Source: Escherichia coli
Lineage (GTDB): Bacteria; Pseudomonadota; Gammaproteobacteria; Enterobacterales; Enterobacteriaceae
DNA: 64,000 bases
Assembly (NCBI RefSeq): GCF_003334405.1
Contig: NZ_QOWM01000009.1
Direction: 5' to 3' (one strand)
Shown here: piece after piece, positions 1 to 64,000 of the stretch
Numbering within the stretch: position 1 is the first letter of the stretch
How the letters are laid out: the number at the start of each line of letters is the position of its first letter
Position numbers and translations under genes: made by a program
Notes under the pieces: model-generated
What the model was told of the DNA's origin: nothing
What the model saw: the letters and a program-made list of their open reading frames with translations, nothing else
Database searches by the model: none

Positions 1-1
1 G

Positions 2-605
<604 letters not shown>

Positions 606-607
<2 letters not shown>

Positions 608-644
608 ATAAACGGGAGGCGAAGGTGCCTCCCGTTTTGCTTTC
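606..644. terminator. Bidirectional intrinsic terminator between convergent envZ and pckA
   Basis: 9-bp stem ACGGGAGGC / GCCTCCCGT (612-620, 627-635), loop GAAGGT, A-run before and TTTTGCTTT after. Confidence 0.75.
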
Positions 645-682
645 TATAAGATACTGGATAGATATTCTCCAGCTTCAAATCA

Positions 683-2305
683 TTACAGTTTCGGACCAGC
701 CGCTACCAGCGCGGCACCCGCAGGGGTGTCGGTGTATTTATCGAAGTTGTCGATAAACAGTTTCGCCAGGGTTTCGGCTTTTTCCTGCCACTGTTCCGGA
801 GAAGCGTAGGTGTTACGCGGATCGAGAATCTTCGTGTCTACGCCCGGCAGTTCGGTTGGGATCGCCAGGTTAAACATCGGCAGAGTGAAGGTTTCTGCAT
901 TATCCAGCGAACCGTTGAGGATGGCGTCGATAATGGCGCGGGTATCTTTAATCGAGATACGTTTGCCAGTGCCGTTCCAGCCAGTGTTAACCAGATAAGC
1001 CTGCGCGCCCGCCGCCTGCATACGTTTCACCAGCACTTCTGCGTACTGAGTCGGGTGCAGCGACAGGAATGCCGCGCCGAAGCAAGCGGAGAAGGTTGGC
1101 GTCGGTTCGGTGATGCCACGCTCAGTACCGGCCAGTTTGGCGGTGAAGCCAGAGAGGAAGTGATACTGGGTTTGATCGGCAGTCAGGCGAGAAACCGGCG
1201 GCAACACGCCGAAAGCATCAGCAGTCAGGAAGATAACCTTAGTCGCGTGGCCCGCTTTGGAAACCGGCTTAACAATGTTATCGATGTGATAGATCGGATA
1301 AGAAACGCGGGTGTTCTCGGTTTTTGAACCATCATCAAAGTCGATAGTGCCATCTTCACGCACGGTGACGTTTTCCAGCAACGCATCACGACGGATAGCG
1401 TTGTAGATTTCAGGTTCCGCTTCTTTCGACAGCTTGATAGTTTTTGCGTAGCAGCCGCCTTCGAAGTTAAACACGCCGTCATCGTCCCAGCCGTGTTCGT
1501 CATCGCCAATCAGGCGACGTTTCGGGTCGGTGGAAAGGGTGGTTTTACCGGTGCCGGAAAGGCCGAAGAACACCGCAACATCGCCTTTCTCACCAACGTT
1601 GGCGGAGCAGTGCATAGAAGCGATACCTTTCAGCGGCAGCAGGTAGTTCATCATCGAGAACATCCCTTTCTTCATTTCGCCGCCGTACCAGGTGCCGCCA
1701 ATCAGCTGCATGCGCTCGGTCAGGTTAAACGCCACGAAGTTTTCGGAGTTGAGACCCTGTTCTTTCCACTGCGGGTTAGTGCACTTCGCGCCGTTCATAA
1801 CGATAAAGTCTGGTTTGAAACCTGCCAGTTCTTCATCGCTCGGGCGAATAAACATGTTTTTGACAAAATGCGCCTGCCAGGCCACTTCGGTGATGAAACG
1901 GACGGAAAGACGAGTATCCGGGTTCGCACCACAGAAAGCGTCGACAACGAACAGACGTTTGCCGGAAAGCTGCCTGGTCACCAGGCCTTTCAGATGCTGC
2001 CAGGTTTCCGGAGAGAGAGGTTTGTTGTCGTTCTTACCTTTGCCTTTGTCTGCCCACCAGAAAGTATCGCGAGTGGTATCGTCACGGACGATATACTTAT
2101 CTTTTGGTGAACGACCGGTGAAGATCCCGGTATCGACGGCAACGGCACCCAGATTAGTTAACACCCCGCGCTCATAACCTGTCAGGCTCGGATCGAGCTC
2201 TTCCTGATACAGCAGGTCGTAGCTTGGGTTGTAAACGATATCATGTACGTCACTGATACCATAAGCCTCGAGTTCTTGCGGGGTCAAACCATTGTTAACG
2301 CGCAT
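683..2305 (-). CDS. pckA: Phosphoenolpyruvate carboxykinase (ATP)
   Basis: 540 aa from ATG at 2303-2305 ([17 protein letters not shown]..) with AAGGAG SD; kinase P-loop GLSGTGKTT; ORF-track start 2374 is an upstream in-frame extension. Confidence 0.95.
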
Positions 2306-2423
2306 TTCACTGCTCCTTAGCCAATATGTATTGCCTGAATAGTAAAGTCTTTTTGGGGGTGTTAACCGCGACAAGGCTCATAGATTTACGTATCTGGAGA
2401 AATTCATATTTGACAAAAAACTC

Positions 2424-2439
2424 CGTGATTCCTGTCACG
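2424..2439. promoter_or_regulatory. Candidate CRP site upstream of pckA
   Basis: cGTGA-ttcctg-TCACg matches the TGTGA-N6-TCACA core, about 125 bp upstream of the pckA ATG. Confidence 0.45.
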
Positions 2440-2683
2440 AAACGGTTGCTATTATCGCAGAAATAGCATTTTAGGTGTGGAAAATGTTCTCAAAAGGTTA
2501 AATCTTGGTTTATATGGCGGGAATATTGTGAGTGGAATCGCATTCCTGAATGAAATTGATGCAAATTCAACCGGTAAAGTATCGATTCACCACGCTAACT
2601 TTTTTTGATTATTTTCTGAAAAAAGCAAAATACTACTGCCCGGATGCGATAATTAACCCACCTTTTGATTCTGGATAACCAAC

Positions 2684-4408
2684 ATGGATAACGTTGAACT
2701 TTCACCCGCAACACGCTGGGGGATGATTGCTACCGGATTACTTCAGGGTCTGGTTTGCTACCTGCTGATCGCCTGGCTTTCCGGAAAAAATCACAGTTGG
2801 ATTGTTTATGGCGTGCCTGCGACCGTCGCGTTTTCATCCGTTTTACTCTTCTCCGTGATCTCTTTTAAACAGAAGCGCCTTTGGGGATGGCTGGCGCTAG
2901 TGTTTATTGCCACGCTGGGGATGAGCGGCTGGCTGAAGTGGCAAACTGATGGCATGAACCCCTGGAGAGCTGAAAAGGCGCTTTGGGATTTTGGTTGCTA
3001 TCTGCTGTTGATGGCAATGTTGTTGCTACCGTGGATACAACAAAGCCTTCGCATCCGCAATGACAGTAGCCGCTATCGCTATTTTTACCAGTCAGTATGG
3101 CATAACGTACTTATATTACTGGTGATTTTTCTCGCCAATGGCTTGACGTGGCTGGTGCTTTTACTGTGGAGTGAGTTGTTTAAACTTGTTGGCATCACGT
3201 TTTTCAATACGCTCTTTTTTGCAACCGACTGGTTTATTTATCTCACGTTAGGTCTGGTTACCGCGCTGGCGGTGATCCTCGCGCGAACACAGTCACGTTT
3301 AATCGACTCTATTCAAAAGTTGTTCACGTTAATCGCCACGGGGTTGCTGCCGTTAGTATCATTGCTAACCCTGATGTTTATCATCACCCTGCCGTTTACG
3401 GGCCTGAGCGCGATTTCTCGCCACATCTCCGCCGCCGGGTTGCTGTTGACGCTGGCCTTTTTGCAATTGATCTTAATGGCTATTGTCCGCGATCCGCAAA
3501 AAGCGTCACTTCCCTGGACAGGGCCGTTGCGTTGCCTGATTAAAACCGCTTTGCTGGTTGCTCCGCTGTATGTGTTCGTCGCCGCCTGGGCGTTATGGCT
3601 GCGGGTCGCTCAGTACGGCTGGACTGTCGACCGCTTGCAGGGCGTGCTGGCGGTGCTGGTGTTACTGGTGTGGTCGCTGGGGTATTTTGTCAGCATCGTC
3701 TGGCGTAAAGGGCAAAATCCCGTTGTTCTTCAGGGCAAAGTGAACCTTGCGGTTTCGTTATTGGTGTTGGTGATACTGGTGCTTCTTAATTCGCCGGTGC
3801 TGGACAGTATGCGCATTAGCGTGAACAGCCATATGGCGCGTTATCAGAGCGGCAAAAACACGTCAGACCAGGTAACTATCTACATGCTCGAGCAGAGCGG
3901 TCGCTATGGACGTGCTGCGCTTGAGTCGCTGAAAAGCGATGCCGGGTTTATGAAAGACCCGAAACGCGCGCGGGATCTGCTGATGGCGTTAGATGGAGAG
4001 CAACATCTTCAGCAACAGGTATCGGAAAAAGTATTAGCCGATAATGTGTTAATTGCCCCTGGTTCTGTTAAACCTGATGCGACATTCTGGTCGGCCTTAA
4101 TCCAGGATCGCTATAACGTGATGACCTGTATTGAAAAAGACGCCTGCGTCCTGGTCGAGCAAGATCTGAATAGTGATGGTCAGGCGGAGCGGATCCTGTT
4201 TGCTTTTAATGATGACAGAGTCATTGTCTATGGCTTTGACTCAGACAGAAAAGAATGGGACGCGCTTGATATGAGTTTACTTCCGAACGAAATAACGAAA
4301 GAAAAATTACTCACAGCTGCGAAGGATGGAAAACTGGGGACGAAGCCTAAAGCGTGGCGCGATCTTGTAGTGGATGGTGAAAGGCTGAATGTGAATCTGA
4401 ATGAGTGA
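2684..4408 (+). CDS. yhgE: Polytopic inner-membrane protein of unknown function
   Basis: 574-aa ORF with ATG start; many hydrophobic segments followed by a soluble C-terminal domain. Confidence 0.85.
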
Positions 4409-4439
4409 CAAAGCGCATCAGGTGTATTAGTCGTAAAAT

Positions 4440-4461
4440 CCGGCAGAGCCCTCTCTGCCGG
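4440..4461 (-). terminator. Stem-loop downstream of hslO (putative terminator)
   Basis: Stem CCGGCAGAG / CTCTGCCGG with a 4-nt loop; on the minus-strand transcript it is followed by AUUUUAC. Confidence 0.4.
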
Positions 4462-4470
4462 ACATACTCA

Positions 4471-5349
4471 TTAATGAACTTGCGGATCTGCCGGAGACGC
4501 GTTGTTGCGGATTTCAGCAATATCCATCGCATTGAACAGATAGTGGTTACCGCAGTAATCACAATGCATGTCAATTTCGCCATCTTCCGCCAGGATGCTA
4601 TCAACTTCTTCATCAGGCAGCGTTTTCAGCGCATCGGCGCAACGTTCACGCGAGCAGGTGCATTTGAACTCCACATCCTGCGGATCGTAAACCGTCACCT
4701 CTTCTTCGTGATACAAACGCCACAACACTTCGTTTGCCGGTAAGGTCAGCAGTTCTTCGGTTTTGATGGTTTCGGTTAGCGTCGCCAGGTGGTCAAAGTC
4801 GTCCTGCTGGGCATTTTGCGCAGGCATTACCTGCAACAACATACCGCCTGCAGCCGGTTTGCCGTCTACGTCGCCGGTGCGAATAAACAGGCGCGTCGGC
4901 AGCTGTTCAGAACGCATAAAGTAATCTTCCAGGCAGGCCGCCAGGGTATCACCTTCCAGACCAACTACGCCCTGATAGCGTTCGCCTTCGCTCGGGGTAA
5001 TGGTGATCACCACGTAACCATTGCCGACCAGCGTTTTCAGGTCGGCATTTTCTGGAATTTCGCCCTGCACGCGCGCCACACCGCGCATCTGCTGGTTATT
5101 GTTACCGTTAATAACCGCCAGATTCATCGGACCGTCGCCCTGCAGCTGTACGGTGATATCACCATCAAACTTCAGCGTAGCGGTTAACAGGCTGGTCGCA
5201 ACCAGCAGTTCTGCCAGCACGTTTTTAACGGGCTGCGGATAATCGTGGTTCTCAAGGATCTGTTGCAGGGTTTCCGAAACGGTTACCAGTTCGCCGCGCA
5301 CGGCAAAGTTTTCAAACAGATAGCGATGTAATTGGTCATGTTGCGGCAT
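4471..5349 (-). CDS. hslO: Redox-regulated chaperone Hsp33
   Basis: C-terminal zinc centre [12 protein letters not shown]; start placed at the third in-frame ATG (MPQHDQ..) with AAGAGAG SD; ORF track gives 5355. Confidence 0.88.
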
Positions 5350-5373
5350 AATCATCTCTCTTGCAGGTGACAG

Positions 5374-5775
5374 TTATTCACTGTCGCCGTGTTTAAATCG
5401 TAACAGGTCGCGGCGCTCTTTTTTGTCCGGGCGTCGGTCCGGGTGCGGCATGGTTAAGGCATTAAGTTTACGTGCCAGCGCCATTTTTTCGCGTTTCTCT
5501 ACACTTTCCGCAGTCTCTTCATACAGCAAGGCTGCCTCGCTGGCGGGGCGACGCTGTTCAGTAATCGCCTTTACAATCACCGTGCGTTCGTCATTTCCCT
5601 GGCGCAGAGTGAGCGTGGCATTCAGCTCGACGATTTTGCTCGGCTTGCTGCGCTGCCCGTTGTAATGCACCTTACCGCCTTCAATCATTTCACGGGCCAG
5701 CGCGCGGGTTTTATAAAAACGGGCAGCCCATAGCCATTTATCCAGTCGAACCTCAACAGCAGGTTTCTCTTTCAT
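5374..5775 (-). CDS. hslR: Ribosome-associated heat-shock protein Hsp15
   Basis: 133-aa basic S4-like protein immediately upstream of hslO on the same strand. Confidence 0.9.
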   Translation of the reverse strand: MKEKPAVEVRLDKWLWAARFYKTRALAREMIEGGKVHYNGQRSKPSKIVELNATLTLRQGNDERTVIVKAITEQRRPASEAALLYEETAESVEKREKMALARKLNALTMPHPDRRPDKKERRDLLRFKHGDSE

Positions 5776-5785
5776 GGCGTCTCCT

Positions 5786-6454
5786 TCACATTAGCGAGGG
5801 GATCAGGCGGCGGTAGTCATTCAGTGACGGATGGCGTTGATACTGTTTCTCGGCAATCCCGGAATCAGGATTAGTCACGCCGAGGCAGTAACGAATACCA
5901 AATTGCGCGGCAGCATCGAGAATCGCTTCGCTGTCATCAATAAACAGCGTTCTTTCAGCTTTCAGACCCGTAGCTTCGGCCACCGCATGCCATAACCGCT
6001 GATCCTCTTTCGGATAACCAAATGTGTGGGTGGAAAGTAATAAATCAAGGTGTGCGTCCAGACCGGTATGCTCAAGTTTTACCGCCAGGTTGTGCGGATG
6101 CGCATTGGTGAGCAAAATTCGCTGCTTACCGCTGGCTTTCAGTGCCTCAAGAAACGGAATGGTATCTTCACGCAGTACGGCACGCGGTCCCATCTCGGTG
6201 GTCATCGCACAGATATCCAGACCCAGTTGCTCACTCCAGTAATCAAGACAGTACCAGTTTAGCGTATGCTGTACGTCGTGATATTGCTGGCGCATATATT
6301 CCATCGCTTCCTGTGGCGTAACCCCGTTTTTCGCGCCCCATGTTTCAGGCACCAGCTTTTGCCAGAAATAGTTATCGAAGGCGAGGTCGAGCAACGTGCC
6401 GTCCATATCCAGCAGAACGGTATCTACGTCCTGCCAGGCAATGTTGATATGCAT
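5786..6454 (-). CDS. yrfG: HAD-superfamily nucleotidase (GMP/IMP 5'-nucleotidase)
   Basis: HAD motif I LLDMDGTLLD; 222 aa from ATG at 6452-6454 (MHINIAWQD..) with GGAG SD; ORF track extends to 6499. Confidence 0.85.
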   Translation of the reverse strand: MHINIAWQDVDTVLLDMDGTLLDLAFDNYFWQKLVPETWGAKNGVTPQEAMEYMRQQYHDVQHTLNWYCLDYWSEQLGLDICAMTTEMGPRAVLREDTIPFLEALKASGKQRILLTNAHPHNLAVKLEHTGLDAHLDLLLSTHTFGYPKEDQRLWHAVAEATGLKAERTLFIDDSEAILDAAAQFGIRYCLGVTNPDSGIAEKQYQRHPSLNDYRRLIPSLM

Positions 6455-6518
6455 GAGGGAAATCTCCAGAGTGAAGCAATTTGCGCGACAGGGTAGCATA
6501 ACCTGCCGCGCAAACGTG

Positions 6519-8654
6519 TTATTCGATAAGGCTTTCTGAAGGGGTGATCAGTTGCGGGTTCAGGCAGCTTTCATAATAGGCCTGAATCTCCATCATGCGA
6601 GTGCGATGACGCTGGTAACGACGCCAGGCCTGTACGCCATTGTAAATGGCGCTACCCAGCATCGTCAGTAGCAGCAATGTGGTGCTGAGATAGCGCCACA
6701 GGCCGGAACGATCCGGGATCGGATGAAGGCCAATATGCTGCGTACCATTGGCGTCAGTGAAGATTTTTGTGACGATACCCTCGGCGTTAAACGGCGTATG
6801 CATCAGCATTTGTGCCAGTTTCTGGAAAGCGTTCCACTGTTCTTGCGGCGGGTAGTCGTAAAGTGATGCCGAAGGCCAGGGCTGATCAACAAAATCGCTG
6901 CCTTCGTCGCTGACAATCAGGAATCCGCCGGGGGCCGGACTGTTTAGTGATTGTGCCGCTCGCGCCGTTTCATGCGTGATAAACGGCGCGGTGGAGGTTG
7001 CCACCAGGTTATCCAGCGATTCCGCACTCACCGGGCGTAATAACACATTCACGCCATCGAGCTTCCCGGCGTTGGCGCGTTTTACCAGCGCGTCCCAGTC
7101 TTTACTGTTGCCGAGATTGACCAGCGCATTTTTCAGTCGCACACAGTCATCTTTGGCAGAACATAAATCCGCTGTCTTCAGTACAATGTCGCCAAAATCA
7201 TCAAGCAATACCATGCCGGATTTTTGAATTGCTGAACGTAATGAGGCACTGACGCGAGATTCATCTTCCGGTTTAGGGTGCAGCTGGCGATTAACTGCTT
7301 CAGTCAATGCCGTCGCTTTGTTGACCAGTTCAGATTCTGGTAATGGCAATGAGCGGGCGTCGTTCCAGATGATCTGCGAGCAGTCAAACGGTAAAAAAGG
7401 TGAATTGGTTTTCGCGCTCCAGGTTCCGGAAGTTCGAATATTACACATTCCCGTACCGCTAATACGTAATGTATCGCCTACCCGCACGCCAGCGTCAGCC
7501 AGTTGTTTTACGCTGGTGGCTTCAATGGTCTGCGCGCCTTTCATCCATGAGAGAGTGAATTTCAGCGGCATATCCAGCGGGATCCAGAATAACAGCATAA
7601 ACAGCACCAGCAGCGAGCCCGCAGCGATAATCGTACTGCGCAGCCAGTGCTGTAACGGAAAGTTTTTTACTTCATCATGCAGCGAAAGATATCGTCCCTG
7701 ACGCACTACATGGCGGTCGAGATAGATATCGATATCGGTTTGTTGACCGAGATCCTGAGCAATGTATGGCTGCCAGTGTGCGGGATAGACCAGGTCGATA
7801 ATACCGAGTGAAATATTGTTGATCTGTTCCTGATCGTTTTCGCCAAACAATCCCCAACGACGGGGTGTACCGCGCAGACAATGAATTTCCCGCAGGGAGG
7901 ATTTTGCCGGGGGCGCGAATAGCCCCCACAGACCTGCGCCCAGCAGCAGTAACGCGCCGCCTGCCAGCCACGGAACAAATACATCCGGGGTAATCAGGCA
8001 GAAAAAGAACATCAGGAAGGAGGCGACGATCAGCAACGCTTCACGCAGCCCGCGCGGACGACTCAGCGCATATTCTTCATGCGTTTCTTTGCGAATATTG
8101 AGTAGCTCGATTTGCTCACTCTCTTCCCCGCGAATCGACGCCTGCGTTGACGGAACAGGTTGCAAGGCATAGCTGCGAGTTTCCTGCATGTACTCCTGCA
8201 GCGTATGACCGTTGAGTGAAATAACCAGCGGCAGCGAATCGGTATGAATCAGTTCAACGGTATTCTCATCGTTGATGTACTGTTCCCAGAAAGGGGGCAG
8301 GTGGACTTCTACCGAATCGAGGTAGTAACGCCATTTATTCGGATCGTCGGTAGAGATGCCGTAACGCGTGATAGCGTGTGTCAGCATCATGACGTTGTTG
8401 CTTTCGGCATTCAGCGCCAGAGAGATCGGTGCCGCGCTGGCTCCCGTTGGGCCAGGCACCTGTAATACCTGCGTCAGGCTCTCAAGATAATTTTCAACGG
8501 CGCTACGTTCTTCAGGTGTGAGTTTACGCGTTTGCGCATCCGCGAAGGCGTTGGTCCAGGGCAGCTGACGCCGTCTGGATCGCACTTTTATCAGCCATCC
8601 CGCAAGTAGTGAGCAGGCCAGCAAAGCAGCTAAAAAAATCACAATGGTGCTCAT
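6519..8654 (-). CDS. igaA: Inner-membrane regulator of the Rcs phosphorelay, IgaA/YrfF
   Basis: 711-aa ORF with ATG start, N-terminal TM segment and internal TM block; sits upstream of yrfG-hslR-hslO. Confidence 0.9.
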   Translation of the reverse strand: MSTIVIFLAALLACSLLAGWLIKVRSRRRQLPWTNAFADAQTRKLTPEERSAVENYLESLTQVLQVPGPTGASAAPISLALNAESNNVMMLTHAITRYGISTDDPNKWRYYLDSVEVHLPPFWEQYINDENTVELIHTDSLPLVISLNGHTLQEYMQETRSYALQPVPSTQASIRGEESEQIELLNIRKETHEEYALSRPRGLREALLIVASFLMFFFCLITPDVFVPWLAGGALLLLGAGLWGLFAPPAKSSLREIHCLRGTPRRWGLFGENDQEQINNISLGIIDLVYPAHWQPYIAQDLGQQTDIDIYLDRHVVRQGRYLSLHDEVKNFPLQHWLRSTIIAAGSLLVLFMLLFWIPLDMPLKFTLSWMKGAQTIEATSVKQLADAGVRVGDTLRISGTGMCNIRTSGTWSAKTNSPFLPFDCSQIIWNDARSLPLPESELVNKATALTEAVNRQLHPKPEDESRVSASLRSAIQKSGMVLLDDFGDIVLKTADLCSAKDDCVRLKNALVNLGNSKDWDALVKRANAGKLDGVNVLLRPVSAESLDNLVATSTAPFITHETARAAQSLNSPAPGGFLIVSDEGSDFVDQPWPSASLYDYPPQEQWNAFQKLAQMLMHTPFNAEGIVTKIFTDANGTQHIGLHPIPDRSGLWRYLSTTLLLLTMLGSAIYNGVQAWRRYQRHRTRMMEIQAYYESCLNPQLITPSESLIE

Positions 8655-8973
8655 GCTTTCCCCATCTTACTTAGTCTGTCAGGCGTGGTCAGTCGCACCG
8701 GACACAATACATGATTCTGCGGTTGGCTATCGGCAAGCGTGGAGTTTAACTTGAGCATCATTAAGCACATCACAGTAACCGCTGATCATAGCAAACCCTC
8801 TGAAGGCGGAATATCAGCAAATTCCTGGAGTTATTTCAACCTATTGACTTTTAATTTGATTTGAGGACGATTATTTATTAAGTTACATAAATGTAAATAA
8901 CATGCAATTCACATTGCCGAAAGCGTGTCCGATATCGCACAATAACCGCTGATTTCACAGCATAGATCCCACG

Positions 8974-9534
8974 ATGAGCAAATCATTACAAAAACCCACC
9001 ATTCTGAATGTTGAAACTGTAGCCCGTTCCCGACTGTTTACCGTCGAGAGCGTGGATCTGGAGTTCAGCAATGGCGTGCGGCGTGTTTATGAACGAATGC
9101 GTCCAACCAACCGGGAAGCAGTGATGATTGTGCCGATTGTGGACGATCACCTGATCCTGATCCGCGAATACGCAGTGGGAACTGAATCCTACGAATTAGG
9201 TTTTTCGAAAGGATTAATTGATCCGGGTGAAAGCGTCTACGAAGCCGCTAACCGCGAGCTAAAAGAAGAGGTTGGATTTGGAGCGAACGATCTGACTTTT
9301 TTGAAGAAGCTCAGCATGGCACCGTCTTACTTTTCCAGCAAAATGAATATCGTGGTAGCGCAAGATCTCTACCCGGAATCACTGGAAGGCGATGAGCCAG
9401 AGCCGCTACCACAGGTGCGCTGGCCGCTGGCGCATATGATGGATTTGCTGGAAGACCCTGACTTCAATGAAGCGCGCAATGTCAGTGCGCTGTTCCTCGT
9501 GCGCGAATGGTTGAAAGGGCAGGGGCGAGTGTAA
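8974..9534 (+). CDS. nudE: Nudix hydrolase (ADP-sugar diphosphatase)
   Basis: Nudix box GLIDPGESVYEAANRELKEEVGF; 186 aa. Confidence 0.9.
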   Translation: MSKSLQKPTILNVETVARSRLFTVESVDLEFSNGVRRVYERMRPTNREAVMIVPIVDDHLILIREYAVGTESYELGFSKGLIDPGESVYEAANRELKEEVGFGANDLTFLKKLSMAPSYFSSKMNIVVAQDLYPESLEGDEPEPLPQVRWPLAHMMDLLEDPDFNEARNVSALFLVREWLKGQGRV

Positions 9535-9614
9535 ATGCGTGAAGTTTGCCTGATGCACAATGTTTATCAGGCTTATGGGGTTTCTGCAATTTATTGAGTT
9601 TTCACGATTTTGTT

Positions 9615-9644
9615 AGCCGGATAACGCGTTCACGCCGTATCCGG
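9615..9644. repeat. REP element between nudE and mrcA
   Basis: GCCGGATAACGCGTTCACGCCGTATCCGGC matches the REP consensus family. Confidence 0.7.
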
Positions 9645-9674
9645 CATAAACAAGTGCACTTTGTCAGCAAACTG

Positions 9675-9697
9675 AAAAGGCGCCGAAGCGCCTTTTT
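9675..9697. terminator. Bidirectional terminator hairpin at the mrcA 3' end
   Basis: AAAAGGCGC-cgaa-GCGCCTTTTT: GC stem flanked by an A-run and a T-run, directly after the mrcA stop. Confidence 0.7.
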
Positions 9698-9699
9698 AA

Positions 9700-12252
9700 T
9701 CAGAACAATTCCTGTGCCTCGCCATTATCGATAATGGTCGTTCCCACCTCGTGCACTGCCTGTTGTGTCGGCTGCGTACCTTCGATGAAATACTCTTCGC
9801 GGCTGTTGCCACCATTAGCTAACTGCCCGGTGCTGCGATCGATATTCACCGTCACAATACCCGGTGGCGGCGTCAGCGGCTGCTCCGGCACACCTTCAAG
9901 AACGGCTTTCATATAAGCGTCCCATGCAGGCTGGGCACTCTTGGCACCGCCTTCGTAACCTGAGATCTGATCTTTAATCGCTCCGGAAGCCGTTGTATGA
10001 CCGAGATTACGACGGTGATCATCAAAGCCAATCCAGACCGAGGTCACAACGCCCGGACCGTAACCCGAGAACCACGCATCTTTCGAACTGTTAGTGGTCC
10101 CGGTTTTCCCGCCGATATCGCGACGCTGCAAATCACGACCTGCACGCCAGCCAGTACCCTGCCAGCCTGGCTCACCAAAGATATTGGTGTTCAAAGCACT
10201 CTTAATCAGGAATGCCAGCGGAGTGTTGATGACGTGCGGTGCGTACTCCTGCGCGCCAGTCTTCGCCACTAACGCCTGATTTGCCTGCTCCAGCTGCGGC
10301 ATTGGTACAGAAACATTCTGCTGCTCGCGGGAGATAGCGACATCTTCAACATCGTTATTTTCCAGCACGTTCGATTTCTGCGTATCACCGTAAATCACCG
10401 GAATATCGCATTCCGGGCAGGCTACTTTCGGTTTCGCTTCGAAAATCACGCCGCCCTGATCGTTTTCAATTTTGCTGATAAACCACGGGTCCACCAGGAA
10501 GCCGCCGTTCGCCATGACCGCGTAGCCGCGCGCCACCTGCATTGGGGTGAAGGACGCTGAACCCAGCGCCAGCGATTCGGTGTGGACAATGTTTTGTGCC
10601 GGGAAGCCGAAGCGTTGCAGATATTCTGCAGCGTAGTCGACGCCCATCGCCCGCATTGCGCGTACCATCACCACGTTTTTCGACTGACCCAGCCCCTGAC
10701 GTAAGCGAATTGGACCAGCATACTGCGGTGGTGAGTTCTTCGGCTGCCAGTCAGAACCGGCACTTGCATCCCAGCGAGAAATTGGCACATCGTTCAACAT
10801 ACTTGCCAGCGTCAGACCTTTATCCATCGCCGCGGTGTAGAGGAACGGTTTGATGTTGGAACCCACCTGACGCAGTGCCTGGGTGGCGCGGTTAAACTTG
10901 CTCTGATTGAAATCAAAGCCACCGACCAGCGCCATAACGGCACCGTTTTGCGGATTGATCGACACCAGCGCCGAGTTCACTTCCGGCACTTGTGCCAGCC
11001 ACCATGCATCGCCAACCTGACGAACCCAGATTTGCTGACCCGTTTGCAGAACATCGGTCACTTTACGCGGCGTCGGTCCTTGCTGAGTATCCGAACGGTA
11101 AGGACGCGCCCAGCGAACGCCTTCCATACTCAATGCGACGGTCGACCCGTCCGCCAGCATCGCCGTCGCTTGCTGAGGATTGGCGCTGGTGACTGCGGCA
11201 GGCAGCAGCGGACCATAGGTTGGCAGCGCCTTCAGCGTATCGGTAATCTTGTTGTTATCCCACGCCGACTCGCCCACTTTCCACAGCACATTTGCCGGGC
11301 CGCGATAGCCGTGGCGCATGTCGTAGTCCAGCACGTTATTACGTACCGCCTGCTGCGCGGCCTGCTGCACTTTGCGGGTGATGGTGGTGTAAATGCGATA
11401 ACCGTCTTCATAGGCACTTTCGCCATAACGGTTATACATCTCCTGGCGCACCATTTCGCTCAGGTACGGCGCAGAGAAAGCAATCTCCGGCGCGTGATAG
11501 TTAGCGTTAATCGCCTCAGTGCGTGTCTGATCGAACTGTTGTTGGGTGATATACCCTTCATCCAGCATCCGCGACAGCACGACGTTACGCCGCGCGACGG
11601 CACGATCCATCGAGTAGAGCGGGTTGAAGGTGGAAGGCGCTTTCGGCAGCCCGGCTATCACCGCCATTTCGTTCAGCGTCAGTTGGTCGACCGTTTTTCC
11701 GAAATAGACTTGTGCCGCAGCACCGACACCATAGGCGCGGTAACCAAGGTAAATCTTGTTCAGATAAAGCTCGAGGATCTCGTCTTTCGTCAGCAGCTGT
11801 TCAATGCGAATCGCGAGGAAGACTTCCTTAATCTTACGCATCAGCGTGCGTTCTGGACTGAGGAAGAAGTTTCTCGCCAGCTGCTGGGTAATGGTACTTG
11901 CCCCTTGTGACGCGTGACCGGAGAACAGCGCCACGCTTGCTGCACGGAAGATCCCCACCGGGTCAACGCCGTGATGCTCGTAGAAGCGGCTGTCTTCTGT
12001 CGCGATAAAGGCTTTCACCATCTCCGGTGGGATTTGATCCAACGTAACCGGAATACGACGTTTCTCACCGTATTGAGCAATCAGCTCGCCATCGGCGCTG
12101 TAAATCTGCATCGGAATTTGCAGGCGAACATCTTTTAATGTCGCCACATCCGGCAGTTGTGGCTCGATGTAGCGGTATAGGCCATAAATCGAGCCTGCTC
12201 CCAGCAGAATGCAACAGACTGCAAGGATCAAAAAATACTTTACGAACTTCAC
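9700..12252 (-). CDS. mrcA: Penicillin-binding protein 1A (bifunctional transglycosylase/transpeptidase)
   Basis: Glycosyltransferase motif EDSRFYEHHGVD and transpeptidase SxxK; 850 aa from a GTG at 12250-12252; ORF track extends to 12276. Confidence 0.93.
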   Translation of the reverse strand: MKFVKYFLILAVCCILLGAGSIYGLYRYIEPQLPDVATLKDVRLQIPMQIYSADGELIAQYGEKRRIPVTLDQIPPEMVKAFIATEDSRFYEHHGVDPVGIFRAASVALFSGHASQGASTITQQLARNFFLSPERTLMRKIKEVFLAIRIEQLLTKDEILELYLNKIYLGYRAYGVGAAAQVYFGKTVDQLTLNEMAVIAGLPKAPSTFNPLYSMDRAVARRNVVLSRMLDEGYITQQQFDQTRTEAINANYHAPEIAFSAPYLSEMVRQEMYNRYGESAYEDGYRIYTTITRKVQQAAQQAVRNNVLDYDMRHGYRGPANVLWKVGESAWDNNKITDTLKALPTYGPLLPAAVTSANPQQATAMLADGSTVALSMEGVRWARPYRSDTQQGPTPRKVTDVLQTGQQIWVRQVGDAWWLAQVPEVNSALVSINPQNGAVMALVGGFDFNQSKFNRATQALRQVGSNIKPFLYTAAMDKGLTLASMLNDVPISRWDASAGSDWQPKNSPPQYAGPIRLRQGLGQSKNVVMVRAMRAMGVDYAAEYLQRFGFPAQNIVHTESLALGSASFTPMQVARGYAVMANGGFLVDPWFISKIENDQGGVIFEAKPKVACPECDIPVIYGDTQKSNVLENNDVEDVAISREQQNVSVPMPQLEQANQALVAKTGAQEYAPHVINTPLAFLIKSALNTNIFGEPGWQGTGWRAGRDLQRRDIGGKTGTTNSSKDAWFSGYGPGVVTSVWIGFDDHRRNLGHTTASGAIKDQISGYEGGAKSAQPAWDAYMKAVLEGVPEQPLTPPPGIVTVNIDRSTGQLANGGNSREEYFIEGTQPTQQAVHEVGTTIIDNGEAQELF

Positions 12253-12371
12253 TGGAAATTTCCCATTTAGTTTCATTTGGGCAGTTTATAAACAAACGCG
12301 CGGTAGTATAAAGGCAAGCCAGACGCATTGATATACCCGTCAGAGTGACGGGTGATAAGGAGATCATCACA

Positions 12372-13151
12372 ATGGCATTTAAGATCTGGCAAATTGGTTT
12401 GCATTTACAACAGCAAGAAGCGGTAGCGGTTGCGATCGTGCGGGGCGCAAAAGAATGCTTTTTGCAACGCTGGTGGCGGTTGCCGCTGGAGAACGACATT
12501 ATCAAAGATGGGCGGATTGTTGATGCGCAGCAGCTGGCTAAAACGTTGTTACCGTGGAGTCGCGAACTGCCGCAGCGTCATCACATTATGTTGGCGTTTC
12601 CCGCCAGTCGCACATTACAGCGGTCATTTCCGCGCCCGTCGATGTCCCTTGGTGAGCGGGAGCAAACGGCCTGGCTGTCAGGGACGATGGCCCGCGAGCT
12701 GGATATGGATCCGGACTCCCTGCGCTTCGATTACAGCGAAGACTCACTCAGTCCCGCCTATAACGTGACTGCCGCGCAAAGCAAAGAGCTGGCAACGCTG
12801 CTTACTCTGGCAGAAAGGTTGCGTGTTCATGTGAGCGCGATCACCCCGGATGCCAGTGCATTACAGCGATTCCTGCCTTTTTTACCTTCTCATCAGCAAT
12901 GTCTGGCCTGGCGTGATAACGAACAGTGGCTGTGGGCGACGCGCTATAGCTGGGGGCGCAAACTGGCGGTGGGGATGACTAGCGCGAAGGAGCTGGCGGC
13001 AGCGTTATCCGTTGATCCCGAAAGCGTCGCGATATGTGGCGAAGGCGGATTTGATCCCTGGGAGGCCGTTTCTGTTCGTCAGCCGCCGCTACCGCCGCCA
13101 GGTGGAGACTTTGCCATCGCGCTGGGGCTGGCGCTTGGGAAGGCGTACTGA
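12372..13151 (+). CDS. hofM: PilM-like type IV pilus / DNA-uptake assembly protein
   Basis: First gene of a pilMNOPQ-like operon divergent from mrcA; start set at MAFKIWQIG (259 aa). Confidence 0.8.
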   Translation: MAFKIWQIGLHLQQQEAVAVAIVRGAKECFLQRWWRLPLENDIIKDGRIVDAQQLAKTLLPWSRELPQRHHIMLAFPASRTLQRSFPRPSMSLGEREQTAWLSGTMARELDMDPDSLRFDYSEDSLSPAYNVTAAQSKELATLLTLAERLRVHVSAITPDASALQRFLPFLPSHQQCLAWRDNEQWLWATRYSWGRKLAVGMTSAKELAAALSVDPESVAICGEGGFDPWEAVSVRQPPLPPPGGDFAIALGLALGKAY

Positions 13152-13690
13152 TGAACCCGCCAATTAATTTTTTGCCCTGGCGACAGCAACGCCGGACCGC
13201 TTTTCTGCGTTTCTGGTTGCTGATGTTCGTTGCGCCTCTGCTGCTGGCCGTCGGGATAACGCTAATACTGCGTCTGACAGGCAGCGCCGAAGCGCGCATA
13301 GACGCAGTTTTGCTTCAGGCGGAACAACAACTCGCCCGCAGCTTACAGATAACGAAGCCACGTTTGCTGGAGCAACAGCAGTTACGCGAACAGCGTTCGC
13401 AACGGCAGCGCCAGCGACAATTTACCCGCGACTGGCAATCTGCGCTGGAAGCACTGGCGGCGCTTTTACCCGAGCACGCCTGGCTGACAACGATAAGCTG
13501 GCAGCAGGGAACGCTGGAGATCAAGGGGCTGACAACAAGCATTACCGCGTTAAACGCACTAGAAACGTCACTCCGCCAGGATGCATCTTTTCATCTCAAT
13601 CAGCGGGGAGCCACGCAGCAGGATGCGCAGGGACGCTGGCAATTTGAGTATCAGTTAACAAGGAAGGTTAGCGATGAACATGTTCTTTGA
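13151..13690 (+). CDS. hofN: PilN-like membrane protein
   Basis: ATG overlaps the hofM stop (ATGA); N-terminal TM helix then a coiled-coil-like region. Confidence 0.8.
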   Translation: MNPPINFLPWRQQRRTAFLRFWLLMFVAPLLLAVGITLILRLTGSAEARIDAVLLQAEQQLARSLQITKPRLLEQQQLREQRSQRQRQRQFTRDWQSALEALAALLPEHAWLTTISWQQGTLEIKGLTTSITALNALETSLRQDASFHLNQRGATQQDAQGRWQFEYQLTRKVSDEHVL

Positions 13691-14114
13691 CTGGTGGTTC
13701 GCCACATCACCCCGCCTCCGCCAGCTTTGCTGGGCATTCTGGTTGCTGATGTTAGTTACGCTCATTTTTCTGTCATCGACACACCATGAAGAGCGCGACG
13801 CATTAATTCGACTACGGGCAAGTCATCACCAGCAGTGGGCCGCACTGTATCGCCTGGTAGACACCACTCCCTTCAGCGAGGAAAAAACGCTGCCCTTTTC
13901 GCCACTGGATTTTCAGTTATCCGGCGCGCAACTGGTTTCCTGGCATCCATCCGCGCAGGGAGGCGAGTTGGCGTTGAAAACGCTGTGGGAAGCAGTGCCG
14001 TCGGCATTTACACGGCTGGCAGAGCGCAACGTCAGCGTGAGCCGTTTTTCGTTAAGCGTGGAAGGTGATGATCTTTTGTTCACGCTACAACTGGAGACGC
14101 CGCATGAGGGTTAA
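13674..14114 (+). CDS. hofO: PilO-like membrane protein
   Basis: Overlaps hofN by 17 nt; N-terminal TM helix. Confidence 0.78.
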   Translation: MNMFFDWWFATSPRLRQLCWAFWLLMLVTLIFLSSTHHEERDALIRLRASHHQQWAALYRLVDTTPFSEEKTLPFSPLDFQLSGAQLVSWHPSAQGGELALKTLWEAVPSAFTRLAERNVSVSRFSLSVEGDDLLFTLQLETPHEG

Positions 14115-14508
14115 ACGCTGGTTGTTGGCAGGTATTGCATTGTGCCTTTTAACCGGTATGCGTGACCCTTTTAAACCGCCGGAAGATCTATGCCGGATTA
14201 GCGAACTTAGCCAGTGGCGCTATCAGGGGATGGTAGGGCGAGGCGAGCGCATCATCGGTGTAATAAAAGACGGGCAAAAGAAATGGCGACGGGTGCAGCA
14301 AAACGATGTGCTGGAAAACGGCTGGACAATTTTACAGCTGACGCCAGACGTACTAACGCTGGGTACCGGGACAAACTGCGAACCGCCACAATGGTTGTGG
14401 CAACGGCAAGGAGATACAAATGAAGCAATGGATAGCCGCACTACTGTTGATGCTGATACCCGGCGTACAGGCGGCAAAGCCGCAAAAAGTGACGCTGATG
14501 GTGGATGA
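14104..14508 (+). CDS. hofP: PilP-like lipoprotein
   Basis: Start set at MRVKRWLLAGIALCLLTGM (signal peptide with lipobox-like C); 134 aa. Confidence 0.75.
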   Translation: MRVKRWLLAGIALCLLTGMRDPFKPPEDLCRISELSQWRYQGMVGRGERIIGVIKDGQKKWRRVQQNDVLENGWTILQLTPDVLTLGTGTNCEPPQWLWQRQGDTNEAMDSRTTVDADTRRTGGKAAKSDADGG

Positions 14509-15658
14509 CGTTCCGGTAGCTCAGGTGTTGCAGGCGCTGGCTGAACAGGAGAAGTTGAACCTGGTCGTGTCGCCAGACGTCAGCGGTACGGTGTCGTTAC
14601 ATCTAACAGATGTTCCCTGGAAGCAGGCACTACAAACTGTAGTGAAAAGCGCCGGACTGATAACGCGGCAGGAAGGCAACATTCTCTCAGTGCATTCCAT
14701 TGCCTGGCAGAATAACAATATCGCCCGCCAGGAGGCGGAGCAGGCGCGGGCGCAGGCAAATCTGCCGCTGGAAAATCGCAGTATAACCCTGCAATACGCC
14801 GACGCGGGAGAACTGGCGAAAGCGGGGGAGAAGCTACTGAGTGCCAAAGGGAGTATGACCGTCGATAAACGCACCAATCGCCTTTTGCTACGAGATAACA
14901 AAACGGCGTTAAGCGCGCTTGAACAGTGGGTAGCGCAAATGGATCTGCCGGTCGGGCAGGTTGAGCTGTCGGCGCATATTGTCACCATTAATGAAAAAAG
15001 TTTGCGTGAGTTAGGCGTGAAATGGACGCTGGCCGATGCGCAACACGCTGGTGGCGTTGGGCAAGTCACCACGCTTGGTAGCGACCTCTCCGTAGCGACG
15101 GCGACAACGCATGTCGGTTTTAACATTGGGCGCATCAACGGACGCTTGCTGGATCTTGAGCTTTCCGCGCTCGAACAAAAACAGCAGCTGGATATTATCG
15201 CCAGTCCGCGTCTGCTGGCCTCACATCTTCAGCCTGCCAGCATTAAACAGGGGAGCGAAATTCCATATCAGGTTTCCAGCGGGGAAAGTGGCGCGACGTC
15301 GGTGGAATTTAAAGAGGCCGTCCTGGGGATGGAGGTCACGCCCACGGTGTTACAAAAAGGTCGCATCCGGCTGAAATTACACATCAGCCAGAACGTTCCG
15401 GGGCAGGTGCTACAGCAGGCCGATGGCGAAGTGCTGGCGATTGATAAGCAGGAGATCGAAACGCAGGTCGAGGTCAAAAGCGGAGAAACGTTGGCGCTGG
15501 GCGGCATTTTTACCCGTAAAAATAAATCGGGTCAGGATAGCGTACCGTTGCTTGGCGACATTCCCTGGTTCGGGCAATTATTTCGTCATGACGGAAAAGA
15601 AGATGAACGACGCGAGTTAGTGGTGTTTATCACGCCACGACTGGTTTCCAGTGAGTAA
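14420..15658 (+). CDS. hofQ: Outer-membrane secretin (PilQ/ComE-like)
   Basis: 412-aa ORF with signal peptide and secretin C-terminal region; AAGGAG SD; overlaps hofP by 89 nt. Confidence 0.9.
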   Translation: MKQWIAALLLMLIPGVQAAKPQKVTLMVDDVPVAQVLQALAEQEKLNLVVSPDVSGTVSLHLTDVPWKQALQTVVKSAGLITRQEGNILSVHSIAWQNNNIARQEAEQARAQANLPLENRSITLQYADAGELAKAGEKLLSAKGSMTVDKRTNRLLLRDNKTALSALEQWVAQMDLPVGQVELSAHIVTINEKSLRELGVKWTLADAQHAGGVGQVTTLGSDLSVATATTHVGFNIGRINGRLLDLELSALEQKQQLDIIASPRLLASHLQPASIKQGSEIPYQVSSGESGATSVEFKEAVLGMEVTPTVLQKGRIRLKLHISQNVPGQVLQQADGEVLAIDKQEIETQVEVKSGETLALGGIFTRKNKSGQDSVPLLGDIPWFGQLFRHDGKEDERRELVVFITPRLVSSE

Positions 15659-15919
15659 ACAGCCGTAAAAGCGGTAATGTTTTTACGCTGAACGTGTTTC
15701 ATCTATTTGACGCGCGCAGGTATTTAGCATACAAGGAGTACCGATTTGAGAGTTGGTGCTCTTCGCTGCCTGCGTTCCATGATGATGATTTATCATTCAG
15801 GCGGCATTTTGCTGTCTTTTTTACGCTAATCTTACCCGGTGATTTATCGCCAGAGCGGTGGTAGCAAGGCAGCGCGCTTGCAGCGACCAGATATGCAGAG
15901 GGATGGGTGATTTATTCAG

Positions 15920-15949
15920 TTGCCAAACCCGCTGGAGTATTGAGATAAT
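15920..15949 (+). promoter_or_regulatory. Candidate sigma70 promoter for aroK
   Basis: TTGCCA (15920-15925), 18-bp spacer, GATAAT (15944-15949), about 110 bp upstream of the aroK ATG. Confidence 0.3.
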
Positions 15950-16058
15950 TTTCAGTCTGACTCTCGCAATATCTTATGAGGTTTCAGTTCATGTCCTGCG
16001 GCGCTCTCTGAGCGAAGCGGGTTTATCATTAACGAATAGTCTTAGTAGTACCGAAAAA

Positions 16059-16580
16059 ATGGCAGAGAAACGCAATATCTTTCTGGTTGGGCCTATGGGT
16101 GCCGGAAAAAGCACTATTGGGCGCCAGTTAGCTCAACAACTCAATATGGAATTTTACGATTCCGATCAAGAGATTGAGAAACGAACCGGAGCTGATGTGG
16201 GCTGGGTTTTCGATTTAGAAGGCGAAGAAGGCTTCCGCGATCGCGAAGAAAAGGTCATCAATGAGTTGACCGAGAAACAGGGTATTGTGCTGGCTACTGG
16301 CGGCGGCTCTGTGAAATCCCGTGAAACGCGTAACCGTCTTTCCGCTCGTGGCGTTGTCGTTTATCTTGAAACGACCATCGAAAAGCAACTTGCACGCACG
16401 CAGCGTGATAAAAAACGCCCGTTGCTGCACGTTGAAACACCGCCGCGTGAAGTTCTGGAAGCGTTGGCCAATGAACGCAATCCGCTGTATGAAGAGATTG
16501 CCGACGTGACCATTCGTACTGATGATCAAAGCGCTAAAGTGGTTGCAAACCAGATTATTCACATGCTGGAAAGCAACTAA
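16059..16580 (+). CDS. aroK: Shikimate kinase I
   Basis: Walker [10 protein letters not shown]; 173 aa from ATG at 16059 ([11 protein letters not shown]..); ORF-track start 15858 is a 67-codon extension. Confidence 0.95.
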
Positions 16581-16636
16581 TTCTGGCTTTATATACACTC
16601 GTCTGCGGGTACAGTAATTAAGGTGGATGTCGCGTT

Positions 16637-17725
16637 ATGGAGAGGATTGTCGTTACTCTCGGGGAACGTAGTTACCCAATTACCATCGCATCTGGTTTGT
16701 TTAATGAACCAGCTTCATTCTTACCGCTGAAATCGGGCGAGCAGGTCATGTTGGTCACCAACGAAACCCTGGCTCCTCTGTATCTCGATAAGGTCCGCGG
16801 CGTACTTGAACAGGCGGGTGTTAACGTCGATAGCGTTATCCTCCCTGACGGCGAGCAGTATAAAAGCCTGGCTGTACTCGATACCGTCTTTACGGCGTTG
16901 TTACAAAAACCGCATGGTCGCGATACTACGCTGGTGGCGCTTGGCGGCGGCGTAGTGGGCGATCTGACCGGCTTCGCGGCGGCGAGTTATCAGCGCGGTG
17001 TCCGTTTCATTCAAGTCCCGACGACGTTACTGTCGCAGGTCGATTCCTCCGTTGGCGGCAAAACTGCGGTCAACCATCCCCTCGGTAAAAACATGATTGG
17101 CGCGTTCTACCAACCTGCTTCAGTGGTGGTGGATCTCGACTGTCTGAAAACGCTTCCCCCGCGTGAGTTAGCGTCGGGGCTGGCAGAAGTCATCAAATAC
17201 GGCATTATTCTTGACGGTGCGTTTTTTAACTGGCTGGAAGAGAATCTGGATGCGTTGTTGCGTCTGGACGGTCCGGCAATGGCGTACTGTATTCGCCGTT
17301 GTTGTGAACTGAAGGCAGAAGTTGTCGCCGCCGACGAGCGCGAAACCGGGTTACGTGCTTTACTGAATCTGGGACACACCTTTGGTCATGCCATTGAAGC
17401 TGAAATGGGGTATGGCAATTGGTTACATGGTGAAGCGGTCGCTGCGGGTATGGTGATGGCGGCGCGGACGTCGGAACGTCTCGGGCAGTTTAGTTCTGCC
17501 GAAACGCAGCGTATTATAACCCTGCTCAAGCGGGCTGGGTTACCGGTCAATGGGCCGCGCGAAATGTCCGCGCAGGCGTATTTACCGCATATGCTGCGTG
17601 ACAAGAAAGTCCTTGCGGGAGAGATGCGCTTAATTCTTCCGTTGGCAATTGGTAAGAGTGAAGTTCGCAGCGGCGTTTCGCACGAGCTTGTTCTTAACGC
17701 CATTGCCGATTGTCAATCAGCGTAA
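16637..17725 (+). CDS. aroB: 3-dehydroquinate synthase
   Basis: 362 aa, [22 protein letters not shown].., directly downstream of aroK. Confidence 0.95.
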
Positions 17726-17816
17726 CAACAAGAAAGGTCAGGCCGCTTATCAAGCGGTCTATTAGCTTCAGGTTAATTGCAACGTGGTAAGCATTAACCT
17801 TTTAGTGGGGTGTTAA

Positions 17817-19103
17817 ATGGATGAATTCAAACCAGAAGACGAGCTGAAACCCGATCCCAGCGATCGTCGTACTGGTCGTTCTCGTCAATCTTCTGAACGT
17901 TCTGAGCGTACTGAACGTGGCGAACCGCAGATCAATTTTGATGATATTGAACTTGATGACACTGACGATCGCCGTCCGACTCGTGCGCAAAAAGAGCGCA
18001 ATGAGGAACCGGAAATCGAAGAAGAAATTGACGAATCCGAAGATGAAACCGTGGATGAAGAGCGCGTAGAGCGTCGTCCGCGTAAGCGCAAAAAAGCAGC
18101 CAGTAAACCCGCTTCTCGTCAGTATATGATGATGGGCGTCGGCATTCTGGTTCTACTGCTGTTGATCATCGGTATCGGTTCTGCGCTAAAAGCCCCCTCG
18201 ACCACTTCCAGCGATCAAACCGCGTCTGGCGAGAAGAGTATTGATCTTGCTGGCAATGCGACCGATCAGGCGAATGGCGTGCAGCCAGCGCCGGGAACCA
18301 CGTCTGCGGAAAATACTCAGCAGGATGTTTCTCTGCCACCGATCTCTTCTACGCCGACTCAAGGGCAAACCCCGGTGGCAACGGATGGTCAACAACGTGT
18401 TGAAGTGCAGGGTGACCTGAACAATGCGCTGACCCAGCCACAAAATCAGCAACAGCTGAACAATGTGGCGGTCAATTCCACGTTGCCGACTGAACCCGCA
18501 ACGGTTGCGCCTGTTCGCAATGGCAATGCATCGCGTGACACGGCGAAAACGCAAACCGCTGAACGTCCGTCCACTACGCGCCCAGCTCGTCAGCAGGCGG
18601 TGATTGAACCGAAAAAACCGCAAGCAACCGTGAAAACGGAGCCGAAGCCGGTAGCACAGACGCCGAAGCGTACTGAACCAGCTGCCCCTGTGGCGAGCAC
18701 GAAGGCACCGGCTGCGACTTCTACGCCAGCACCAAAAGAGACGGCGACTACGGCTCCAGTACAGACGGCATCCCCGGCGCAAACCACGGCAACACCCGCT
18801 GCTGGGGCGAAGACCGCAGGTAATGTTGGTTCGTTGAAATCGGCACCGTCCAGCCATTACACTCTGCAGCTGAGCAGTTCCTCTAACTACGACAACCTGA
18901 ACGGTTGGGCGAAGAAAGAGAATCTGAAAAACTACGTTGTCTATGAAACGACGCGTAATGGTCAGCCGTGGTATGTCCTGGTTTCTGGCGTGTACGCTTC
19001 GAAAGAAGAGGCGAAAAAAGCGGTATCTACATTGCCAGCAGATGTCCAGGCCAAAAACCCGTGGGCGAAACCGCTGCGTCAGGTACAGGCCGATCTGAAG
19101 TAA
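17817..19103 (+). CDS. damX: Cell-division protein DamX (SPOR domain)
   Basis: 428 aa: acidic N-terminus, one TM helix, long Pro/Thr/Ala/Gln-rich low-complexity linker, C-terminal SPOR-like domain. Confidence 0.9.
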
Positions 19104-19209
19104 TCAAGGTTATCTCCCGCAATGGTTTATCGTTGCGGGAGTTGCCTGAAGCGCTGGATGCTGTCGGAGCTTTCTCCACAGCCGGAGAAGGTGTAATTAG
19201 TTAGTCAGC

Positions 19210-20046
19210 ATGAAGAAAAATCGCGCTTTTTTGAAGTGGGCAGGGGGCAAGTATCCCCTGCTTGATGATATTAAACGGCATTTGCCCAAGGGCGAATGTC
19301 TGGTTGAGCCTTTTGTAGGTGCCGGGTCGGTGTTTCTCAACACCGACTTTTCTCGTTATATCCTTGCCGATATCAATAGCGACCTGATCAGTCTCTATAA
19401 CATTGTGAAGATGCGTACTGATGAGTACGTACAGGCCGCACGCGAGCTGTTTGTTCCCGAAACAAATTGCGCCGAGGTTTACTATCAGTTCCGCGAAGAG
19501 TTCAACAAAAGCCAGGATCCGTTCCGTCGGGCGGTACTGTTTTTATATTTGAACCGCTACGGTTACAACGGCCTGTGTCGTTACAATCTGCGCGGTGAGT
19601 TTAACGTGCCGTTCGGCCGCTACAAAAAACCCTATTTCCCGGAAGCAGAGTTGTATCACTTCGCTGAAAAAGCGCAGAATGCCTTTTTCTATTGTGAGTC
19701 TTACGCCGATAGCATGGCGCGCGCAGATGATGCATCCGTCGTCTATTGCGATCCGCCTTATGCACCGCTGTCTGCGACCGCCAACTTTACGGCGTATCAC
19801 ACAAACAGTTTTACGCTTGAACAACAAGCGCATCTGGCGGAGATCGCCGAAGGTCTGGTTGAGCGCCATATTCCAGTGCTGATCTCCAATCACGATACGA
19901 TGTTAACGCGTGAGTGGTATCAGCGCGCAAAATTGCATGTCGTCAAAGTTCGACGCAGTATAAGCAGCAACGGCGGCACACGTAAAAAGGTGGACGAACT
20001 GCTGGCTTTGTACAAACCAGGAGTCGTTTCACCCGCGAAAAAATAA
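19210..20046 (+). CDS. dam: DNA adenine methyltransferase (GATC N6-adenine)
   Basis: Catalytic DPPY motif ([10 protein letters not shown]) and AdoMet-binding FVGAGSVF; 278 aa. Confidence 0.95.
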
Positions 20047-20063
20047 TTCTCAAGGAGAAGCGG

Positions 20064-20741
20064 ATGAAACAGTATTTGATTGCCCCCTCAATTCTGTCGG
20101 CTGATTTTGCCCGCCTGGGTGAAGATACCGCAAAAGCCCTGGCAGCTGGCGCTGATGTCGTGCATTTTGACGTCATGGATAACCACTATGTTCCCAATCT
20201 GACGATTGGGCCAATGGTGCTGAAATCCTTGCGTAACTATGGCATTACCGCCCCTATCGACGTACACCTGATGGTGAAACCCGTCGATCGCATTGTGCCT
20301 GATTTCGCTGCCGCTGGTGCCAGCATCATTACCTTTCATCCAGAAGCCTCCGAGCATGTTGACCGCACGCTGCAACTGATTAAAGAAAATGGCTGTAAAG
20401 CGGGTCTGGTATTTAACCCGGCGACACCTCTGAGCTATCTGGATTACGTGATGGATAAGCTGGATGTGATCCTGCTGATGTCCGTCAACCCTGGTTTCGG
20501 CGGTCAGTCTTTCATTCCTCAAACACTGGATAAACTGCGCGAAGTACGTCGCCGTATCGACGAGTCTGGCTTTGACATTCGACTAGAAGTGGACGGTGGC
20601 GTGAAGGTGAACAACATTGGCGAAATCGCTGCGGCGGGCGCGGATATGTTCGTCGCCGGTTCGGCAATCTTCGACCAGCCAGACTACAAAAAAGTCATTG
20701 ATGAAATGCGCAGTGAACTGGCAAAGGTAAGTCATGAATAA
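20064..20741 (+). CDS. rpe: Ribulose-phosphate 3-epimerase
   Basis: 225 aa with [11 protein letters not shown] and [10 protein letters not shown] motifs. Confidence 0.95.
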
Positions 20742-21492
20742 GTTTGAAGATATTCGCGGCGTCGCTTTTGATCTTGATGGTACGCTGGTCGACAGTGCTC
20801 CTGGTCTTGCTGCTGCGGTAGATATGGCGCTGTATGCGCTGGAGTTGCCCGTCGCAGGTGAAGAACGCGTTATTACCTGGATTGGTAACGGCGCAGATGT
20901 TCTGATGGAGCGCGCATTGACCTGGGCGCGTCAGGAACGTGCGACTCAGCGTAAAACAATGGGTAAACCGCCCGTTGATGACGACATTCCGGCAGAAGAA
21001 CAGGTACGTATTCTGCGTAAACTGTTCGATCGCTACTATGGCGAGGTTGCCGAAGAGGGGACGTTTTTGTTCCCGCACGTTGCCGATACGTTGGGCGCGT
21101 TGCAGGCTAAAGGCCTGCCGCTAGGCCTGGTCACCAACAAACCGACGCCGTTCGTCGCGCCGCTGCTCGAAGCCTTAGATATCGCCAAATACTTCAGCGT
21201 GGTGATTGGTGGTGATGATGTGCAAAACAAAAAACCGCATCCGGACCCGCTGTTACTGGTGGCTGAGCGGATGGGAATTGCCCCACAACAGATGCTGTTT
21301 GTCGGCGACTCACGCAATGATATTCAGGCGGCAAAAGCGGCAGGTTGCCCATCAGTTGGCTTAACCTACGGATATAACTACGGCGAGGCTATCGATCTCA
21401 GCCAGCCTGATGTAATTTATCAGTCTATAAATGACCTTCTGCCCGCATTAGGGCTTCCGCATAGCGAAAATCAGGAATCGAAAAATGACTAA
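20734..21492 (+). CDS. gph: Phosphoglycolate phosphatase (HAD family)
   Basis: HAD motif [10 protein letters not shown]; overlaps the rpe stop by 8 nt. Confidence 0.9.
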
Positions 21493-22489
21493 GCCCATCG
21501 TTTTTAGTGGCGCACAGCCCTCAGGTGAATTGACCATTGGTAACTACATGGGTGCGCTGCGTCAGTGGGTAAACATGCAGGATGACTACCATTGCATTTA
21601 CTGTATCGTTGACCAACACGCGATCACCGTGCGCCAGGATGCACAGAAGCTGCGTAAAGCGACGCTGGATACGCTGGCCTTGTATCTGGCTTGTGGTATC
21701 GATCCTGAGAAAAGCACCATTTTTGTTCAGTCCCACGTGCCGGAACATGCACAGTTAGGCTGGGCACTGAACTGCTATACCTACTTCGGCGAACTGAGTC
21801 GCATGACGCAGTTTAAAGATAAATCTGCGCGTTATGCCGAGAACATCAACGCTGGTCTGTTTGACTATCCGGTGCTGATGGCAGCGGACATCCTGCTGTA
21901 TCAAACTAATCTGGTACCGGTGGGTGAAGACCAGAAACAGCACCTCGAACTGAGCCGCGATATTGCCCAGCGTTTCAACGCGCTGTATGGCGAGATCTTT
22001 AAGGTGCCGGAGCCGTTTATTCCGAAATCTGGCGCGCGCGTAATGTCGCTGCTGGAGCCGACCAAGAAGATGTCCAAGTCTGACGATAATCGCAATAACG
22101 TTATCGGCCTGCTGGAAGATCCGAAATCGGTAGTGAAGAAAATCAAACGTGCGGTCACTGACTCCGACGAGCCGCCGGTAGTTCGCTACGATGTGCAGAA
22201 CAAAGCGGGCGTTTCCAACCTGTTGGATATCCTTTCAGCGGTAACGGGCCAGAGCATCCCAGAACTGGAAAAACAGTTCGAAGGCAAGATGTATGGTCAT
22301 CTGAAAGGTGAAGTGGCTGATGCCGTTTCCGGTATGCTGACTGAATTGCAGGAACGCTATCACCGTTTCCGCAACGATGAAGCCTTCCTGCAACAGGTGA
22401 TGAAAGATGGCGCGGAAAAAGCCAGCGCGCACGCTTCCCGTACGCTAAAAGCGGTGTACGAAGCGATTGGTTTTGTGGCGAAGCCGTAA
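21485..22489 (+). CDS. trpS: Tryptophan--tRNA ligase
   Basis: Class I aaRS motifs TIGNYMG and KMSKS; 334 aa; overlaps gph by 8 nt. Confidence 0.95.
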
Positions 22490-22522
22490 TTCACTATTGC
22501 TGGCAAATTGCGCTTTGTTCAT

Positions 22523-22612
22523 GCCGGATGCGGCGTGAACGCCTTATCCGGCCTACAAAGTAATGCACATATTGCAAGGAAATGTAGGCCTGATAAGCGT
22601 AGCGCATCAGGC
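22523..22612. repeat. Pair of inverted REP elements (BIME-like) downstream of trpS
   Basis: GCCGGATGCGGCGTGAACGCCTTATCCGGCCTAC at 22523-22556 and inverted copy GTAGGCCTGATAAGCGTAGCGCATCAGGC at 22584-22612. Confidence 0.8.
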
Positions 22613-22636
22613 AATTTTGCTTTTATCATCACTCTG

Positions 22637-22660
22637 AAACCGGGGAAACCCGGTTTTTTT
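22637..22660 (+). terminator. Intrinsic terminator ending the aroK..trpS transcription unit
   Basis: Stem AAACCGGG / CCCGGTTT with GAAA loop, followed by a T7 run. Confidence 0.75.
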
Positions 22661-22778
22661 ATCCTCATTTGCAATAATCCGAAAAAATGTGAAGTGCCTC
22701 GCCGTTTCCACATCTCGCTGTTGCGCCTTATCTTCAAATCCCTGAAGATATAAATATTCAATTTACTGAAAATTTATT

Positions 22779-23684
22779 ATGCGTCGAACGTTTATCAAAA
22801 AAGAAGGCGTCGTCATCACGACGCTGGCCCGTTATTTGTTGGGTGAAAAGTGCGGTAATCGATTGAAAACCATAGATGAGCTGGCAAATGAATGCCGTTC
22901 ATCCGTTGGCCTGACGCAGGCCGCGTTGAAAACGCTGGAATCAAGCGGAGCGATACGGATTGAACGCCGTGGGCGCAATGGCAGTTATCTGGTCGAGATG
23001 GATAACAAAGCATTGCTGACTCATGTGGATATCAACAACGTGGTATGTGCAATGCCCTTGCCCTATACCCGTTTGTACGAAGGCCTGGCGAGCGGATTGA
23101 AAGCCCAGTTTGATGGCATTCCTTTTTACTATGCGCACATGCGTGGCGCGGATATTCGCGTGGAGTGTCTGCTTAATGGCGTGTATGACATGGCGGTGGT
23201 TTCGCGACTAGCGGCGGAAAGTTATCTCACGCAAAAAGGCTTATGCCTCGCGCTGGAGTTGGGGCCGCACACCTACGTTGGCGAGCACCAGTTGATTTGC
23301 CGTAAAGGCGAGTCCGCAAACGTGAAGCGCGTGGGGCTGGATAACCGTTCGGCGGATCAGAAAATCATGACCGATGTTTTTTTTGGCGGTAGTGATGTGG
23401 AACGAGTCGATCTCTCTTATCACGAGAGTTTACAACGCATTGTTAAAGGCGATGTCGATGCGGTGATCTGGAACGTGGTGGCGGAAAACGAACTGACCAT
23501 GCTGGGATTAGAGGCGACGCCGCTCACAGACGATCCGCGATTTTTACAGGCCACCGAAGCCGTGGTCCTGACGCGAGTCGATGATTACCCAATGCAACAA
23601 CTGCTGCGTGCCGTTGTAGATAAACACGCCCTGCTCGCCCATCAACAACGGGTAGTGAGTGGGGAACAGGAACCGAGTTATTAA
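22779..23684 (+). CDS. yhfZ: Putative transcriptional regulator of the yhf cluster
   Basis: 301-aa ORF, first gene of the co-directional yhfZ-yhfS block; regulator role is inferred from remembered annotation, not from a motif I can point to. Confidence 0.78.
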   Translation: MRRTFIKKEGVVITTLARYLLGEKCGNRLKTIDELANECRSSVGLTQAALKTLESSGAIRIERRGRNGSYLVEMDNKALLTHVDINNVVCAMPLPYTRLYEGLASGLKAQFDGIPFYYAHMRGADIRVECLLNGVYDMAVVSRLAAESYLTQKGLCLALELGPHTYVGEHQLICRKGESANVKRVGLDNRSADQKIMTDVFFGGSDVERVDLSYHESLQRIVKGDVDAVIWNVVAENELTMLGLEATPLTDDPRFLQATEAVVLTRVDDYPMQQLLRAVVDKHALLAHQQRVVSGEQEPSY

Positions 23685-23700
23685 ACGAAAGGCATCTGAT

Positions 23701-35916: not shown

Positions 35917-37290
35917 TTAATGGTTGGAGAACCAGTTCAGTTTATCGCGCAGGCCAACAACCCGACCAATAATAATTAGCGATGGACTGTTCATTTGCTG
36001 CGCCAGTTCTCCCAGCTGTGTGAGCGTACCGTCAATCACGCGCTGCGTGACTGCCGTACCGTTTTCGACAATTGCCACCGGCATTTCGCCTGGCATTCCG
36101 TGTTCAATCAGCTTTTGCTGAATAGTCGCGGCCTGATTCAACCCCATATAGAACACCAGCGTCTGTTTTTCTGCCGCCAGGTTTTCCCAGTCCAGCTCGC
36201 CACCGGTTTTTAAGTGTCCGGTAATTAAGCGTACGCTCTGGGCATAATCGCGATGCGTGAGTGGAATACCCGAATAGGCAGAGCAACCAGAAGCTGCGGT
36301 AATACCCGGAACCACCGAGAACGGAATACCCGCGTTGCACAGTGTTTCCAGCTCTTCGCCACCACGGCCAAAAATAAACGGATCGCCACCTTTCAGCCGC
36401 ACCACGCGTTTGCCTTTTTGCGCTTCCCGCAGCAGGATCTGGTTAATCTCTTCCTGGGGTACGCAGTGGTATCCCGCGCGTTTGCCGACGAAAACACGGT
36501 CCGCATCGCGGCGTACCAGATTCATAATATCGTCAGAAACCAGACGGTCGTAGACCACCACATCTGCCTGCTGAATTTGTTGCAGTCCTTTCAGTGTCAG
36601 CAGCCCGGCATCGCCCGGACCTGCACCAACCAGCACCACTTCACCGCGATGGTCGAGCGGTTCGTTGATTAACTGTTCGGTCGTTTCAGTAATGGCTTTC
36701 TGATCGTTGTTTGCCAGCGACTGCGCCAGGCGGTCGTTAACGAACAATTTCTCCCAGAAACGGCGACGCTCACCCATCGTGGCGAACTGTTGTTTCACTC
36801 GCCCGCGTAATTGCCCGGCGTATTTCGCTACCTGGCCCAGATGTAACGGCAGCAGTGATTCAAGTTTTTCGCGCAACAGGCGTGCCAGAACCGGAGAGGT
36901 GCCGCCAGAGGAGACCGCTACCATGAGCGGTGAGCGGTCAATAATCGACGGCATAATAAAGCTGGCGGCTTTCGGCGCATCGACCACGTTACAGAAGATG
37001 CGACGAGCTTCAGCGGCTTCGCTGACGCGCTGGTTAAGCGCGTCATCATCCGTCGCTGCAATCGCCAGCCAGCAGGTGTCGAGAAGGCTTTCATCAAATG
37101 GCCCTTCGACGAGGGTTAACATGCCTGCATCTGCCCATGCGGTGAACTGTGGAATAAACGCTAATGCATTCACCGTTAAGCGAGCGCCTGCGTCTAACAG
37201 CAACCTTGCTTTGCGTTCCGCGACATCACCACCGCCGACAATCAGACAGTCGCGATCGCGTAATTGGCAAAATATAGGCAAATGATCCAC
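35917..37290 (-). CDS. cysG: Siroheme synthase (uroporphyrinogen-III methyltransferase / dehydrogenase / ferrochelatase)
   Basis: N-terminal Rossmann LIVGGGDVA and methyltransferase GAGPGD; 457 aa with GTG start at 37288-37290. Confidence 0.95.
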
Positions 37291-37308
37291 GTAAAAACCC
37301 CTTAGTAA

Positions 37309-38115
37309 TTAACCGGCAGCCGTTTCAGTTTGATTAAATTTGTCCGCAACCGGACGATTCGCTTTCGGCGTAGCATACCAATAACCCAATCCCATGAATA
37401 CGGCACCTGATAAAGTATTACCCAGCGTCACCCACAGCAGGTTATGACCAATACCCGCCAGCGTGTAGGCTTCGCTGTGGTTGCCGAACCAGGAGAGCGC
37501 GAACAGCGTCATGTTAGCGATAGAGTGCTCGTAGCCGGACGCGATAAATGCCAGCAGACACCACCAGATAGCGATAAATTTCGCCGCCCCTTCAGTGCGC
37601 AGCGCCATCCAGATTGCCAGGCAAACCAGCCAGTTACACAATGCACCTTTGAAGAAGAGTACCATTGCCGGTGCAGTGGTTTTAGCCAGCGCGACGGAGT
37701 GAACGATGCTGGTATCTACCGGCAGCAGGCTACCGCCGCCCCAGCTATAGAGCATGGCAACGAAGACGGAACCGACCAGGTTACCCAGCCAGGTTTGCGG
37801 CAGGATTGCCCACATTTGCCCGTGGCTGATGCTGCCCGCTTTTACCCCAAAGGTGAGGAACATGGTGTGTCCGGTGAACAGTTCAGAACCGGCGATAATC
37901 ACCAGCGTTAAGGCGATACCAAAGGTCGCGCCCATCACCAAAGGGCGTACGGATGGATCGAGCAAATTACCGAGCGTGAAAATCAGGATGATCCCAAGAC
38001 CCACATACGCGCCCGCCATGGCGGAGCTGACCCAAAAGCCGAGCGGGTTATTTGCCGACAGGCGTGCAATGCGCGCAGCGTTAGCCGCACACTTATTAAT
38101 AGTGTCTGTAAACAT
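37309..38115 (-). CDS. nirC: Nitrite transporter (formate/nitrite transporter family)
   Basis: 268-aa polytopic membrane protein between nirD and cysG. Confidence 0.9.
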   Translation of the reverse strand: MFTDTINKCAANAARIARLSANNPLGFWVSSAMAGAYVGLGIILIFTLGNLLDPSVRPLVMGATFGIALTLVIIAGSELFTGHTMFLTFGVKAGSISHGQMWAILPQTWLGNLVGSVFVAMLYSWGGGSLLPVDTSIVHSVALAKTTAPAMVLFFKGALCNWLVCLAIWMALRTEGAAKFIAIWWCLLAFIASGYEHSIANMTLFALSWFGNHSEAYTLAGIGHNLLWVTLGNTLSGAVFMGLGYWYATPKANRPVADKFNQTETAAG

Positions 38116-38202
38116 TTGATTATCCTTTAAAAAATAAAAACAAAAAATAAAACAAAAAGTTTAAAAAATGTCCTGCAATATACCGAAGATTATTACAGGA
38201 CC

Positions 38203-38232
38203 ATGCAAAAAGGGGAGGCATTGCGCCTCCCG
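38203..38232 (-). terminator. Intercistronic hairpin with U-tract between nirD and nirC
   Basis: Stem GGGAGGC / GCCTCCC (38213-38219, 38225-38231); the minus-strand transcript continues CUUUUUGCAUGG. Confidence 0.6.
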
Positions 38233-38240
38233 TTAAAACA

Positions 38241-38567
38241 TTAACCGCGCAGCTGCACCACGCCGTCTTTCACTCGCGCTTCGTAATGTTTGACGGAAAA
38301 CTGTTCGTCTTCCATGCACAAGCCGTCGCTTAAGCGAAAACGCTGTTTTTTCAGCGGGCTGGCGACCCACAGCTCGCCCTGGTGTTCCGCAATCAGTCCG
38401 CGTGACAGCACGCTGGACTCGAAGAACGGGTCGATGTTGCTGATCGCAAACACCTGATCGCTGTGATACGGGCGGAAAATCGCGACCTGCTCGTCACCTA
38501 ACAGCGCGCAGACGCCGGTTTCAGGCAGGATGTCATCGATTTTGCAGATGTCTTTCCACTGGCTCAT
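38241..38567 (-). CDS. nirD: Nitrite reductase (NADH) small subunit
   Basis: 108 aa; start overlaps the nirB stop (ATGA). Confidence 0.9.
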   Translation of the reverse strand: MSQWKDICKIDDILPETGVCALLGDEQVAIFRPYHSDQVFAISNIDPFFESSVLSRGLIAEHQGELWVASPLKKQRFRLSDGLCMEDEQFSVKHYEARVKDGVVQLRG

Positions 38568-41107
38568 GCGTTGTCCTCCACCAGAGTTACTGGGATACGT
38601 TCATACGGCGTTGCCGGACGGTGCTGTTCGCGCTCTGGCACCATCTGCACGTTCGGGTCACGCTTGTCGCTGTTGATGAAGTGTTTGAAGCGAGTCTGCG
38701 CAGACGGCGTATTGACCGTTTCAGTCCACTCACACAGTACCGCTTCACGCAGGCGCGCCATCTCTTCTTCCAGATGTGCGTTCAGCCCCAGTTTGTCGTC
38801 AATGATCACTGCTTTCAGGTAATCGATGCCGCCTTCGAGGTTTTCTAACCACGGTGCGGTACGCGTCAGTTTGTCGGCAGTACGGATGTAGAACATCATG
38901 AAGCGGTCGAGATATTTGATCAGCGTTTCGCGATCGATATCCGCCGCCAGCAGATCCGCATGACGCGGTTTCATGCCGCCGTTACCGCAAACATACAGGT
39001 TCCAGCCTTTTTCAGTGGCGATAATACCCACGTCTTTACCCTGAGCTTCTGAACATTCACGGGTACAGCCGGAGACACCGAACTTCATTTTGTGCGGCGT
39101 ACGGATGCCTTTGTAGCGGTTTTCCAGTTCCACGCCGAGGCCGACGCTGTCGCCAACGCCGTAGCGGCACCAGGTGCTACCCACGCAGGTTTTCGCCATA
39201 CGCAGTGCTTTCGCATAGGCATGACCGGTTTCGAAGCCGGCTTCAATCAGCTGACGCCAGATCTCCGGCAGATCGTCTTTCTGTGCGCCAAACATCGCCA
39301 GACGCTGGGAGCCAGTGATCTTGGTGTAGAGATTAAATTCACGCGCGATACGACCTACCGCCATCAGCCCTTCCGGGGTGATTTCACCGCCCGGAGAACG
39401 CGGGATCACCGAGTAGGTGCCGTCTTTCTGGATGTTAGCGAGGAAGTTGTCGTTAGAATCCTGCAGCGGAGTATGTTCCGGCTTCAGAATGTATTCGTTC
39501 CAGCAGGAGGCCAGCAGCGAACCGACGGTTGGTTTACAAACTTCACAACCGTAGCCTTTGCCGTGTTTCGCCAGCAGTTCTTCGAAGGTTTTAATGCCTT
39601 CAACGCGGATCAAATGGAACAGTTCCTGACGCGAATAAGCAAAGTGTTCGCACAGGTTGTTGTTAACTTCGATGCCCTGTTTCGCCAGTTCCGCGTTCAG
39701 TACCTGAGTGACCAGCGGGATACAGCCACCGCAGCCAGTACCCGCTTTGGTTTCAGCTTTCAGCGCCGCAACTGTGTGGCAGCCTTTGTTGATGGCAGCA
39801 ATCAGATCACCTTTGGTGACGTCGAAGCAGGAGCAGATTTGCGCGCTGTCCGGCAGTTTATCAACACCGATAGACGGCTTGCCGCTACCCGAGTGTGCTG
39901 GCAGGATCAGGGAATCCGGGTTTTCCGGCAGTTCGATAGCGTTCAGCACCAGTTGCAGCAGGTTACCGTAGTCGCTGGTATCGCCCACCAGTACCGCACC
40001 GAGCAGGGTTTTGTTGTCTTCGCTGACAATCAGGCGTTTGTAGATCTCTTTACTTTCGTCGAGGTAAACGTAGCTACGTGCGCCAGGCGTGCGACCGTGC
40101 GCATCACCAATACCGCCTACGTCTACGCCCAGCAGTTTCAGCTTGGCGCTAAGGTCAGCACCTTCAAAGGCGTTTTCGCTACCGAGAATATGGTCAACGG
40201 CGACCTGCGCCATTTTGTAGCCAGGTGCTACCAGACCAAATACACGGTTGTTCCAGCTTGCGCATTCACCGATGGCGTAGATATCCGGATCGGAAGTCTG
40301 GCAGGAATCATTAATGACAATACCCCCACGCGGAGCAACGTCCAGACCACACTGGGTTGCCAGCTTATCGCGCGGACGGATACCGGTAGAGAAGACGATA
40401 AAGTCGACTTCCAGTTCGCTGCCGTCGGCAAAACGCATGGTTTTACGCGCTTCAACACCTTCCTGCACAATCTCAAGGGTGTTTTTGCTGGTGTGAACGC
40501 GCACGCCCATACTTTCGATTTTGCGACGCAGCTGCTCGCCGCCCATCTGATCAAGCTGTTCTGCCATCAGCATAGGGGCAAATTCGATAACGTGGGTTTC
40601 AATACCTAAGTTTTTCAGCGCGCCTGCGGCTTCCAGACCTAACAGGCCGCCACCAACAACGGCACCGCGTTTGCTGCGACGGGCGCAGGATTCAATGGCG
40701 TTGAGGTCTTCAATAGTGCGATAGACAAAGCAGTCCTGAGTATCAGAACCTTTGATTGGCGGGATCCACGGGTAGGAACCGGTTGCCATGATCAGCTTGT
40801 CATAAAAAACGGTACGTCCGGCGCTGGAGTGAATCACCTTCTCCTGACGGTTGATGGTGATAGCGCGTTCGCCGACCAGAACTTTGATGCCGTGTTTCTC
40901 GTAGAAGCCTTCGCGCACCAGCGACAGCTCTTCGGCGGTGTGGTGAGAGAAGTAAGACGAGAGGTGTACGCGGTCATAAGCGATGCGCGGTTCTTCACAG
41001 AAAACGGTAATATCAAAGTTGGCCGCATCAGATTTATCAAGAAGATCTTCGATAAAGCGATGGCCGACCATACCGTTACCGATAATTGCGAGTCTGACTT
41101 TGCTCAT
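38564..41107 (-). CDS. nirB: Nitrite reductase (NADH) large subunit
   Basis: N-terminal FAD/NAD fold LAIIGNGMVG; 847 aa; FNR and NarL sites upstream (separate features). Confidence 0.95.
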   Translation of the reverse strand: MSKVRLAIIGNGMVGHRFIEDLLDKSDAANFDITVFCEEPRIAYDRVHLSSYFSHHTAEELSLVREGFYEKHGIKVLVGERAITINRQEKVIHSSAGRTVFYDKLIMATGSYPWIPPIKGSDTQDCFVYRTIEDLNAIESCARRSKRGAVVGGGLLGLEAAGALKNLGIETHVIEFAPMLMAEQLDQMGGEQLRRKIESMGVRVHTSKNTLEIVQEGVEARKTMRFADGSELEVDFIVFSTGIRPRDKLATQCGLDVAPRGGIVINDSCQTSDPDIYAIGECASWNNRVFGLVAPGYKMAQVAVDHILGSENAFEGADLSAKLKLLGVDVGGIGDAHGRTPGARSYVYLDESKEIYKRLIVSEDNKTLLGAVLVGDTSDYGNLLQLVLNAIELPENPDSLILPAHSGSGKPSIGVDKLPDSAQICSCFDVTKGDLIAAINKGCHTVAALKAETKAGTGCGGCIPLVTQVLNAELAKQGIEVNNNLCEHFAYSRQELFHLIRVEGIKTFEELLAKHGKGYGCEVCKPTVGSLLASCWNEYILKPEHTPLQDSNDNFLANIQKDGTYSVIPRSPGGEITPEGLMAVGRIAREFNLYTKITGSQRLAMFGAQKDDLPEIWRQLIEAGFETGHAYAKALRMAKTCVGSTWCRYGVGDSVGLGVELENRYKGIRTPHKMKFGVSGCTRECSEAQGKDVGIIATEKGWNLYVCGNGGMKPRHADLLAADIDRETLIKYLDRFMMFYIRTADKLTRTAPWLENLEGGIDYLKAVIIDDKLGLNAHLEEEMARLREAVLCEWTETVNTPSAQTRFKHFINSDKRDPNVQMVPEREQHRPATPYERIPVTLVEDNA

Positions 41108-41165
41108 TTTTGCCTCGATTTCTTTTCTATTACCGCCTACCTTAACGATTCAGCAACCCCGCTTA

Positions 41166-41179
41166 TTGATGTAAATCAA
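41166..41179 (-). promoter_or_regulatory. FNR binding site of the nirB promoter
   Basis: Perfect consensus TTGAT-gtaa-ATCAA centred about 65 bp upstream of the nirB ATG, consistent with a class II site at -41.5. Confidence 0.85.
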
Positions 41180-41192
41180 ATTCACCTTTATA

Positions 41193-41208
41193 TACTCCTT
41201 AATGGGTA
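41193..41208 (-). promoter_or_regulatory. NarL/NarP 7-2-7 site of the nirB promoter
   Basis: TACTCCT-ta-ATGGGTA: both heptamers fit TACYYMT; centre lies 28 bp upstream of the FNR site centre. Confidence 0.65.
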
Positions 41209-41368
41209 TATTGCTGATTTGTATAAATTTTCTTAAGTCACGGAATTGTCTGATATTTCATGTTTGTGCAAAAAATAGACAAAATGAGCGGGTTTATAGA
41301 AATAGATGCACGTAGCGGGGGAAGAGAGGAAAAGGCCGGACGACGATAGTGCCGTCCGGCATGAGCAA

Positions 41369-42550
41369 TTAATGAGAGGTCAGGGTGTTATGCTGACGGT
41401 GACGGCTGACGAAACCTAACAGGAAGCACATCACAAAGACGACAGCGTACAGACCGTTTGCTGTAAGCAGTGCCGCCTGCGGACCGCTATGTTCAACGAT
41501 CGGGCCGGTAACCACAAAGGTCAACATAGTACCGATGGTTCCGCAGGTCAGGACAAAGTTAACCAGTTTTGGCGACGGTACTTTGGTCTGCTGTGAACCC
41601 AGGGTGATGATGGTGGTATAGATCGCGCTGGAGAAGAAGCCCAGAGCGAGAATTGACCACGCCATATGTGCTGGTGTTCCGGTGTTAAAGACGTACATCA
41701 GAATCGCAGCCAGACCAGCCAGTACGGTCAGAATGCGTTGCAAATCAAAGAAGCGAAGAATAAAGCTGAACGCCCACATGCCGACCATGTATGACATCCA
41801 GAAGTTACTCACCAGCGTGCCCGCGTCGTTCAGGCTCATGCCCAGGCCTTTGGCATACTCAGGCACCCAGGAGATAAAACCTAACTGACCGAGGATGTAG
41901 CACAACGCCGCAACAGAGAGAAACAGTACGCCGATCCCCCACTTTTCTTTCTCTACCGGAGCATCCGTTTTTGGCGCATGTTTGCCCAGCGCCGGGAACT
42001 CACAGCCGAAGGTCAGAATAAAAATAGCGACATACACCAGCCCGATGCAGGCATAAACCCAGTACCACTCAATGCTGCGCGCCAGTAGAAACGCGGCGAT
42101 CATTGGGAAAATCATCCCAGCCATACTGAAGAAGGAGTCGGTAAATAACAGGCGGGAACCGCGCTGACGCCCTTCATACATTTGTGTTACCAGGAATGTA
42201 CCAATCGACATGGTGATGCCGCTGACCACCCCGAGAATGAACATCGCCGCCGAGAACAGCGCCAGGCTGTGGCTGAACATCAAACCGGCAACCGCCAGCA
42301 CCATCAGGAGAAAGCCAAAACGTAACTGCGTTTTCAACGGGACGATTTCCATCAGCCAGGCGTTGAGGAAGATAGAGATTAAAATGCCGGCGTTGAGGAA
42401 GGTGAAGGTATTACTCATACTGGAAACAGGCAGATTGAAATAATCGGCGATATTTCCCATCACCATCCCGGTGACAATAACCAACGCACCAGTCAGTGCG
42501 TAGGAGAGAAAGCTAATCCATGTGAGCTTGATGCGATTGCTGTTAGTCAT
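41369..42550 (-). CDS. tsgA: MFS-type membrane protein TsgA
   Basis: 393-aa polytopic protein, divergent from ppiA. Confidence 0.85.
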
Positions 42551-42672
42551 GATTGGCCTGCGTTCAAAAATAAAATGGCATAGCGGGATATGCCGCGAGC
42601 GGGCGATTTTAGGTGATTTTGTGATCTGTTTAAATGTTTTATTGCAATCGGTTGCTAAATTGCATTTTAAGA

Positions 42673-42688
42673 GGTGATTTTGATCACG
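42673..42688. promoter_or_regulatory. Candidate CRP site in the tsgA/ppiA divergent region
   Basis: gGTGA-ttttga-TCACg, about 135 bp upstream of the ppiA ATG. Confidence 0.4.
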
Positions 42689-42811
42689 GAATAAAAAGTG
42701 AACGTCAGGTTACATATATTTCAGATACGTAAAATTAGGTAAAGGGATGGCCTTGTTCTTGAAGGCTATTTAGAATCTCTTCACTTGCTTTTTTTCTGCT
42801 CTGTTTGTTAA

Positions 42812-43393
<582 letters not shown>

Positions 43394-43402
43394 TGATTTC
43401 TC

Positions 43403-43430
43403 GCGCGGGCAATCTTGCCCGCGCTTCTGC
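43403..43430 (+). terminator. Putative terminator after ppiA
   Basis: GC-rich stem GCGCGGGC / GCCCGCGC with 6-nt loop, followed by TTCTGCTCTC. Confidence 0.45.
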
Positions 43431-43497
43431 TCTCCCGGCGTAACCCGGATTTGCCGCTTATACTTGTGGCAAATGGACACGTTCAGGGAGGCATCAA

Positions 43498-43665
43498 GTG
43501 AAGAAACTCACCGATAAGCAAAAGTCCCGTCTCTGGGAGCTTCAGCGTAATCGTAATTTTCAGGCCAGTCGCCGTCTTGAAGGCGTCGAGATGCCTTTAG
43601 TCACTCTTACTGCCGCAGAGGCTTTAGCGCGCCTTGAAGAGCTGAGGAGTCACTATGAGCGATAA
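43498..43665 (+). CDS. yhfG: Small antitoxin-like partner of Fic (55 aa)
   Basis: Not in ORF track; hand translation from GTG 43498: [55 protein letters not shown]; 3' end overlaps fic by 11 nt. Confidence 0.75.
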
Positions 43666-44257
43666 ATTCGGCGAAGGGCGCGATCCGTATCTTTATCCAG
43701 GCCTTGATATCATGCGTAACCGGCTGAACATCCGCCAGCAGCAGCGGCTGGAACAGGCCGCTTACGAAATGACGGCGCTGCGTGCTGCGACCATTGAGCT
43801 TGGTCCGCTGGTGCGCGGTTTACCGCATTTGCGAACTATCCATCGCCAGCTGTATCAGGATATTTTCGACTGGGCAGGGCAACTGCGTGAAGTTGATATT
43901 TATCAGGGTGATACGCCGTTCTGCCACTTTGCTTATATCGAAAAAGAGGGCAATGCCCTGATGCAGGATCTGGAGGAAGAAGGTTATCTGGTTGGCCTGG
44001 AGAAAGCGAAGTTCGTCGAGCGGCTGGCGCATTACTATTGTGAAATCAACGTGCTGCATCCCTTCCGGGTGGGAAGTGGTCTGGCACAGCGGATCTTCTT
44101 CGAGCAACTGGCGATTCATGCCGGATATCAACTGAGCTGGCAGGGTATCGAAAAAGAGGCCTGGAATCAGGCAAATCAGAGTGGGGCAATGGGGGATCTC
44201 ACCGCACTGCAGATGATATTTAGCAAAGTGGTAAGCGAAGCCGGGGAATCTGAGTAA
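43655..44257 (+). CDS. fic: FIC-domain protein (AMPylator family)
   Basis: 200 aa; FIC signature region reads [12 protein letters not shown] at 44057-44092. Confidence 0.9.
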
Positions 44258-44288
44258 AATAGCGCGGTTCTTTTGTACCGGAGCCGCC

Positions 44289-44852
44289 ATGATCCTGCTT
44301 ATAGATAACTACGATTCTTTTACCTGGAACCTCTACCAGTACTTTTGTGAACTGGGGGCGGATGTGCTGGTTAAGCGCAACGATGCGTTGACGCTGGCGG
44401 ATATCGACGCCCTTAAACCACAAAAAATTGTCATCTCACCTGGCCCCTGTACGCCAGATGAAGCCGGGATCTCCCTTGACGTTATTCGCCACTATGCCGG
44501 GCGCTTGCCGATTCTTGGCGTCTGCCTCGGTCATCAGGCAATGGCGCAGGCATTTGGCGGTAAAGTTGTGCGCGCCGCAAAGGTCATGCACGGCAAAACC
44601 TCGCCGATTACACATAACGGTGAGGGCGTATTTCGGGGGCTGGCAAATCCACTTACCGTGACACGCTACCATTCGCTGGTGGTGGAACCTGACTCATTAC
44701 CAGCGTGCTTTGACGTGACGGCCTGGAGCGAAACCCGCGAGATTATGGGGATTCGCCATCGCCAGTGGGATCTGGAAGGTGTGCAGTTCCATCCAGAAAG
44801 TATTCTTAGCGAACAAGGACATCAACTGCTGGCTAATTTCCTGCATCGCTGA
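44289..44852 (+). CDS. pabA: Aminodeoxychorismate synthase component II (glutamine amidotransferase)
   Basis: Class I GATase catalytic Cys context GVCLGHQ; 187 aa. Confidence 0.95.
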
Positions 44853-44922
44853 TTTCTGATTGCCATTTAGTGATTTTTTATGCATATTTTGTGGTTATAA
44901 TTTCACATTTGTTTATGCGTAA

Positions 44923-46158
<1,236 letters not shown>

Positions 46159-46181
46159 ATACGAAGCATCAGGCAAAAGAT

Positions 46182-46214
46182 GTCGGATGCGGCGTGAATG
46201 CCTTATCCGATGGT
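46182..46214. repeat. REP element between convergent argD and yhfK
   Basis: GTCGGATGCGGCGTGAATGCCTTATCCGATGG is close to the REP consensus. Confidence 0.7.
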
Positions 46215-46224
46215 TTAGCCTGCA

Positions 46225-48315
46225 TTACGCCTTCGAATCCCGCAACTTGCGACTCAGCCAAATCCCGTGATGCGGTCGCTGACGCCATGCCATCGACGAA
46301 ATGGTGTGCATGGTGTTCAGATGACCAATAACCCGCTGTAAATGCTGCTCCAGCGTACCTGCCGCGCCTTCGTGCGGCTGCATCTCTGGCGCATCCATGA
46401 TATTGGCATCGCCAGAACTACCCGGTTCGTCATACTCCAGTCGCTGCTGACAACGCTGAATGGCGATTTCACAAGACTGTAAATACTCTTGTGCCAGTTC
46501 AGGTGGCAATGCCCGGTGTTCCCGCGCCAGCGTGGTCATGGCATTAATATGCTCAACAATAAACTGGCTGTGCGTTACCCACAGTTTCATATCTGCCAGA
46601 TAATGGCTGTTAAACGCCGGTTCCTGCATCGCCTGATTCAATGAGTTATACAGAGTGTTATGTGCCTGATTTACCCGCATTCGCTGCCAGGCCAGTGGCG
46701 TAGGTTGCGGATCCTCGCTAAGAATCAAGCGAATCGCTTCCTGATAGGCTTCTAAAGCATCATGGGCGTTTTTACGCAATAACCCGCTCTGCCACTGCGG
46801 CCACAGCCAGACAGTACCGCCGAAAGCAATTAAACAACCAATAATGGTATCGATAAGACGCGGAAGGATGTATTGCTCGCCGTTCAACCACAATAGTTGC
46901 AGGGTATACACTGCGGTAATAGTAAAACCGACCGTCGCCCAGCCGTAGTTTTTGCGCAATATCAGGTAGCTGGCGAGGGTGGTAATCAGCATCAACGTCA
47001 GGGTGTAACCTTCGGGAATTTTAAAGTGCAGCGCCACGCCCGCAATGATTAACCCGACCACGGTTCCCACGGAGCGATTCACAATCCTCAGACGGGTTGC
47101 GCCATAGCCATTTTGTGTCACCAGCAATACCGTCATCAGGATCCAGTACGACTTCGGCAGATGCAGCGCGGTGCCCATCAGGCTGGCAACGCTTAACATC
47201 ACACTGAGTCGTCCGGCATTGCGTAGCGCCGGAGACTTTAGTGACAGATAACTTTTCAGCGCCGGAAGTAATGGCATTCGCCGCTGTTTATCGGCCAGTA
47301 AGTCACGGGCATAGAGCGGTTTTTGGGTGCGCAGCACGCGGGCGATGCGGCTGAAATGCCAGTAGCAGAATTGCCCAACCGGATTATCCGGATGCTGGCG
47401 GGCGATTTTTTCCAGTGCGCCAATTTGCTTTTCCATCGTAAAACGCGTTGGCAGGCGATGGTAAAGAATGTCATCAGCCAGCACGCGCAGGCGAGCGGCG
47501 ACGGTTTGCGCATTCCAGCGGATAACTTCTTCCGCATGGCTACGCTCGACCAGCTTTTGCACCTCTTCCGGCTGATGCAAACTGACCGAAATATGTTCCT
47601 GTAAATCCAGCGCCTCCTGGAAAATACGCAGCATCCGCTTGTAGTCAGTATTATTTTGCGCGGAAAGCATATGCATTTGCTGATAGCACTGGGTAATTAG
47701 ATCGACCGCTTTTTGCTGGCGCACCAGCAGCGGCGGCAGCGCTTTTTCAGGGTCGGTGTGCTGGGTAAGCAGGCTGTATTTGGCTTCACAATAATCTGCC
47801 AGTTCACGGTACAGCAGACTTAGTGACTCGCGCAGCGGTTGTTCGCGCCAGATCCAGAACCAAAACCAGTTAAACAATCCGTACCAGAGAGTGCCCAACG
47901 CATAGATGAGCAACGGTTCCCAGACCGGCATGTATCCCGCCAAACTGAGGGTAAAAATGGCGGCGAGCAGCGATGCAGGAAGCAATTTTGCGTGCAATGG
48001 CCCCAGCTCAGCAGTGACGCCAAGTACCAGCGTTAATCCGGTCAGCAAAAAGGGCAGGGGAACATCTTTTGCCAGTAGTAGCTGTGTCAGCAAGCTACAG
48101 GTGGCAAACAGCGACGCACCAATGATTAAGCGTTTGAAAAAACGTTTATGAGGCGTATCAAGGCCCGCAATATTGCAACAGGCAGGAACGAGGGAGAAGA
48201 GCAGACCGAATCGTAATTCGCCAAGCATTAACCCAACGGCCACGGGCAAACATAGCACCAGCGTTTGTCGAAGTGCATAGTTGATATCGGGGTGATAAAT
48301 CAGTCTGCGCCACAT
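46225..48315 (-). CDS. yhfK: Large inner-membrane protein of unknown function
   Basis: About 696 aa from ATG at 48313-48315 (MWRRLIYHPD..); the ORF-track start 48327 is a TTG four codons upstream. Confidence 0.8.
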   Translation of the reverse strand: MWRRLIYHPDINYALRQTLVLCLPVAVGLMLGELRFGLLFSLVPACCNIAGLDTPHKRFFKRLIIGASLFATCSLLTQLLLAKDVPLPFLLTGLTLVLGVTAELGPLHAKLLPASLLAAIFTLSLAGYMPVWEPLLIYALGTLWYGLFNWFWFWIWREQPLRESLSLLYRELADYCEAKYSLLTQHTDPEKALPPLLVRQQKAVDLITQCYQQMHMLSAQNNTDYKRMLRIFQEALDLQEHISVSLHQPEEVQKLVERSHAEEVIRWNAQTVAARLRVLADDILYHRLPTRFTMEKQIGALEKIARQHPDNPVGQFCYWHFSRIARVLRTQKPLYARDLLADKQRRMPLLPALKSYLSLKSPALRNAGRLSVMLSVASLMGTALHLPKSYWILMTVLLVTQNGYGATRLRIVNRSVGTVVGLIIAGVALHFKIPEGYTLTLMLITTLASYLILRKNYGWATVGFTITAVYTLQLLWLNGEQYILPRLIDTIIGCLIAFGGTVWLWPQWQSGLLRKNAHDALEAYQEAIRLILSEDPQPTPLAWQRMRVNQAHNTLYNSLNQAMQEPAFNSHYLADMKLWVTHSQFIVEHINAMTTLAREHRALPPELAQEYLQSCEIAIQRCQQRLEYDEPGSSGDANIMDAPEMQPHEGAAGTLEQHLQRVIGHLNTMHTISSMAWRQRPHHGIWLSRKLRDSKA

Positions 48316-48354
48316 CGGGGGAAACAAAATGGCGCGCTACCAGGTAACGCGCCA
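48316..48354 (-). terminator. Intrinsic terminator downstream of crp
   Basis: GC-rich stem TGGCGCG / CGCGCCA (48330-48336, 48348-48354); the minus-strand transcript continues AUUUUGUUUCCCCC; overlaps the yhfK start region. Confidence 0.65.
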
Positions 48355-48365
48355 CTCCGACGGGA

Positions 48366-48998
48366 TTAACGAGTGCCGTAAACGACGATGGTTTTACCGT
48401 GTGCGGAGATCAGGTTCTGATCTTCCAGCATCTTCAGAATGCGTCCCACGGTTTCACGAGAACAGCCGACAATCTGACCAATTTCCTGACGGGTAATTTT
48501 GATTTGCATACCGTCCGGGTGAGTCATAGCGTCTGGTTGTTTTGCCAGATTCAGCAGAGTCTGTGCAATGCGGCCCGTCACGTCGAGGAACGCCAGGTTG
48601 CCCACTTTCTCTGAAGTGACTTGCAGACGACGCGCCATCTGTGCAGACAAACGCATCAGAATGTCCGGGTTTACCTGAATCAATTGGCGAAATTTTTTGT
48701 ACGAAATTTCAGCCACTTCACAGGCGGTTTTCGCACGTACCCATGCGCTACGTTCCTGGCCCTCTTCAAACAGGCCCAGTTCGCCAATAAAATCACCCTG
48801 ATTCAGATAGGAGAGGATCATTTCTTTACCCTCTTCGTCTTTGATCAGCACTGCCACAGAGCCTTTAACGATGTAGTACAGCGTTTCCGCTTTTTCACCC
48901 TGGTGAATAAGCGTGCTCTTGGATGGGTACTTATGAATGTGGCAATGAGACAAGAACCATTCGAGAGTCGGGTCTGTTTGCGGTTTGCCAAGCACCAT
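48366..48998 (-). CDS. crp: cAMP receptor protein (global transcription regulator)
   Basis: 210 aa with the characteristic C-terminal [20 protein letters not shown]; stop TAA. Confidence 0.97.
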
Positions 48999-49115
48999 GC
49001 GCGGTTATCCTCTGTTATAAGCTTTCTCCAGAGCCAGATAACGCCGCTGTCTCTGGATTGCCGAAATATGCTTCCCGCTACCTGGGAAGGGGCTATCAAC
49101 TGTACTGCACGGTAA

Positions 49116-49131
49116 TGTGACGTCCTTTGCA
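49116..49131. promoter_or_regulatory. Candidate CRP autoregulatory site in the crp leader
   Basis: TGTGA-cgtcct-TTGCA (one strong half-site), about 120 bp upstream of the crp ATG. Confidence 0.4.
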
Positions 49132-49299
49132 TACATGCAGTACATCAATGTATTACTGTAGCATCCTGACTGTTTTAGCATAGCTTTCGCTTTGTGTCTC
49201 CTGGTGTCTCGCTTCAGCATGACCCAGGTCGCCTTCCGTTGCGCGATTTGGTTAGTACGCGTACTCTGTCAGGAAAATTGACGCAGTGGAGTAGCAAAA

Positions 49300-49704
49300 A
49301 TGCAAGCGCGAGTGAAGTGGGTCGAAGGGTTAACTTTTCTGGGCGAATCCGCCTCTGGTCATCAGATTTTAATGGACGGCAACTCAGGCGATAAAGCACC
49401 AAGTCCGATGGAAATGGTGTTGATGGCGGCGGGTGGTTGCAGTGCCATCGATGTGGTTTCGATCCTGCAAAAAGGGCGTCAGGATGTGGTCGATTGTGAA
49501 GTAAAATTGACCTCTGAACGCCGCGAAGAGGCACCACGCCTGTTTACGCACATTAATCTGCATTTTATCGTCACCGGTCGCGACCTGAAAGACGCAGCGG
49601 TTGCGCGTGCGGTTGATCTCTCTGCCGAGAAATATTGTTCAGTGGCGTTGATGCTGGAAAAAGCGGTGAATATTACTCACTCGTATGAAGTGGTTGCCGC
49701 GTGA
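49300..49704 (+). CDS. yhfA: OsmC-family protein
   Basis: 134-aa ORF divergent from crp. Confidence 0.85.
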   Translation: MQARVKWVEGLTFLGESASGHQILMDGNSGDKAPSPMEMVLMAAGGCSAIDVVSILQKGRQDVVDCEVKLTSERREEAPRLFTHINLHFIVTGRDLKDAAVARAVDLSAEKYCSVALMLEKAVNITHSYEVVAA

Positions 49705-49758
49705 CTTAACTATCCCGTTGTGAAGCCGGATAGTATTTTATCCGGCGTAATAGCAGAG

Positions 49759-50628
49759 TTACTCGATTTTCTTTCCTTCCATCAATCGTTGCACCAGCGG
49801 CAGCATAATTAATTCCATTGCCAGACCCATTTTGCCGCCCGGTACCACTAACGTATTGATGTGGGAAATGAATGAGCCTTGCAACATCGCCAGCAGCCAG
49901 GGGAAATCGATCCCTTCCAGATTACGAAAATGGATCACCACAAAGCTTTCATCGAGCGACGGGATACCTTTTGCCGCGAACGGGTTTGAAGTGTCGACGG
50001 TGGGAACGCGCTGGAAGTTAAGATGGGTGCGGGAAAACTGCGGTGTGATGTAGTTGATATAGTCTTCCATTGAACGCACTACTGAGTCCATCACTGCTTC
50101 TCGTGAGTGCCCGCGCTCGCTGGTGTCGCGGATCAGTTTTTGAATCCACTCAAGGTTAACGATAGGCACCACGCCGACCAGTAAGTCCACATGCTGCGCA
50201 ACGTTATGCTGTGGCGTGACTACGCCGCCGTGTAAACCTTCATAAAACAGTACATCAGTGGGTTCCGGTAAAGGTTGCCAGGGGGTGAATGTCCCCGGTA
50301 CCTGATTCCACGGTACGGCTTCGTCGTAGGTATGCAGATATTTGCGAGATTTCCCTTTGCCGCTCTGACCGTATTCAATGAAGGTTTGTTCCAGCAGGCC
50401 GAAGTCGTTAGCCTCGGGGCCGAAGTAGCTGATATGCCGCCCGGCGTCGCGCGCTTTGCGGATCGCCATGTCCATTTCCGGGCGGGTGTAACGGTGAAAA
50501 CTGTCGCCTTCCACCTCAGCTGCATGCAGATTTAACTGCGCGAATATTTTACGAAACGCGAGGCTGGTGGTGGTGGTCCCCGCGCCGCTGGATCCTGTTA
50601 CCGCAATGACCGGATGTTTGGCAGACAT
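49759..50628 (-). CDS. prkB: Phosphoribulokinase-homologue (P-loop kinase)
   Basis: N-terminal P-loop VIAVTGSSGAGTTT; 289 aa. Confidence 0.85.
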   Translation of the reverse strand: MSAKHPVIAVTGSSGAGTTTTSLAFRKIFAQLNLHAAEVEGDSFHRYTRPEMDMAIRKARDAGRHISYFGPEANDFGLLEQTFIEYGQSGKGKSRKYLHTYDEAVPWNQVPGTFTPWQPLPEPTDVLFYEGLHGGVVTPQHNVAQHVDLLVGVVPIVNLEWIQKLIRDTSERGHSREAVMDSVVRSMEDYINYITPQFSRTHLNFQRVPTVDTSNPFAAKGIPSLDESFVVIHFRNLEGIDFPWLLAMLQGSFISHINTLVVPGGKMGLAMELIMLPLVQRLMEGKKIE

Positions 50629-50681
50629 AGTAACTCCATGACTTAGCTATCATTATTATCTCGTCCGCCGACGGTTGCAGG

Positions 50682-50900
50682 TTATTCGCGAAACTGACTG
50701 CGCGGCATAATATTGACCGTTTCGTGCAGCTCCGACCATACCAGCACCGCTTCTCCGCACTGTAGCTGGCGTTTGACGTCGGCGACTTTCTGTTCAAGTG
50801 TACGCTCATGTTCACCATAATCGGTGCCTTCACGTAACACAAAGCTTTCAATTAAATTTTCCAGCGTTTCGGGGGAGAGGTCTTGCCACGGAATCAACAT
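50682..50900 (-). CDS. yheU: Small conserved protein (UPF0270-type)
   Basis: 72 aa; start overlaps the yheT stop by 7 nt. Confidence 0.72.
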
Positions 50901-51916
50901 GATTTCGCCTCCAGATACGTTGTTAACCAGTCAGGAATGCGTGACTCCAGCCACATTTGCGGATGAAGTAATGTACCGCCAATAAAGCCAACATGACCGC
51001 CATGTTCAGTCAGTTGATACTCCACCTGCGGGGGGAGACTTTCCGGTTTCGGGATCACCTGATGATCCATAAACGGATCGTCTTTGGCGTGAATAATCAG
51101 CGTCGGTTTGGCGATCCGGTTCAGCATCGGCATGGCGCTACACTGACGATAATAGTCGATAGCGTCGGCGTAGCCGTGAATTCTGGCGGTGATGAGATCG
51201 TCAAATTCACGGATGCGACGTACCGATTTTAACTGCGCGAGATTAATCGGCAGCGTTCCGGGGTAGGCTGCCAGCTTGCGCGCGGCATTGGCTTTTAACA
51301 GGTTCAGCAAGTAACGCTGATAAACGCGGGAAAAGCCCTTTTCCATATGATAGCTACAGGCTTCCAGCATAAACGGCGCAGAGACAATCACCGCCGCATC
51401 AACCGGGAGATCATTGCCTTCCTTTGCCAGCAAACAGGCCAGCATATTACCGCCGAGCGAATAGCCGACGGCAGCCGTTGGCGCATGACCAAATTCGCGT
51501 TGCAGCCAGCGTAAAAACCAACTGGCGTCTTCGGTTTCGCCCGAATGGTAAATGCGGTGCATACGGTTTGGTTCACCGCTGCATCCGCGAAAATGCATCA
51601 CCACGCCCAGCCAGCCGCGCTTTTGCGCCGCCTCAACCAGACCGTGGGCGTAAGGGCTGTTGAGACTGCCTTCCAGCCCGTGAAACACCACCAGACGAGG
51701 TTTATGTTGCGCCTGTGCAGGGTTTTCACTCCACGCAAGATCGACAAAATCGCCGTCGGGCAACTCCAGCCGCTGCCAGTACGGGGTGAATTTCACCTGA
51801 CGACGAAACAGACGCGGCAGCATGGTTTGCAGATGACAATTGCTAAAGCCGCGCATGGGGATGAATTCAGCACTGCTGCTGAATTCATTGGCATCGGTCG
51901 TCGTTATCTGCGCCAT
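50894..51916 (-). CDS. yheT: Alpha/beta-fold hydrolase
   Basis: Nucleophile elbow GYSLGG; 340 aa; start overlaps the yheS stop by 1 nt. Confidence 0.85.
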
Positions 51917-53829
51917 CAGTTGCTTTGGCCTTCCAGCAGCATCTGCTCAAGCTGCTCCTGGGCTTCCAGCCATGCCATTTCGCACTCTTCCAGGCCGGAT
52001 TTGGCGCTGGCTTGCTGTTGCAGGCAGGCGGTCAACTCCGCTTTACGGCTCTGGTCATACAGTTCGCTGTCGCCGAGTTTCTCTTCCGCCTGCGCCAGTT
52101 GCGCGTTCAGCTTCTCCATCTCTTTTTCCAGACGGGCAATCTCTTTACGCAGTGGCTGGGTTTGCGCACGCAGCTCAGCTTCCCGACGCTTCTGATCTTT
52201 ACGTGCCTGGGCGCTGTTCGCATTCTCTTTTGGCGCTTCGTCGGTCTGGTTTTCCTGCTTTTGTACGTCGCTCAACCACTGTTGATAATCTTCCAGATCG
52301 CCGTCGAACGGTTCGACTTTACGATCGTGAACCAGGTAGAGATCGTCAGTGGTGGAACGCAGCAAATGACGGTCGTGCGAAACGACAACCAGCGCGCCTT
52401 CAAACTCGATTAATGCTTCGGTGAGTGCCTGACGCATGTCGAGGTCAAGGTGGTTAGTCGGTTCGTCGAGCAGCAGCAGATTCGGCCGCTGCCAGACAAT
52501 TAATGCCAGCACCAGGCGGGCTTTTTCCCCACCGGAGAAGCGGCGCGTTTCTTCGGTTACTTTATCGCCCTGGAAACCAAAGCCGCCGAGGTAGTCACGC
52601 AGTTTTTGTTCCAGCTCCTGCGGCGCTAAACGTGCCAGATGTTGAATAGGTGATTCGTCGGCGCGCAGGTATTCAAGTTGATGCTGGGCGAAGTAGCCGA
52701 GTTTGATCCCTTTCGCCAGACCAATTTCACCGCTGACTGGCGCAAGTTCACCGGCTAACAGTTTGATTAATGTCGATTTACCCGCGCCATTGCGGCCTAA
52801 CAGACCAATACGCGAGCCGGGCACCAGGTTCAGTTTAATCGAGTCGAGAATAATGCGATCGCCATAGCCCGCGCTGACTTTTTCCATCTTCAGTAACGGA
52901 TTTGGCAGGCTTTCCGGCGCGCGGAAGCTAAAGCGGAACGGGTTGTCGACGTGCGCGGGGGCAATTAGCTCCATACGCTCGAGCATCTTAATGCGGCTCT
53001 GGGCCTGCTTCGCTTTGGTGGCTTTGGCACGGAAACGGTCGATATAACTTTGCAGATGCGCTACGCGTTCCTGCTGGCTTTCGTACATCGCTTGTTGCTG
53101 CGCCAGACGGGTGGCGCGCTGTACTTCAAACGAACTGTAGTTGCCGGTGTACTCGAACATGCTTTGTTGTTCGATATGAATAATTTTATCGACGATCGGA
53201 TCGAGGAAGTCGCGGTCGTGAGAGATCAGGATCAGCGTGCCCTGATAGCTCTTCAGCCATTTTTCCAGCCAGATAACGGCATCGAGATCGAGGTGGTTAG
53301 TCGGTTCGTCGAGCAGCAGCAAGTCTGAACGGCAAATCAGCGCCTGGGCAAGGTTAAGACGCATACGCCAGCCCCCGGAAAAATCACTTACCGGGCGCTC
53401 CAGTTGTTCATTGCTGAAACCGAGGCCGTGCAGCAGGCTGGCAGCACGGGAGCGAATACTCCATGCGTCAATAGCATCCAGCTTGCCATGAATGGTCGCA
53501 ATGGCGTGCCCGTCGTTACGTTCGTTGGCGTCGTGTAGCTGCGCTTCTAGTTGACGATATTCACGGTCGCCGTCAATGACATATTCCAGCGCCGCTTGCG
53601 GTAACGCCGGCGTTTCCTGATTCACCCACGCCAGTTGCCAGCTTCCCGGAAAGGTGTAGCTGCCGCCGTCGGCGCTGATTTCATTTTTCAGCAATGCCAG
53701 CAGGGTAGATTTACCACAGCCGTTTTTACCCACCAGGCCGACTTTCTGCCCAGGGTTGATGGTGGCGGTGGCATTATCCAGCAGGACGCGCACGCCGCGA
53801 CGAATTTGTAACGAGGAGAAAACAATCAT
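51916..53829 (-). CDS. yheS: ABC-F family ATPase (two tandem ABC domains, no TM domain)
   Basis: Two Walker A motifs (GKNGCGKST, GRNGAGKST) and two ABC signatures (FSGGWRMR, FSGGEKAR) split by a charged linker; 637 aa. Confidence 0.9.
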   Translation of the reverse strand: MIVFSSLQIRRGVRVLLDNATATINPGQKVGLVGKNGCGKSTLLALLKNEISADGGSYTFPGSWQLAWVNQETPALPQAALEYVIDGDREYRQLEAQLHDANERNDGHAIATIHGKLDAIDAWSIRSRAASLLHGLGFSNEQLERPVSDFSGGWRMRLNLAQALICRSDLLLLDEPTNHLDLDAVIWLEKWLKSYQGTLILISHDRDFLDPIVDKIIHIEQQSMFEYTGNYSSFEVQRATRLAQQQAMYESQQERVAHLQSYIDRFRAKATKAKQAQSRIKMLERMELIAPAHVDNPFRFSFRAPESLPNPLLKMEKVSAGYGDRIILDSIKLNLVPGSRIGLLGRNGAGKSTLIKLLAGELAPVSGEIGLAKGIKLGYFAQHQLEYLRADESPIQHLARLAPQELEQKLRDYLGGFGFQGDKVTEETRRFSGGEKARLVLALIVWQRPNLLLLDEPTNHLDLDMRQALTEALIEFEGALVVVSHDRHLLRSTTDDLYLVHDRKVEPFDGDLEDYQQWLSDVQKQENQTDEAPKENANSAQARKDQKRREAELRAQTQPLRKEIARLEKEMEKLNAQLAQAEEKLGDSELYDQSRKAELTACLQQQASAKSGLEECEMAWLEAQEQLEQMLLEGQSN

Positions 53830-53956
53830 AAGGTGCCGTATGTTCAGACTATGTTAACTTATCATTATGATAATGTAATGTATGGGCGAGCTGCCGCACC
53901 GGGCGCAATGGTAGCCCAAAACAGCGACTATACACAAAAACCATACCGGGAGGGGG

Positions 53957-54511
53957 ATGATGTCTCAGCCAGCGAAAGTTTTGCTGCTGTATGCCCATCC
54001 GGAATCTCAGGACTCGGTGGCAAACCGGGTACTGCTTAAACCGGCCACGCAGCTCAGCAATGTTACCGTGCACGACCTTTACGCGCACTATCCCGATTTT
54101 TTTATTGATATCCCCCGTGAGCAGGCATTACTGCGCGAGCACGAGGTGATTGTCTTTCAGCATCCTCTTTATACCTATAGCTGCCCGGCGCTACTGAAAG
54201 AGTGGCTGGACCGGGTATTAAGTCGTGGTTTTGCCAGCGGGCCGGGAGGAAACCAACTGGCGGGAAAGTACTGGCGTAGCGTGATTACCACCGGCGAGCC
54301 GGAAAGTGCTTACCGTTATGACGCGCTGAATCGCTACCCGATGAGCGATGTGCTGCGCCCCTTTGAACTGGCGGCGGGCATGTGCCGGATGCATTGGTTA
54401 AGTCCCATCATTATTTACTGGGCGAGACGGCAAAGCGCACAGGAGCTGGCGAGCCACGCCAGAGCCTACGGTGACTGGCTGGCAAATCCGCTGTCTCCAG
54501 GAGGCCGCTGA
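53957..54511 (+). CDS. kefG: Flavodoxin-like ancillary subunit of K+ efflux system KefB
   Basis: 184-aa ORF whose stop overlaps the kefB start (TGATG). Confidence 0.88.
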
Positions 54512-56316
54512 TGGAAGGTTCCGATTTTTTACTCGCAGGAGTGCTGTTTCTCTTCGCGGCGGTGGCTGCGGTGCCGCTGGCATCGCGGCTGGGTATTGGC
54601 GCTGTGTTGGGATATTTGCTGGCAGGGATTGCAATTGGCCCGTGGGGGCTGGGGTTTATTAGCGACGTCGATGAGATCCTCCACTTTTCGGAACTCGGCG
54701 TGGTATTCCTGATGTTTATCATCGGCCTTGAGTTGAATCCCTCCAAACTTTGGCAACTGCGGCGTTCGATTTTTGGCGTAGGCGCGGCACAGGTGCTGTT
54801 AAGCGCGGCGTTGCTGGCGGGATTATTGATGCTGACGGATTTCGCCTGGCAGGCGGCGGTGGTCGGTGGCATTGGCCTTGCGATGTCTTCAACTGCAATG
54901 GCGTTGCAATTGATGCGTGAGAAAGGGATGAATCGCAGCGAATCCGGCCAGCTCGGGTTTTCGGTTCTGCTGTTTCAGGATCTGGCAGTAATCCCAGCAC
55001 TGGCGTTAGTGCCGTTGTTGGCGGGGTCGGCAGACGAACATTTCGACTGGATGAAGGTCGGCATGAAGGTGCTGGCGTTTGTCGGCATGCTGATTGGTGG
55101 GCGCTATTTACTGCGTCCGGTATTCCGCTTTATTGCAGCTTCTGGCGTGCGGGAAGTGTTCACCGCCGCGACGCTGCTGCTGGTGTTGGGTTCCGCATTG
55201 TTTATGGATGCGCTGGGGCTGTCGATGGCGCTCGGTACATTTATTGCGGGCGTGCTGCTGGCGGAAAGTGAATATCGCCATGAACTGGAAACGGCTATCG
55301 ATCCCTTCAAAGGCTTGCTGCTCGGTTTGTTCTTTATCTCTGTCGGCATGTCACTCAACCTCGGGGTGCTTTATACCCATCTGTTGTGGGTAGTGATAAG
55401 CGTGGTTGTGCTGGTGGCGGTGAAAATTCTCGTGCTGTATCTGCTGGCGCGATTGTATGGCGTGCGTAGCTCAGAGCGGATGCAGTTTGCTGGCGTGTTG
55501 AGTCAGGGTGGTGAGTTTGCCTTTGTCCTCTTTTCTACCGCTTCTTCACAACGCTTATTCCAGGGCGACCAGATGGCGTTGTTGCTGGTGACGGTGACGC
55601 TTTCCATGATGACCACGCCGTTGCTGATGAAGCTGGTGGATAAATGGCTATCCCGCCAGTTTAACGGACCGGAAGAAGAAGACGAAAAACCGTGGGTCAA
55701 CGATGATAAACCCCAGGTCATTGTCGTGGGCTTCGGGCGTTTTGGTCAGGTGATTGGTCGTTTGCTGATGGCAAATAAAATGCGCATTACCGTGCTGGAG
55801 CGGGATATCAGCGCCGTTAACCTGATGCGTAAATACGGCTACAAAGTTTATTACGGCGACGCCACGCAGGTCGATCTTTTACGTTCTGCGGGTGCAGAGG
55901 CCGCTGAGTCTATCGTCATTACCTGTAACGAGCCGGAAGACACCATGAAGCTGGTGGAAATATGCCAACAGCACTTTCCGCATTTGCATATTCTTGCGCG
56001 AGCGCGCGGACGTGTGGAAGCGCATGAGTTATTACAGGCAGGGGTGACGCAGTTTTCCCGTGAAACATTCTCCAGTGCGTTAGAGCTGGGGCGCAAGACG
56101 CTGGTCACGCTTGGCATGCATCCGCATCAGGCACAGCGAGCGCAACTGCATTTTCGCCGCCTGGATATGCGGATGCTGCGAGAGCTCATCCCAATGCATG
56201 CCGATACCGTACAAATTTCTCGCGCCAGGGAAGCCCGACGCGAACTGGAAGAGATTTTCCAGCGTGAAATGCAACAAGAACGACGCCAGCTGGACGGCTG
56301 GGATGAATTTGAGTAG
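54511..56316 (+). CDS. kefB: Glutathione-gated K+/H+ efflux antiporter
   Basis: CPA2-type membrane domain plus C-terminal KTN/Rossmann domain (VVGFGRFGQ); 601 aa. Confidence 0.95.
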
Positions 56317-56325
56317 AGGGTAAAG

Positions 56326-56526
56326 ATGGCAATCCGAAAACGTTTTATTGCGGGCGCAAAATGCCCGGCCTGTCAGGCGCAGGATTCAATGGCGATGTGG
56401 CGCGAAAATAATATTGATATTGTTGAATGTGTTAAGTGCGGACATCAGATGCGAGAAGCAGACAAAGAAGCCCGCGATCACGTTCGCAAAGATGAGCAAG
56501 TGATCGGGATTTTTCATCCGGACTAG
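56326..56526 (+). CDS. yheV: Small Cys4 zinc-ribbon protein
   Basis: 66 aa with CPAC..CVKC pairs, 10 nt downstream of kefB. Confidence 0.75.
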   Translation: MAIRKRFIAGAKCPACQAQDSMAMWRENNIDIVECVKCGHQMREADKEARDHVRKDEQVIGIFHPD

Positions 56527-56620
56527 CGATATGCGCCGAGTTTTTTTAAGCTAGTGAGTACACGGCTGCAGAATTCCGCTACAATCTGCGCCACTATTCT
56601 TCCCATGCTCAGGAGATATC

Positions 56621-57211
56621 ATGAAAGTAGCAAAAGACCTGGTGGTCAGCCTGGCCTATCAGGTACGTACAGAAGACGGTGTGTTGGTTGATGAGTCTCC
56701 GGTGAGTGCGCCGCTGGACTACCTGCATGGTCACGGTTCCCTGATCTCTGGCCTGGAAACGGCGCTGGAAGGTCATGAAGTTGGCGACAAATTTGATGTC
56801 GCTGTTGGCGCGAACGACGCTTACGGTCAGTACGACGAAAACCTGGTGCAACGTGTTCCTAAAGACGTATTTATGGGCGTTGATGAACTGCAGGTAGGTA
56901 TGCGTTTCCTGGCTGAAACCGACCAGGGTCCGGTACCGGTTGAAATCACTGCGGTTGAAGACGATCACGTCGTGGTTGATGGTAACCACATGCTGGCCGG
57001 TCAGAACCTGAAATTCAACGTTGAAGTTGTGGCGATTCGCGAAGCGACTGAAGAAGAACTGGCTCATGGTCACGTTCACGGCGCGCACGATCACCACCAC
57101 GATCACGACCACGACGGTTGCTGCGGCGGTCATGGCCACGATCACGGTCATGAACACGGTGGCGAAGGCTGCTGTGGCGGTAAAGGCAACGGCGGTTGCG
57201 GTTGCCACTAA
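56621..57211 (+). CDS. slyD: FKBP-type PPIase / metallochaperone SlyD
   Basis: FKBP core and insert domain followed by a His/Cys/Asp-rich metal-binding tail (codons at about 57065-57208); AGGAG SD; 196 aa. Confidence 0.95.
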   Translation: MKVAKDLVVSLAYQVRTEDGVLVDESPVSAPLDYLHGHGSLISGLETALEGHEVGDKFDVAVGANDAYGQYDENLVQRVPKDVFMGVDELQVGMRFLAETDQGPVPVEITAVEDDHVVVDGNHMLAGQNLKFNVEVVAIREATEEELAHGHVHGAHDHHHDHDHDGCCGGHGHDHGHEHGGEGCCGGKGNGGCGCH

Positions 57212-57224
57212 TACCGAAAAAGTG

Positions 57225-57254
57225 ACAAAAAAGCGGGGAATCCCCGCTTTTTTT
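57225..57254. terminator. Bidirectional terminator shared by convergent slyD and slyX
   Basis: A-run, stem AGCGGGG / CCCCGCT, then a T7 run in the 48-bp gap between the two stops. Confidence 0.8.
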
Positions 57255-57259
57255 ACGCC

Positions 57260-57478
57260 TCAATAATGTGGCGGTGGCGTTTCTTCAGCCTGCGACGCGA
57301 TGTTCGACGGCTGGCTGGCTTTTAACTTCTCGGTCAGCAGACGCAGATGATCGCGCAGTTTCGCCATCTCCATTTCATGAGCGGTCACCGTGACGTTCAG
57401 TTCTTCAATGGTGATTTCCTGAAAAGCCAGTCGGCTCTCCAGCTCTGCCAGGCGTGCTTCCAATGATAAATCCTGCAT
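57260..57478 (-). CDS. slyX: Small coiled-coil protein SlyX
   Basis: 72-aa ORF convergent with slyD, sharing its terminator hairpin. Confidence 0.8.
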
Positions 57479-57558
57479 GATTCACCTCTTTTGTCGAATG
57501 GTCGCCGCGGATTCTACTTAACTTTGCTGCCCGAGACAGCACTCATTTCGCGGTCATC

Positions 57559-57586
57559 GAAACTAATTTAAACAAAAAGAGTCTGA
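57559..57586 (+). promoter_or_regulatory. Candidate sigma-E promoter of fkpA
   Basis: GAAACT (-35-like), 16-bp spacer, TCTGA (-10) at 57582-57586, about 110 bp upstream of the fkpA ATG. Confidence 0.4.
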
Positions 57587-57698
57587 AAATAGATGATAAT
57601 AGGGCGTGTCTGTATGTAGATTTGTTCGACAACGCTTTATAGTACCCTTCTGATAATAGTTAACCCTGGGGTGAGATGCCCCGATCCTGGAGATATGG

Positions 57699-58511
57699 AT
57701 GAAATCACTGTTTAAAGTAACGCTGCTGGCGACCACAATGGCCGTTGCCCTGCATGCACCAATCACTTTTGCTGCTGAAGCTGCAAAACCTGCTACAGCT
57801 GCTGACAGCAAAGCAGCGTTCAAAAATGACGATCAGAAATCAGCTTATGCACTGGGTGCCTCGCTGGGTCGTTACATGGAAAACTCTCTAAAAGAACAAG
57901 AAAAACTGGGCATCAAACTGGATAAAGATCAGCTGATCGCTGGTGTTCAGGATGCATTTGCTGATAAGAGCAAACTCTCCGACCAAGAGATCGAACAGAC
58001 TCTACAAGCATTCGAAGCTCGCGTGAAGTCTTCTGCTCAGGCGAAGATGGAAAAAGACGCGGCTGATAACGAAGCAAAAGGTAAAGAGTACCGCGAGAAA
58101 TTTGCCAAAGAGAAAGGTGTGAAAACCTCTTCAACTGGTCTGGTTTATCAGGTAGTAGAAGCCGGTAAAGGCGAAGCACCGAAAGACAGCGATACTGTTG
58201 TAGTGAACTACAAAGGTACGCTGATCGACGGTAAAGAGTTCGACAACTCTTACACCCGTGGTGAACCGCTTTCTTTCCGTCTGGACGGTGTTATCCCGGG
58301 TTGGACAGAAGGTCTGAAGAACATCAAGAAAGGCGGTAAGATCAAACTGGTTATTCCACCAGAACTGGCTTACGGCAAAGCGGGTGTTCCGGGGATCCCA
58401 CCGAATTCTACCCTGGTGTTTGACGTAGAGCTGCTGGATGTGAAACCAGCGCCGAAGGCTGATGCAAAGCCGGAAGCTGATGCGAAAGCCGCAGATTCTG
58501 CTAAAAAATAA
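57699..58511 (+). CDS. fkpA: Periplasmic FKBP-type PPIase / chaperone FkpA
   Basis: Signal peptide MKSLFKVTLLATTMAVALHAPITFA, helical dimerisation arm, C-terminal FKBP domain; 270 aa. Confidence 0.95.
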   Translation: MKSLFKVTLLATTMAVALHAPITFAAEAAKPATAADSKAAFKNDDQKSAYALGASLGRYMENSLKEQEKLGIKLDKDQLIAGVQDAFADKSKLSDQEIEQTLQAFEARVKSSAQAKMEKDAADNEAKGKEYREKFAKEKGVKTSSTGLVYQVVEAGKGEAPKDSDTVVVNYKGTLIDGKEFDNSYTRGEPLSFRLDGVIPGWTEGLKNIKKGGKIKLVIPPELAYGKAGVPGIPPNSTLVFDVELLDVKPAPKADAKPEADAKAADSAKK

Positions 58512-58521
58512 GCATTAAGAA

Positions 58522-58550
58522 CCGCCGCCTGACCAGGCGGCGGTTTTTTT
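58522..58550 (+). terminator. Intrinsic terminator of fkpA
   Basis: Stem CCGCCGCC / GGCGGCGG with 6-nt loop followed by a T7 run, 10 nt after the stop. Confidence 0.85.
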
Positions 58551-58677
58551 ATTACAGGCCGGATATAATTAGTGCTGGAAAGCGGAACCTCCGCTGTATT
58601 AATTTAGTTACCCGCATCATTAATGAGCCTGCCCTGAAAAGTTAACGACAGGCTCCTGAAAAGGAGTGTTTTTTTTC

Positions 58678-59785
<1,108 letters not shown>

Positions 59786-59786
<1 letters not shown>

Positions 59787-60145
59787 TGAAACGAATTGCG
59801 TTTGTTTTTTCTACTGCACCTCATGGTACAGCCGCAGGCCGGGAAGGTTTAGATGCTTTACTGGCAACTTCCGCATTAACTGACGATCTGGCTGTCTTCT
59901 TTATAGCTGATGGCGTTTTTCAGCTGCTGCCAGGACAAAAGCCCGATGCAGTGCTGGCGCGTGATTACATTGCCACTTTTAAATTGTTGGGTCTGTACGA
60001 CATTGAACAGTGCTGGGTTTGTGCGGCTTCACTGCGCGAACGCGGGTTAGATCCGCAGACACCCTTTGTTGTCGAAGCCACGCCGCTCGAAGCAGATGCC
60101 TTACGCCGCGAACTCGCCAACTACGATGTTATTTTGAGGTTTTGA
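59786..60145 (+). CDS. tusC: Sulfurtransferase complex subunit TusC
   Basis: 119 aa; start overlaps the tusD stop (TGATG). Confidence 0.9.
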
Positions 60146-60152
60146 GGCGTTT

Positions 60153-60440
60153 ATGCTGCACACATTACATCGCTCACCCTGGCTGACGGATTTTGCTGCG
60201 CTGCTGCGTCTGCTCAGTGAAGGAGACGAACTGCTATTATTGCAAGATGGCGTAACTGCCGCAGTTGACGGTAACCGCTACCTTGAAAGTCTGCGTAATG
60301 CCCCCATTAAGGTCTATGCCCTGAACGAAGACCTTATTGCCCGCGGTTTGACTGGTCAAATTTCGAACGACATCATTCTCATTGACTATACTGATTTCGT
60401 CAGACTTACGGTTAAGCACCCCAGCCAGATGGCCTGGTGA
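60153..60440 (+). CDS. tusB: Sulfurtransferase complex subunit TusB
   Basis: 95-aa ORF 7 nt after tusC. Confidence 0.9.
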
Positions 60441-60462
60441 TGGCGGGATCGTTGTATATTTC

Positions 60463-61507
<1,045 letters not shown>

Positions 61508-61591
61508 TCCCTTCGGAGTTTTAGTCACCAGGCGGGCGCTTCCAGTAAGCAGCCCGCTTTGGGCTACTTAAATTGAACGCCTAAAAGATAA

Positions 61592-63718
<2,127 letters not shown>

Positions 63719-63731
63719 GCCTAAGGGTTAA

Positions 63732-64000
<269 letters not shown>

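Follow-up and report, generated by a model that had tools for sequence, protein, structure and literature searches.

The hofMNOPQ operon of Escherichia coli and its genuine 89-nt hofP/hofQ overlap, a possible dual-coding segment

We analysed a 64,000-nucleotide stretch of DNA from Escherichia coli (contig NZ_QOWM01000009.1, assembly GCF_003334405.1), hereafter the window. It carries five consecutive intact genes, hofM to hofQ, whose reading frames are all open on the + strand, as the earlier note on this DNA had reported, and whose boundaries are those of the RefSeq CDSs. The genes, with a candidate feature at their 3' end, are as follows.

12372-13151, + strand: hofM, 259 aa, a PilM-like cytoplasmic protein of predicted actin fold, shorter than PilM
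13151-13690, + strand: hofN, 179 aa, a PilN-like bitopic protein
13674-14114, + strand: hofO, 146 aa, occupying the PilO position
14104-14508, + strand: hofP, 134 aa, with a signal peptide, a predicted PilP/GspC-HR-like beta domain and a disordered tail
14420-15658, + strand: hofQ, 412 aa, an outer-membrane secretin (DNA uptake porin)
15662-15675, + strand: a candidate weak terminator-like hairpin from a consensus scan, directly 3' of the hofQ stop

This is the E. coli hofMNOPQ operon, known from earlier work, for the DNA-uptake/type IV pilus channel. The segment 12253-15658 (3406 nt) is 100% identical to the corresponding sequence of NZ_CP019629, an MG1655 derivative, where the five RefSeq CDS boundaries match exactly; likewise, hofMNOPQ of E. 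coli K-12 (yrfD-yrfC-yrfB-yrfA-hofQ; b3395-b3391) does not differ in sequence, boundaries or the 89-nt overlap. The hofP start is the ATG at 14104, although a mechanically called open reading frame opens earlier, at a GTG at 14065. The number of terminator-like sites in the consensus scan equalled the shuffle expectation, so the hairpin after hofQ is a candidate only.

The genes are co-directional and tightly packed in the order M-N-O-P-Q, with overlaps of 1, 17, 11 and 89 nt, and the same gene order was found in 80 Enterobacteriaceae loci and two distant ones. The sequence bears out the 17-nt hofN/hofO overlap, the 11-nt hofO/hofP overlap and the 89-nt hofP/hofQ overlap (14420-14508), where hofQ runs out of frame, at +1 relative to hofP. 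The first junction had been misread as a four-nucleotide ATGA overlap. It is instead TGATGA (13149-13154), a 1-nt overlap of the TGATG type with tandem stops: hofM ends at the first TGA (13149-13151), the hofN ATG occupies 13151-13153, and the ATGA string arises because a second in-frame TGA comes after the true hofM stop. From hofM to hofQ, the genes would be read as annotated, each with its Shine-Dalgarno site within the preceding gene.

The products had been described as PilM-, PilN-, PilO- and PilP-like proteins plus a secretin, and folds, domains and curated models agree for HofM, HofN, HofP and HofQ; HofO gave no PilO match. HofQ scored 855 bits against the curated HofQ model NF007851 (cut-off 598; residues 1-412) and 449 bits against the PilQ model TIGR02515 (cut-off 284), whereas its score against GspD was 194 bits, under the cut-off of 351. 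The solved structure closest to HofQ is 6w6m (E 2e-74), deposited as a type IV pilus secretin PilQ family protein, which we take to be the competence-pilus secretin of Vibrio cholerae. Unlike the longer PilQ chains, HofQ has no N-terminal extension and aligns from position 158 of 6w6m and from about 322-338 of Neisseria PilQ chains; in those chains this extension presumably consists of AMIN domains. HofN matches Pfam PilN (E 3e-9, residues 99-166), and within its N-terminus, MNPPINFLPWR, the stretch INFLPWR is conserved, in the form (I/V)N(F/L)LPWR, by most of 32 orthologues. It is established from the 2ych and 5eou complexes that PilN motifs of the INLLP type bind PilM. The sole match of HofO is Pfam PF25319, 'HofO EspM-like domain' (E 2e-25); no PilO match appeared in profile comparison with solved structures or in NCBIfam.

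By sequence, HofM, HofO and HofP all fall below the curated Pil family thresholds. The predicted model of HofM matches the PilM fold (an actin-like ATPase fold), and that of HofP matches the PilP/GspC fold, a beta-sandwich HR domain such as those that bind the N0 domain of secretins. These models add structure-based support for regarding the small, divergent HofM and HofP as probable counterparts of PilM and PilP. Hof proteins are much smaller than Pil proteins, as seen in HofM (259 aa versus 333-355 residues in PilM chains). The beta domain of HofP covers residues of about 30-104 and contains the conserved C30 and C92. PilP is a lipoprotein, whereas HofP has no conserved lipobox cysteine: its sole N-terminal Cys, C14 (IALC), is replaced by L, F, M, I or T in orthologues. 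HofP also differs from GspC of type II secretion, a bitopic inner-membrane protein with additional domains. Taken together, hofMNOPQ would encode the alignment subcomplex and outer-membrane channel of a type IVa pilus/DNA-uptake machine, in which cytoplasmic HofM, with its predicted PilM fold, would serve as the docking partner of the conserved N-terminal INFLPWR of HofN, HofN and HofO would be bitopic inner-membrane proteins, and HofP would offer a periplasmic PilP/GspC-HR-fold domain of the kind binding the N0 domain of a secretin, here HofQ.

The five-gene order is that of pilMNOPQ in type IVa pilus systems (Pseudomonas aeruginosa, Myxococcus xanthus, Thermus thermophilus, Neisseria). The divergent neighbour of Pseudomonas pilMNOPQ is, we believe, ponA/mrcA, as at the hof locus; the one test bearing on this likeness, an Rfam asponA match, was weak and non-significant (14.7 bits, where the gathering score is 113), and no Rfam family reached its gathering threshold in the window. 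The hof genes are orthologous to Haemophilus influenzae comABCDE and to V. cholerae PilMNOPQ, with which they share regulation by Sxy/TfoX and CRP-S sites (PMC1635313). In all likelihood, hofMNOPQ is the Enterobacteriaceae version of pilMNOPQ/comABCDE.

Upstream, the mrcA/hofM spacer measures 119 bp (12253-12371), taking the annotated mrcA GTG start at 12252. The earlier note had pointed to this spacer as the place to search for a CRP-S site, which was misdirected, as the published CRP-binding fragment lies inside mrcA. We placed that fragment by locating in the sequence the primers yrfDF and yrfDR, used for EMSA by Cameron & Redfield 2006 (PMC1635313). The features of this region are as follows.

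12096-12221, + strand: CRP-binding fragment published as the yrfD (hofM) promoter, within the 5' part of the divergent mrcA coding sequence
12104-12125, + strand: candidate distal CRP-S site, atcTGCATcggaatTTGCAggc, with C6 and G17 and three mismatches to TGCGA-N6-TCGCA
12185-12206, + strand: candidate proximal CRP-S site, taaATCGAgcctgcTCCCAgca, with three mismatches to TGCGA-N6-TTCCA
12186-12335, no strand assigned: conserved block, presumed to be a shared divergent regulatory region

In the published work, CRP bound the yrfD promoter fragment by EMSA, two CRP-S sites are said to sit at the ends of the fragment, and a figure legend places one of them at -246 from the start codon (PMC1635313). 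The distal candidate fits this position. The proximal candidate, which lies towards the opposite end of the EMSA fragment and is assigned tentatively, is compared with the E. coli motif quoted in PMC6728893, and two CRP-S sites rather than one are predicted for Enterobacteriaceae (PMC1635313). Both TGCGA-N6-TCGCA and TGCGA-N6-TTCCA, searched in the spacer and the whole window, gave matches with three mismatches only, in 12040-12375 too, with a frequency (about 8 per kb) no higher than background; therefore, no site can be called from sequence alone. Conservation adds to the picture: 12185-12206 is almost invariant in 76 Enterobacteriaceae loci, at synonymous mrcA positions too. In the alignment of these 76 upstream regions, the block 12186-12335, which spans the first ~22 mrcA codons and most of the spacer, shows at least 90% conservation at almost all bases, and deeper into mrcA conservation drops to the ordinary 3-periodic coding pattern. 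A hairpin upstream of hofM received no covariation support, since RNAalifold gave no consensus and the stem is mostly conserved in sequence.

According to the literature, the operon would be driven by a weak CRP-S promoter inside divergent mrcA that needs cAMP-CRP and Sxy, and would for that reason be nearly silent in ordinary culture. PMC1635313 sums up its expression there as poor or undetectable. The statement that E. coli is not known to make this pilus in the laboratory calls for a qualification: yrfD (hofM) transcription rises 16-fold on Sxy induction, in a CRP-dependent manner (PMC1635313), and hofQ is needed for Sxy-dependent DNA uptake (PMC3330819). Natural transformation of E. coli has not been seen without artificial sxy expression (PMC3330819). 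In addition, UPEC depends in part on hofQ to colonise the kidney (PMC2649431). Poor expression could suggest a cryptic operon in decay, a relic that no longer functions in E. coli, as could occasional broken copies, such as a premature hofP stop in one E. albertii genome (L004) and, in some assemblies (P0075, P0060), ORFs with a HofP-HofQ fusion or a deletion. The genetics cited above already contradict a relic, however, and the locus is present in all 5426 of 5426 complete E. coli genomes (at least 95% identity and at least 80% coverage), while orthologues of all five Hof proteins recur in the sampled Enterobacteriaceae genera with their order kept. We consider decay very improbable.

The hofP/hofQ junction had been presented as a dilemma, with either unusual translational coupling or an internal hofQ start behind the long overlap. 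The annotated start at 14420 has a consensus ribosome-binding site of its own.

14408-14413, + strand: hofQ Shine-Dalgarno sequence AAGGAG, 6 nt 5' of the ATG, within hofP codons Q-G-D

The protein that begins there carries a typical signal peptide (MKQWIAALLLMLIPGVQA, followed after the predicted cleavage site by AK). AAGGAG, AGGGAG or AAGGAA precedes the hofQ start in nearly all 80 Enterobacteriaceae loci, and at this position the 80 loci repeat the arrangement of a Shine-Dalgarno-like site, a start codon and a signal peptide. Moreover, the curated model NF007851 aligns from residue 1, and structural homologues align from HofQ residue ~22-27 (the N0 domain), directly past the predicted cleavage site. 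In-frame ATG/GTG codons do occur at hofQ codons 27-28 and later, and true initiation at an internal codon past the hofP stop (after 14508) would leave no real overlap; the only support for such a start is the unusual length of the annotated one. Its product would be a secretin without the signal peptide needed for export, a proposal already contradicted by the evidence in hand. As the Shine-Dalgarno-like site and signal peptide at 14420 recur in 80 loci, we reject an internal start as extremely improbable. The overlap is real, annotated and common to related enteric bacteria, with no sign of a mis-called start.

The other half of the dilemma, that the long overlap serves a coupling in which hofQ translation needs ribosomes translating or terminating hofP, has some circumstantial appeal. 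All five genes overlap or abut, as is usual in coupled operons, and ribosomes reading hofP must cross the hofQ initiation region. The hofP stop, however, lies 89 nt downstream of the hofQ start and therefore termination-reinitiation is geometrically impossible. That geometry (a stop a few nt from the next start) is found only at hofM/hofN (1 nt) and is absent from hofP/hofQ, with hofN/hofO (17 nt) and hofO/hofP (11 nt) falling between the two. The strong Shine-Dalgarno site also belongs to hofQ itself, RNA structure in the region 14380-14520 was not significant (z = -0.97), and related loci work with overlaps spanning 4 to 140 nt. Such coupling is very unlikely.

With the start settled, the overlap can be read as a stretch that encodes two proteins at once.

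14420-14508, + strand: proposed dual-coding segment, in which HofP residues 106-134 plus the stop coincide, one base out of frame, with hofQ codons 1-30, which encode the signal peptide and the first residues of N0

Here hofQ starts at 14420 from its own AAGGAG, and hofP would be read through for 29 more codons to its TGA, a stop built from the hofQ codons GAT-GAC (Asp29-Asp30). Of the 80 loci, 38 have an overlap of 89 nt and a further 27 one of 80-98 nt (65/80 in total); about 12 of the 80 have a shortened or lost HofP tail, with overlaps of 4, 38, 41, 59, 62 or 77 nt, the 4-nt form occurring in two Leclercia-like loci. The two distant relatives, reached by a HofP profile search (a HofQ protein search gave close relatives only), share the synteny and the +1 offset with an overlap of ~68 nt. 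The tail itself (residues ~106-134) is hydrophilic, disordered in the predicted model and poorly conserved. Because it is so variable and is shortened or lost in some loci, the tail cannot be essential.

These same features would be expected if the overlap were a neutral by-product, with the hofQ start falling by chance in the hofP 3' end and the tail being unselected, translated junk. An open hofP frame over the 29 codons is not improbable in one genome (P(open) 0.15-0.93 per lineage by synonymous-codon randomisation), since hydrophobic signal-peptide codons (NTN) cannot form stops there and only about 4-7 codons per overlap are able to give a hofP-frame stop. Codon usage argues against neutrality. 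At hofQ third positions within the overlap, T was observed 120 times against 351 expected (0.34 of expectation), and the ratio returns to 1.01 in the next 30 codons, right after the hofP stop, and is 1.00 in the remainder of the gene. These statistics pool related genomes; 24 representatives with diverged signal peptides, not fully independent of one another, give 0.32-0.36. The signal peptide of hofP itself shows no comparable T deficit (0.82 versus 0.79 for the hofP body). A depletion of stops in particular, suggested by 12 off-frame stops against 47.9 expected, was rejected when a control showed T to be low in every third-position context, including those unable to form stops; the deficit is therefore a general one at hofP first positions. 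Similarly, the first Asp codon of the VDD motif, which creates the hofP stop, is GAT in 73 of 79 loci (92%) versus 65% elsewhere, and the hofP frame is open to this motif in 19 of the 24 diverged representatives versus 13.8 expected.

The confinement of the T deficit to the overlap suggests, at the level of sequence, weak selection in the hofP frame. We lean modestly toward weak selection on the composition or length of the HofP tail, and from sequence statistics only we infer that the tail is translated and that the overlap is a true dual-coding stretch, with the HofQ signal peptide in one frame and the HofP tail in the other. The fuller proposal, that the 29-codon overlap is a dual-coding segment maintained across Enterobacterales, its HofP tail translated and selected for both length and composition, is put forward tentatively, at somewhat below an even chance; a neutral by-product is itself less likely than not, though well within reason. 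If selected, the tail could act as a flexible spacer or make contact with HofQ, peptidoglycan or DNA.

In summary, the operon is known from published work, as are its Sxy/CRP-S regulation and the part that HofQ plays in DNA uptake, and the overlap stands in every E. coli annotation. Our analysis removes doubt about the hofQ start and places the published CRP-binding fragment, with the candidate CRP-S sites, outside 12253-15658, and it adds a new, modest hint that the frame of the HofP tail is constrained. If true, selection on this tail would constrain the synonymous codons of the HofQ signal peptide, the rare ATA and CTA included; if confirmed, the locus would offer a tidy case of a conserved bacterial dual-coding segment shaping signal-peptide codon usage.

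Identity, annotation and neighbours all show that the segment at 12253-15658 is the already described hofMNOPQ locus of E. coli, inverted with respect to MG1655: a K-12 MG1655 derivative is 100% identical to it, the RefSeq CDS table for the best K-12 match lists exactly these five genes with the same boundaries and names, and the locus is flanked upstream by divergent mrcA (annotated GTG start at 12252) and downstream by aroK-aroB. All 5426 complete E. coli genomes carry it (at least 95% identity, at least 80% coverage). The operon described in the earlier note was correctly identified and is already known; ORF calls and direct inspection of the sequence both give five intact reading frames.

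Features of the hofMNOPQ region (window coordinates, strand where assigned)
12372-13151, + strand, hofM, intact
13151-13690, + strand, hofN, intact
13674-14114, + strand, hofO, intact
14104-14508, + strand, hofP, intact
14420-15658, + strand, hofQ, intact
15659-16060, non-coding gap between hofQ and aroK, ~400 bp
15662-15675, terminator-like hairpin in the hofQ-aroK gap
15799-15817, terminator-like hairpin in the hofQ-aroK gap
15920-15949, promoter-like site (10/12 matches, extended -10 TG)

The two hairpins and the promoter-like site occur at frequencies expected from shuffled sequence; the latter is probably an aroK promoter. Within hofQ, a 205-aa antisense ORF (14521-15138, - strand) is, most likely, a frame left open by chance in coding sequence of high G+C content.

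The name “DNA utilization protein” reportedly stems from the DNA-as-nutrient phenotype described by Palchevskiy and Finkel in 2006. Sxy-dependent DNA uptake by E. coli requires hofQ (PMC3330819), and the gene also helps uropathogenic strains to colonise the kidney (PMC2649431). The description of the products as Pil-like held for HofQ and HofN. HofQ scores above the cut-offs of two curated models, HofQ (855 bits, cut-off 598, residues 1-412) and PilQ (449 bits, cut-off 284). Among solved structures its nearest relative is 6w6m (E 2e-74), deposited as a PilQ-family secretin of type IV pili; because the alignment starts at residue ~22, HofQ lacks the N-terminal extension of longer PilQ chains. 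HofN carries a PilN domain (E 3e-9), and most of 32 orthologues retain its N-terminal INFLPWR motif. For HofO the sole match is the Pfam “HofO EspM-like domain,” and a profile search gave no PilO hit. Unlike PilP, HofP has no lipobox cysteine conserved among its orthologues; the conserved cysteines, C30 and C92, lie inside the domain. A 25-nt direct repeat (13211-13235 and 13737-13761, 23/25 identical) is in frame in hofN and hofO and encodes FWLLMFVA and FWLLMLVT, respectively, in a membrane segment of each protein. It is confined to Escherichia (21/24 in E. whittamii), other genera showing background similarity only (14-17 of 24), and hints at gene conversion on a small scale, or at convergence, between the two neighbours.

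Sxy induces hofM (formerly yrfD) 16-fold in a CRP- and cAMP-dependent manner, and CRP binds weakly to a yrfD fragment with two predicted sites “at the ends,” one at -246 (PMC1635313). The earlier note had pointed to the 119-bp mrcA/hofM spacer for a CRP-S site. Searching the spacer and its surroundings for TGCGA-N6-TCGCA (from H. influenzae) and TGCGA-N6-TTCCA (from E. coli) returned 3-mismatch matches only, at the background rate of ~8 per kb. The EMSA primers used in the published study (Cameron & Redfield 2006, PMC1635313) fall instead at 12096-12221, within the mrcA coding sequence, where 12104-12125 and 12185-12206 are candidate CRP-S sites fitting the published positions.

Several further observations concern this region. 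A weak match to Rfam asponA, a ponA antisense RNA (12098-12123, + strand), falls short of significance (14.7 bits, gathering score 113; E 0.35) and overlies the candidate distal CRP-S site, and a hofM transcript starting within mrcA would run antisense to the mrcA 5’ end. Across 76 Enterobacteriaceae loci, 12186-12335 is at least 90% identical at almost every base. This block spans the first ~22 mrcA codons, synonymous sites included, and most of the spacer, shows much higher conservation than the hof genes themselves (amino-acid identity 42-88% for HofM, 31-89% for HofP), and is presumably a divergent promoter/leader region shared by mrcA and hofM. A 7-bp hairpin (CCCGTCA-gag-TGACGGG, 12336-12352) immediately precedes the Shine-Dalgarno site of hofM; most genera, though not all, have a similar CCGTC/GACGG stem, RNAalifold gave no consensus and no clear covariation for it, and one Klebsiella MAG (locus L060) carries a ~120-bp insertion at its position. 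Finally, the mrcA ORF extends 8 codons past the GTG to an ATG at 12276 (- strand, 12253-12276; 858 vs 850 aa). The annotated GTG start looks right, since the GTG (12250-12252) is conserved across genera and the upstream ATG is not (e.g., Enterobacter, Superficieibacter).

At the gene junctions, the sequence bears out overlaps of 17 nt (hofN/hofO), 11 nt (hofO/hofP) and 89 nt (hofP/hofQ), the last out of frame because (14420-14104) mod 3 = 1. Only the hofM/hofN detail of the earlier note’s observation needed correction: rather than a 4-nt ATGA overlap, the junction is TGATGA (13149-13154), in which hofM stops at the first TGA and the hofN ATG begins at 13151, straddling tandem stops, with a 1-nt overlap. 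The ATGA reading arose because a second in-frame TGA follows the hofM stop. Shine-Dalgarno-like sequences precede every gene—AAGGAG before hofM, GGGAAGG before hofN (within hofM), AAGGAAGG before hofO (within hofN), GGAG before hofP (within hofO) and AAGGAG before hofQ (within hofP).

The long overlap had been taken to mean either an internal hofQ start or unusual translational coupling. Strong evidence favours the annotated start at 14420: an AAGGAG sits 6 nt before it, and the first codons encode a standard-type signal peptide (MKQWIAALLLMLIPGVQA|AK) followed by the N0 domain, which begins at residue ~22-27 in structural homologues. A start after 14508 was rejected, as it would cost HofQ its signal peptide. 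In a set of 80 loci, one genome per species across Enterobacteriaceae, a Shine-Dalgarno-like site, start codon and signal peptide recur at this position. The overlap is 89 nt in 38 loci, 80-98 nt (89 excluded) in 27, 122-140 nt in three, 38-77 nt in nine, and 4 nt in a different frame in two Leclercia-like loci; the remaining loci are an E. albertii genome with a premature hofP stop and Citrobacter koseri (L039), which has no assignable hofQ start. A HofP profile search of 1.84 billion representatives recovered a small family of 191 clusters, and two distant members share the mrcA-hofMNOPQ-aroK-aroB synteny, with hofQ again offset by +1 and overlapping hofP by ~68 nt. By these comparisons the arrangement is old rather than an annotation accident, and the overlap is genuine and ancestral in the family. 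As for coupling, it is not a device of the termination-reinitiation type.

Broken variants also exist and are candidates for real mutation or assembly error (locus L004; P0075, P0060 and P0043). The premature stop is in L004, the E. albertii type strain NBRC 107761 (3185-3286); a 1-nt change inside the overlap yields a 517-aa HofP-HofQ fusion ORF with 29 member sequences, and deletion fusions joining the two genes are found as well.

The overlap encodes the HofP tail (residues ~106-134), and a serious rival to selection on it is that the overlap is a neutral by-product. The tail is modelled at pLDDT <50, is poorly conserved and, in the overlap survey, is dispensable in several lineages, points that favour the by-product reading. 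Nor is an open hofP frame over the signal-peptide codons surprising, because hydrophobic NTN codons cannot yield hofP-frame stops; under synonymous randomisation the probability of an open frame is 0.15-0.93 per lineage. The hofP-frame stop itself arises where the conserved HofQ Val-Asp-Asp at the N0 start is encoded GTG-GAT-GAC, because the T of GAT joins the GA of the next codon as TGA.

Against neutrality stands a codon bias limited to the overlap and ending at the hofP stop. Among these related genomes, third-position T in hofQ (the first hofP position) is depleted threefold in the overlap (120 observed vs 351 expected). Restricting the set to 24 representatives whose signal peptides have diverged leaves the overlap ratios at 0.32-0.36. 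Past the hofP stop, T returns to 1.01 of expectation over the following 30 codons and to 1.00 over the remainder of hofQ. It is also close to expectation in the ten loci whose overlaps are short, and the hofP signal peptide, which is not overlapped, has no such deficit (0.82 vs 0.79 for the hofP body). Stops in the hofP frame are likewise scarce in the overlap (12 observed vs 47.9 expected; 1696 vs 1577 in the hofQ body), which suggested stop avoidance, but the effect proved broader, as T is deficient in every context, including those unable to form stops (ratio 0.34). Nor does RNA structure account for the region (z = -0.97). Codons starting with T make up 4.3% of the HofP tail vs 14.5% of the HofP domain, so that Phe, Tyr, Cys, Trp and TCN-Ser are avoided in the tail. 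The stop-making GAT is used in 73/79 loci, vs 65% for other Asp codons. In the window, the 30 hofQ codons at 14420-14508 include rare A-ending ones (ATA twice, CTA), and the one codon ending in T is the stop-making GAT.

Overall, these statistics amount to a signature of coding in the hofP frame within the overlap. We lean toward translation of the HofP tail and weak selection on its composition and end point, though several lineages have lost it. For a locus otherwise known, the mildly new element is only this codon-level hint of constraint on the HofP tail frame.

Follow-up and report, generated by a model that had tools for sequence, protein, structure and literature searches.

A probable composite RNA control region between nirD and nirC of Escherichia coli and its Salmonella orthologue

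The nirB, nirD, nirC and cysG genes of Escherichia coli follow one another on a single strand, and the spacer between nirD and nirC contains a G/C-rich hairpin followed by a run of U. The presence of such a structure in the middle of an operon raises the question of how it acts on transcripts that run from nirBD towards nirC-cysG. The question is addressed here in a window of 64,000 nt, the whole stretch of E. coli DNA analysed, for which the first-pass annotation had proposed a partial terminator or attenuator tuning the expression of nirC-cysG relative to nirBD. We consider it probable, at roughly 0.8, that the spacer is a composite operon-internal RNA control region orthologous to that of Salmonella enterica nirBDC-cysG, in which Wang, Chao, Matera, Gao and Vogel (NAR 2020, PMC7038943) described an intra-operonic nirD terminator together with the target region of the small RNA NarS. 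The nirD–nirC element is already known through this orthologue and its reading as a partial terminator is not new.

Anatomy of the nirD–nirC spacer

The spacer spans 125 nt of the minus strand (38116..38240) and is 100% identical to that of strain MG1655, the identity covering nirD, the spacer and the first 498 nt of nirC (950 of 950 positions). The locus was found in all 5426 of the 5426 complete E. coli genomes searched, where the spacer occupies a median of 1 place per genome. A 181-nt query across the spacer was at least 95% identical in 5365 of 5428 records, and the K-12-type allele is by far the commoner. The GC content is 0.31, compared with 0.52 for the whole window. Reading 5' to 3' (Table 1), the nirD UAA is followed by 9 nt, hairpin T1, CUUUUUG, hairpin T2, A-UUUUUU, a U-rich tract, and the nirC RBS and AUG. 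A 151-nt region around the spacer folds at −40.2 kcal/mol (z −3.62), with T1 and T2 retained in both the MFE and the centroid structure. In MG1655 the 125-nt spacer carries no RefSeq annotation. With a permissive cut-off, an Rfam search of 37000..39500 returned sub-threshold matches only, sroE (RF00371; 22 bits against a gathering threshold of 51, E about 0.05) and IsrM (19 bits against a threshold of 376), both of which were rejected as chance.

Table 1. Features of the nir operon and of its nirD–nirC spacer in the window (positions are those of the 64,000-nt stretch)
Feature	Position	Strand	Remarks
nirB	38564..41107	(-)	
nirD	38241..38567	(-)	
nirC	37309..38115	(-)	
cysG	35917..37290	(-)	
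nirD stop codon UAA	38241..38243	(-)	9 nt before first paired base of T1
Hairpin T1 GGGAGGCGCAAUGCCUCCC	38213..38231	(-)	7-8 bp G/C-rich stem, 3-5 nt loop
T1 tail CUUUUUG	38206..38212	(-)	C 38212, five U 38211..38207, G 38206
Hairpin T2 GUCCUGUAAUA-(10-nt loop region with CUUCGG)-UAUUGCAGGAC	38170..38201	(-)	Escherichia only
U-rich tract UUUUUUAAACUUUUUGUUUUAUUUUUUGUUUUUAUUUUUU	38129..38168	(-)	opens with U6 (38168..38163) directly 3' of T2
NarS pairing site AAAGGAUAAUCAAAU	38114..38128	(-)	nirC SD and start codon, -13..+2 relative to A of AUG (38115)
33-codon ORF MPPLFAWSCNNLRYIAGHFLNFLFYFLFLFFKG* ("nirE")	38120..38221	(-)	ATG in T1 loop, stop overlaps nirC SD
Published "Rho termination region"	38087 = MG1655 3497031(+)	(-)	28 nt into nirC; most significant ratio change on BCM

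T1, whose minus-strand sequence at 38231..38213 is GGGAGGCGCAATGCCTCCC, has both parts of an intrinsic terminator, a G/C-rich stem-loop on the transcribed strand and a U-run 3' of the stem. The first-pass description of a GGGAGGC/GCCUCCC hairpin followed by CUUUUUG after nirD was confirmed at these positions, with a folding energy of −14.7 kcal/mol against −5.8 ± 1.9 in shuffled sequences (z −4.59; 0 of 200 shuffles as good). A consensus terminator scan registered T1 as a stem of 8 pairs (6 G-C) enclosing a loop of 3. The bare terminator pattern is not rare in the 6-kb region (11 matches vs 6.6 ± 2.9 in shuffles), so that the support for T1 comes from its fold energy, position and conservation and not from the pattern match. 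Transcripts terminated at T1 are expected to end near 38207 (MG1655 3496911), which replaces the earlier placement of the end near 38203. The E. coli tail (C, U5, G) is among the shorter ones of the family, the Klebsiella tails comprising U7-8.

T2 also has the stem and the U-run of an intrinsic terminator, 11 or more bp followed by A and UUUUUU (38168..38163). It folds at −14.9 kcal/mol (z −4.38), and 0 of 200 shuffles were as good. The terminator scan missed T2 because the 10-nt loop in its perfect 11-bp stem exceeds the limit of 8 set for the scan. Two Escherichia alleles of T2 exist and both fold, at −11 to −19 kcal/mol; the alternative allele retains a hairpin at the T2 place, at −11 to −16 kcal/mol. 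T2 was looked for in the spacers of other genera and was absent outside Escherichia. T2 is a small Escherichia-specific addition to a known element. T2 and the NarS-complementary site of nirC are the parts of the spacer that the first-pass annotation did not contain.

A consensus promoter scan of the spacer found none on the minus strand. By eye, TGTAATAAT, an extended −10-like motif, can be seen in the 5' arm of T2, but the nirC 5' ends of Salmonella are products of processing and not primary ends.

The U-rich tract contains, on the plus strand, the A-rich 31-mer to which attention had been drawn earlier; it is indeed present, once, but at 38129..38159, 2 nt away from the interval 38131-38161 first given for it. 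With 26 A in 31 positions it has no equal in the window, every other 31-nt stretch of the 64 kb having fewer than 22 of each base. Nine RNWUU motifs occur in the spacer, six of which start inside the U-rich tract while a seventh (38169) overlaps its 5' edge, and the 3' edge of the tract adjoins the NarS pairing site. The tract probably serves as an extended terminator tail, an RNase E entry or cleavage region and an Hfq-binding site. A weak helix between the U-tract and the SD around the nirC start was no better than in shuffled sequences (−5.5 kcal/mol, z −0.57).

The 33-codon ORF of the spacer is one that we take to be the historical nirE, a name that reportedly goes back to Peakman et al. 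in 1990 and Harborne et al. in 1992, the latter being said to have found it untranslated. The frame is intact only in K-12-type Escherichia alleles, comprises 19 codons in locus L003, and is absent in E. albertii, in locus L012, in Salmonella and in Klebsiella, most genera having a loop (GCAAC) without an ATG. Searching the literature for the nirE ORF brought up nothing. We judge the ORF to be non-coding, and it should stay unannotated.

A similar GGGAGGC hairpin had been noted near 612-635, and GGGAGGC...GCCTCCC is present at 614..633, between envZ and pckA; apart from T1, no further palindrome of this kind occurs in the window, where 0.00 were expected. T1 and the envZ/pckA terminator have ACGGGAGGCG...UGCCUCCC in common and are G/C-rich stems beside U-runs. 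The envZ/pckA stem is longer (11 bp, about −20 kcal/mol), its loop is different, and the hairpin lies where transcription units end, whereas T1 is operon-internal. The computed energies of the envZ/pckA hairpin are −20.3 and −20.8 kcal/mol for its two strands, and with A-runs and U-runs on both sides it can serve both convergent genes. Nothing was found to indicate that the two hairpins share an origin or are more than look-alike G/C-rich terminator stems.

Conservation of T1 and the Salmonella orthologue

Eighty enterobacterial nirD loci were fetched, their spacers were extracted and 41 sequences were aligned. Where nirC follows nirD the spacer varies in length from 67 to 402 nt, while its proximal part is constant. 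T1 starts 4-10 nt (mode 9) past the nirD stop in the 41 enterobacterial sequences, and in 34 of the 41 orthologous sequences there are at least five U within 8 nt after the stem. T1 and its U-tract are present in the genera Escherichia, Salmonella, Citrobacter, Klebsiella, Leclercia and Silvania, as well as in Kosakonia, Siccibacter, Phytobacter, Huaxiibacter and some Enterobacter. In the alignment 87.5% of T1 cells are paired, compared with 46-67% for slid partners and 80.6 ± 1.0 for shuffles (0 of 500), and 30 cells are changed on both sides, compared with 11.2 ± 2.9 in shuffles (0 of 500); these controls ignore phylogenetic relatedness, and four rows of the alignment (A1) are out of register. 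Among the compensatory changes in the stem, one pair varies between A-U and G-C (11 sequences) and another between G-C and C-G (8 sequences). In Atlantibacter an unrelated G/C hairpin followed by U5 stands at the T1 place, which indicates that the function was kept while the sequence was swapped.

The distal part of the spacer is a patchwork. Many Citrobacter carry REP-like palindromes there, and a dispersed repeat of about 126 nt, ERIC-like in appearance, lies in the spacers of Salmonella arizonae, several Citrobacter, Leclercia and Phytobacter. In E. coli genomes the repeat has a median copy number of 8. Plain U-rich distal spacers are found in E. coli, S. diarizonae, Klebsiella, Silvania, Kosakonia and others, and most genera have U-rich tracts 5' of the nirC SD.

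Functional tests of the region come from Salmonella. In a mutant in which the stem and the U-track were deleted (ΔsU), nirBD transcripts decreased and nirC-cysG transcripts increased, NarS-induced decay of nirC-cysG was abolished, and repression of a reporter fell from about 30-fold to about 5-fold (PMC7038943). Northern blots revealed a weak full-length mRNA of 5.4 kb beside nirBD, nirC-cysG and cysG species (PMC7038943); the weak 5.4-kb mRNA represents read-through, and termination in Salmonella is thus partial. The 5' ends of nirC are monophosphorylated, processed and located in the U-rich region, and in an rne-ts strain the nirC-cysG species are lost and full-length mRNA accumulates, so that their formation is RNase E-dependent (PMC7038943). 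NarS is released from the narK 3' UTR by cleavage, base-pairs with the SD of nirC over a footprint of −12..+1, and represses nirC alone; as to the hairpin, Wang et al. allow both a terminator and a stabiliser role (PMC7038943).

The E. coli locus has the same stem-loop and U-track after the nirD stop, and the same complementarity between the NarS seed and the nirC SD. The two Salmonella loci in our set (L008 and L027) have GGGAGGCGCAACGCCUCCC after the 'TTAATT' stop region, in line with the published description, and their computed hairpin energies of −14.8 to −15.6 kcal/mol bracket a published value of −14.9. The operon, the place, the stem (GGGAGGC/GCCUCCC) and the U-run are thus shared, with −14.7 kcal/mol in E. 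coli vs the published −14.9, and so are the U-rich region downstream and the conserved NarS site on the nirC SD. With the same stem at the same place and a near-equal energy, T1 of E. coli is directly orthologous to the Salmonella hairpin. The two regions differ in one base of the loop (GCAAU in E. coli, GCAAC in Salmonella), in T2 and its U6, which E. coli and other Escherichia have and Salmonella lacks, and in the distance from the NarS site to the U-track, about 200 nt in Salmonella (PMC7038943) vs about 80 nt in E. coli. The shorter distance reflects the fact that E. coli is without the ERIC-like insert of about 126 nt seen in L008 (subsp. arizonae).

Stem-loops followed by U-runs are known between the cistrons of other operons, at rplL–rpoB and within rpsU-dnaG-rpoD, where partial terminators set cistron ratios through incomplete termination and a fixed downstream step-down. 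Neither of these terminators is known to serve in addition as an Hfq or sRNA platform, and neither is related in sequence to the nir element. In iscRSUA/RyhB and glmUS/RNase E/GlmZ, parallels drawn by Wang et al. (PMC7038943), a polycistronic mRNA is attacked internally by an sRNA or RNase E, after which its distal portion is degraded while a 3' structure preserves the proximal cistron. Other genes and other sRNAs than those of nir are involved there, and in iscR the structure is a REP element and no terminator. By virtue of its U-run, the nir element, unlike the iscR REP element, can also stop polymerase.

NarS pairing and published E. coli transcript data

The nirC RBS and start read AAAGGAUAAUCAA-AUG, and an exact-complement search showed that 38128..38114 is a perfect 15-nt complement of nt 144-158 of MG1655 NarS (narS is annotated in MG1655 as b4813), a match unique in the window. 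The duplex grows to 20 bp (38129..38110) when two G-U pairs are included and has an energy of −22.9 kcal/mol. The core GGATAATCA before the nirC start is widely conserved across genera. An unconstrained RNAduplex comparison of NarS with the spacer gave long duplexes that ignore intramolecular structure, and 39 of 1000 shuffles were as good.

Hfq RIL-seq data of E. coli, as tabulated by Bar et al. 2021 (PMC8175672), contain the region as nirD.nirC.IGT, with 121 chimeric fragments and a single partner. That sole partner (4 interactions, SIC 0.674) matches the features of narK.narG.IGR, that is, NarS. Within the chimeras nirD.nirC.IGT mostly stands first, with an SIC of −0.90, which is target-like, and its sRNA score is 0.009, or 0.005 in the other data set (PMC8175672).

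DirectRNA-seq data of Adams et al. 2021 (PMC7815308, supplementary file 2) give 586 reads upstream and 24 downstream of MG1655 3497031 in 800-nt windows in untreated cells, and 920 and 149 with bicyclomycin (BCM), with a Rho score of 3.95 (p 6e-12). The downstream/upstream ratio at 3497031 thus rises from 0.041 to 0.162 with BCM. In other words, steady-state RNA falls approximately 24-fold over the nirD–nirC junction and about 4-fold of this drop is eased by Rho inhibition, the counts being low and from one aerobic culture, where a drop in steady-state RNA could also reflect differential decay. As the counts still fall from 920 to 149 with BCM, a drop of about 6-fold persists without Rho. Uniform coverage across the junction had been named beforehand as the observation that would speak against a partial terminator; the fall from 586 to 24 in this aerobic culture is the opposite. 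Together with the deletion data of the Salmonella orthologue, this drop in E. coli reads supports the proposal that a partial terminator tunes nirC-cysG relative to nirBD. The proposal is incomplete and not wrong, in that the U-rich tract is more than a spacer: in Salmonella it carries the processed nirC 5' ends and is required for repression by NarS and Hfq.

The nir promoter is nearly silent in aerobic cultures, and ends missing from Term-seq of such cultures are thus weak negative evidence. The curated Term-seq tables of Adams et al. (three aerobic conditions, LB or M63) list no 3' end at MG1655 34969xx, and the TERMITe and TRS supplements have no nirD or nirC entries. Overall, the existing BCM DirectRNA-seq and RIL-seq data of E. 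coli agree with the Salmonella model.

Proposed mechanism and its alternatives

We propose that transcripts from the nirB promoter would meet T1, an intrinsic terminator of hairpin plus U5, 9 nt past the nirD stop and, in Escherichia, T2 with its U6 40 nt further on. Most polymerases would stop and a minority would read through, so that nirC-cysG would be made at a fraction of the nirBD level. The hairpin, or both hairpins, would also cap the 3' end of the nirBD RNA and shield it from 3' exonucleases. The ribosome-free U-rich tract would be the place of RNase E entry or cleavage, splitting nirBD from a 5'-monophosphate nirC-cysG RNA, and it probably also binds Hfq. During nitrate respiration Hfq-bound NarS, cut from the narK 3' UTR, would pair with positions −13..+2 of nirC, block its translation and trigger decay of nirC-containing RNA, and untranslated nirC RNA may additionally be exposed to Rho; cysG would escape through its own promoter inside nirC. 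The steps from termination to NarS repression have been demonstrated in Salmonella by deletion, Northern blot, 5' RACE, rne-ts and reporter assays (PMC7038943), while in E. coli they are reflected in steady-state read counts and RIL-seq chimeras. The present analysis established the anatomy of the spacer, the conserved and covarying T1 stem and the complementarity to NarS. T1 and T2 probably terminate transcription in E. coli, and we infer that the overall effect is split among termination, processing and decay.

The main rival to this mechanism, which we regard as possible but doubtful, is that the hairpins are only 3' caps that stabilise nirBD: a single RNA would be made, RNase E would cut it in the U-rich spacer, and nirC-cysG would decay faster. 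Wang et al. allow such a role, and the processed nirC 5' ends and the loss of nirC-cysG in the rne-ts strain (PMC7038943) are consistent with it, as are the 9 RNWUU-type motifs of the E. coli spacer, the steady-state nature of the read counts and the fact that no Term-seq 3' end was called at T1 or T2. T1, however, has the full anatomy of a terminator, with a U-run directly after the stem in 34 of 41 sequences, which an element serving purely for stabilisation, such as a REP, would not require, and deletion of the stem and U-track in Salmonella raised nirC-cysG, which fits lost termination and not the loss of a nirBD cap. Rho could alternatively be the main source of the polarity at the junction, loading on the long untranslated spacer and on a poorly translated or NarS-repressed nirC, with the hairpins secondary. 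The Rho region that Adams et al. place at 3497031(+), with its change in ratio from 0.041 to 0.162 on BCM, is what this explanation would predict, but these are low counts from one aerobic culture, the drop of about 6-fold (920 vs 149) stays when Rho is inhibited, the U-rich and C-poor spacer would be a poor loading site for Rho, and the conserved feature is the hairpin with its U-run. We therefore hold a mainly Rho-dependent junction to be unlikely.

The remaining explanations have much less in their favour. It is very unlikely that the U-tailed RNA of about 80 nt from T1 to T2 is released as an Hfq-binding 3'-UTR-derived sRNA or sponge. Two hairpins and a U-tail do resemble the Hfq-binding module of sRNAs, and the spacer shows a weak Rfam likeness (22 bits, E 0.05) to sroE, a 3'-end-derived sRNA, but that score is far under the gathering threshold of 51 bits, and T2 is confined to Escherichia. 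Similarly, the spacer was recovered on Hfq in RIL-seq, yet with one partner, an SIC of −0.90 and scores of 0.009 and 0.005, when the lowest score of a known sRNA is 0.1 (PMC8175672). A classical regulated attenuator, in which a nirE leader peptide or an antiterminator helix would decide on T1 formation in response to a metabolic signal, is still harder to credit, even though the 33-codon ORF runs from the T1 loop to the nirC SD and T1, 9 nt from the nirD stop, would lie within reach of the terminating ribosome, judged from an inferred footprint. The ORF is intact only in K-12-type Escherichia and the ATG is missing from most genera, T1 and T2 persist in both the MFE and the centroid structure with no competing helix predicted, and 37000..39500 has no match to an Rfam riboswitch or leader family; nirE is, moreover, said to be untranslated. 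Of the two terms first offered for the element, partial terminator can thus be retained, while attenuator in its classical sense is not supported, there being no predicted competing helix and no conserved nirE ORF. Least credible of all is an origin of the hairpin from a dispersed repeat (REP/BIME, ERIC or the like) or as a chance palindrome, with no specific role at the locus. REP-like and ERIC-like repeats do occupy the spacers of other genera, and a look-alike stem lies at 614..633, but in E. coli the spacer is found at one place per genome (median), and T1 stands at a fixed distance from the nirD stop in the various genera, shows compensatory changes and has a fold z of −4.6.

Within the composite control region orthologous to that of Salmonella, the Escherichia-specific parts allow a more speculative reading, to which we attach a rather low likelihood, that the single terminator of the Salmonella type has become a two-step device in Escherichia, with a ribosome-dependent T1, T2 as a backup, and NarS feeding Rho. 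Being 9 nt from the nirD stop, T1 would lie inside the footprint of the terminating ribosome, so that its efficiency would track nirD translation relative to polymerase. T2 and its U6, 40 nt past T1 and outside the ribosome footprint, would act as a translation-independent back-up terminator and, lying directly 5' of the NarS site, T2 could double as an Hfq-loading module. NarS repression of nirC would then feed Rho-dependent termination inside nirC, at which the published BCM data hint.

What is added here to the published Salmonella element is modest: the conservation of T1 across genera with compensatory changes, T2, the lack of the ERIC-like insert, and the fit of existing E. coli data. 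The element would explain how one promoter yields much of the NirBD nitrite reductase and little of the nitrite importer NirC. During nitrate respiration, NarS would further allow nitrite import to be shut down without touching either the reductase or siroheme synthesis, a logic already published for Salmonella.

Possible antisense transcription and promoter-like motifs

The nirD-nirC spacer may also be read from the opposite strand. In the E. coli read counts obtained in the presence and in the absence of bicyclomycin (BCM), which inhibits Rho, Adams et al. 2021 (PMC7815308) list a region of Rho termination on the strand opposite nirD, with reads of 262/12 in untreated cells and 405/66 with BCM, and a Rho score of 3.56. 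Such a region implies that an antisense RNA runs through the 5' part of nirC and the spacer and ends just beyond T1, the terminator hairpin that follows the nirD stop codon. The sole promoter-like site found on the plus strand by a consensus scan is located within nirC. On the minus strand the 5' arm of T2, the second spacer hairpin, contains TGTAATAAT, which resembles the TGnTATAAT of extended -10 elements; no promoter is called at this position by the consensus scan, for which a -35 element must also be present.

Features of the window and of the spacer repeat
Feature	Coordinates	Strand	Basis or remark
Rho termination region antisense to nirD	~38263	+	MG1655 3496855 (-)
Promoter-like site within nirC	37614..37642	+	consensus scan
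Extended -10-like motif in T2	38189..38197	-	resemblance
envZ/pckA terminator	614..633		GGGAGGC palindrome
T1	38213..38231		GGGAGGC palindrome
Terminator-like site	41335..41360	-	terminator scan
ORF (tsgA by gene order)	41369..42550		
~126-nt repeat	L008:1880-2005		also spacers of L009, L013, L014, L018, L038, L059, L067

Terminator stems in the window and their variation

T1 shares 18 nt (ACGGGAGGCG…TGCCTCCC) with the envZ/pckA terminator, the loops of the two hairpins being different, and the window holds no further palindrome of the form GGGAGGC-N(3-8)-GCCTCCC. The strongest terminator-like site of the scanned region (GCCGGACGGCACTATCGTCGTCCGGC + CUUUUCCUCU) is located directly 3' of an ORF that corresponds, by gene order, to tsgA of the MG1655 annotation, and lies upstream of the nirB promoter region.

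Within Escherichia, a rarer T2 allele (L002, L003 and L012) displays changes at many loop positions while the stem is kept. Among E. coli genomes, 3 of 5428 matches to the nirD-nirC segment lie on records labelled plasmid, and one possum strain, A4 (H42), exhibits only 82.9% identity and about 30 extra bases relative to the 181-nt spacer query.

Absence of nirC after nirD and insertions in the intercistronic gap

Of the 80 enterobacterial loci, 29 lack nirC at this position and have cysG as the gene after nirD (L022, L029, L030-L036, L041-L043, L045-L047, L049-L052, L054-L058, L061, L066, L070, L076 and L077); these 29 derive from Enterobacter, Kluyvera, Pseudocitrobacter, Lelliottia and other genera. 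The nirD-to-cysG distance in these loci is about 105-340 nt, mostly ~135-150 nt. A few of them (L029, L047, L066 and L077) still retain a T1-like hairpin after nirD, and most contain a different conserved hairpin (…aacagcaggaaaaa…ctgctgtta…).

In the nirD-nirC spacer, REP/BIME-like palindromes (gcctgataagcg…gccggatggcggc…ccttatccggcctac) occur in many Citrobacter, and other palindromic repeats (ccctctccc…gggagaggg) in Buttiauxella and Cedecea; the palindrome-bearing spacers of these genera are those of L007, L010, L011, L015, L016, L019, L020, L024-L026 and L028. An inserted dispersed repeat of ~126 nt, which we take to be ERIC-like, separates the nirD terminator from the nirC Shine-Dalgarno sequence in Salmonella arizonae, several Citrobacter, Leclercia and Phytobacter, and accounts for the added spacer length in these loci. 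The element is present at a median of 8 copies per E. coli genome; the nirD-nirC spacers of E. coli and S. diarizonae (L027) do not contain it. The ~200-nt distance published for Salmonella between the terminator and the site at which the small RNA NarS pairs with the nirC Shine-Dalgarno sequence is probably explained by this repeat. The gap between nirD and nirC looks like a hotspot at which small repeats insert.

Follow-up and report, generated by a model that had tools for sequence, protein, structure and literature searches.

A vertically inherited class I Fic pair of Escherichia coli, yhfG-fic, with a non-canonical FIC motif

Introduction

What can a Fic protein do when the motif with which AMP is transferred deviates at three of its positions, and what is the role of the small partner protein that is encoded directly upstream of it? 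The yhfG-fic locus of Escherichia coli raises this question. It occupies positions 43498–44257 of a 64,000-nt stretch of E. coli DNA, which is referred to as the window in this study and which provides all coordinates unless stated otherwise. The E. coli Fic protein is the founding member of the Fic family. The name fic stands for filamentation induced by cAMP, and the phenotype of the fic-1 mutation was described more than 40 years ago.

An earlier note on this DNA, made from the letters alone, pointed out the unusual FIC motif, predicted a weak or altered AMPylation, described the overlap of fic with yhfG as a toxin–antitoxin-like arrangement, and suspected that this might already be documented. 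The suspicion was well founded. In their paper on the crystal structure of the complex, Stanger, Harms, Dehio and Schirmer, who gave the pair the name EcFicT/EcFicA, describe the motif, the partner, the structure and the absence of adenylylation (PLoS One 2016, PMC5033356). The deviating motif, the partner protein YhfG, the structure, the missing AMPylation and the vertical inheritance have thus all been in print since 2016, and nothing about them is new here.

Results

The yhfG-fic gene pair

The two genes lie between ppiA and pabA and correspond to the E. coli ecficA/ecficT pair (EcFicA/EcFicT). The gene yhfG (ecficA; 43498–43665, plus strand) starts with GTG and encodes a FicA-type partner protein of 55 amino acids, and fic (ecficT; 43655–44257, plus strand) starts with ATG and encodes a class I FIC-domain protein of 200 amino acids. 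Both genes are named as such in the RefSeq genome annotation. YhfG scored 127 bits against NCBIfam NF007573 (cut-off 77) and Fic scored 430 bits against NF007672 (cut-off 181); since both proteins surpass the equivalog cut-offs, yhfG and fic are not a chance pair of open reading frames. Pfam PF10832 is recorded on YhfG orthologues, and Fic belongs to the FIC (Fido) family, for which PF02661 has been precomputed on identical or near-identical proteins and structures have been solved. The coordinates and the reading of the earlier note proved correct for the 55-aa yhfG with its GTG start, for the 11-nt overlap with fic, and for the co-directional pabA, which is located at 44289–44852 on the same strand, 31 nt 3′ of fic.

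The pair in the window is the same as the EcFicT/EcFicA pair of strain K-12 that was crystallized (PDB 5JFF and 5JFZ). Fic matches the chains 5JFZ_A and 5JFF_A with E-values of 1e-133 to 1e-134 over all 200 residues, including the FIC motif, and YhfG is identical to the partner chains (5JFF_B and 5JFZ_B) over 55 residues, engineered mutations of the crystal constructs aside. The PDB chains carry tags, the cloning change S2G, and one of two mutations, G55R of Fic or E28G of YhfG, and they have His at Fic residue 27, where the window has Arg (CGC, 43733–43735). This residue is the sole difference from the K-12 protein; it is a strain polymorphism distant from the active site. At residue 55 the Fic of the window has the wild-type Gly (43817–43819) and hence is not the fic-1 allele.

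Sequence elements of the transcription and translation unit

An inverted repeat, GCGCGGGC-AATCTT-GCCCGCGC (43403–43424, plus strand), directly follows the stop codon of ppiA in our reading of the sequence and forms the upstream boundary of the yhfG-fic unit. Its stem arms, with the core GCGGG...CCCGC, are kept in Salmonella, Klebsiella, and Leclercia, and the loop differs. The repeat is a putative ppiA terminator; a consensus terminator scan of 43300–44950 did not flag this hairpin on account of its weak T-run. In the spacer between ppiA and yhfG, the block GCTTATACTTGTGGCAA (43456–43472, plus strand), which contains a TATACT hexamer resembling a −10 element, is invariant in Escherichia, Salmonella, Klebsiella, and Leclercia, and the remainder of the spacer is conserved at about 77%.

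The fic promoter upstream of yhfG is reported to depend strictly on sigma-38 (sigma-S) (PMC3089606, PMC3141248). The published primers for this promoter map to 43292–43309 and 43550–43568 of the window, and the fragment between them contains the invariant block, which is probably the core of the sigma-S-dependent fic promoter that drives yhfG-fic, with TATACT as the presumptive −10 element. A promoter scan of 43300–44950 detected no sigma-70-type promoter 5′ of yhfG, which is expected because the published promoter is sigma-38-dependent.

Both start codons are preceded by conserved ribosome-binding sequences. The Shine–Dalgarno sequence of yhfG, AGGGAGG (43485–43491, plus strand), lies 6 nt 5′ of the GTG codon within CAGGGAGG, which is invariant in the four genera, and that of fic, GAGGAG (43644–43649, plus strand), lies inside the last codons of yhfG, with a GGAG core that is also invariant in the four genera. 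The sequence ATGAGCGATAA (43655–43665, plus strand) spans the 11-nt overlap from the start codon of fic to the stop codon of yhfG, as read from the sequence; fic is read in the +1 frame with respect to yhfG, and Salmonella, Klebsiella, and Leclercia show the same letters and the same geometry. This arrangement suggests that yhfG and fic are co-transcribed from the sigma-S-dependent promoter 5′ of yhfG and that the overlap may couple their translation.

Distribution and gene order

The 895-nt segment that extends from the stop codon of ppiA to the start codon of pabA was present in all 5426 complete E. coli genomes (5426/5426), at 5429 places that are all chromosomal except one and in which the genes are annotated as yhfG and fic. 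In 5424 of the 5426 genomes, the query coverage of this match is 80% or more. The neighbourhood follows the order tsgA-ppiA-yhfG-fic-pabA-argD-yhfK-crp, and from tsgA to yhfK the order, the gene lengths, and the 11-nt overlap are all the same in the loci of Salmonella, Klebsiella, and Leclercia. It should also be mentioned, with respect to the neighbours, that fic lies directly 5′ of pabA and that crp lies about 4.1 kb 3′ of fic in the locus examined (L004, 24973–25605), in an order that is conserved across the genera.

Type II toxin–antitoxin systems are expected to be mobile, patchy in occurrence, and horizontally spread; yhfG-fic is found at a single chromosomal site with synteny in four genera. 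Close EcFicT homologues have been reported to be limited to Enterobacteriaceae and to lie in syntenic loci, from which vertical inheritance was deduced (PMC5033356). The locus is therefore toxin–antitoxin-like in architecture only, being a vertically inherited core locus and no mobile addiction module. In this architectural sense, the toxin–antitoxin-like arrangement described in the earlier note stands.

One complete genome, that of E. coli MS 21-1 (NZ_CP146670.1; L005, 3262–6280), has fic interrupted by an IS21-like element, ISEc10 (istA/istB), and an intact yhfG, representing a natural fic knock-out in which the partner gene is kept. Since a fic knock-out is viable (PMC5033356) and this disruption exists in nature, the function of fic is dispensable in the laboratory.

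Rare ORF calls in which YhfG and Fic are fused, by a frameshift or deletion at the overlap, to a single protein of 252 or 233 aa were encountered in public assemblies (P0001 and P0005), on Logan contigs of 1.4 and 17 kb. These fusions are probably assembly errors; a real YhfG-Fic fusion would resemble a class II Fic protein with an N-terminal inhibitory helix.

PADLOC matched Fic (window 43655–44254) to the candidate phage-defence family PDC-S04 (profile PDLC04838, E = 3.9e-75), a family that is unvalidated. The match is strong, and a defence role for fic was considered; it was set aside on account of this status of PDC-S04 and of the housekeeping nature of the neighbours (ppiA, pabA, and argD). 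A scan of the whole window (1–64000), which includes the rpsL-rpsG-fusA-tuf region, against Rfam at gathering thresholds gave no matches, and hence no known RNA element at yhfG-fic.

The FIC motif and its conservation in a discrete clade

The FIC signature loop comprises Fic residues 135–146 (44057–44092, plus strand). The translation of this region in the earlier note contains no error, and the three deviations that it listed are real: in comparison with the canonical HPFx[D/E]GNGRxxR, Fic has V139 in place of the acidic residue, S141 in place of Asn, and L143 in place of the first Arg (R1), and it retains H135, F137, G140, G142, and R146. The motif is therefore not that of a canonical AMPylating Fic protein. 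The exchange of Asn for Ser at position 141 is considered the least important of the three deviations, being structurally tolerated and present in about half of the clade.

The deviations are shared by the close relatives. Among the best 120 cluster representatives, which share 79–100% identity and come from Escherichia, Salmonella, Citrobacter, Klebsiella, and Leclercia, the motif reads HPFR-hydrophobic-G-(S/N)-G-(L/M/I)-xQR, except in three variants, each of them seen in a single sequence (Cys at 138, Cys at 141). Among the representatives of clusters at 50% identity, the full-length matches at no more than 50% identity carry nearly all the canonical HPFREGNGRxxR, so that the EcFicT-like state appears as a discrete derived clade. 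Three odd entries of this set (P0122, P0125, and P0129) that might have passed for intermediates between the canonical and the EcFicT-like state were rejected as a fused ORF call and error-ridden reads.

Which positions distinguish the clade was determined in an alignment of 113 full-length EcFicT-like relatives (at least 79% identity) against 112 canonical sequences. H135, F137, G140, G142, and R146 are invariant in the former and nearly invariant in the latter, and N132 is Asn in 112 of the 113 EcFicT-like sequences. Position 139 is Leu, Ile, Val, or Phe, position 141 is Ser or Asn, and position 143 is Leu, Met, or Ile in the EcFicT-like set. In addition, the EcFicT-like sequences have A36, Y67, F71, E79, Y83, and Q84 where the canonical sequences have E, F, Y, T, S, and K; written from the canonical to the EcFicT-like state, the clade-specific switches are E36A, F67Y, Y71F, D55G, T79E, S83Y, and K84Q. 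They reproduce the specificity positions published previously (PMC5033356). Being hydrophobic at R1 and at the D/E position, having A36, Y67, and F71, and lying in the syntenic enterobacterial locus, the Fic of the window belongs to the EcFicT-like subgroup 3 that was defined by Stanger et al. (2016).

In comparisons of the E. coli gene with those of Salmonella, Klebsiella, and Leclercia, the non-synonymous divergence (pN) of fic was 0.087–0.126, against 0.084–0.128 for pabA, at a synonymous divergence (pS) of 0.62–0.75, at which synonymous sites are saturated. Because the pN of fic equals that of pabA while the synonymous sites are saturated, fic is under purifying selection.

The YhfG partner and related complexes

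YhfG carries SRRLEG at residues 24–29 (43567–43584, plus strand), which a regular-expression search found to match the Fic inhibition motif [S/T]xxxE[G/N] perfectly and which the earlier note does not mention. SxxLEG is present in 113 of the 120 YhfG cluster representatives, and S24 and E28 are each kept in 119 of the 120. A separate small upstream protein with [S/T]xxxE[G/N] is what defines a class I Fic system (FicTA), and the sequences match the co-crystals 5JFF and 5JFZ, for which contacts of the Glu with the second Arg of the FIC motif (R2) have been described; in the crystal structure, S24 and E28 of EcFicA contact R146 of the FIC motif (PMC5033356).

Two related complexes serve for comparison. 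VbhT/VbhA of Bartonella schoenbuchensis (3SHG, 3ZC7, and 3ZCB; E = 6e-33) agrees with EcFicT/YhfG in its fold and in the way the antitoxin binds, with an rmsd of 1.36 Å to EcFicT/EcFicA (PMC5033356). However, VbhA is built of three helices and YhfG of two helices and a loop, and VbhT, unlike EcFicT, is encoded on a plasmid, bears a BID domain at its C-terminus, and inactivates gyrase and topo IV as a canonical AMP transferase. The second complex, Fic-1/AntF from Pseudomonas bijieensis 2P24 (8WT0), consists, like the E. coli pair, of a class I Fic protein of about 200 aa and a small upstream partner. Fic-1 aligns with EcFicT without gaps over residues 1–196 in the same numbering (E = 2e-49), and S24 and E28 of AntF contact R146, as in YhfG. 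In contrast to EcFicT with its V139, S141, and L143, Fic-1 has the canonical motif HPFREGNGRAQR, AMPylates GyrB, and is toxic. AntF was not detected in a sequence search from YhfG.

Discussion

We consider it probable, judging from the conservation of the pair and from the published structures, that yhfG-fic is a FicTA-type module of class I which became a core locus by domestication, and that its Fic is an ATP-independent protein with a remodelled, conserved pocket, which would still operate as an enzyme with its regulator, on another substrate. In the crystal structures, YhfG wraps around Fic and places SRRLEG in the active site, so that R146 is bound by S24 and E28. Fic has preserved its FIC fold together with the catalytic His135, the GxG anion nest, and R146, and has swapped the Arg that binds the β-phosphate of ATP (R1) for Leu and the acidic residue that binds Mg2+ for Val, together with alterations of the neighbouring A36, Y67, and F71. 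With both R1 and the acidic residue replaced, Fic is therefore not expected to act as an ATP-dependent AMP transferase, in line with negative results in vitro from two laboratories. The catalytic His, the anion nest, R146, and the Glu of the partner are conserved under purifying selection, which suggests that the active site is still in use.

The negative results and their counterparts in the literature deserve a closer look. Neither auto- nor target-adenylylation by EcFicT could be demonstrated, even when the inhibition motif was mutated, and the loss was attributed chiefly to the Leu at R1 and the hydrophobic residue at the D/E position; the co-varying A36, Y67, F71, and T40 make up a hydrophobic groove that was proposed to bind an undiscovered substrate (PMC5033356). 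When EcFic (b3361) was combined with E. coli GyrB or ParE and 32P-α-ATP by Lu et al. (2020), it was absent from the proteins that were active (PMC7479194). Both studies support the prediction of weak or altered AMPylation that the earlier note had made from the motif. At odds with PMC5033356, a table in one review lists EcFicT as AMPylating gyrase and topo IV (PMC8097203), and another review states that expression of EcFicT strongly inhibits growth (PMC10886550).

If these reviews are followed, EcFicT would still AMPylate type IIA topoisomerases, weakly or conditionally, and would count as a bona fide FicT toxin that needs special conditions such as high temperature or high cAMP. The fic-1 allele (G55R), which acts as a gain of function and causes filamentation at 43 °C with cAMP (PMC5033356), would fit this, as FicT toxins filament cells via gyrase and topo IV. 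Nevertheless, we regard it as very improbable: the assays that speak against it include one with the inhibition motif mutated and one in which EcGyrB and EcParE were offered and EcFic was not among the proteins that labelled them, the replacement of R1 and of the acidic residue extends over the whole clade and goes with the co-varying E36A and F67Y, and the published structure indicates that Tyr67 would clash with an Arg at R1 (PMC5033356). The same negative assays and the loss of two residues that bind ATP and Mg could instead be taken to mean that EcFicT is a pseudoenzyme whose FIC fold is catalytically dead and serves as a scaffold for binding or regulation, YhfG being its structural partner, and the conserved surface patches outside the active site (PMC5033356) would suit such a scaffold. 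This is unlikely in our judgement, because the invariance of His135, the GxG nest, and R146, the near-invariance of N132 (112/113), and the retention of S24 and E28 in YhfG would not be readily accounted for by an idle active site, and because fic-1 behaves as a gain of function. Still another reading is that the pair is a decaying relic of a toxin–antitoxin system under neutral drift, to which the degenerate motif, the viable knock-out, and the single natural IS disruption could be referred. We give it hardly any credence, as the non-synonymous divergence of fic is as low as that of pabA at saturated synonymous sites, and as length, overlap, and synteny are identical across the genera and the locus match is nearly full in almost all of the E. 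coli genomes.

A different activity is suggested by analogy with the Pseudomonas complex. It was reported in 2026 that Fic-1/AntF deAMPylates GyrB, that the Fic-1 variants E139A and R143A lose AMPylation, and that only Fic-1 H135A and AntF E28G lose deAMPylation (PMC13327609). In the common, gapless numbering, EcFicT naturally has V139 and L143 and keeps H135 and R146, and YhfG keeps S24 and E28. By this analogy, EcFicT-YhfG might be a dedicated deAMPylase that does not add AMP and that strips it from proteins, for instance from GyrB or ParE that foreign FicT toxins have AMPylated, with His135 of Fic and Glu28 of YhfG as the catalytic residues, and a stable, non-toxic, and vertically inherited complex would be a better fit to an eraser than to a toxin. 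The possibility is worth entertaining but remains a minor one. EcFicT-YhfG is not discussed as a deAMPylase in PMC13327609, the flap that docks the target differs from that of canonical FicTs (K84Q, T79E, and S83Y), which makes recognition of GyrB or ParE doubtful, and the additional hydrophobic groove that is conserved in the clade (PMC5033356) finds no explanation in deAMPylation. A further point concerns the class II proteins FICD and EfFIC, in which the acidic residue of the motif and a metal participate in deAMPylation; this counts against a deAMPylase that has Val at this position.

Precedents exist for Fic proteins that have changed their substrate along with their motif. Doc is a kinase and AnkX a phosphocholine transferase, and both have the Fic fold and an altered FIC motif (PMC5033356). 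In both, the motif has changed in other ways than in EcFicT and the substrate is known; they are likened to EcFicT by fold alone.

For the Fic family, a deAMPylase activity of EcFicT-YhfG, if true, would mean that the founding Fic protein is an eraser of AMPylation, which might, for example, confer immunity to FicT toxins that come in from outside or serve as a reset enzyme of the stationary phase. To return to the reading that we prefer, the yhfG-fic pair of E. coli is most likely no decaying toxin but, as its conservation suggests, still an enzyme with its regulator, which would act on a substrate other than ATP.

Follow-up and report, generated by a model that had tools for sequence, protein, structure and literature searches.

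What does a phosphoribulokinase (PRK) do in a bacterium that has no RuBisCO? PRK is one of the two enzymes that are considered specific to the Calvin cycle and is described in a 2023 review as exclusive to phototrophs and methanogens (PMC9978339), yet the core genome of the best-studied organism, Escherichia coli, contains a PRK gene, prkB, that has no assigned role. The occurrence of prkB without a RuBisCO partner is an already recognised, little-publicised puzzle, and an earlier PRK phylogeny does include sequences from Photorhabdus and Photobacterium. We addressed it through one copy of the gene in a stretch of 64,000 nucleotides of E. coli DNA, here called the window, and through the relatives of this gene in other genomes. 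The gene itself comprises the following features:

49759..50628, minus strand: prkB coding sequence, 289 amino acids plus stop with an ATG start, a type I phosphoribulokinase homologue named prkB in RefSeq
50634..50637, minus strand: GGAG Shine-Dalgarno sequence of prkB, 5 nt before the ATG
50569..50610, minus strand: codons for PrkB residues 7-20, VIAVTGSSGAGTTT, which make up strand 1 and the lysine-less P-loop

Positions 49759-50628 of the window are the already annotated E. coli gene prkB (RefSeq product name "phosphoribulokinase") and, as far as the sequence can tell, hold an apparently working PRK copy. A stretch of 1.8 kb around the gene matches E. coli K-12 MG1655 at 100% identity, and the prkB stretch occurs as a single copy in 5,426 of 5,426 complete E. 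coli genomes. The protein matches the Pfam family PF00485 over the full domain (E = 1.6e-76, model positions 1-196 of 196) and scores far above chance against the NCBIfam equivalog NF011997 "phosphoribulokinase" (524.7 bits, cut-off 362). The original prediction of a P-loop kinase of the phosphoribulokinase/uridine kinase family is thus borne out by PF00485, NF011997 and the full-length similarity to type I PRKs, and the P-loop residues that it quoted read the same here, residues 7-20 being VIAVTGSSGAGTTT. An identity as uridine kinase was considered and rejected, because PrkB reaches 27.5 bits against the NCBIfam Udk model, whose cut-off is 180.

Within the family, PrkB belongs with the bacterial type I enzymes, exemplified by PrkA and PrkB of Rhodobacter sphaeroides (Rs; structure 1a7j) and CbbP of Cupriavidus necator, which are likewise of about 290 amino acids and 50-61% identical to it from end to end. 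Residues 1-288 of PrkB align with residues 1-289 of 1a7j, the only solved type I PRK (E = 8e-94, 50% identity), and the identity is 58-61% to PRKs encoded in the cbb operons of C. necator pHG1, Acidovorax and Paraburkholderia, with 59% to C. necator CbbP. The AlphaFold2 model of PrkB (mean pLDDT 89.7) superimposes on 1a7j with TM-scores of 0.91/0.94 and an rmsd of 1.8 Å. The full-length similarity includes the C-terminal oligomerisation domain, from which type I PRKs build octamers and which is also present in the predicted PrkB fold. Shared with these enzymes, too, are the lysine-less P-loop, GSSGAGT(S/T)T, and the catalytic and ribulose 5-phosphate (Ru5P)- and ATP-binding residues. Unlike the type I PRKs of autotrophs, however, PrkB is encoded outside any cbb operon and in a genome without RuBisCO.

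More distant are the plant-type and cyanobacterial PRKs (6h7g, 6kev, 6gve) and the archaeal PRK (5b3f). They share with PrkB the Pfam family, the catalytic Asp and His and the lid motif K-x-x-R-D-x-x-x-R-G, and the plant-type enzymes also have the His found at position 174 of the E. coli protein, but the identity is only about 20% and the TM-scores are about 0.56-0.63. These PRKs are dimers, some of which are redox- and CP12-regulated (PMC9978339). The uridine/cytidine kinases Udk and UCK2 have the superfamily, PF00485 and the P-loop NMP-kinase-like core in common with PrkB, but have neither the C-terminal domain of PRK nor its Ru5P-binding residues, and their Foldseek TMq values range from 0.41 to 0.51. 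There are also two orphan type I PRKs of marine or uncultured bacteria (P0126 and P0133), which are full-length, flanked by housekeeping genes and free of RuBisCO over the neighbouring 6 kb. Their identity to PrkB is only 50-53%, however, and they retain an arginine (Arg187 in Rs numbering) that PrkB has lost.

The active site was compared across an orthologue set consisting of the best 80 of more than 600 matching stretches, found in a scan with one genome per species, together with 12 PRKs from cbb operons; 66 alignment columns are invariant over this set. Residues 12-20 of PrkB, GSSGAGTTT, fit the type I P-loop G-S-S-G-A-G-T-(S/T)-T, and Gly12, Ser14, Gly15 and Gly17 are invariant in the best 80 of more than 600 orthologues and the 12 cbb-operon PRKs. 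The same holds for Asp42, His99, Glu130 and Asp168, which do not vary in any of these 92 sequences. His45, Arg49, Tyr97, Lys164, Arg167 and Arg172 are also retained in PrkB and invariant in the best 80 of more than 600 as well as in 12/12 cbb PRKs. In PRK (Rs numbering), His45, Arg49, Tyr98, Lys165 and Arg173 have been assigned to Ru5P, Arg168 to ATP and the transition state, and Arg, Tyr and His residues to a phosphate site (PMC5241800), and an Asp-His pair, Asp42 with His100 of the mobile loop, forms the catalytic dyad (PMC9978339). Tyr97 and His99 of PrkB correspond to Rs 98 and 100, and Lys164, Arg167, Asp168 and Arg172 to Rs Lys165, Arg168, Asp169 and Arg173. Glu131 and Asp169 of the Rs enzyme presumably have Walker-B-like roles, which we take from work of the Miziorko laboratory. 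The original prediction had named the loss of key active-site residues on alignment as an observation that would speak against it; none is lost, and since all are kept, a refutation on this ground fails. PrkB is therefore most likely, judged by its residues and fold, a catalytically competent bacterial-type (type I) phosphoribulokinase.

The best 80 of the more than 600 matches all come from heterotrophic Gammaproteobacteria and are 67-99% identical to PrkB. They represent the Enterobacterales, Aeromonadales, Vibrionales and Alteromonadales (Shewanella, Colwellia, Pseudoalteromonas, Idiomarina and others). In a neighbour-joining tree these 80 heterotroph sequences (the best of more than 600) are monophyletic and nested among the cbb-operon PRKs, with a RuBisCO-adjacent PRK as their sister. 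Selection on the gene is strongly purifying: dN/dS between E. coli and six Enterobacteriaceae is 0.010-0.041, a range below the values of yheT, yheU and yhfK and close to those of yheS and yhfA. The nesting in cbb PRKs, the strong selection and the invariant catalytic residues together indicate that prkB is a functional descendant of an autotroph-type PRK and no relic. The present analysis thereby adds to the known puzzle the delimitation, from sequence comparison, of a monophyletic RuBisCO-less clade under strong purifying selection.

The lack of a RuBisCO gene in the window, which the original prediction had asserted, was confirmed by a motif scan and tblastn. Furthermore, no RuBisCO large-subunit motif occurs in the 80 orthologous loci of 9-21 kb (the best 80 of more than 600), and blastn detected no form I or form II RuBisCO DNA in the 5,426 complete E. 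coli genomes. E. coli prkB thus does not lie alongside RuBisCO or other cbb genes, in contrast to ten plasmid- or chromid-borne PRKs and the PRK P0129, all of which are located in cbb operons or beside RuBisCO. The further claim that the window contains no other Calvin-cycle partner is not strictly true, as two homologues of cbb genes lie 29 kb from prkB:

20059-20736, in the window: rpe, homologue of cbbE, its product 63% identical to C. necator CbbE
20729-21487, in the window: gph, homologue of cbbZ, its product 35% identical to C. necator CbbZ

The product of rpe makes Ru5P, the substrate of PRK. Both rpe and gph have housekeeping roles of their own in E. coli.

The heterotroph clade also differs from the autotrophic type I PRKs in a characteristic manner. 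Four columns are fixed differently in the best 80 of more than 600 and in the 12 cbb PRKs (Rs numbering): the clade has Tyr for His69 (H69Y), His for Tyr175 (Y175H), Ser for Arg187 (R187S) and Glu for Gln273 (Q273E). Relative to the cbb PRKs, Tyr68 and His174 of PrkB amount to a reciprocal His/Tyr swap. Position 187 is Ser in 80/80 of the clade sequences (best 80 of more than 600; Ser186 in E. coli), whereas all 12 cbb PRKs have Arg there. According to pairwise alignments, Arg also occupies this position in all five solved PRK types (1a7j, 9qko, 6h7g, 6gve and 5b3f); the plant-type, cyanobacterial and archaeal PRKs all carry it, as do most other cluster representatives of the PRK family. Among 150 family cluster representatives, Ser at 187 hardly occurs outside sequences that share 63% identity or more with PrkB. 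PrkB thus lacks the lid arginine at Rs 187, while the neighbouring Arg185 is retained in 78/80 of the clade (best 80 of more than 600). In the PrkB model, Ser186 is placed on the second lid helix (residues 176-199), adjoining the loop with Arg172 and His174.

Charged residues have changed elsewhere as well. Arg31, present in 12/12 cbb PRKs, is mostly replaced by Gln, Met, Ser or Thr and in a few cases by His in the clade (best 80 of more than 600), and at position 53 the Lys or Arg of all 12 cbb PRKs has given way to Asp or Glu in 78/80 (again of the best 80 of more than 600). At Rs positions 234 and 257 Arg occurs in only 46/80 and 45/80 of the best 80 of more than 600; the E. coli residues at Rs 31, 234 and 257 are Gln31, His233 and His256. 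Not all of these differences carry the same weight. Genuine PRK classes differ from one another at positions 53 and 69, and His at 174 is also found in plant-type PRKs, so that the loss of Arg187 alone is truly exceptional. The diagnostic substitutions of the clade, chiefly this loss of an otherwise universal arginine, are the second addition that the sequence comparison makes.

Activation by NADH and inhibition by AMP are allosteric properties of type I PRKs (PMC4806589). Because Arg187 is replaced by Ser, residue 31 is non-basic and Lys/Arg53 has become Asp/Glu, both the regulation of PrkB and its nucleotide or lid chemistry have probably changed with respect to the autotroph PRKs. Arg31, Arg234 and Arg257 of the Rs enzyme are presumably its NADH activator site, where Kung et al. 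are said to have placed them in 1999, and we assume that Rs Arg187 interacts with the nucleotide. Papers by Miziorko, to go by their titles, reportedly deal with "invariant arginines in the mobile lid" and "the allosteric regulatory site". If these residues have been assigned correctly, the activation of PrkB by NADH is probably altered, too. The fixed substitutions would fit a shift in substrate or phosphoryl donor as well as a regulatory shift.

The surroundings of prkB were inspected for a metabolic partner. The adjacent genes are:

48366-48998, minus strand: crp, neighbour of prkB beyond yhfA
49300..49704, plus strand: yhfA, 134 amino acids, OsmC family (NCBIfam NF008009), convergent with prkB
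50682..50900, minus strand: yheU, 72 amino acids, YheU family (NCBIfam NF003438), directly upstream of prkB
50894..51916, minus strand: yheT, 340 amino acids, alpha/beta hydrolase (NCBIfam NF008218; PF00561, E = 2e-41)
51916..53829, minus strand: yheS, 637 amino acids, ABCF ATPase, first gene of the series

These coordinates agree with the predicted proximity to crp and yhfA. The predicted position of prkB upstream of yheU-yheT-yheS has to be reversed: prkB is the last gene, downstream in the minus-strand series yheS-yheT-yheU-prkB, in which yheT shares 7 nt with yheU and 1 nt with yheS. Same-strand yheT-yheU-prkB with convergent yhfA and crp beyond it was observed in 54-55 of 80 loci (best 80 of more than 600), and yheS followed by kefG further upstream was seen within the flank in about half as many loci of this set. 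The gene yheU is syntenic with prkB in most loci of the Enterobacterales, Vibrionales and Aeromonadales. In 54/80 loci (best 80 of more than 600) yhfA adjoins prkB, including loci of Alteromonadales without yheT and yheU. The upstream genes in most Alteromonadales are unrelated housekeeping genes, namely the rpsM-rpoA-rplQ (L17/rpoA) operon, fkpA-like genes, nudC and hemE, and synteny therefore reveals no metabolic partner. No conserved neighbour that would point to a use of ribulose 1,5-bisphosphate (RuBP) was found in the 80 loci (best 80 of more than 600). The neighbours were rejected as functional partners, since yheT encodes a generic alpha/beta hydrolase, yheU and yhfA encode small uncharacterised proteins, and the neighbours in Alteromonadales are unrelated. 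A role in a defence system was also dismissed, as PADLOC gave no match for PrkB, YheU, YheT or YhfA.

Among the full texts searched, none establishes a substrate or role for PrkB, in agreement with the original prediction, which had called the substrate unresolved. No assay or phenotype of E. coli PrkB was encountered in these texts, and the supplements of the y-ome paper contain no prkB entry as text. For the PRK of R. sphaeroides a Km of about 0.1 mM is reported. The literature matches for "prkB" mostly concern prkB of R. sphaeroides, gene lists from metagenomes and unrelated abbreviations. Indirect evidence on activity comes from the expression of heterologous PRK. RuBP formed by a cyanobacterial PRK was not metabolised by E. 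coli and growth was arrested, and a strain with active RuBisCO and an inactivated heterologous PRK produced only basal 13C-labelled 3-phosphoglycerate (PMC4475311). From this basal level it follows that the chromosomal prkB gave no measurable RuBP in strain BL21 in LB at 22 °C. The flux through PrkB is probably very low under ordinary laboratory conditions.

We consider it somewhat probable that PrkB functions as a Ru5P 1-kinase, changed in its regulation and lid chemistry and carrying a low or conditional flux. The enzyme would transfer the gamma-phosphate of ATP to C1 of D-ribulose 5-phosphate, which we infer to be its substrate, and thus form RuBP. The gene would have descended from a cbb-operon PRK and have been retained, for a purpose that does not involve RuBisCO, in one clade of heterotrophic Gammaproteobacteria that spans the Enterobacterales, Aeromonadales, Vibrionales and Alteromonadales. 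Such a history has to be weighed against the alternative that prkB is an evolutionary relic, left over from an ancestral cbb cluster and of no present function. The position of prkB within the cbb-operon PRKs and the presence of the cbb-type homologues rpe and gph within 30 kb would agree with a relic, but dN/dS values of 0.01-0.04 are incompatible with neutral decay, the catalytic residues are invariant over four orders, and every complete E. coli genome has the gene. This alternative is hence extremely improbable, and a reading as relic or pseudogene is effectively excluded by the selection data. A kinase that has acquired a new function is harder to set aside, although we still regard it as rather unlikely. 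PrkB would then phosphorylate another phosphorylated sugar, such as xylulose 5-phosphate, sedoheptulose 7-phosphate or a different ketose phosphate, or use another phosphoryl donor, and RuBP would not be its physiological product. Such a shift would account for R187S, H69Y, Y175H and Q273E, which distinguish the whole clade from the 12 cbb PRKs, for the charge reversal at position 53 and for the lost Arg31, and in the model the lid helices with residues 174 and 186 adjoin the catalytic Lys164, Arg167 and Arg172. It would also fit the findings that RuBP is a toxic dead end in E. coli and that the native PrkB fed no RuBisCO (PMC4475311), and that RuBisCO is missing from E. coli and from the 80 loci (best 80 of more than 600). 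However, the residues assigned to Ru5P binding and catalysis are all invariant, genuine plant-type PRKs have the His at 174, and genuine PRKs vary at 53 and 69. This leaves Arg187 as the one exceptional position, next to an Arg185 that is kept in 78/80 (best 80 of more than 600). Moreover, the NCBI family is a PRK equivalog and no neighbouring gene indicates another sugar.

Alternatively, PrkB might serve in regulation or sensing, either by making a little RuBP, which itself or as a breakdown product would signal the state of the pentose phosphates, ATP or redox, or mainly through contacts with other proteins. This could reconcile the very low or undetectable flux in the laboratory with the very strong purifying selection, and it would have a precedent in autotrophs, where RuBP is a co-inducer of the LysR regulator CbbR (PMC4806589). 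The location of prkB in a conserved block with yheS, encoding an ABCF translation factor, and near crp may also be seen in this light. The conserved block with yheS, yheT and yheU is broken in Alteromonadales, however, and the linkage is thus not obligatory. We know of no RuBP-binding regulator in genomes of the prkB clade, and none was found near the gene in these genomes. CRP sites are no commoner than chance predicts (31 matches in the window, where 25.8 are expected, and 0 in the yheU-prkB spacer), and neither a riboswitch nor another Rfam element was detected near prkB. As the case for sensing is also largely an argument from absence, we judge this role improbable. These considerations leave a working Ru5P kinase of low or conditional flux as the preferred reading. 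Tentatively, RuBP or a closely related sugar bisphosphate formed by this Ser186-type PRK may serve enteric, vibrio and alteromonad heterotrophs independently of RuBisCO, as a regulatory metabolite or as an intermediate in a pathway not yet described; this is possible, though on the doubtful side. If so, R187S and the loss of charge at positions 31 and 53 would mark a distinct functional subclass of PRKs. As pure speculation, beta-elimination of the C1 phosphate of RuBP would be chemically possible and would yield 1-deoxy-pentodiulose 5-phosphate, a compound identical in constitution to phospho-AI-2.

The conservation of prkB from Escherichia to Vibrio, Shewanella and Colwellia, together with the strong selection, implies that its function matters to a large group of heterotrophs. 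Settling the role of PrkB would fill a gap in the metabolic map and might uncover a use of RuBP that does not involve RuBisCO. Since only simple enzymology is required, the question is directly testable. PrkB is also relevant to the design of synthetic autotrophic E. coli, on which both an endogenous PRK and the toxicity of RuBP bear.

How the gene is transcribed can be approached from two non-coding features that flank it:

50629..50681, minus strand: spacer between yheU and prkB, 53 nt, no terminator-like structure
49725..49746, both strands: stem-loop in the interval that separates the stop codons of the convergent genes prkB and yhfA

The RNA of the yheU-prkB spacer folds no better than shuffled sequences (z = +0.82), and a terminator scan of the spacer gave no hit. 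Its length is 18-100 nt in most Enterobacteriaceae and 18-30 nt in several genera. The sole element conserved in the spacer across 27 loci of Enterobacterales is GGAGT. A −10-like TATACT/TATAAT motif is present in a subset of species only, and the spacer contains no consensus sigma-70 promoter. A bioRxiv preprint treats yheT, yheU and prkB as co-cistronic and downstream of yheS, and in a SELEX-chip study yheST is listed as an operon that contains an internal promoter. In the Enterobacterales and Vibrionales prkB is thus probably read through from yheU as the last gene of yheS-yheT-yheU-prkB, as far as the arrangement and spacing of the genes suggest. At the other end of the gene, the stem-loop is stable in both orientations, its folding energy being −18.7 kcal/mol (z = −3.25) for the minus strand, which carries prkB, and −23.3 kcal/mol (z = −4.5) for the plus strand, which carries yhfA. 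As no U-tract follows, it is not a canonical intrinsic terminator; it probably forms the 3' end of both the prkB and the yhfA transcripts.

Phosphoribulokinases (PRKs) resembling E. coli PrkB were also found in bacteria outside its clade. Three database loci from marine or uncultured bacteria encode such proteins:

L082:6001-6888, type I PRK
L083:1504-2391, type I PRK
L085:6001-6891, type I PRK

These PRKs share 50-53% identity with E. coli PrkB and retain Arg187 (R. sphaeroides numbering). Their flanks consist of housekeeping genes (leuS, lptE, uvrD, truA, tpiA), and no RuBisCO was found within 6 kb of any of them. Orphan PRKs may therefore have a wider distribution than the E. coli clade.

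Two further genes of the window, both in the dam operon, have counterparts in the cbb operon of C. necator:

20059-20736, plus strand, rpe, CbbE homologue
20729-21487, plus strand, gph, CbbZ homologue

The reading frames of rpe and gph overlap. Identity to the C. necator proteins is 63% for rpe (CbbE), 35% for gph (CbbZ), and 59% for prkB (CbbP). Thus, three cbb-operon homologues lie within 30 kb in a genome that lacks RuBisCO. Their proximity could be the remnant of an ancestral cluster or, alternatively, a coincidence. The same window harbors a further poorly characterized operon related to sugar phosphates:

22774-30183, yhfZ-yhfS cluster, coding for a GntR regulator, a PRD protein, PLP enzymes, YhfW, and Php

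Here, yhfW encodes a phosphopentomutase homologue and php a phosphotriesterase-related protein.

Two sequence elements flank prkB:

50640-50665, minus strand, -10-like hexamer (GATAAT/TATAAT/TATACT) in the yheU-prkB spacer, also present in orthologous spacers
49725-49746, both strands, GC-rich stem-loop with a 9-bp stem between the stop codons of the convergent genes prkB and yhfA

The hexamer is located approximately 25-35 nt 5' of the prkB ATG and occurs in a subset of Enterobacteriaceae only (the window and loci L003, L004, L007, L010, L013, L014, and L015), being absent from prkB spacers of merely 18-30 nt. It may represent a facultative internal promoter. The predicted folding energy of the stem-loop is -18.7 kcal/mol (z = -3.3) on one strand and -23.3 kcal/mol (z = -4.5) on the other, and no U-tract follows it on either strand.

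Among the database matches of PrkB from outside the window, P0001 (377 aa) combines the chloroplast transit peptide of a plant RbcS with a portion 100% identical to E. coli PrkB. This protein is evidently an engineered construct, and PrkB has therefore already been targeted to chloroplasts by someone.

In the RefSeq record NZ_CP032667.1, derived from K-12 MG1655, rpsG (L088:13295-13762, corresponding approximately to window positions 63038-63505) is labeled an incomplete pseudogene with a missing C-terminus. The label probably stems from an artefact of annotation or assembly, or else from the known stop-codon difference of rpsG in K-12.

Follow-up and report, generated by a model that had tools for sequence, protein, structure and literature searches.

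The rpsG gene in a close relative of Escherichia coli K-12 carries the wild-type stop codon and is followed by a predicted intercistronic hairpin

Ribosomal protein S7 occurs in E. coli in a form of 156 residues and in a form of 179 residues, and the two have been known since protein sequencing around 1979. We analyzed a 64,000-nucleotide stretch of E. coli DNA (hereafter, the window) with the str operon at its 3' end. Its rpsG gene almost certainly represents the ancestral, wild-type allele, from which the 179-residue form would have arisen by a one-base loss of the stop codon in the MG1655/W3110/EMG2 branch of K-12; on the same sequence comparisons, the strain from which the window derives is close to K-12 and lies outside both K-12 branches. 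The length polymorphism itself has already been published. The window simply carries the wild-type allele, which is ordinary and has little significance by itself. The comparison also serves as a reminder that the model strain MG1655 is the exception, both in S7 termination and in the layout of the rpsG-fusA junction.

The 3' end of the window contains rpsL, rpsG, and fusA in the order of the str operon (Table 1). A near-consensus σ70 promoter-like site (TTGACA, a 17-nt spacer, and TAAAAT; 11/12 matches) is found at 60463-60491. This site lies between tusB and rpsL, some 75 nt before the rpsL start codon, where the str operon promoter would be expected.

Table 1. Features of the rpsL-rpsG-fusA region, in window coordinates
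Feature	Position	Strand	Basis
rpsL, ribosomal protein S12, first gene of the str operon	60566..60940	+	ORF, ATG at 60566 giving MATVNQ...; matches MG1655 rpsL (b3342)
rpsG, 30S ribosomal protein S7 (uS7), 156 codons plus TAA	61037..61507	+	ORF listing and translation; Pfam PF00177
TAA stop codon of rpsG	61505..61507	+	Alignment with NC_000913.3; allele census
Untranslated rpsG-fusA spacer, 96 nt	61508..61603	+	Sequence; 61508-61573 is translated as 22 residues after Leu157 in MG1655-type K-12
GC-rich hairpin (predicted)	61528..61562	+	Single-sequence fold; consensus of five Enterobacterales spacers
In-frame TGA, unused in the window; stop of the 179-aa K-12 form, 27 nt 5' of the fusA ATG	61574..61576	+	
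GAGG Shine-Dalgarno sequence of fusA, 6 nt upstream of the ATG	61594..61597	+	Sequence; invariant in five aligned Enterobacterales spacers
fusA, elongation factor G, 704 aa, ATG at 61604	61604..63718	+	ORF listing; annotated fusA in matching genomes

Translation of the rpsG open reading frame gives an S7 of 156 residues whose C terminus, AFAHYRW, is followed directly by TAA, as had been read from the sequence alone. The sequence-only reading also counted 23 further residues up to the in-frame TGA; beyond the TAA we find 22 sense codons before that TGA, and the number becomes 23 once Leu157 of K-12 is added. The exact 156-residue product carries the Ribosomal_S7 domain (PF00177) in ten loci, where it is located between S12 (PF00164) and the EF-G domains. 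This domain and the shared rpsL-rpsG-fusA-tufA gene order identify the window protein as a member of the uS7 family. Its termination is that of the short proteobacterial S7, with the stop directly after ..H(Y/F)R(W/F/Y) at about 156 residues, and the identical protein is on record as 'MULTISPECIES: 30S ribosomal protein S7 [Enterobacteriaceae]'.

Pairwise alignment with MG1655 (NC_000913.3) revealed a single difference in the 3' end of rpsG. Window position 61506 is A and the corresponding MG1655 base is T, which makes the window's TAA a TTA (Leu157) in MG1655. The earlier statement that K-12 has a sense codon at this position and a 179-residue S7 was therefore correct, and the MG1655 gene is annotated accordingly as 540 nt (3473542-3474081 of NC_000913.3), which translates to 179 residues. 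The window does not have the allele of the MG1655/W3110/EMG2 type, which is defined by TTA at codon 157 and the downstream UGA stop.

We then queried 5426 complete E. coli genomes with 55-mers centered on the variant base. Because a central mismatch leaves no 28-base seed, each 55-mer finds its own allele only. TAA was matched in 5078 genomes and TTA in 348, which together account for all 5426, and the expectation that most other E. coli encode the short form is borne out. The TTA genomes sampled from across the ranking (60 of 348) are K-12 derivatives by name or genome size, among them MG1655, W3110-type strains, DH5alpha, DH1, BW25113, HB101, MC4100, J53 transconjugants, and O16:H48 strains; the statement that all TTA genomes have a K-12 backbone is extrapolated from this sample of 60. 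Two TTA genomes are recorded with other sources, THN257 ('chicken') and ecMN1F ('Coffea arabica'). Over 23.6 kb in which the window has four differences from MG1655, both match MG1655 at 100% identity and are therefore K-12 backbones. In these two genomes PGAP flags rpsG as a pseudogene (19559-20026 of each extracted locus; 'incomplete; partial in the middle of a contig; missing C-terminus'), cutting the gene at codon 156 and leaving the 179-residue protein uncalled. An essential gene is thus flagged as pseudo in K-12-type genomes because of the stop loss, and annotations of rpsG by the NCBI pipeline in such genomes should be read with caution. One of 20,395 plasmid records also has the TAA allele, in a copy that comprises the 3' end of rpsG and the 5' end of fusA. 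That record may represent either a misassigned contig or an F-prime-like plasmid bearing a piece of the chromosome.

The direction of the change was read from a scan of one genome per species, which returned at least 80 proteobacterial loci among the matches listed. This is a broad sample rather than one of the nearest genera, good for the direction of change and poor for fine covariation. In 80 of the 80 other proteobacterial species among the matches listed, S7 stops at the homologous residue after the C-terminal motif and has no extension. Most of these proteins have 156 residues (66 loci), the others 157 (10), 158 (1), or 159 (3), and they end at TAA (56), TGA (13), or TAG (11). Three Salmonella-like loci, which encode an identical S7 at about 3% DNA divergence and are probably from Salmonella, keep both the TAA and a 96-nt spacer. 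Beyond the TAA their frame has no second stop and reads straight into fusA, which means that the region after the TAA is no conserved coding tail. As all 80 listed outgroups stop at this residue and the Salmonella-like loci keep the TAA, these comparisons indicate that the short S7 and its spacer are ancestral, that the 179-residue form is a derived stop loss of the MG1655 branch, and that the K-12 tail is translated former spacer. The earlier suggestion that a former extension now forms the spacer had the direction reversed.

The genes rpsG and fusA share a reading frame across the 96-nt spacer (window 61505-61606; Salmonella-like locus 1669-1770). In the Salmonella-like sequence no in-frame stop separates them, and a change of the TAA to a sense codon would yield an S7-EF-G fusion. 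In E. coli two further in-frame stops follow as a backup (TGA at 61574 and TAA at 61589), which may be why the stop loss was tolerated in K-12.

The whole 64-kb window is collinear with MG1655 3471118-3535122 (reverse complement) at 99.975% identity, with 11 SNPs, of which the rpsG stop is one, and one 5-bp indel. The description of the window as K-12-like in organization was right as to collinearity and understated as to closeness. This identity is far above that of typical unrelated E. coli. Three of the window's differences are nonsynonymous (hofO A65T, yhfW T50K, and yhfT D315G, with the K-12 residue first).

K-12 itself is divided at rpsG. We checked the K-12 strain NCM3722 directly and found a 471-nt rpsG, a TAA stop, and a 156-residue S7. 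Over 67.6 kb, NCM3722 differs from MG1655 at only two SNPs, the rpsG stop and a synonymous site in pabA, and the window agrees with NCM3722 at both. The second site is pabA codon 150 (window 44738, MG1655 3490380; CGA/CGC); CGC is found in both the window and NCM3722, which suggests that the MG1655 base is derived at this site as well. Browning et al. (2023; PMC9997739) reported both the rpsG extension mutation and prfB Thr246 in EMG2, MG1655, and W3110, listed the rpsG mutation among the lesions that K-12 acquired in the laboratory, and placed WG1, a strain similar to NCM3722 and LS5218, on a K-12 branch of its own. The base at 61506 thus quickly marks the MG1655/W3110/EMG2 branch but, given that NCM3722 does not have the mutation, cannot serve to recognize all of K-12.

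Compared with NCM3722, the window has nine SNPs and the 5-bp indel over 64 kb, which is several times the distance between the K-12 branches. Judged over this 64-kb region and on the scale of two SNPs per 67.6 kb, the window falls outside the K-12 lineage, whichever branch is considered. The wild O157:H16 strain 98-3133 shares the window's allele, not that of K-12, at the indel and at four of the nine SNPs. The other five SNPs (7467, 22740, 32893, 42702, and 46387) are private to the window relative to both K-12 branches and O157:H16 98-3133, and all are synonymous or intergenic. The T at 7467 (igaA L396, TTG to TTA) occurs in 0 of the 5426 complete genomes, which indicates that the source lineage is absent from that set. 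None of the complete genomes equals the window exactly; the best matches to a 25-kb piece of it are wild human, animal, and food isolates, with scores slightly below perfect, a few SNPs away.

The indel lies at window 24119, in the yhfX-yhfY intergenic region (MG1655 3510999-3511003); the extra five bases are present in MG1655 and NCM3722 and absent from the window and O157:H16 98-3133. Some wild isolates appear to share the longer K-12 allele, as 25,005 bases were spanned for a 25,000-base query. Position 18788, where the two K-12 branches both differ from the window, was considered as a marker for counting K-12-lineage genomes with TAA and rejected: the K-12 allele there is found in 932 genomes, many of them wild, and therefore reflects ordinary population variation.

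On this evidence we are confident that the window comes from a natural E. coli strain that diverges from K-12 by only about 0.02% and belongs to neither K-12 branch. That placement follows from the nine SNPs and the 5-bp indel, not from the rpsG allele. The sequence-only reading had reached a similar conclusion, that the window is probably not of a K-12 lineage, by arguing from the TAA; the conclusion stands, and the argument does not, because a TAA that NCM3722 also carries cannot by itself exclude K-12.

Three other accounts of the TAA can be weighed against this one. The window might belong to a K-12 branch like that of WG1 and NCM3722, which never acquired the rpsG stop loss. NCM3722 was deposited as K-12, has TAA and the 156-residue S7, lies only two SNPs from MG1655 in 67.6 kb, and equals the window at both of those sites, and the published separation of a WG1 branch (PMC9997739) fits as well. 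However, the nine SNPs and the indel that separate the window from NCM3722 in 64 kb, set against two sites between the K-12 branches, largely refute this account, as does the match of four SNPs and the indel to O157:H16 98-3133 rather than to K-12. At one site the K-12 allele is common among wild strains (the 932 genomes noted above), and we regard membership in such a branch as very improbable. Even less credible is that the TAA reflects an error in sequencing or assembly, or a back-mutation in a derivative of MG1655-type K-12. Only one base is at issue, and the rest of the window nearly equals MG1655, but ten further SNPs and an indel accompany it in a natural pattern (synonymous, intergenic, or common to wild isolates), and there is no reason to suspect an error in what is the majority allele of the species, carried by 5078 of 5426 complete genomes.

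The remaining account reverses the polarity, such that a nonsense mutation truncated an ancestral 179-residue S7 and the spacer is a decayed coding tail. It draws on the open in-frame continuation to the TGA and on nothing beyond that. The outgroup comparison refutes it: the 80 listed outgroup species all stop at the homologous residue, and the Salmonella-like loci have the TAA followed by a frame that runs unstopped into fusA. Within E. coli, TAA is present everywhere but in K-12 backbones (the TTA backbones being sampled), and even the K-12 strain NCM3722 has it. We give this polarity practically no weight, and retain the reading of the TAA as the ancestral state.

With the wild-type allele, translation of S7 ends at UAA (codon 157) and yields the 156-residue protein that is identical across Enterobacteriaceae, and the following 96 nt are an untranslated spacer that contains a probably conserved hairpin and the fusA ribosome-binding site. 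In the MG1655/W3110/EMG2 laboratory branch, the single A-to-T change (TAA to TTA) gives the 179-residue form, with ribosomes reading 23 extra codons of former spacer, crossing the hairpin, and stopping at UGA 27 nt before fusA. Both forms assemble into ribosomes, as solved ribosome structures contain both 156-residue chains and the 178/179-residue K-12 chain. Many deposited S7 chains end at about residue 151-152, as would be expected if the C terminus were disordered.

The present analysis shows the one-base difference, how the alleles are distributed, which of them is ancestral, and how the window relates to K-12, as well as a hairpin that appears conserved; two further points are taken from the literature. 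In K-12, the extended rpsG ends at UGA, where RF2 Thr246 terminates poorly, and S7 is consequently SsrA-tagged, to a greater extent without RluD (Schaub and Hayes, 2011, as described in PMC9997739, 10.1101/2020.05.25.114553, and PMC4235212). In addition, the translation of fusA is coupled to that of rpsG (PMC10931766).

Seven other E. coli-type loci have exactly this spacer sequence, and in the Salmonella-like loci the spacer is also 96 nt long. Its predicted hairpin has a 10 bp stem, in which 61528-61537 pairs with 61552-61562 and one T (61560) is bulged, and a 14-nt loop in which four more pairs can be added. The GC hairpin GCGGGC/GCCCGC that had been noted in the spacer is part of this longer stem: the two arms are at 61532-61537 and 61552-61557, both inside the predicted 61528-61562 element. 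Taken alone, the fold of the window spacer is weakly to marginally better than shuffled sequences (z = -1.8 and -2.2 in two folds), and the significance of the hairpin comes from other species. Among the loci listed, 48 rpsG-fusA spacers (the window included) are at least 60 nt long, and 37 of the 48 fold with z < -2 (median -3.9). A strong GC-rich stem is found soon after the stop in Photorhabdus, Acerihabitans, Yersinia, Haemophilus, Vibrio, and Shewanella, with unrelated stem sequences. Five Enterobacterales spacers share a consensus hairpin in which one pair varies as G.U, G-C, and U-A and several pairs change on one side only; the covariation in this group consists of five sequences and one two-sided change. 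Changes in the hairpin arms of the Salmonella-like loci are compatible with pairing.

Spacer length varies widely. Among the 78 measured species listed, 47 have spacers of 60-293 nt, nearly always strongly structured, and the remaining 30 or so have spacers of 11-58 nt, with no room for such a stem.

An intrinsic, possibly partial, terminator or attenuator, through which fusA-tufA would be transcribed less than rpsL-rpsG, would place a strong stem-loop right after rpsG, where most long-spacer species have one, and it has a parallel in streptococci, where an attenuator candidate (PMC2965389) and a 3'-end peak (PMC10983905) lie between rpsG and fusA. The window hairpin does not have the form of a canonical terminator, because the stem is followed by TTTGGGCTACTT rather than by a U-tract and a terminator scan makes no call. 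The hairpins of most relatives also lack a T-run, EF-G is needed at levels comparable to those of the ribosomal proteins, and our literature search found no E. coli report of a 3' end, a processing site, or a structured element between rpsG and fusA. We therefore consider a role in termination unlikely. A scan of 60300-61800 on both strands, spacer included, with the Rfam 15 covariance models at E-values up to 1 gave no match, and neither did an Rfam scan of the 5' half of the operon.

Our best guess is that the hairpin acts not as a terminator but as a barrier to mRNA decay or processing between the ribosomal-protein and elongation-factor genes, a role in stability or processing being the most plausible one for an intercistronic RNA element of this kind. 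A wider proposal is that the hairpin after rpsG is a functional cis-element kept across the Gamma- and Betaproteobacteria that have long spacers, for example as an mRNA stability or processing barrier that sets the ratio of S12/S7 to EF-G, with MG1655-type K-12 then being atypical. We hold this proposal to be speculative and rather doubtful. If it were true, ribosomes of MG1655-type K-12 would translate through the hairpin and stop 27 nt before fusA, and K-12 measurements of how fusA is coupled and regulated would not represent wild E. coli. Nearly all str-operon regulation has been worked out in MG1655-type K-12.

A different structure in the spacer was considered and rejected. In a first fold, both the minimum free energy structure and the centroid paired 61511-61515 (CUUCG), directly behind the stop codon, with the fusA Shine-Dalgarno region at 61593-61597 (CGAGG), an anti-Shine-Dalgarno arrangement that, had it held, would explain the coupling of fusA translation to rpsG (PMC10931766). 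When the folded sequence was extended by 15 nt, 0.58 pairs between the two zones were expected, versus 1.9 with the first zone shuffled (p = 0.64), and p ≤ 0.05 was reached in 1 of 42 species only.

At the protein level, the window S7 has no differences from the wild-type S7 of E. coli and Enterobacteriaceae (WP_001138043.1, as in NCM3722 and O157:H16 98-3133). Length and TAA stop are equal, rpsG is 471 nt there, and the window is another carrier of this allele. The S7 of MG1655 (b3341, NP_417800.1, UniProt RS7_ECOLI) is identical to that of the window over residues 1-156, with DNA identical save one base, but adds 23 residues, stops at UGA, and leaves a spacer of 27 nt in place of the 96 nt in the window.

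Among known RNA elements of this operon, the autoregulatory operator of S7 in the rpsL-rpsG intercistronic RNA is likewise structured, intercistronic, and part of the str operon (PMC3616713, PMC10931766). That operator is located upstream of rpsG, whereas the window hairpin is downstream and has no reported S7 binding. The Pelagibacter motif (Meyer et al., 2009) and the streptococcal attenuator candidate (Naville and Gautheret, 2010) occupy the same position between rpsG and fusA (PMC2965389). We detected no sequence or Rfam relationship between these elements and the window hairpin, and the E. coli hairpin has no terminator U-tract.
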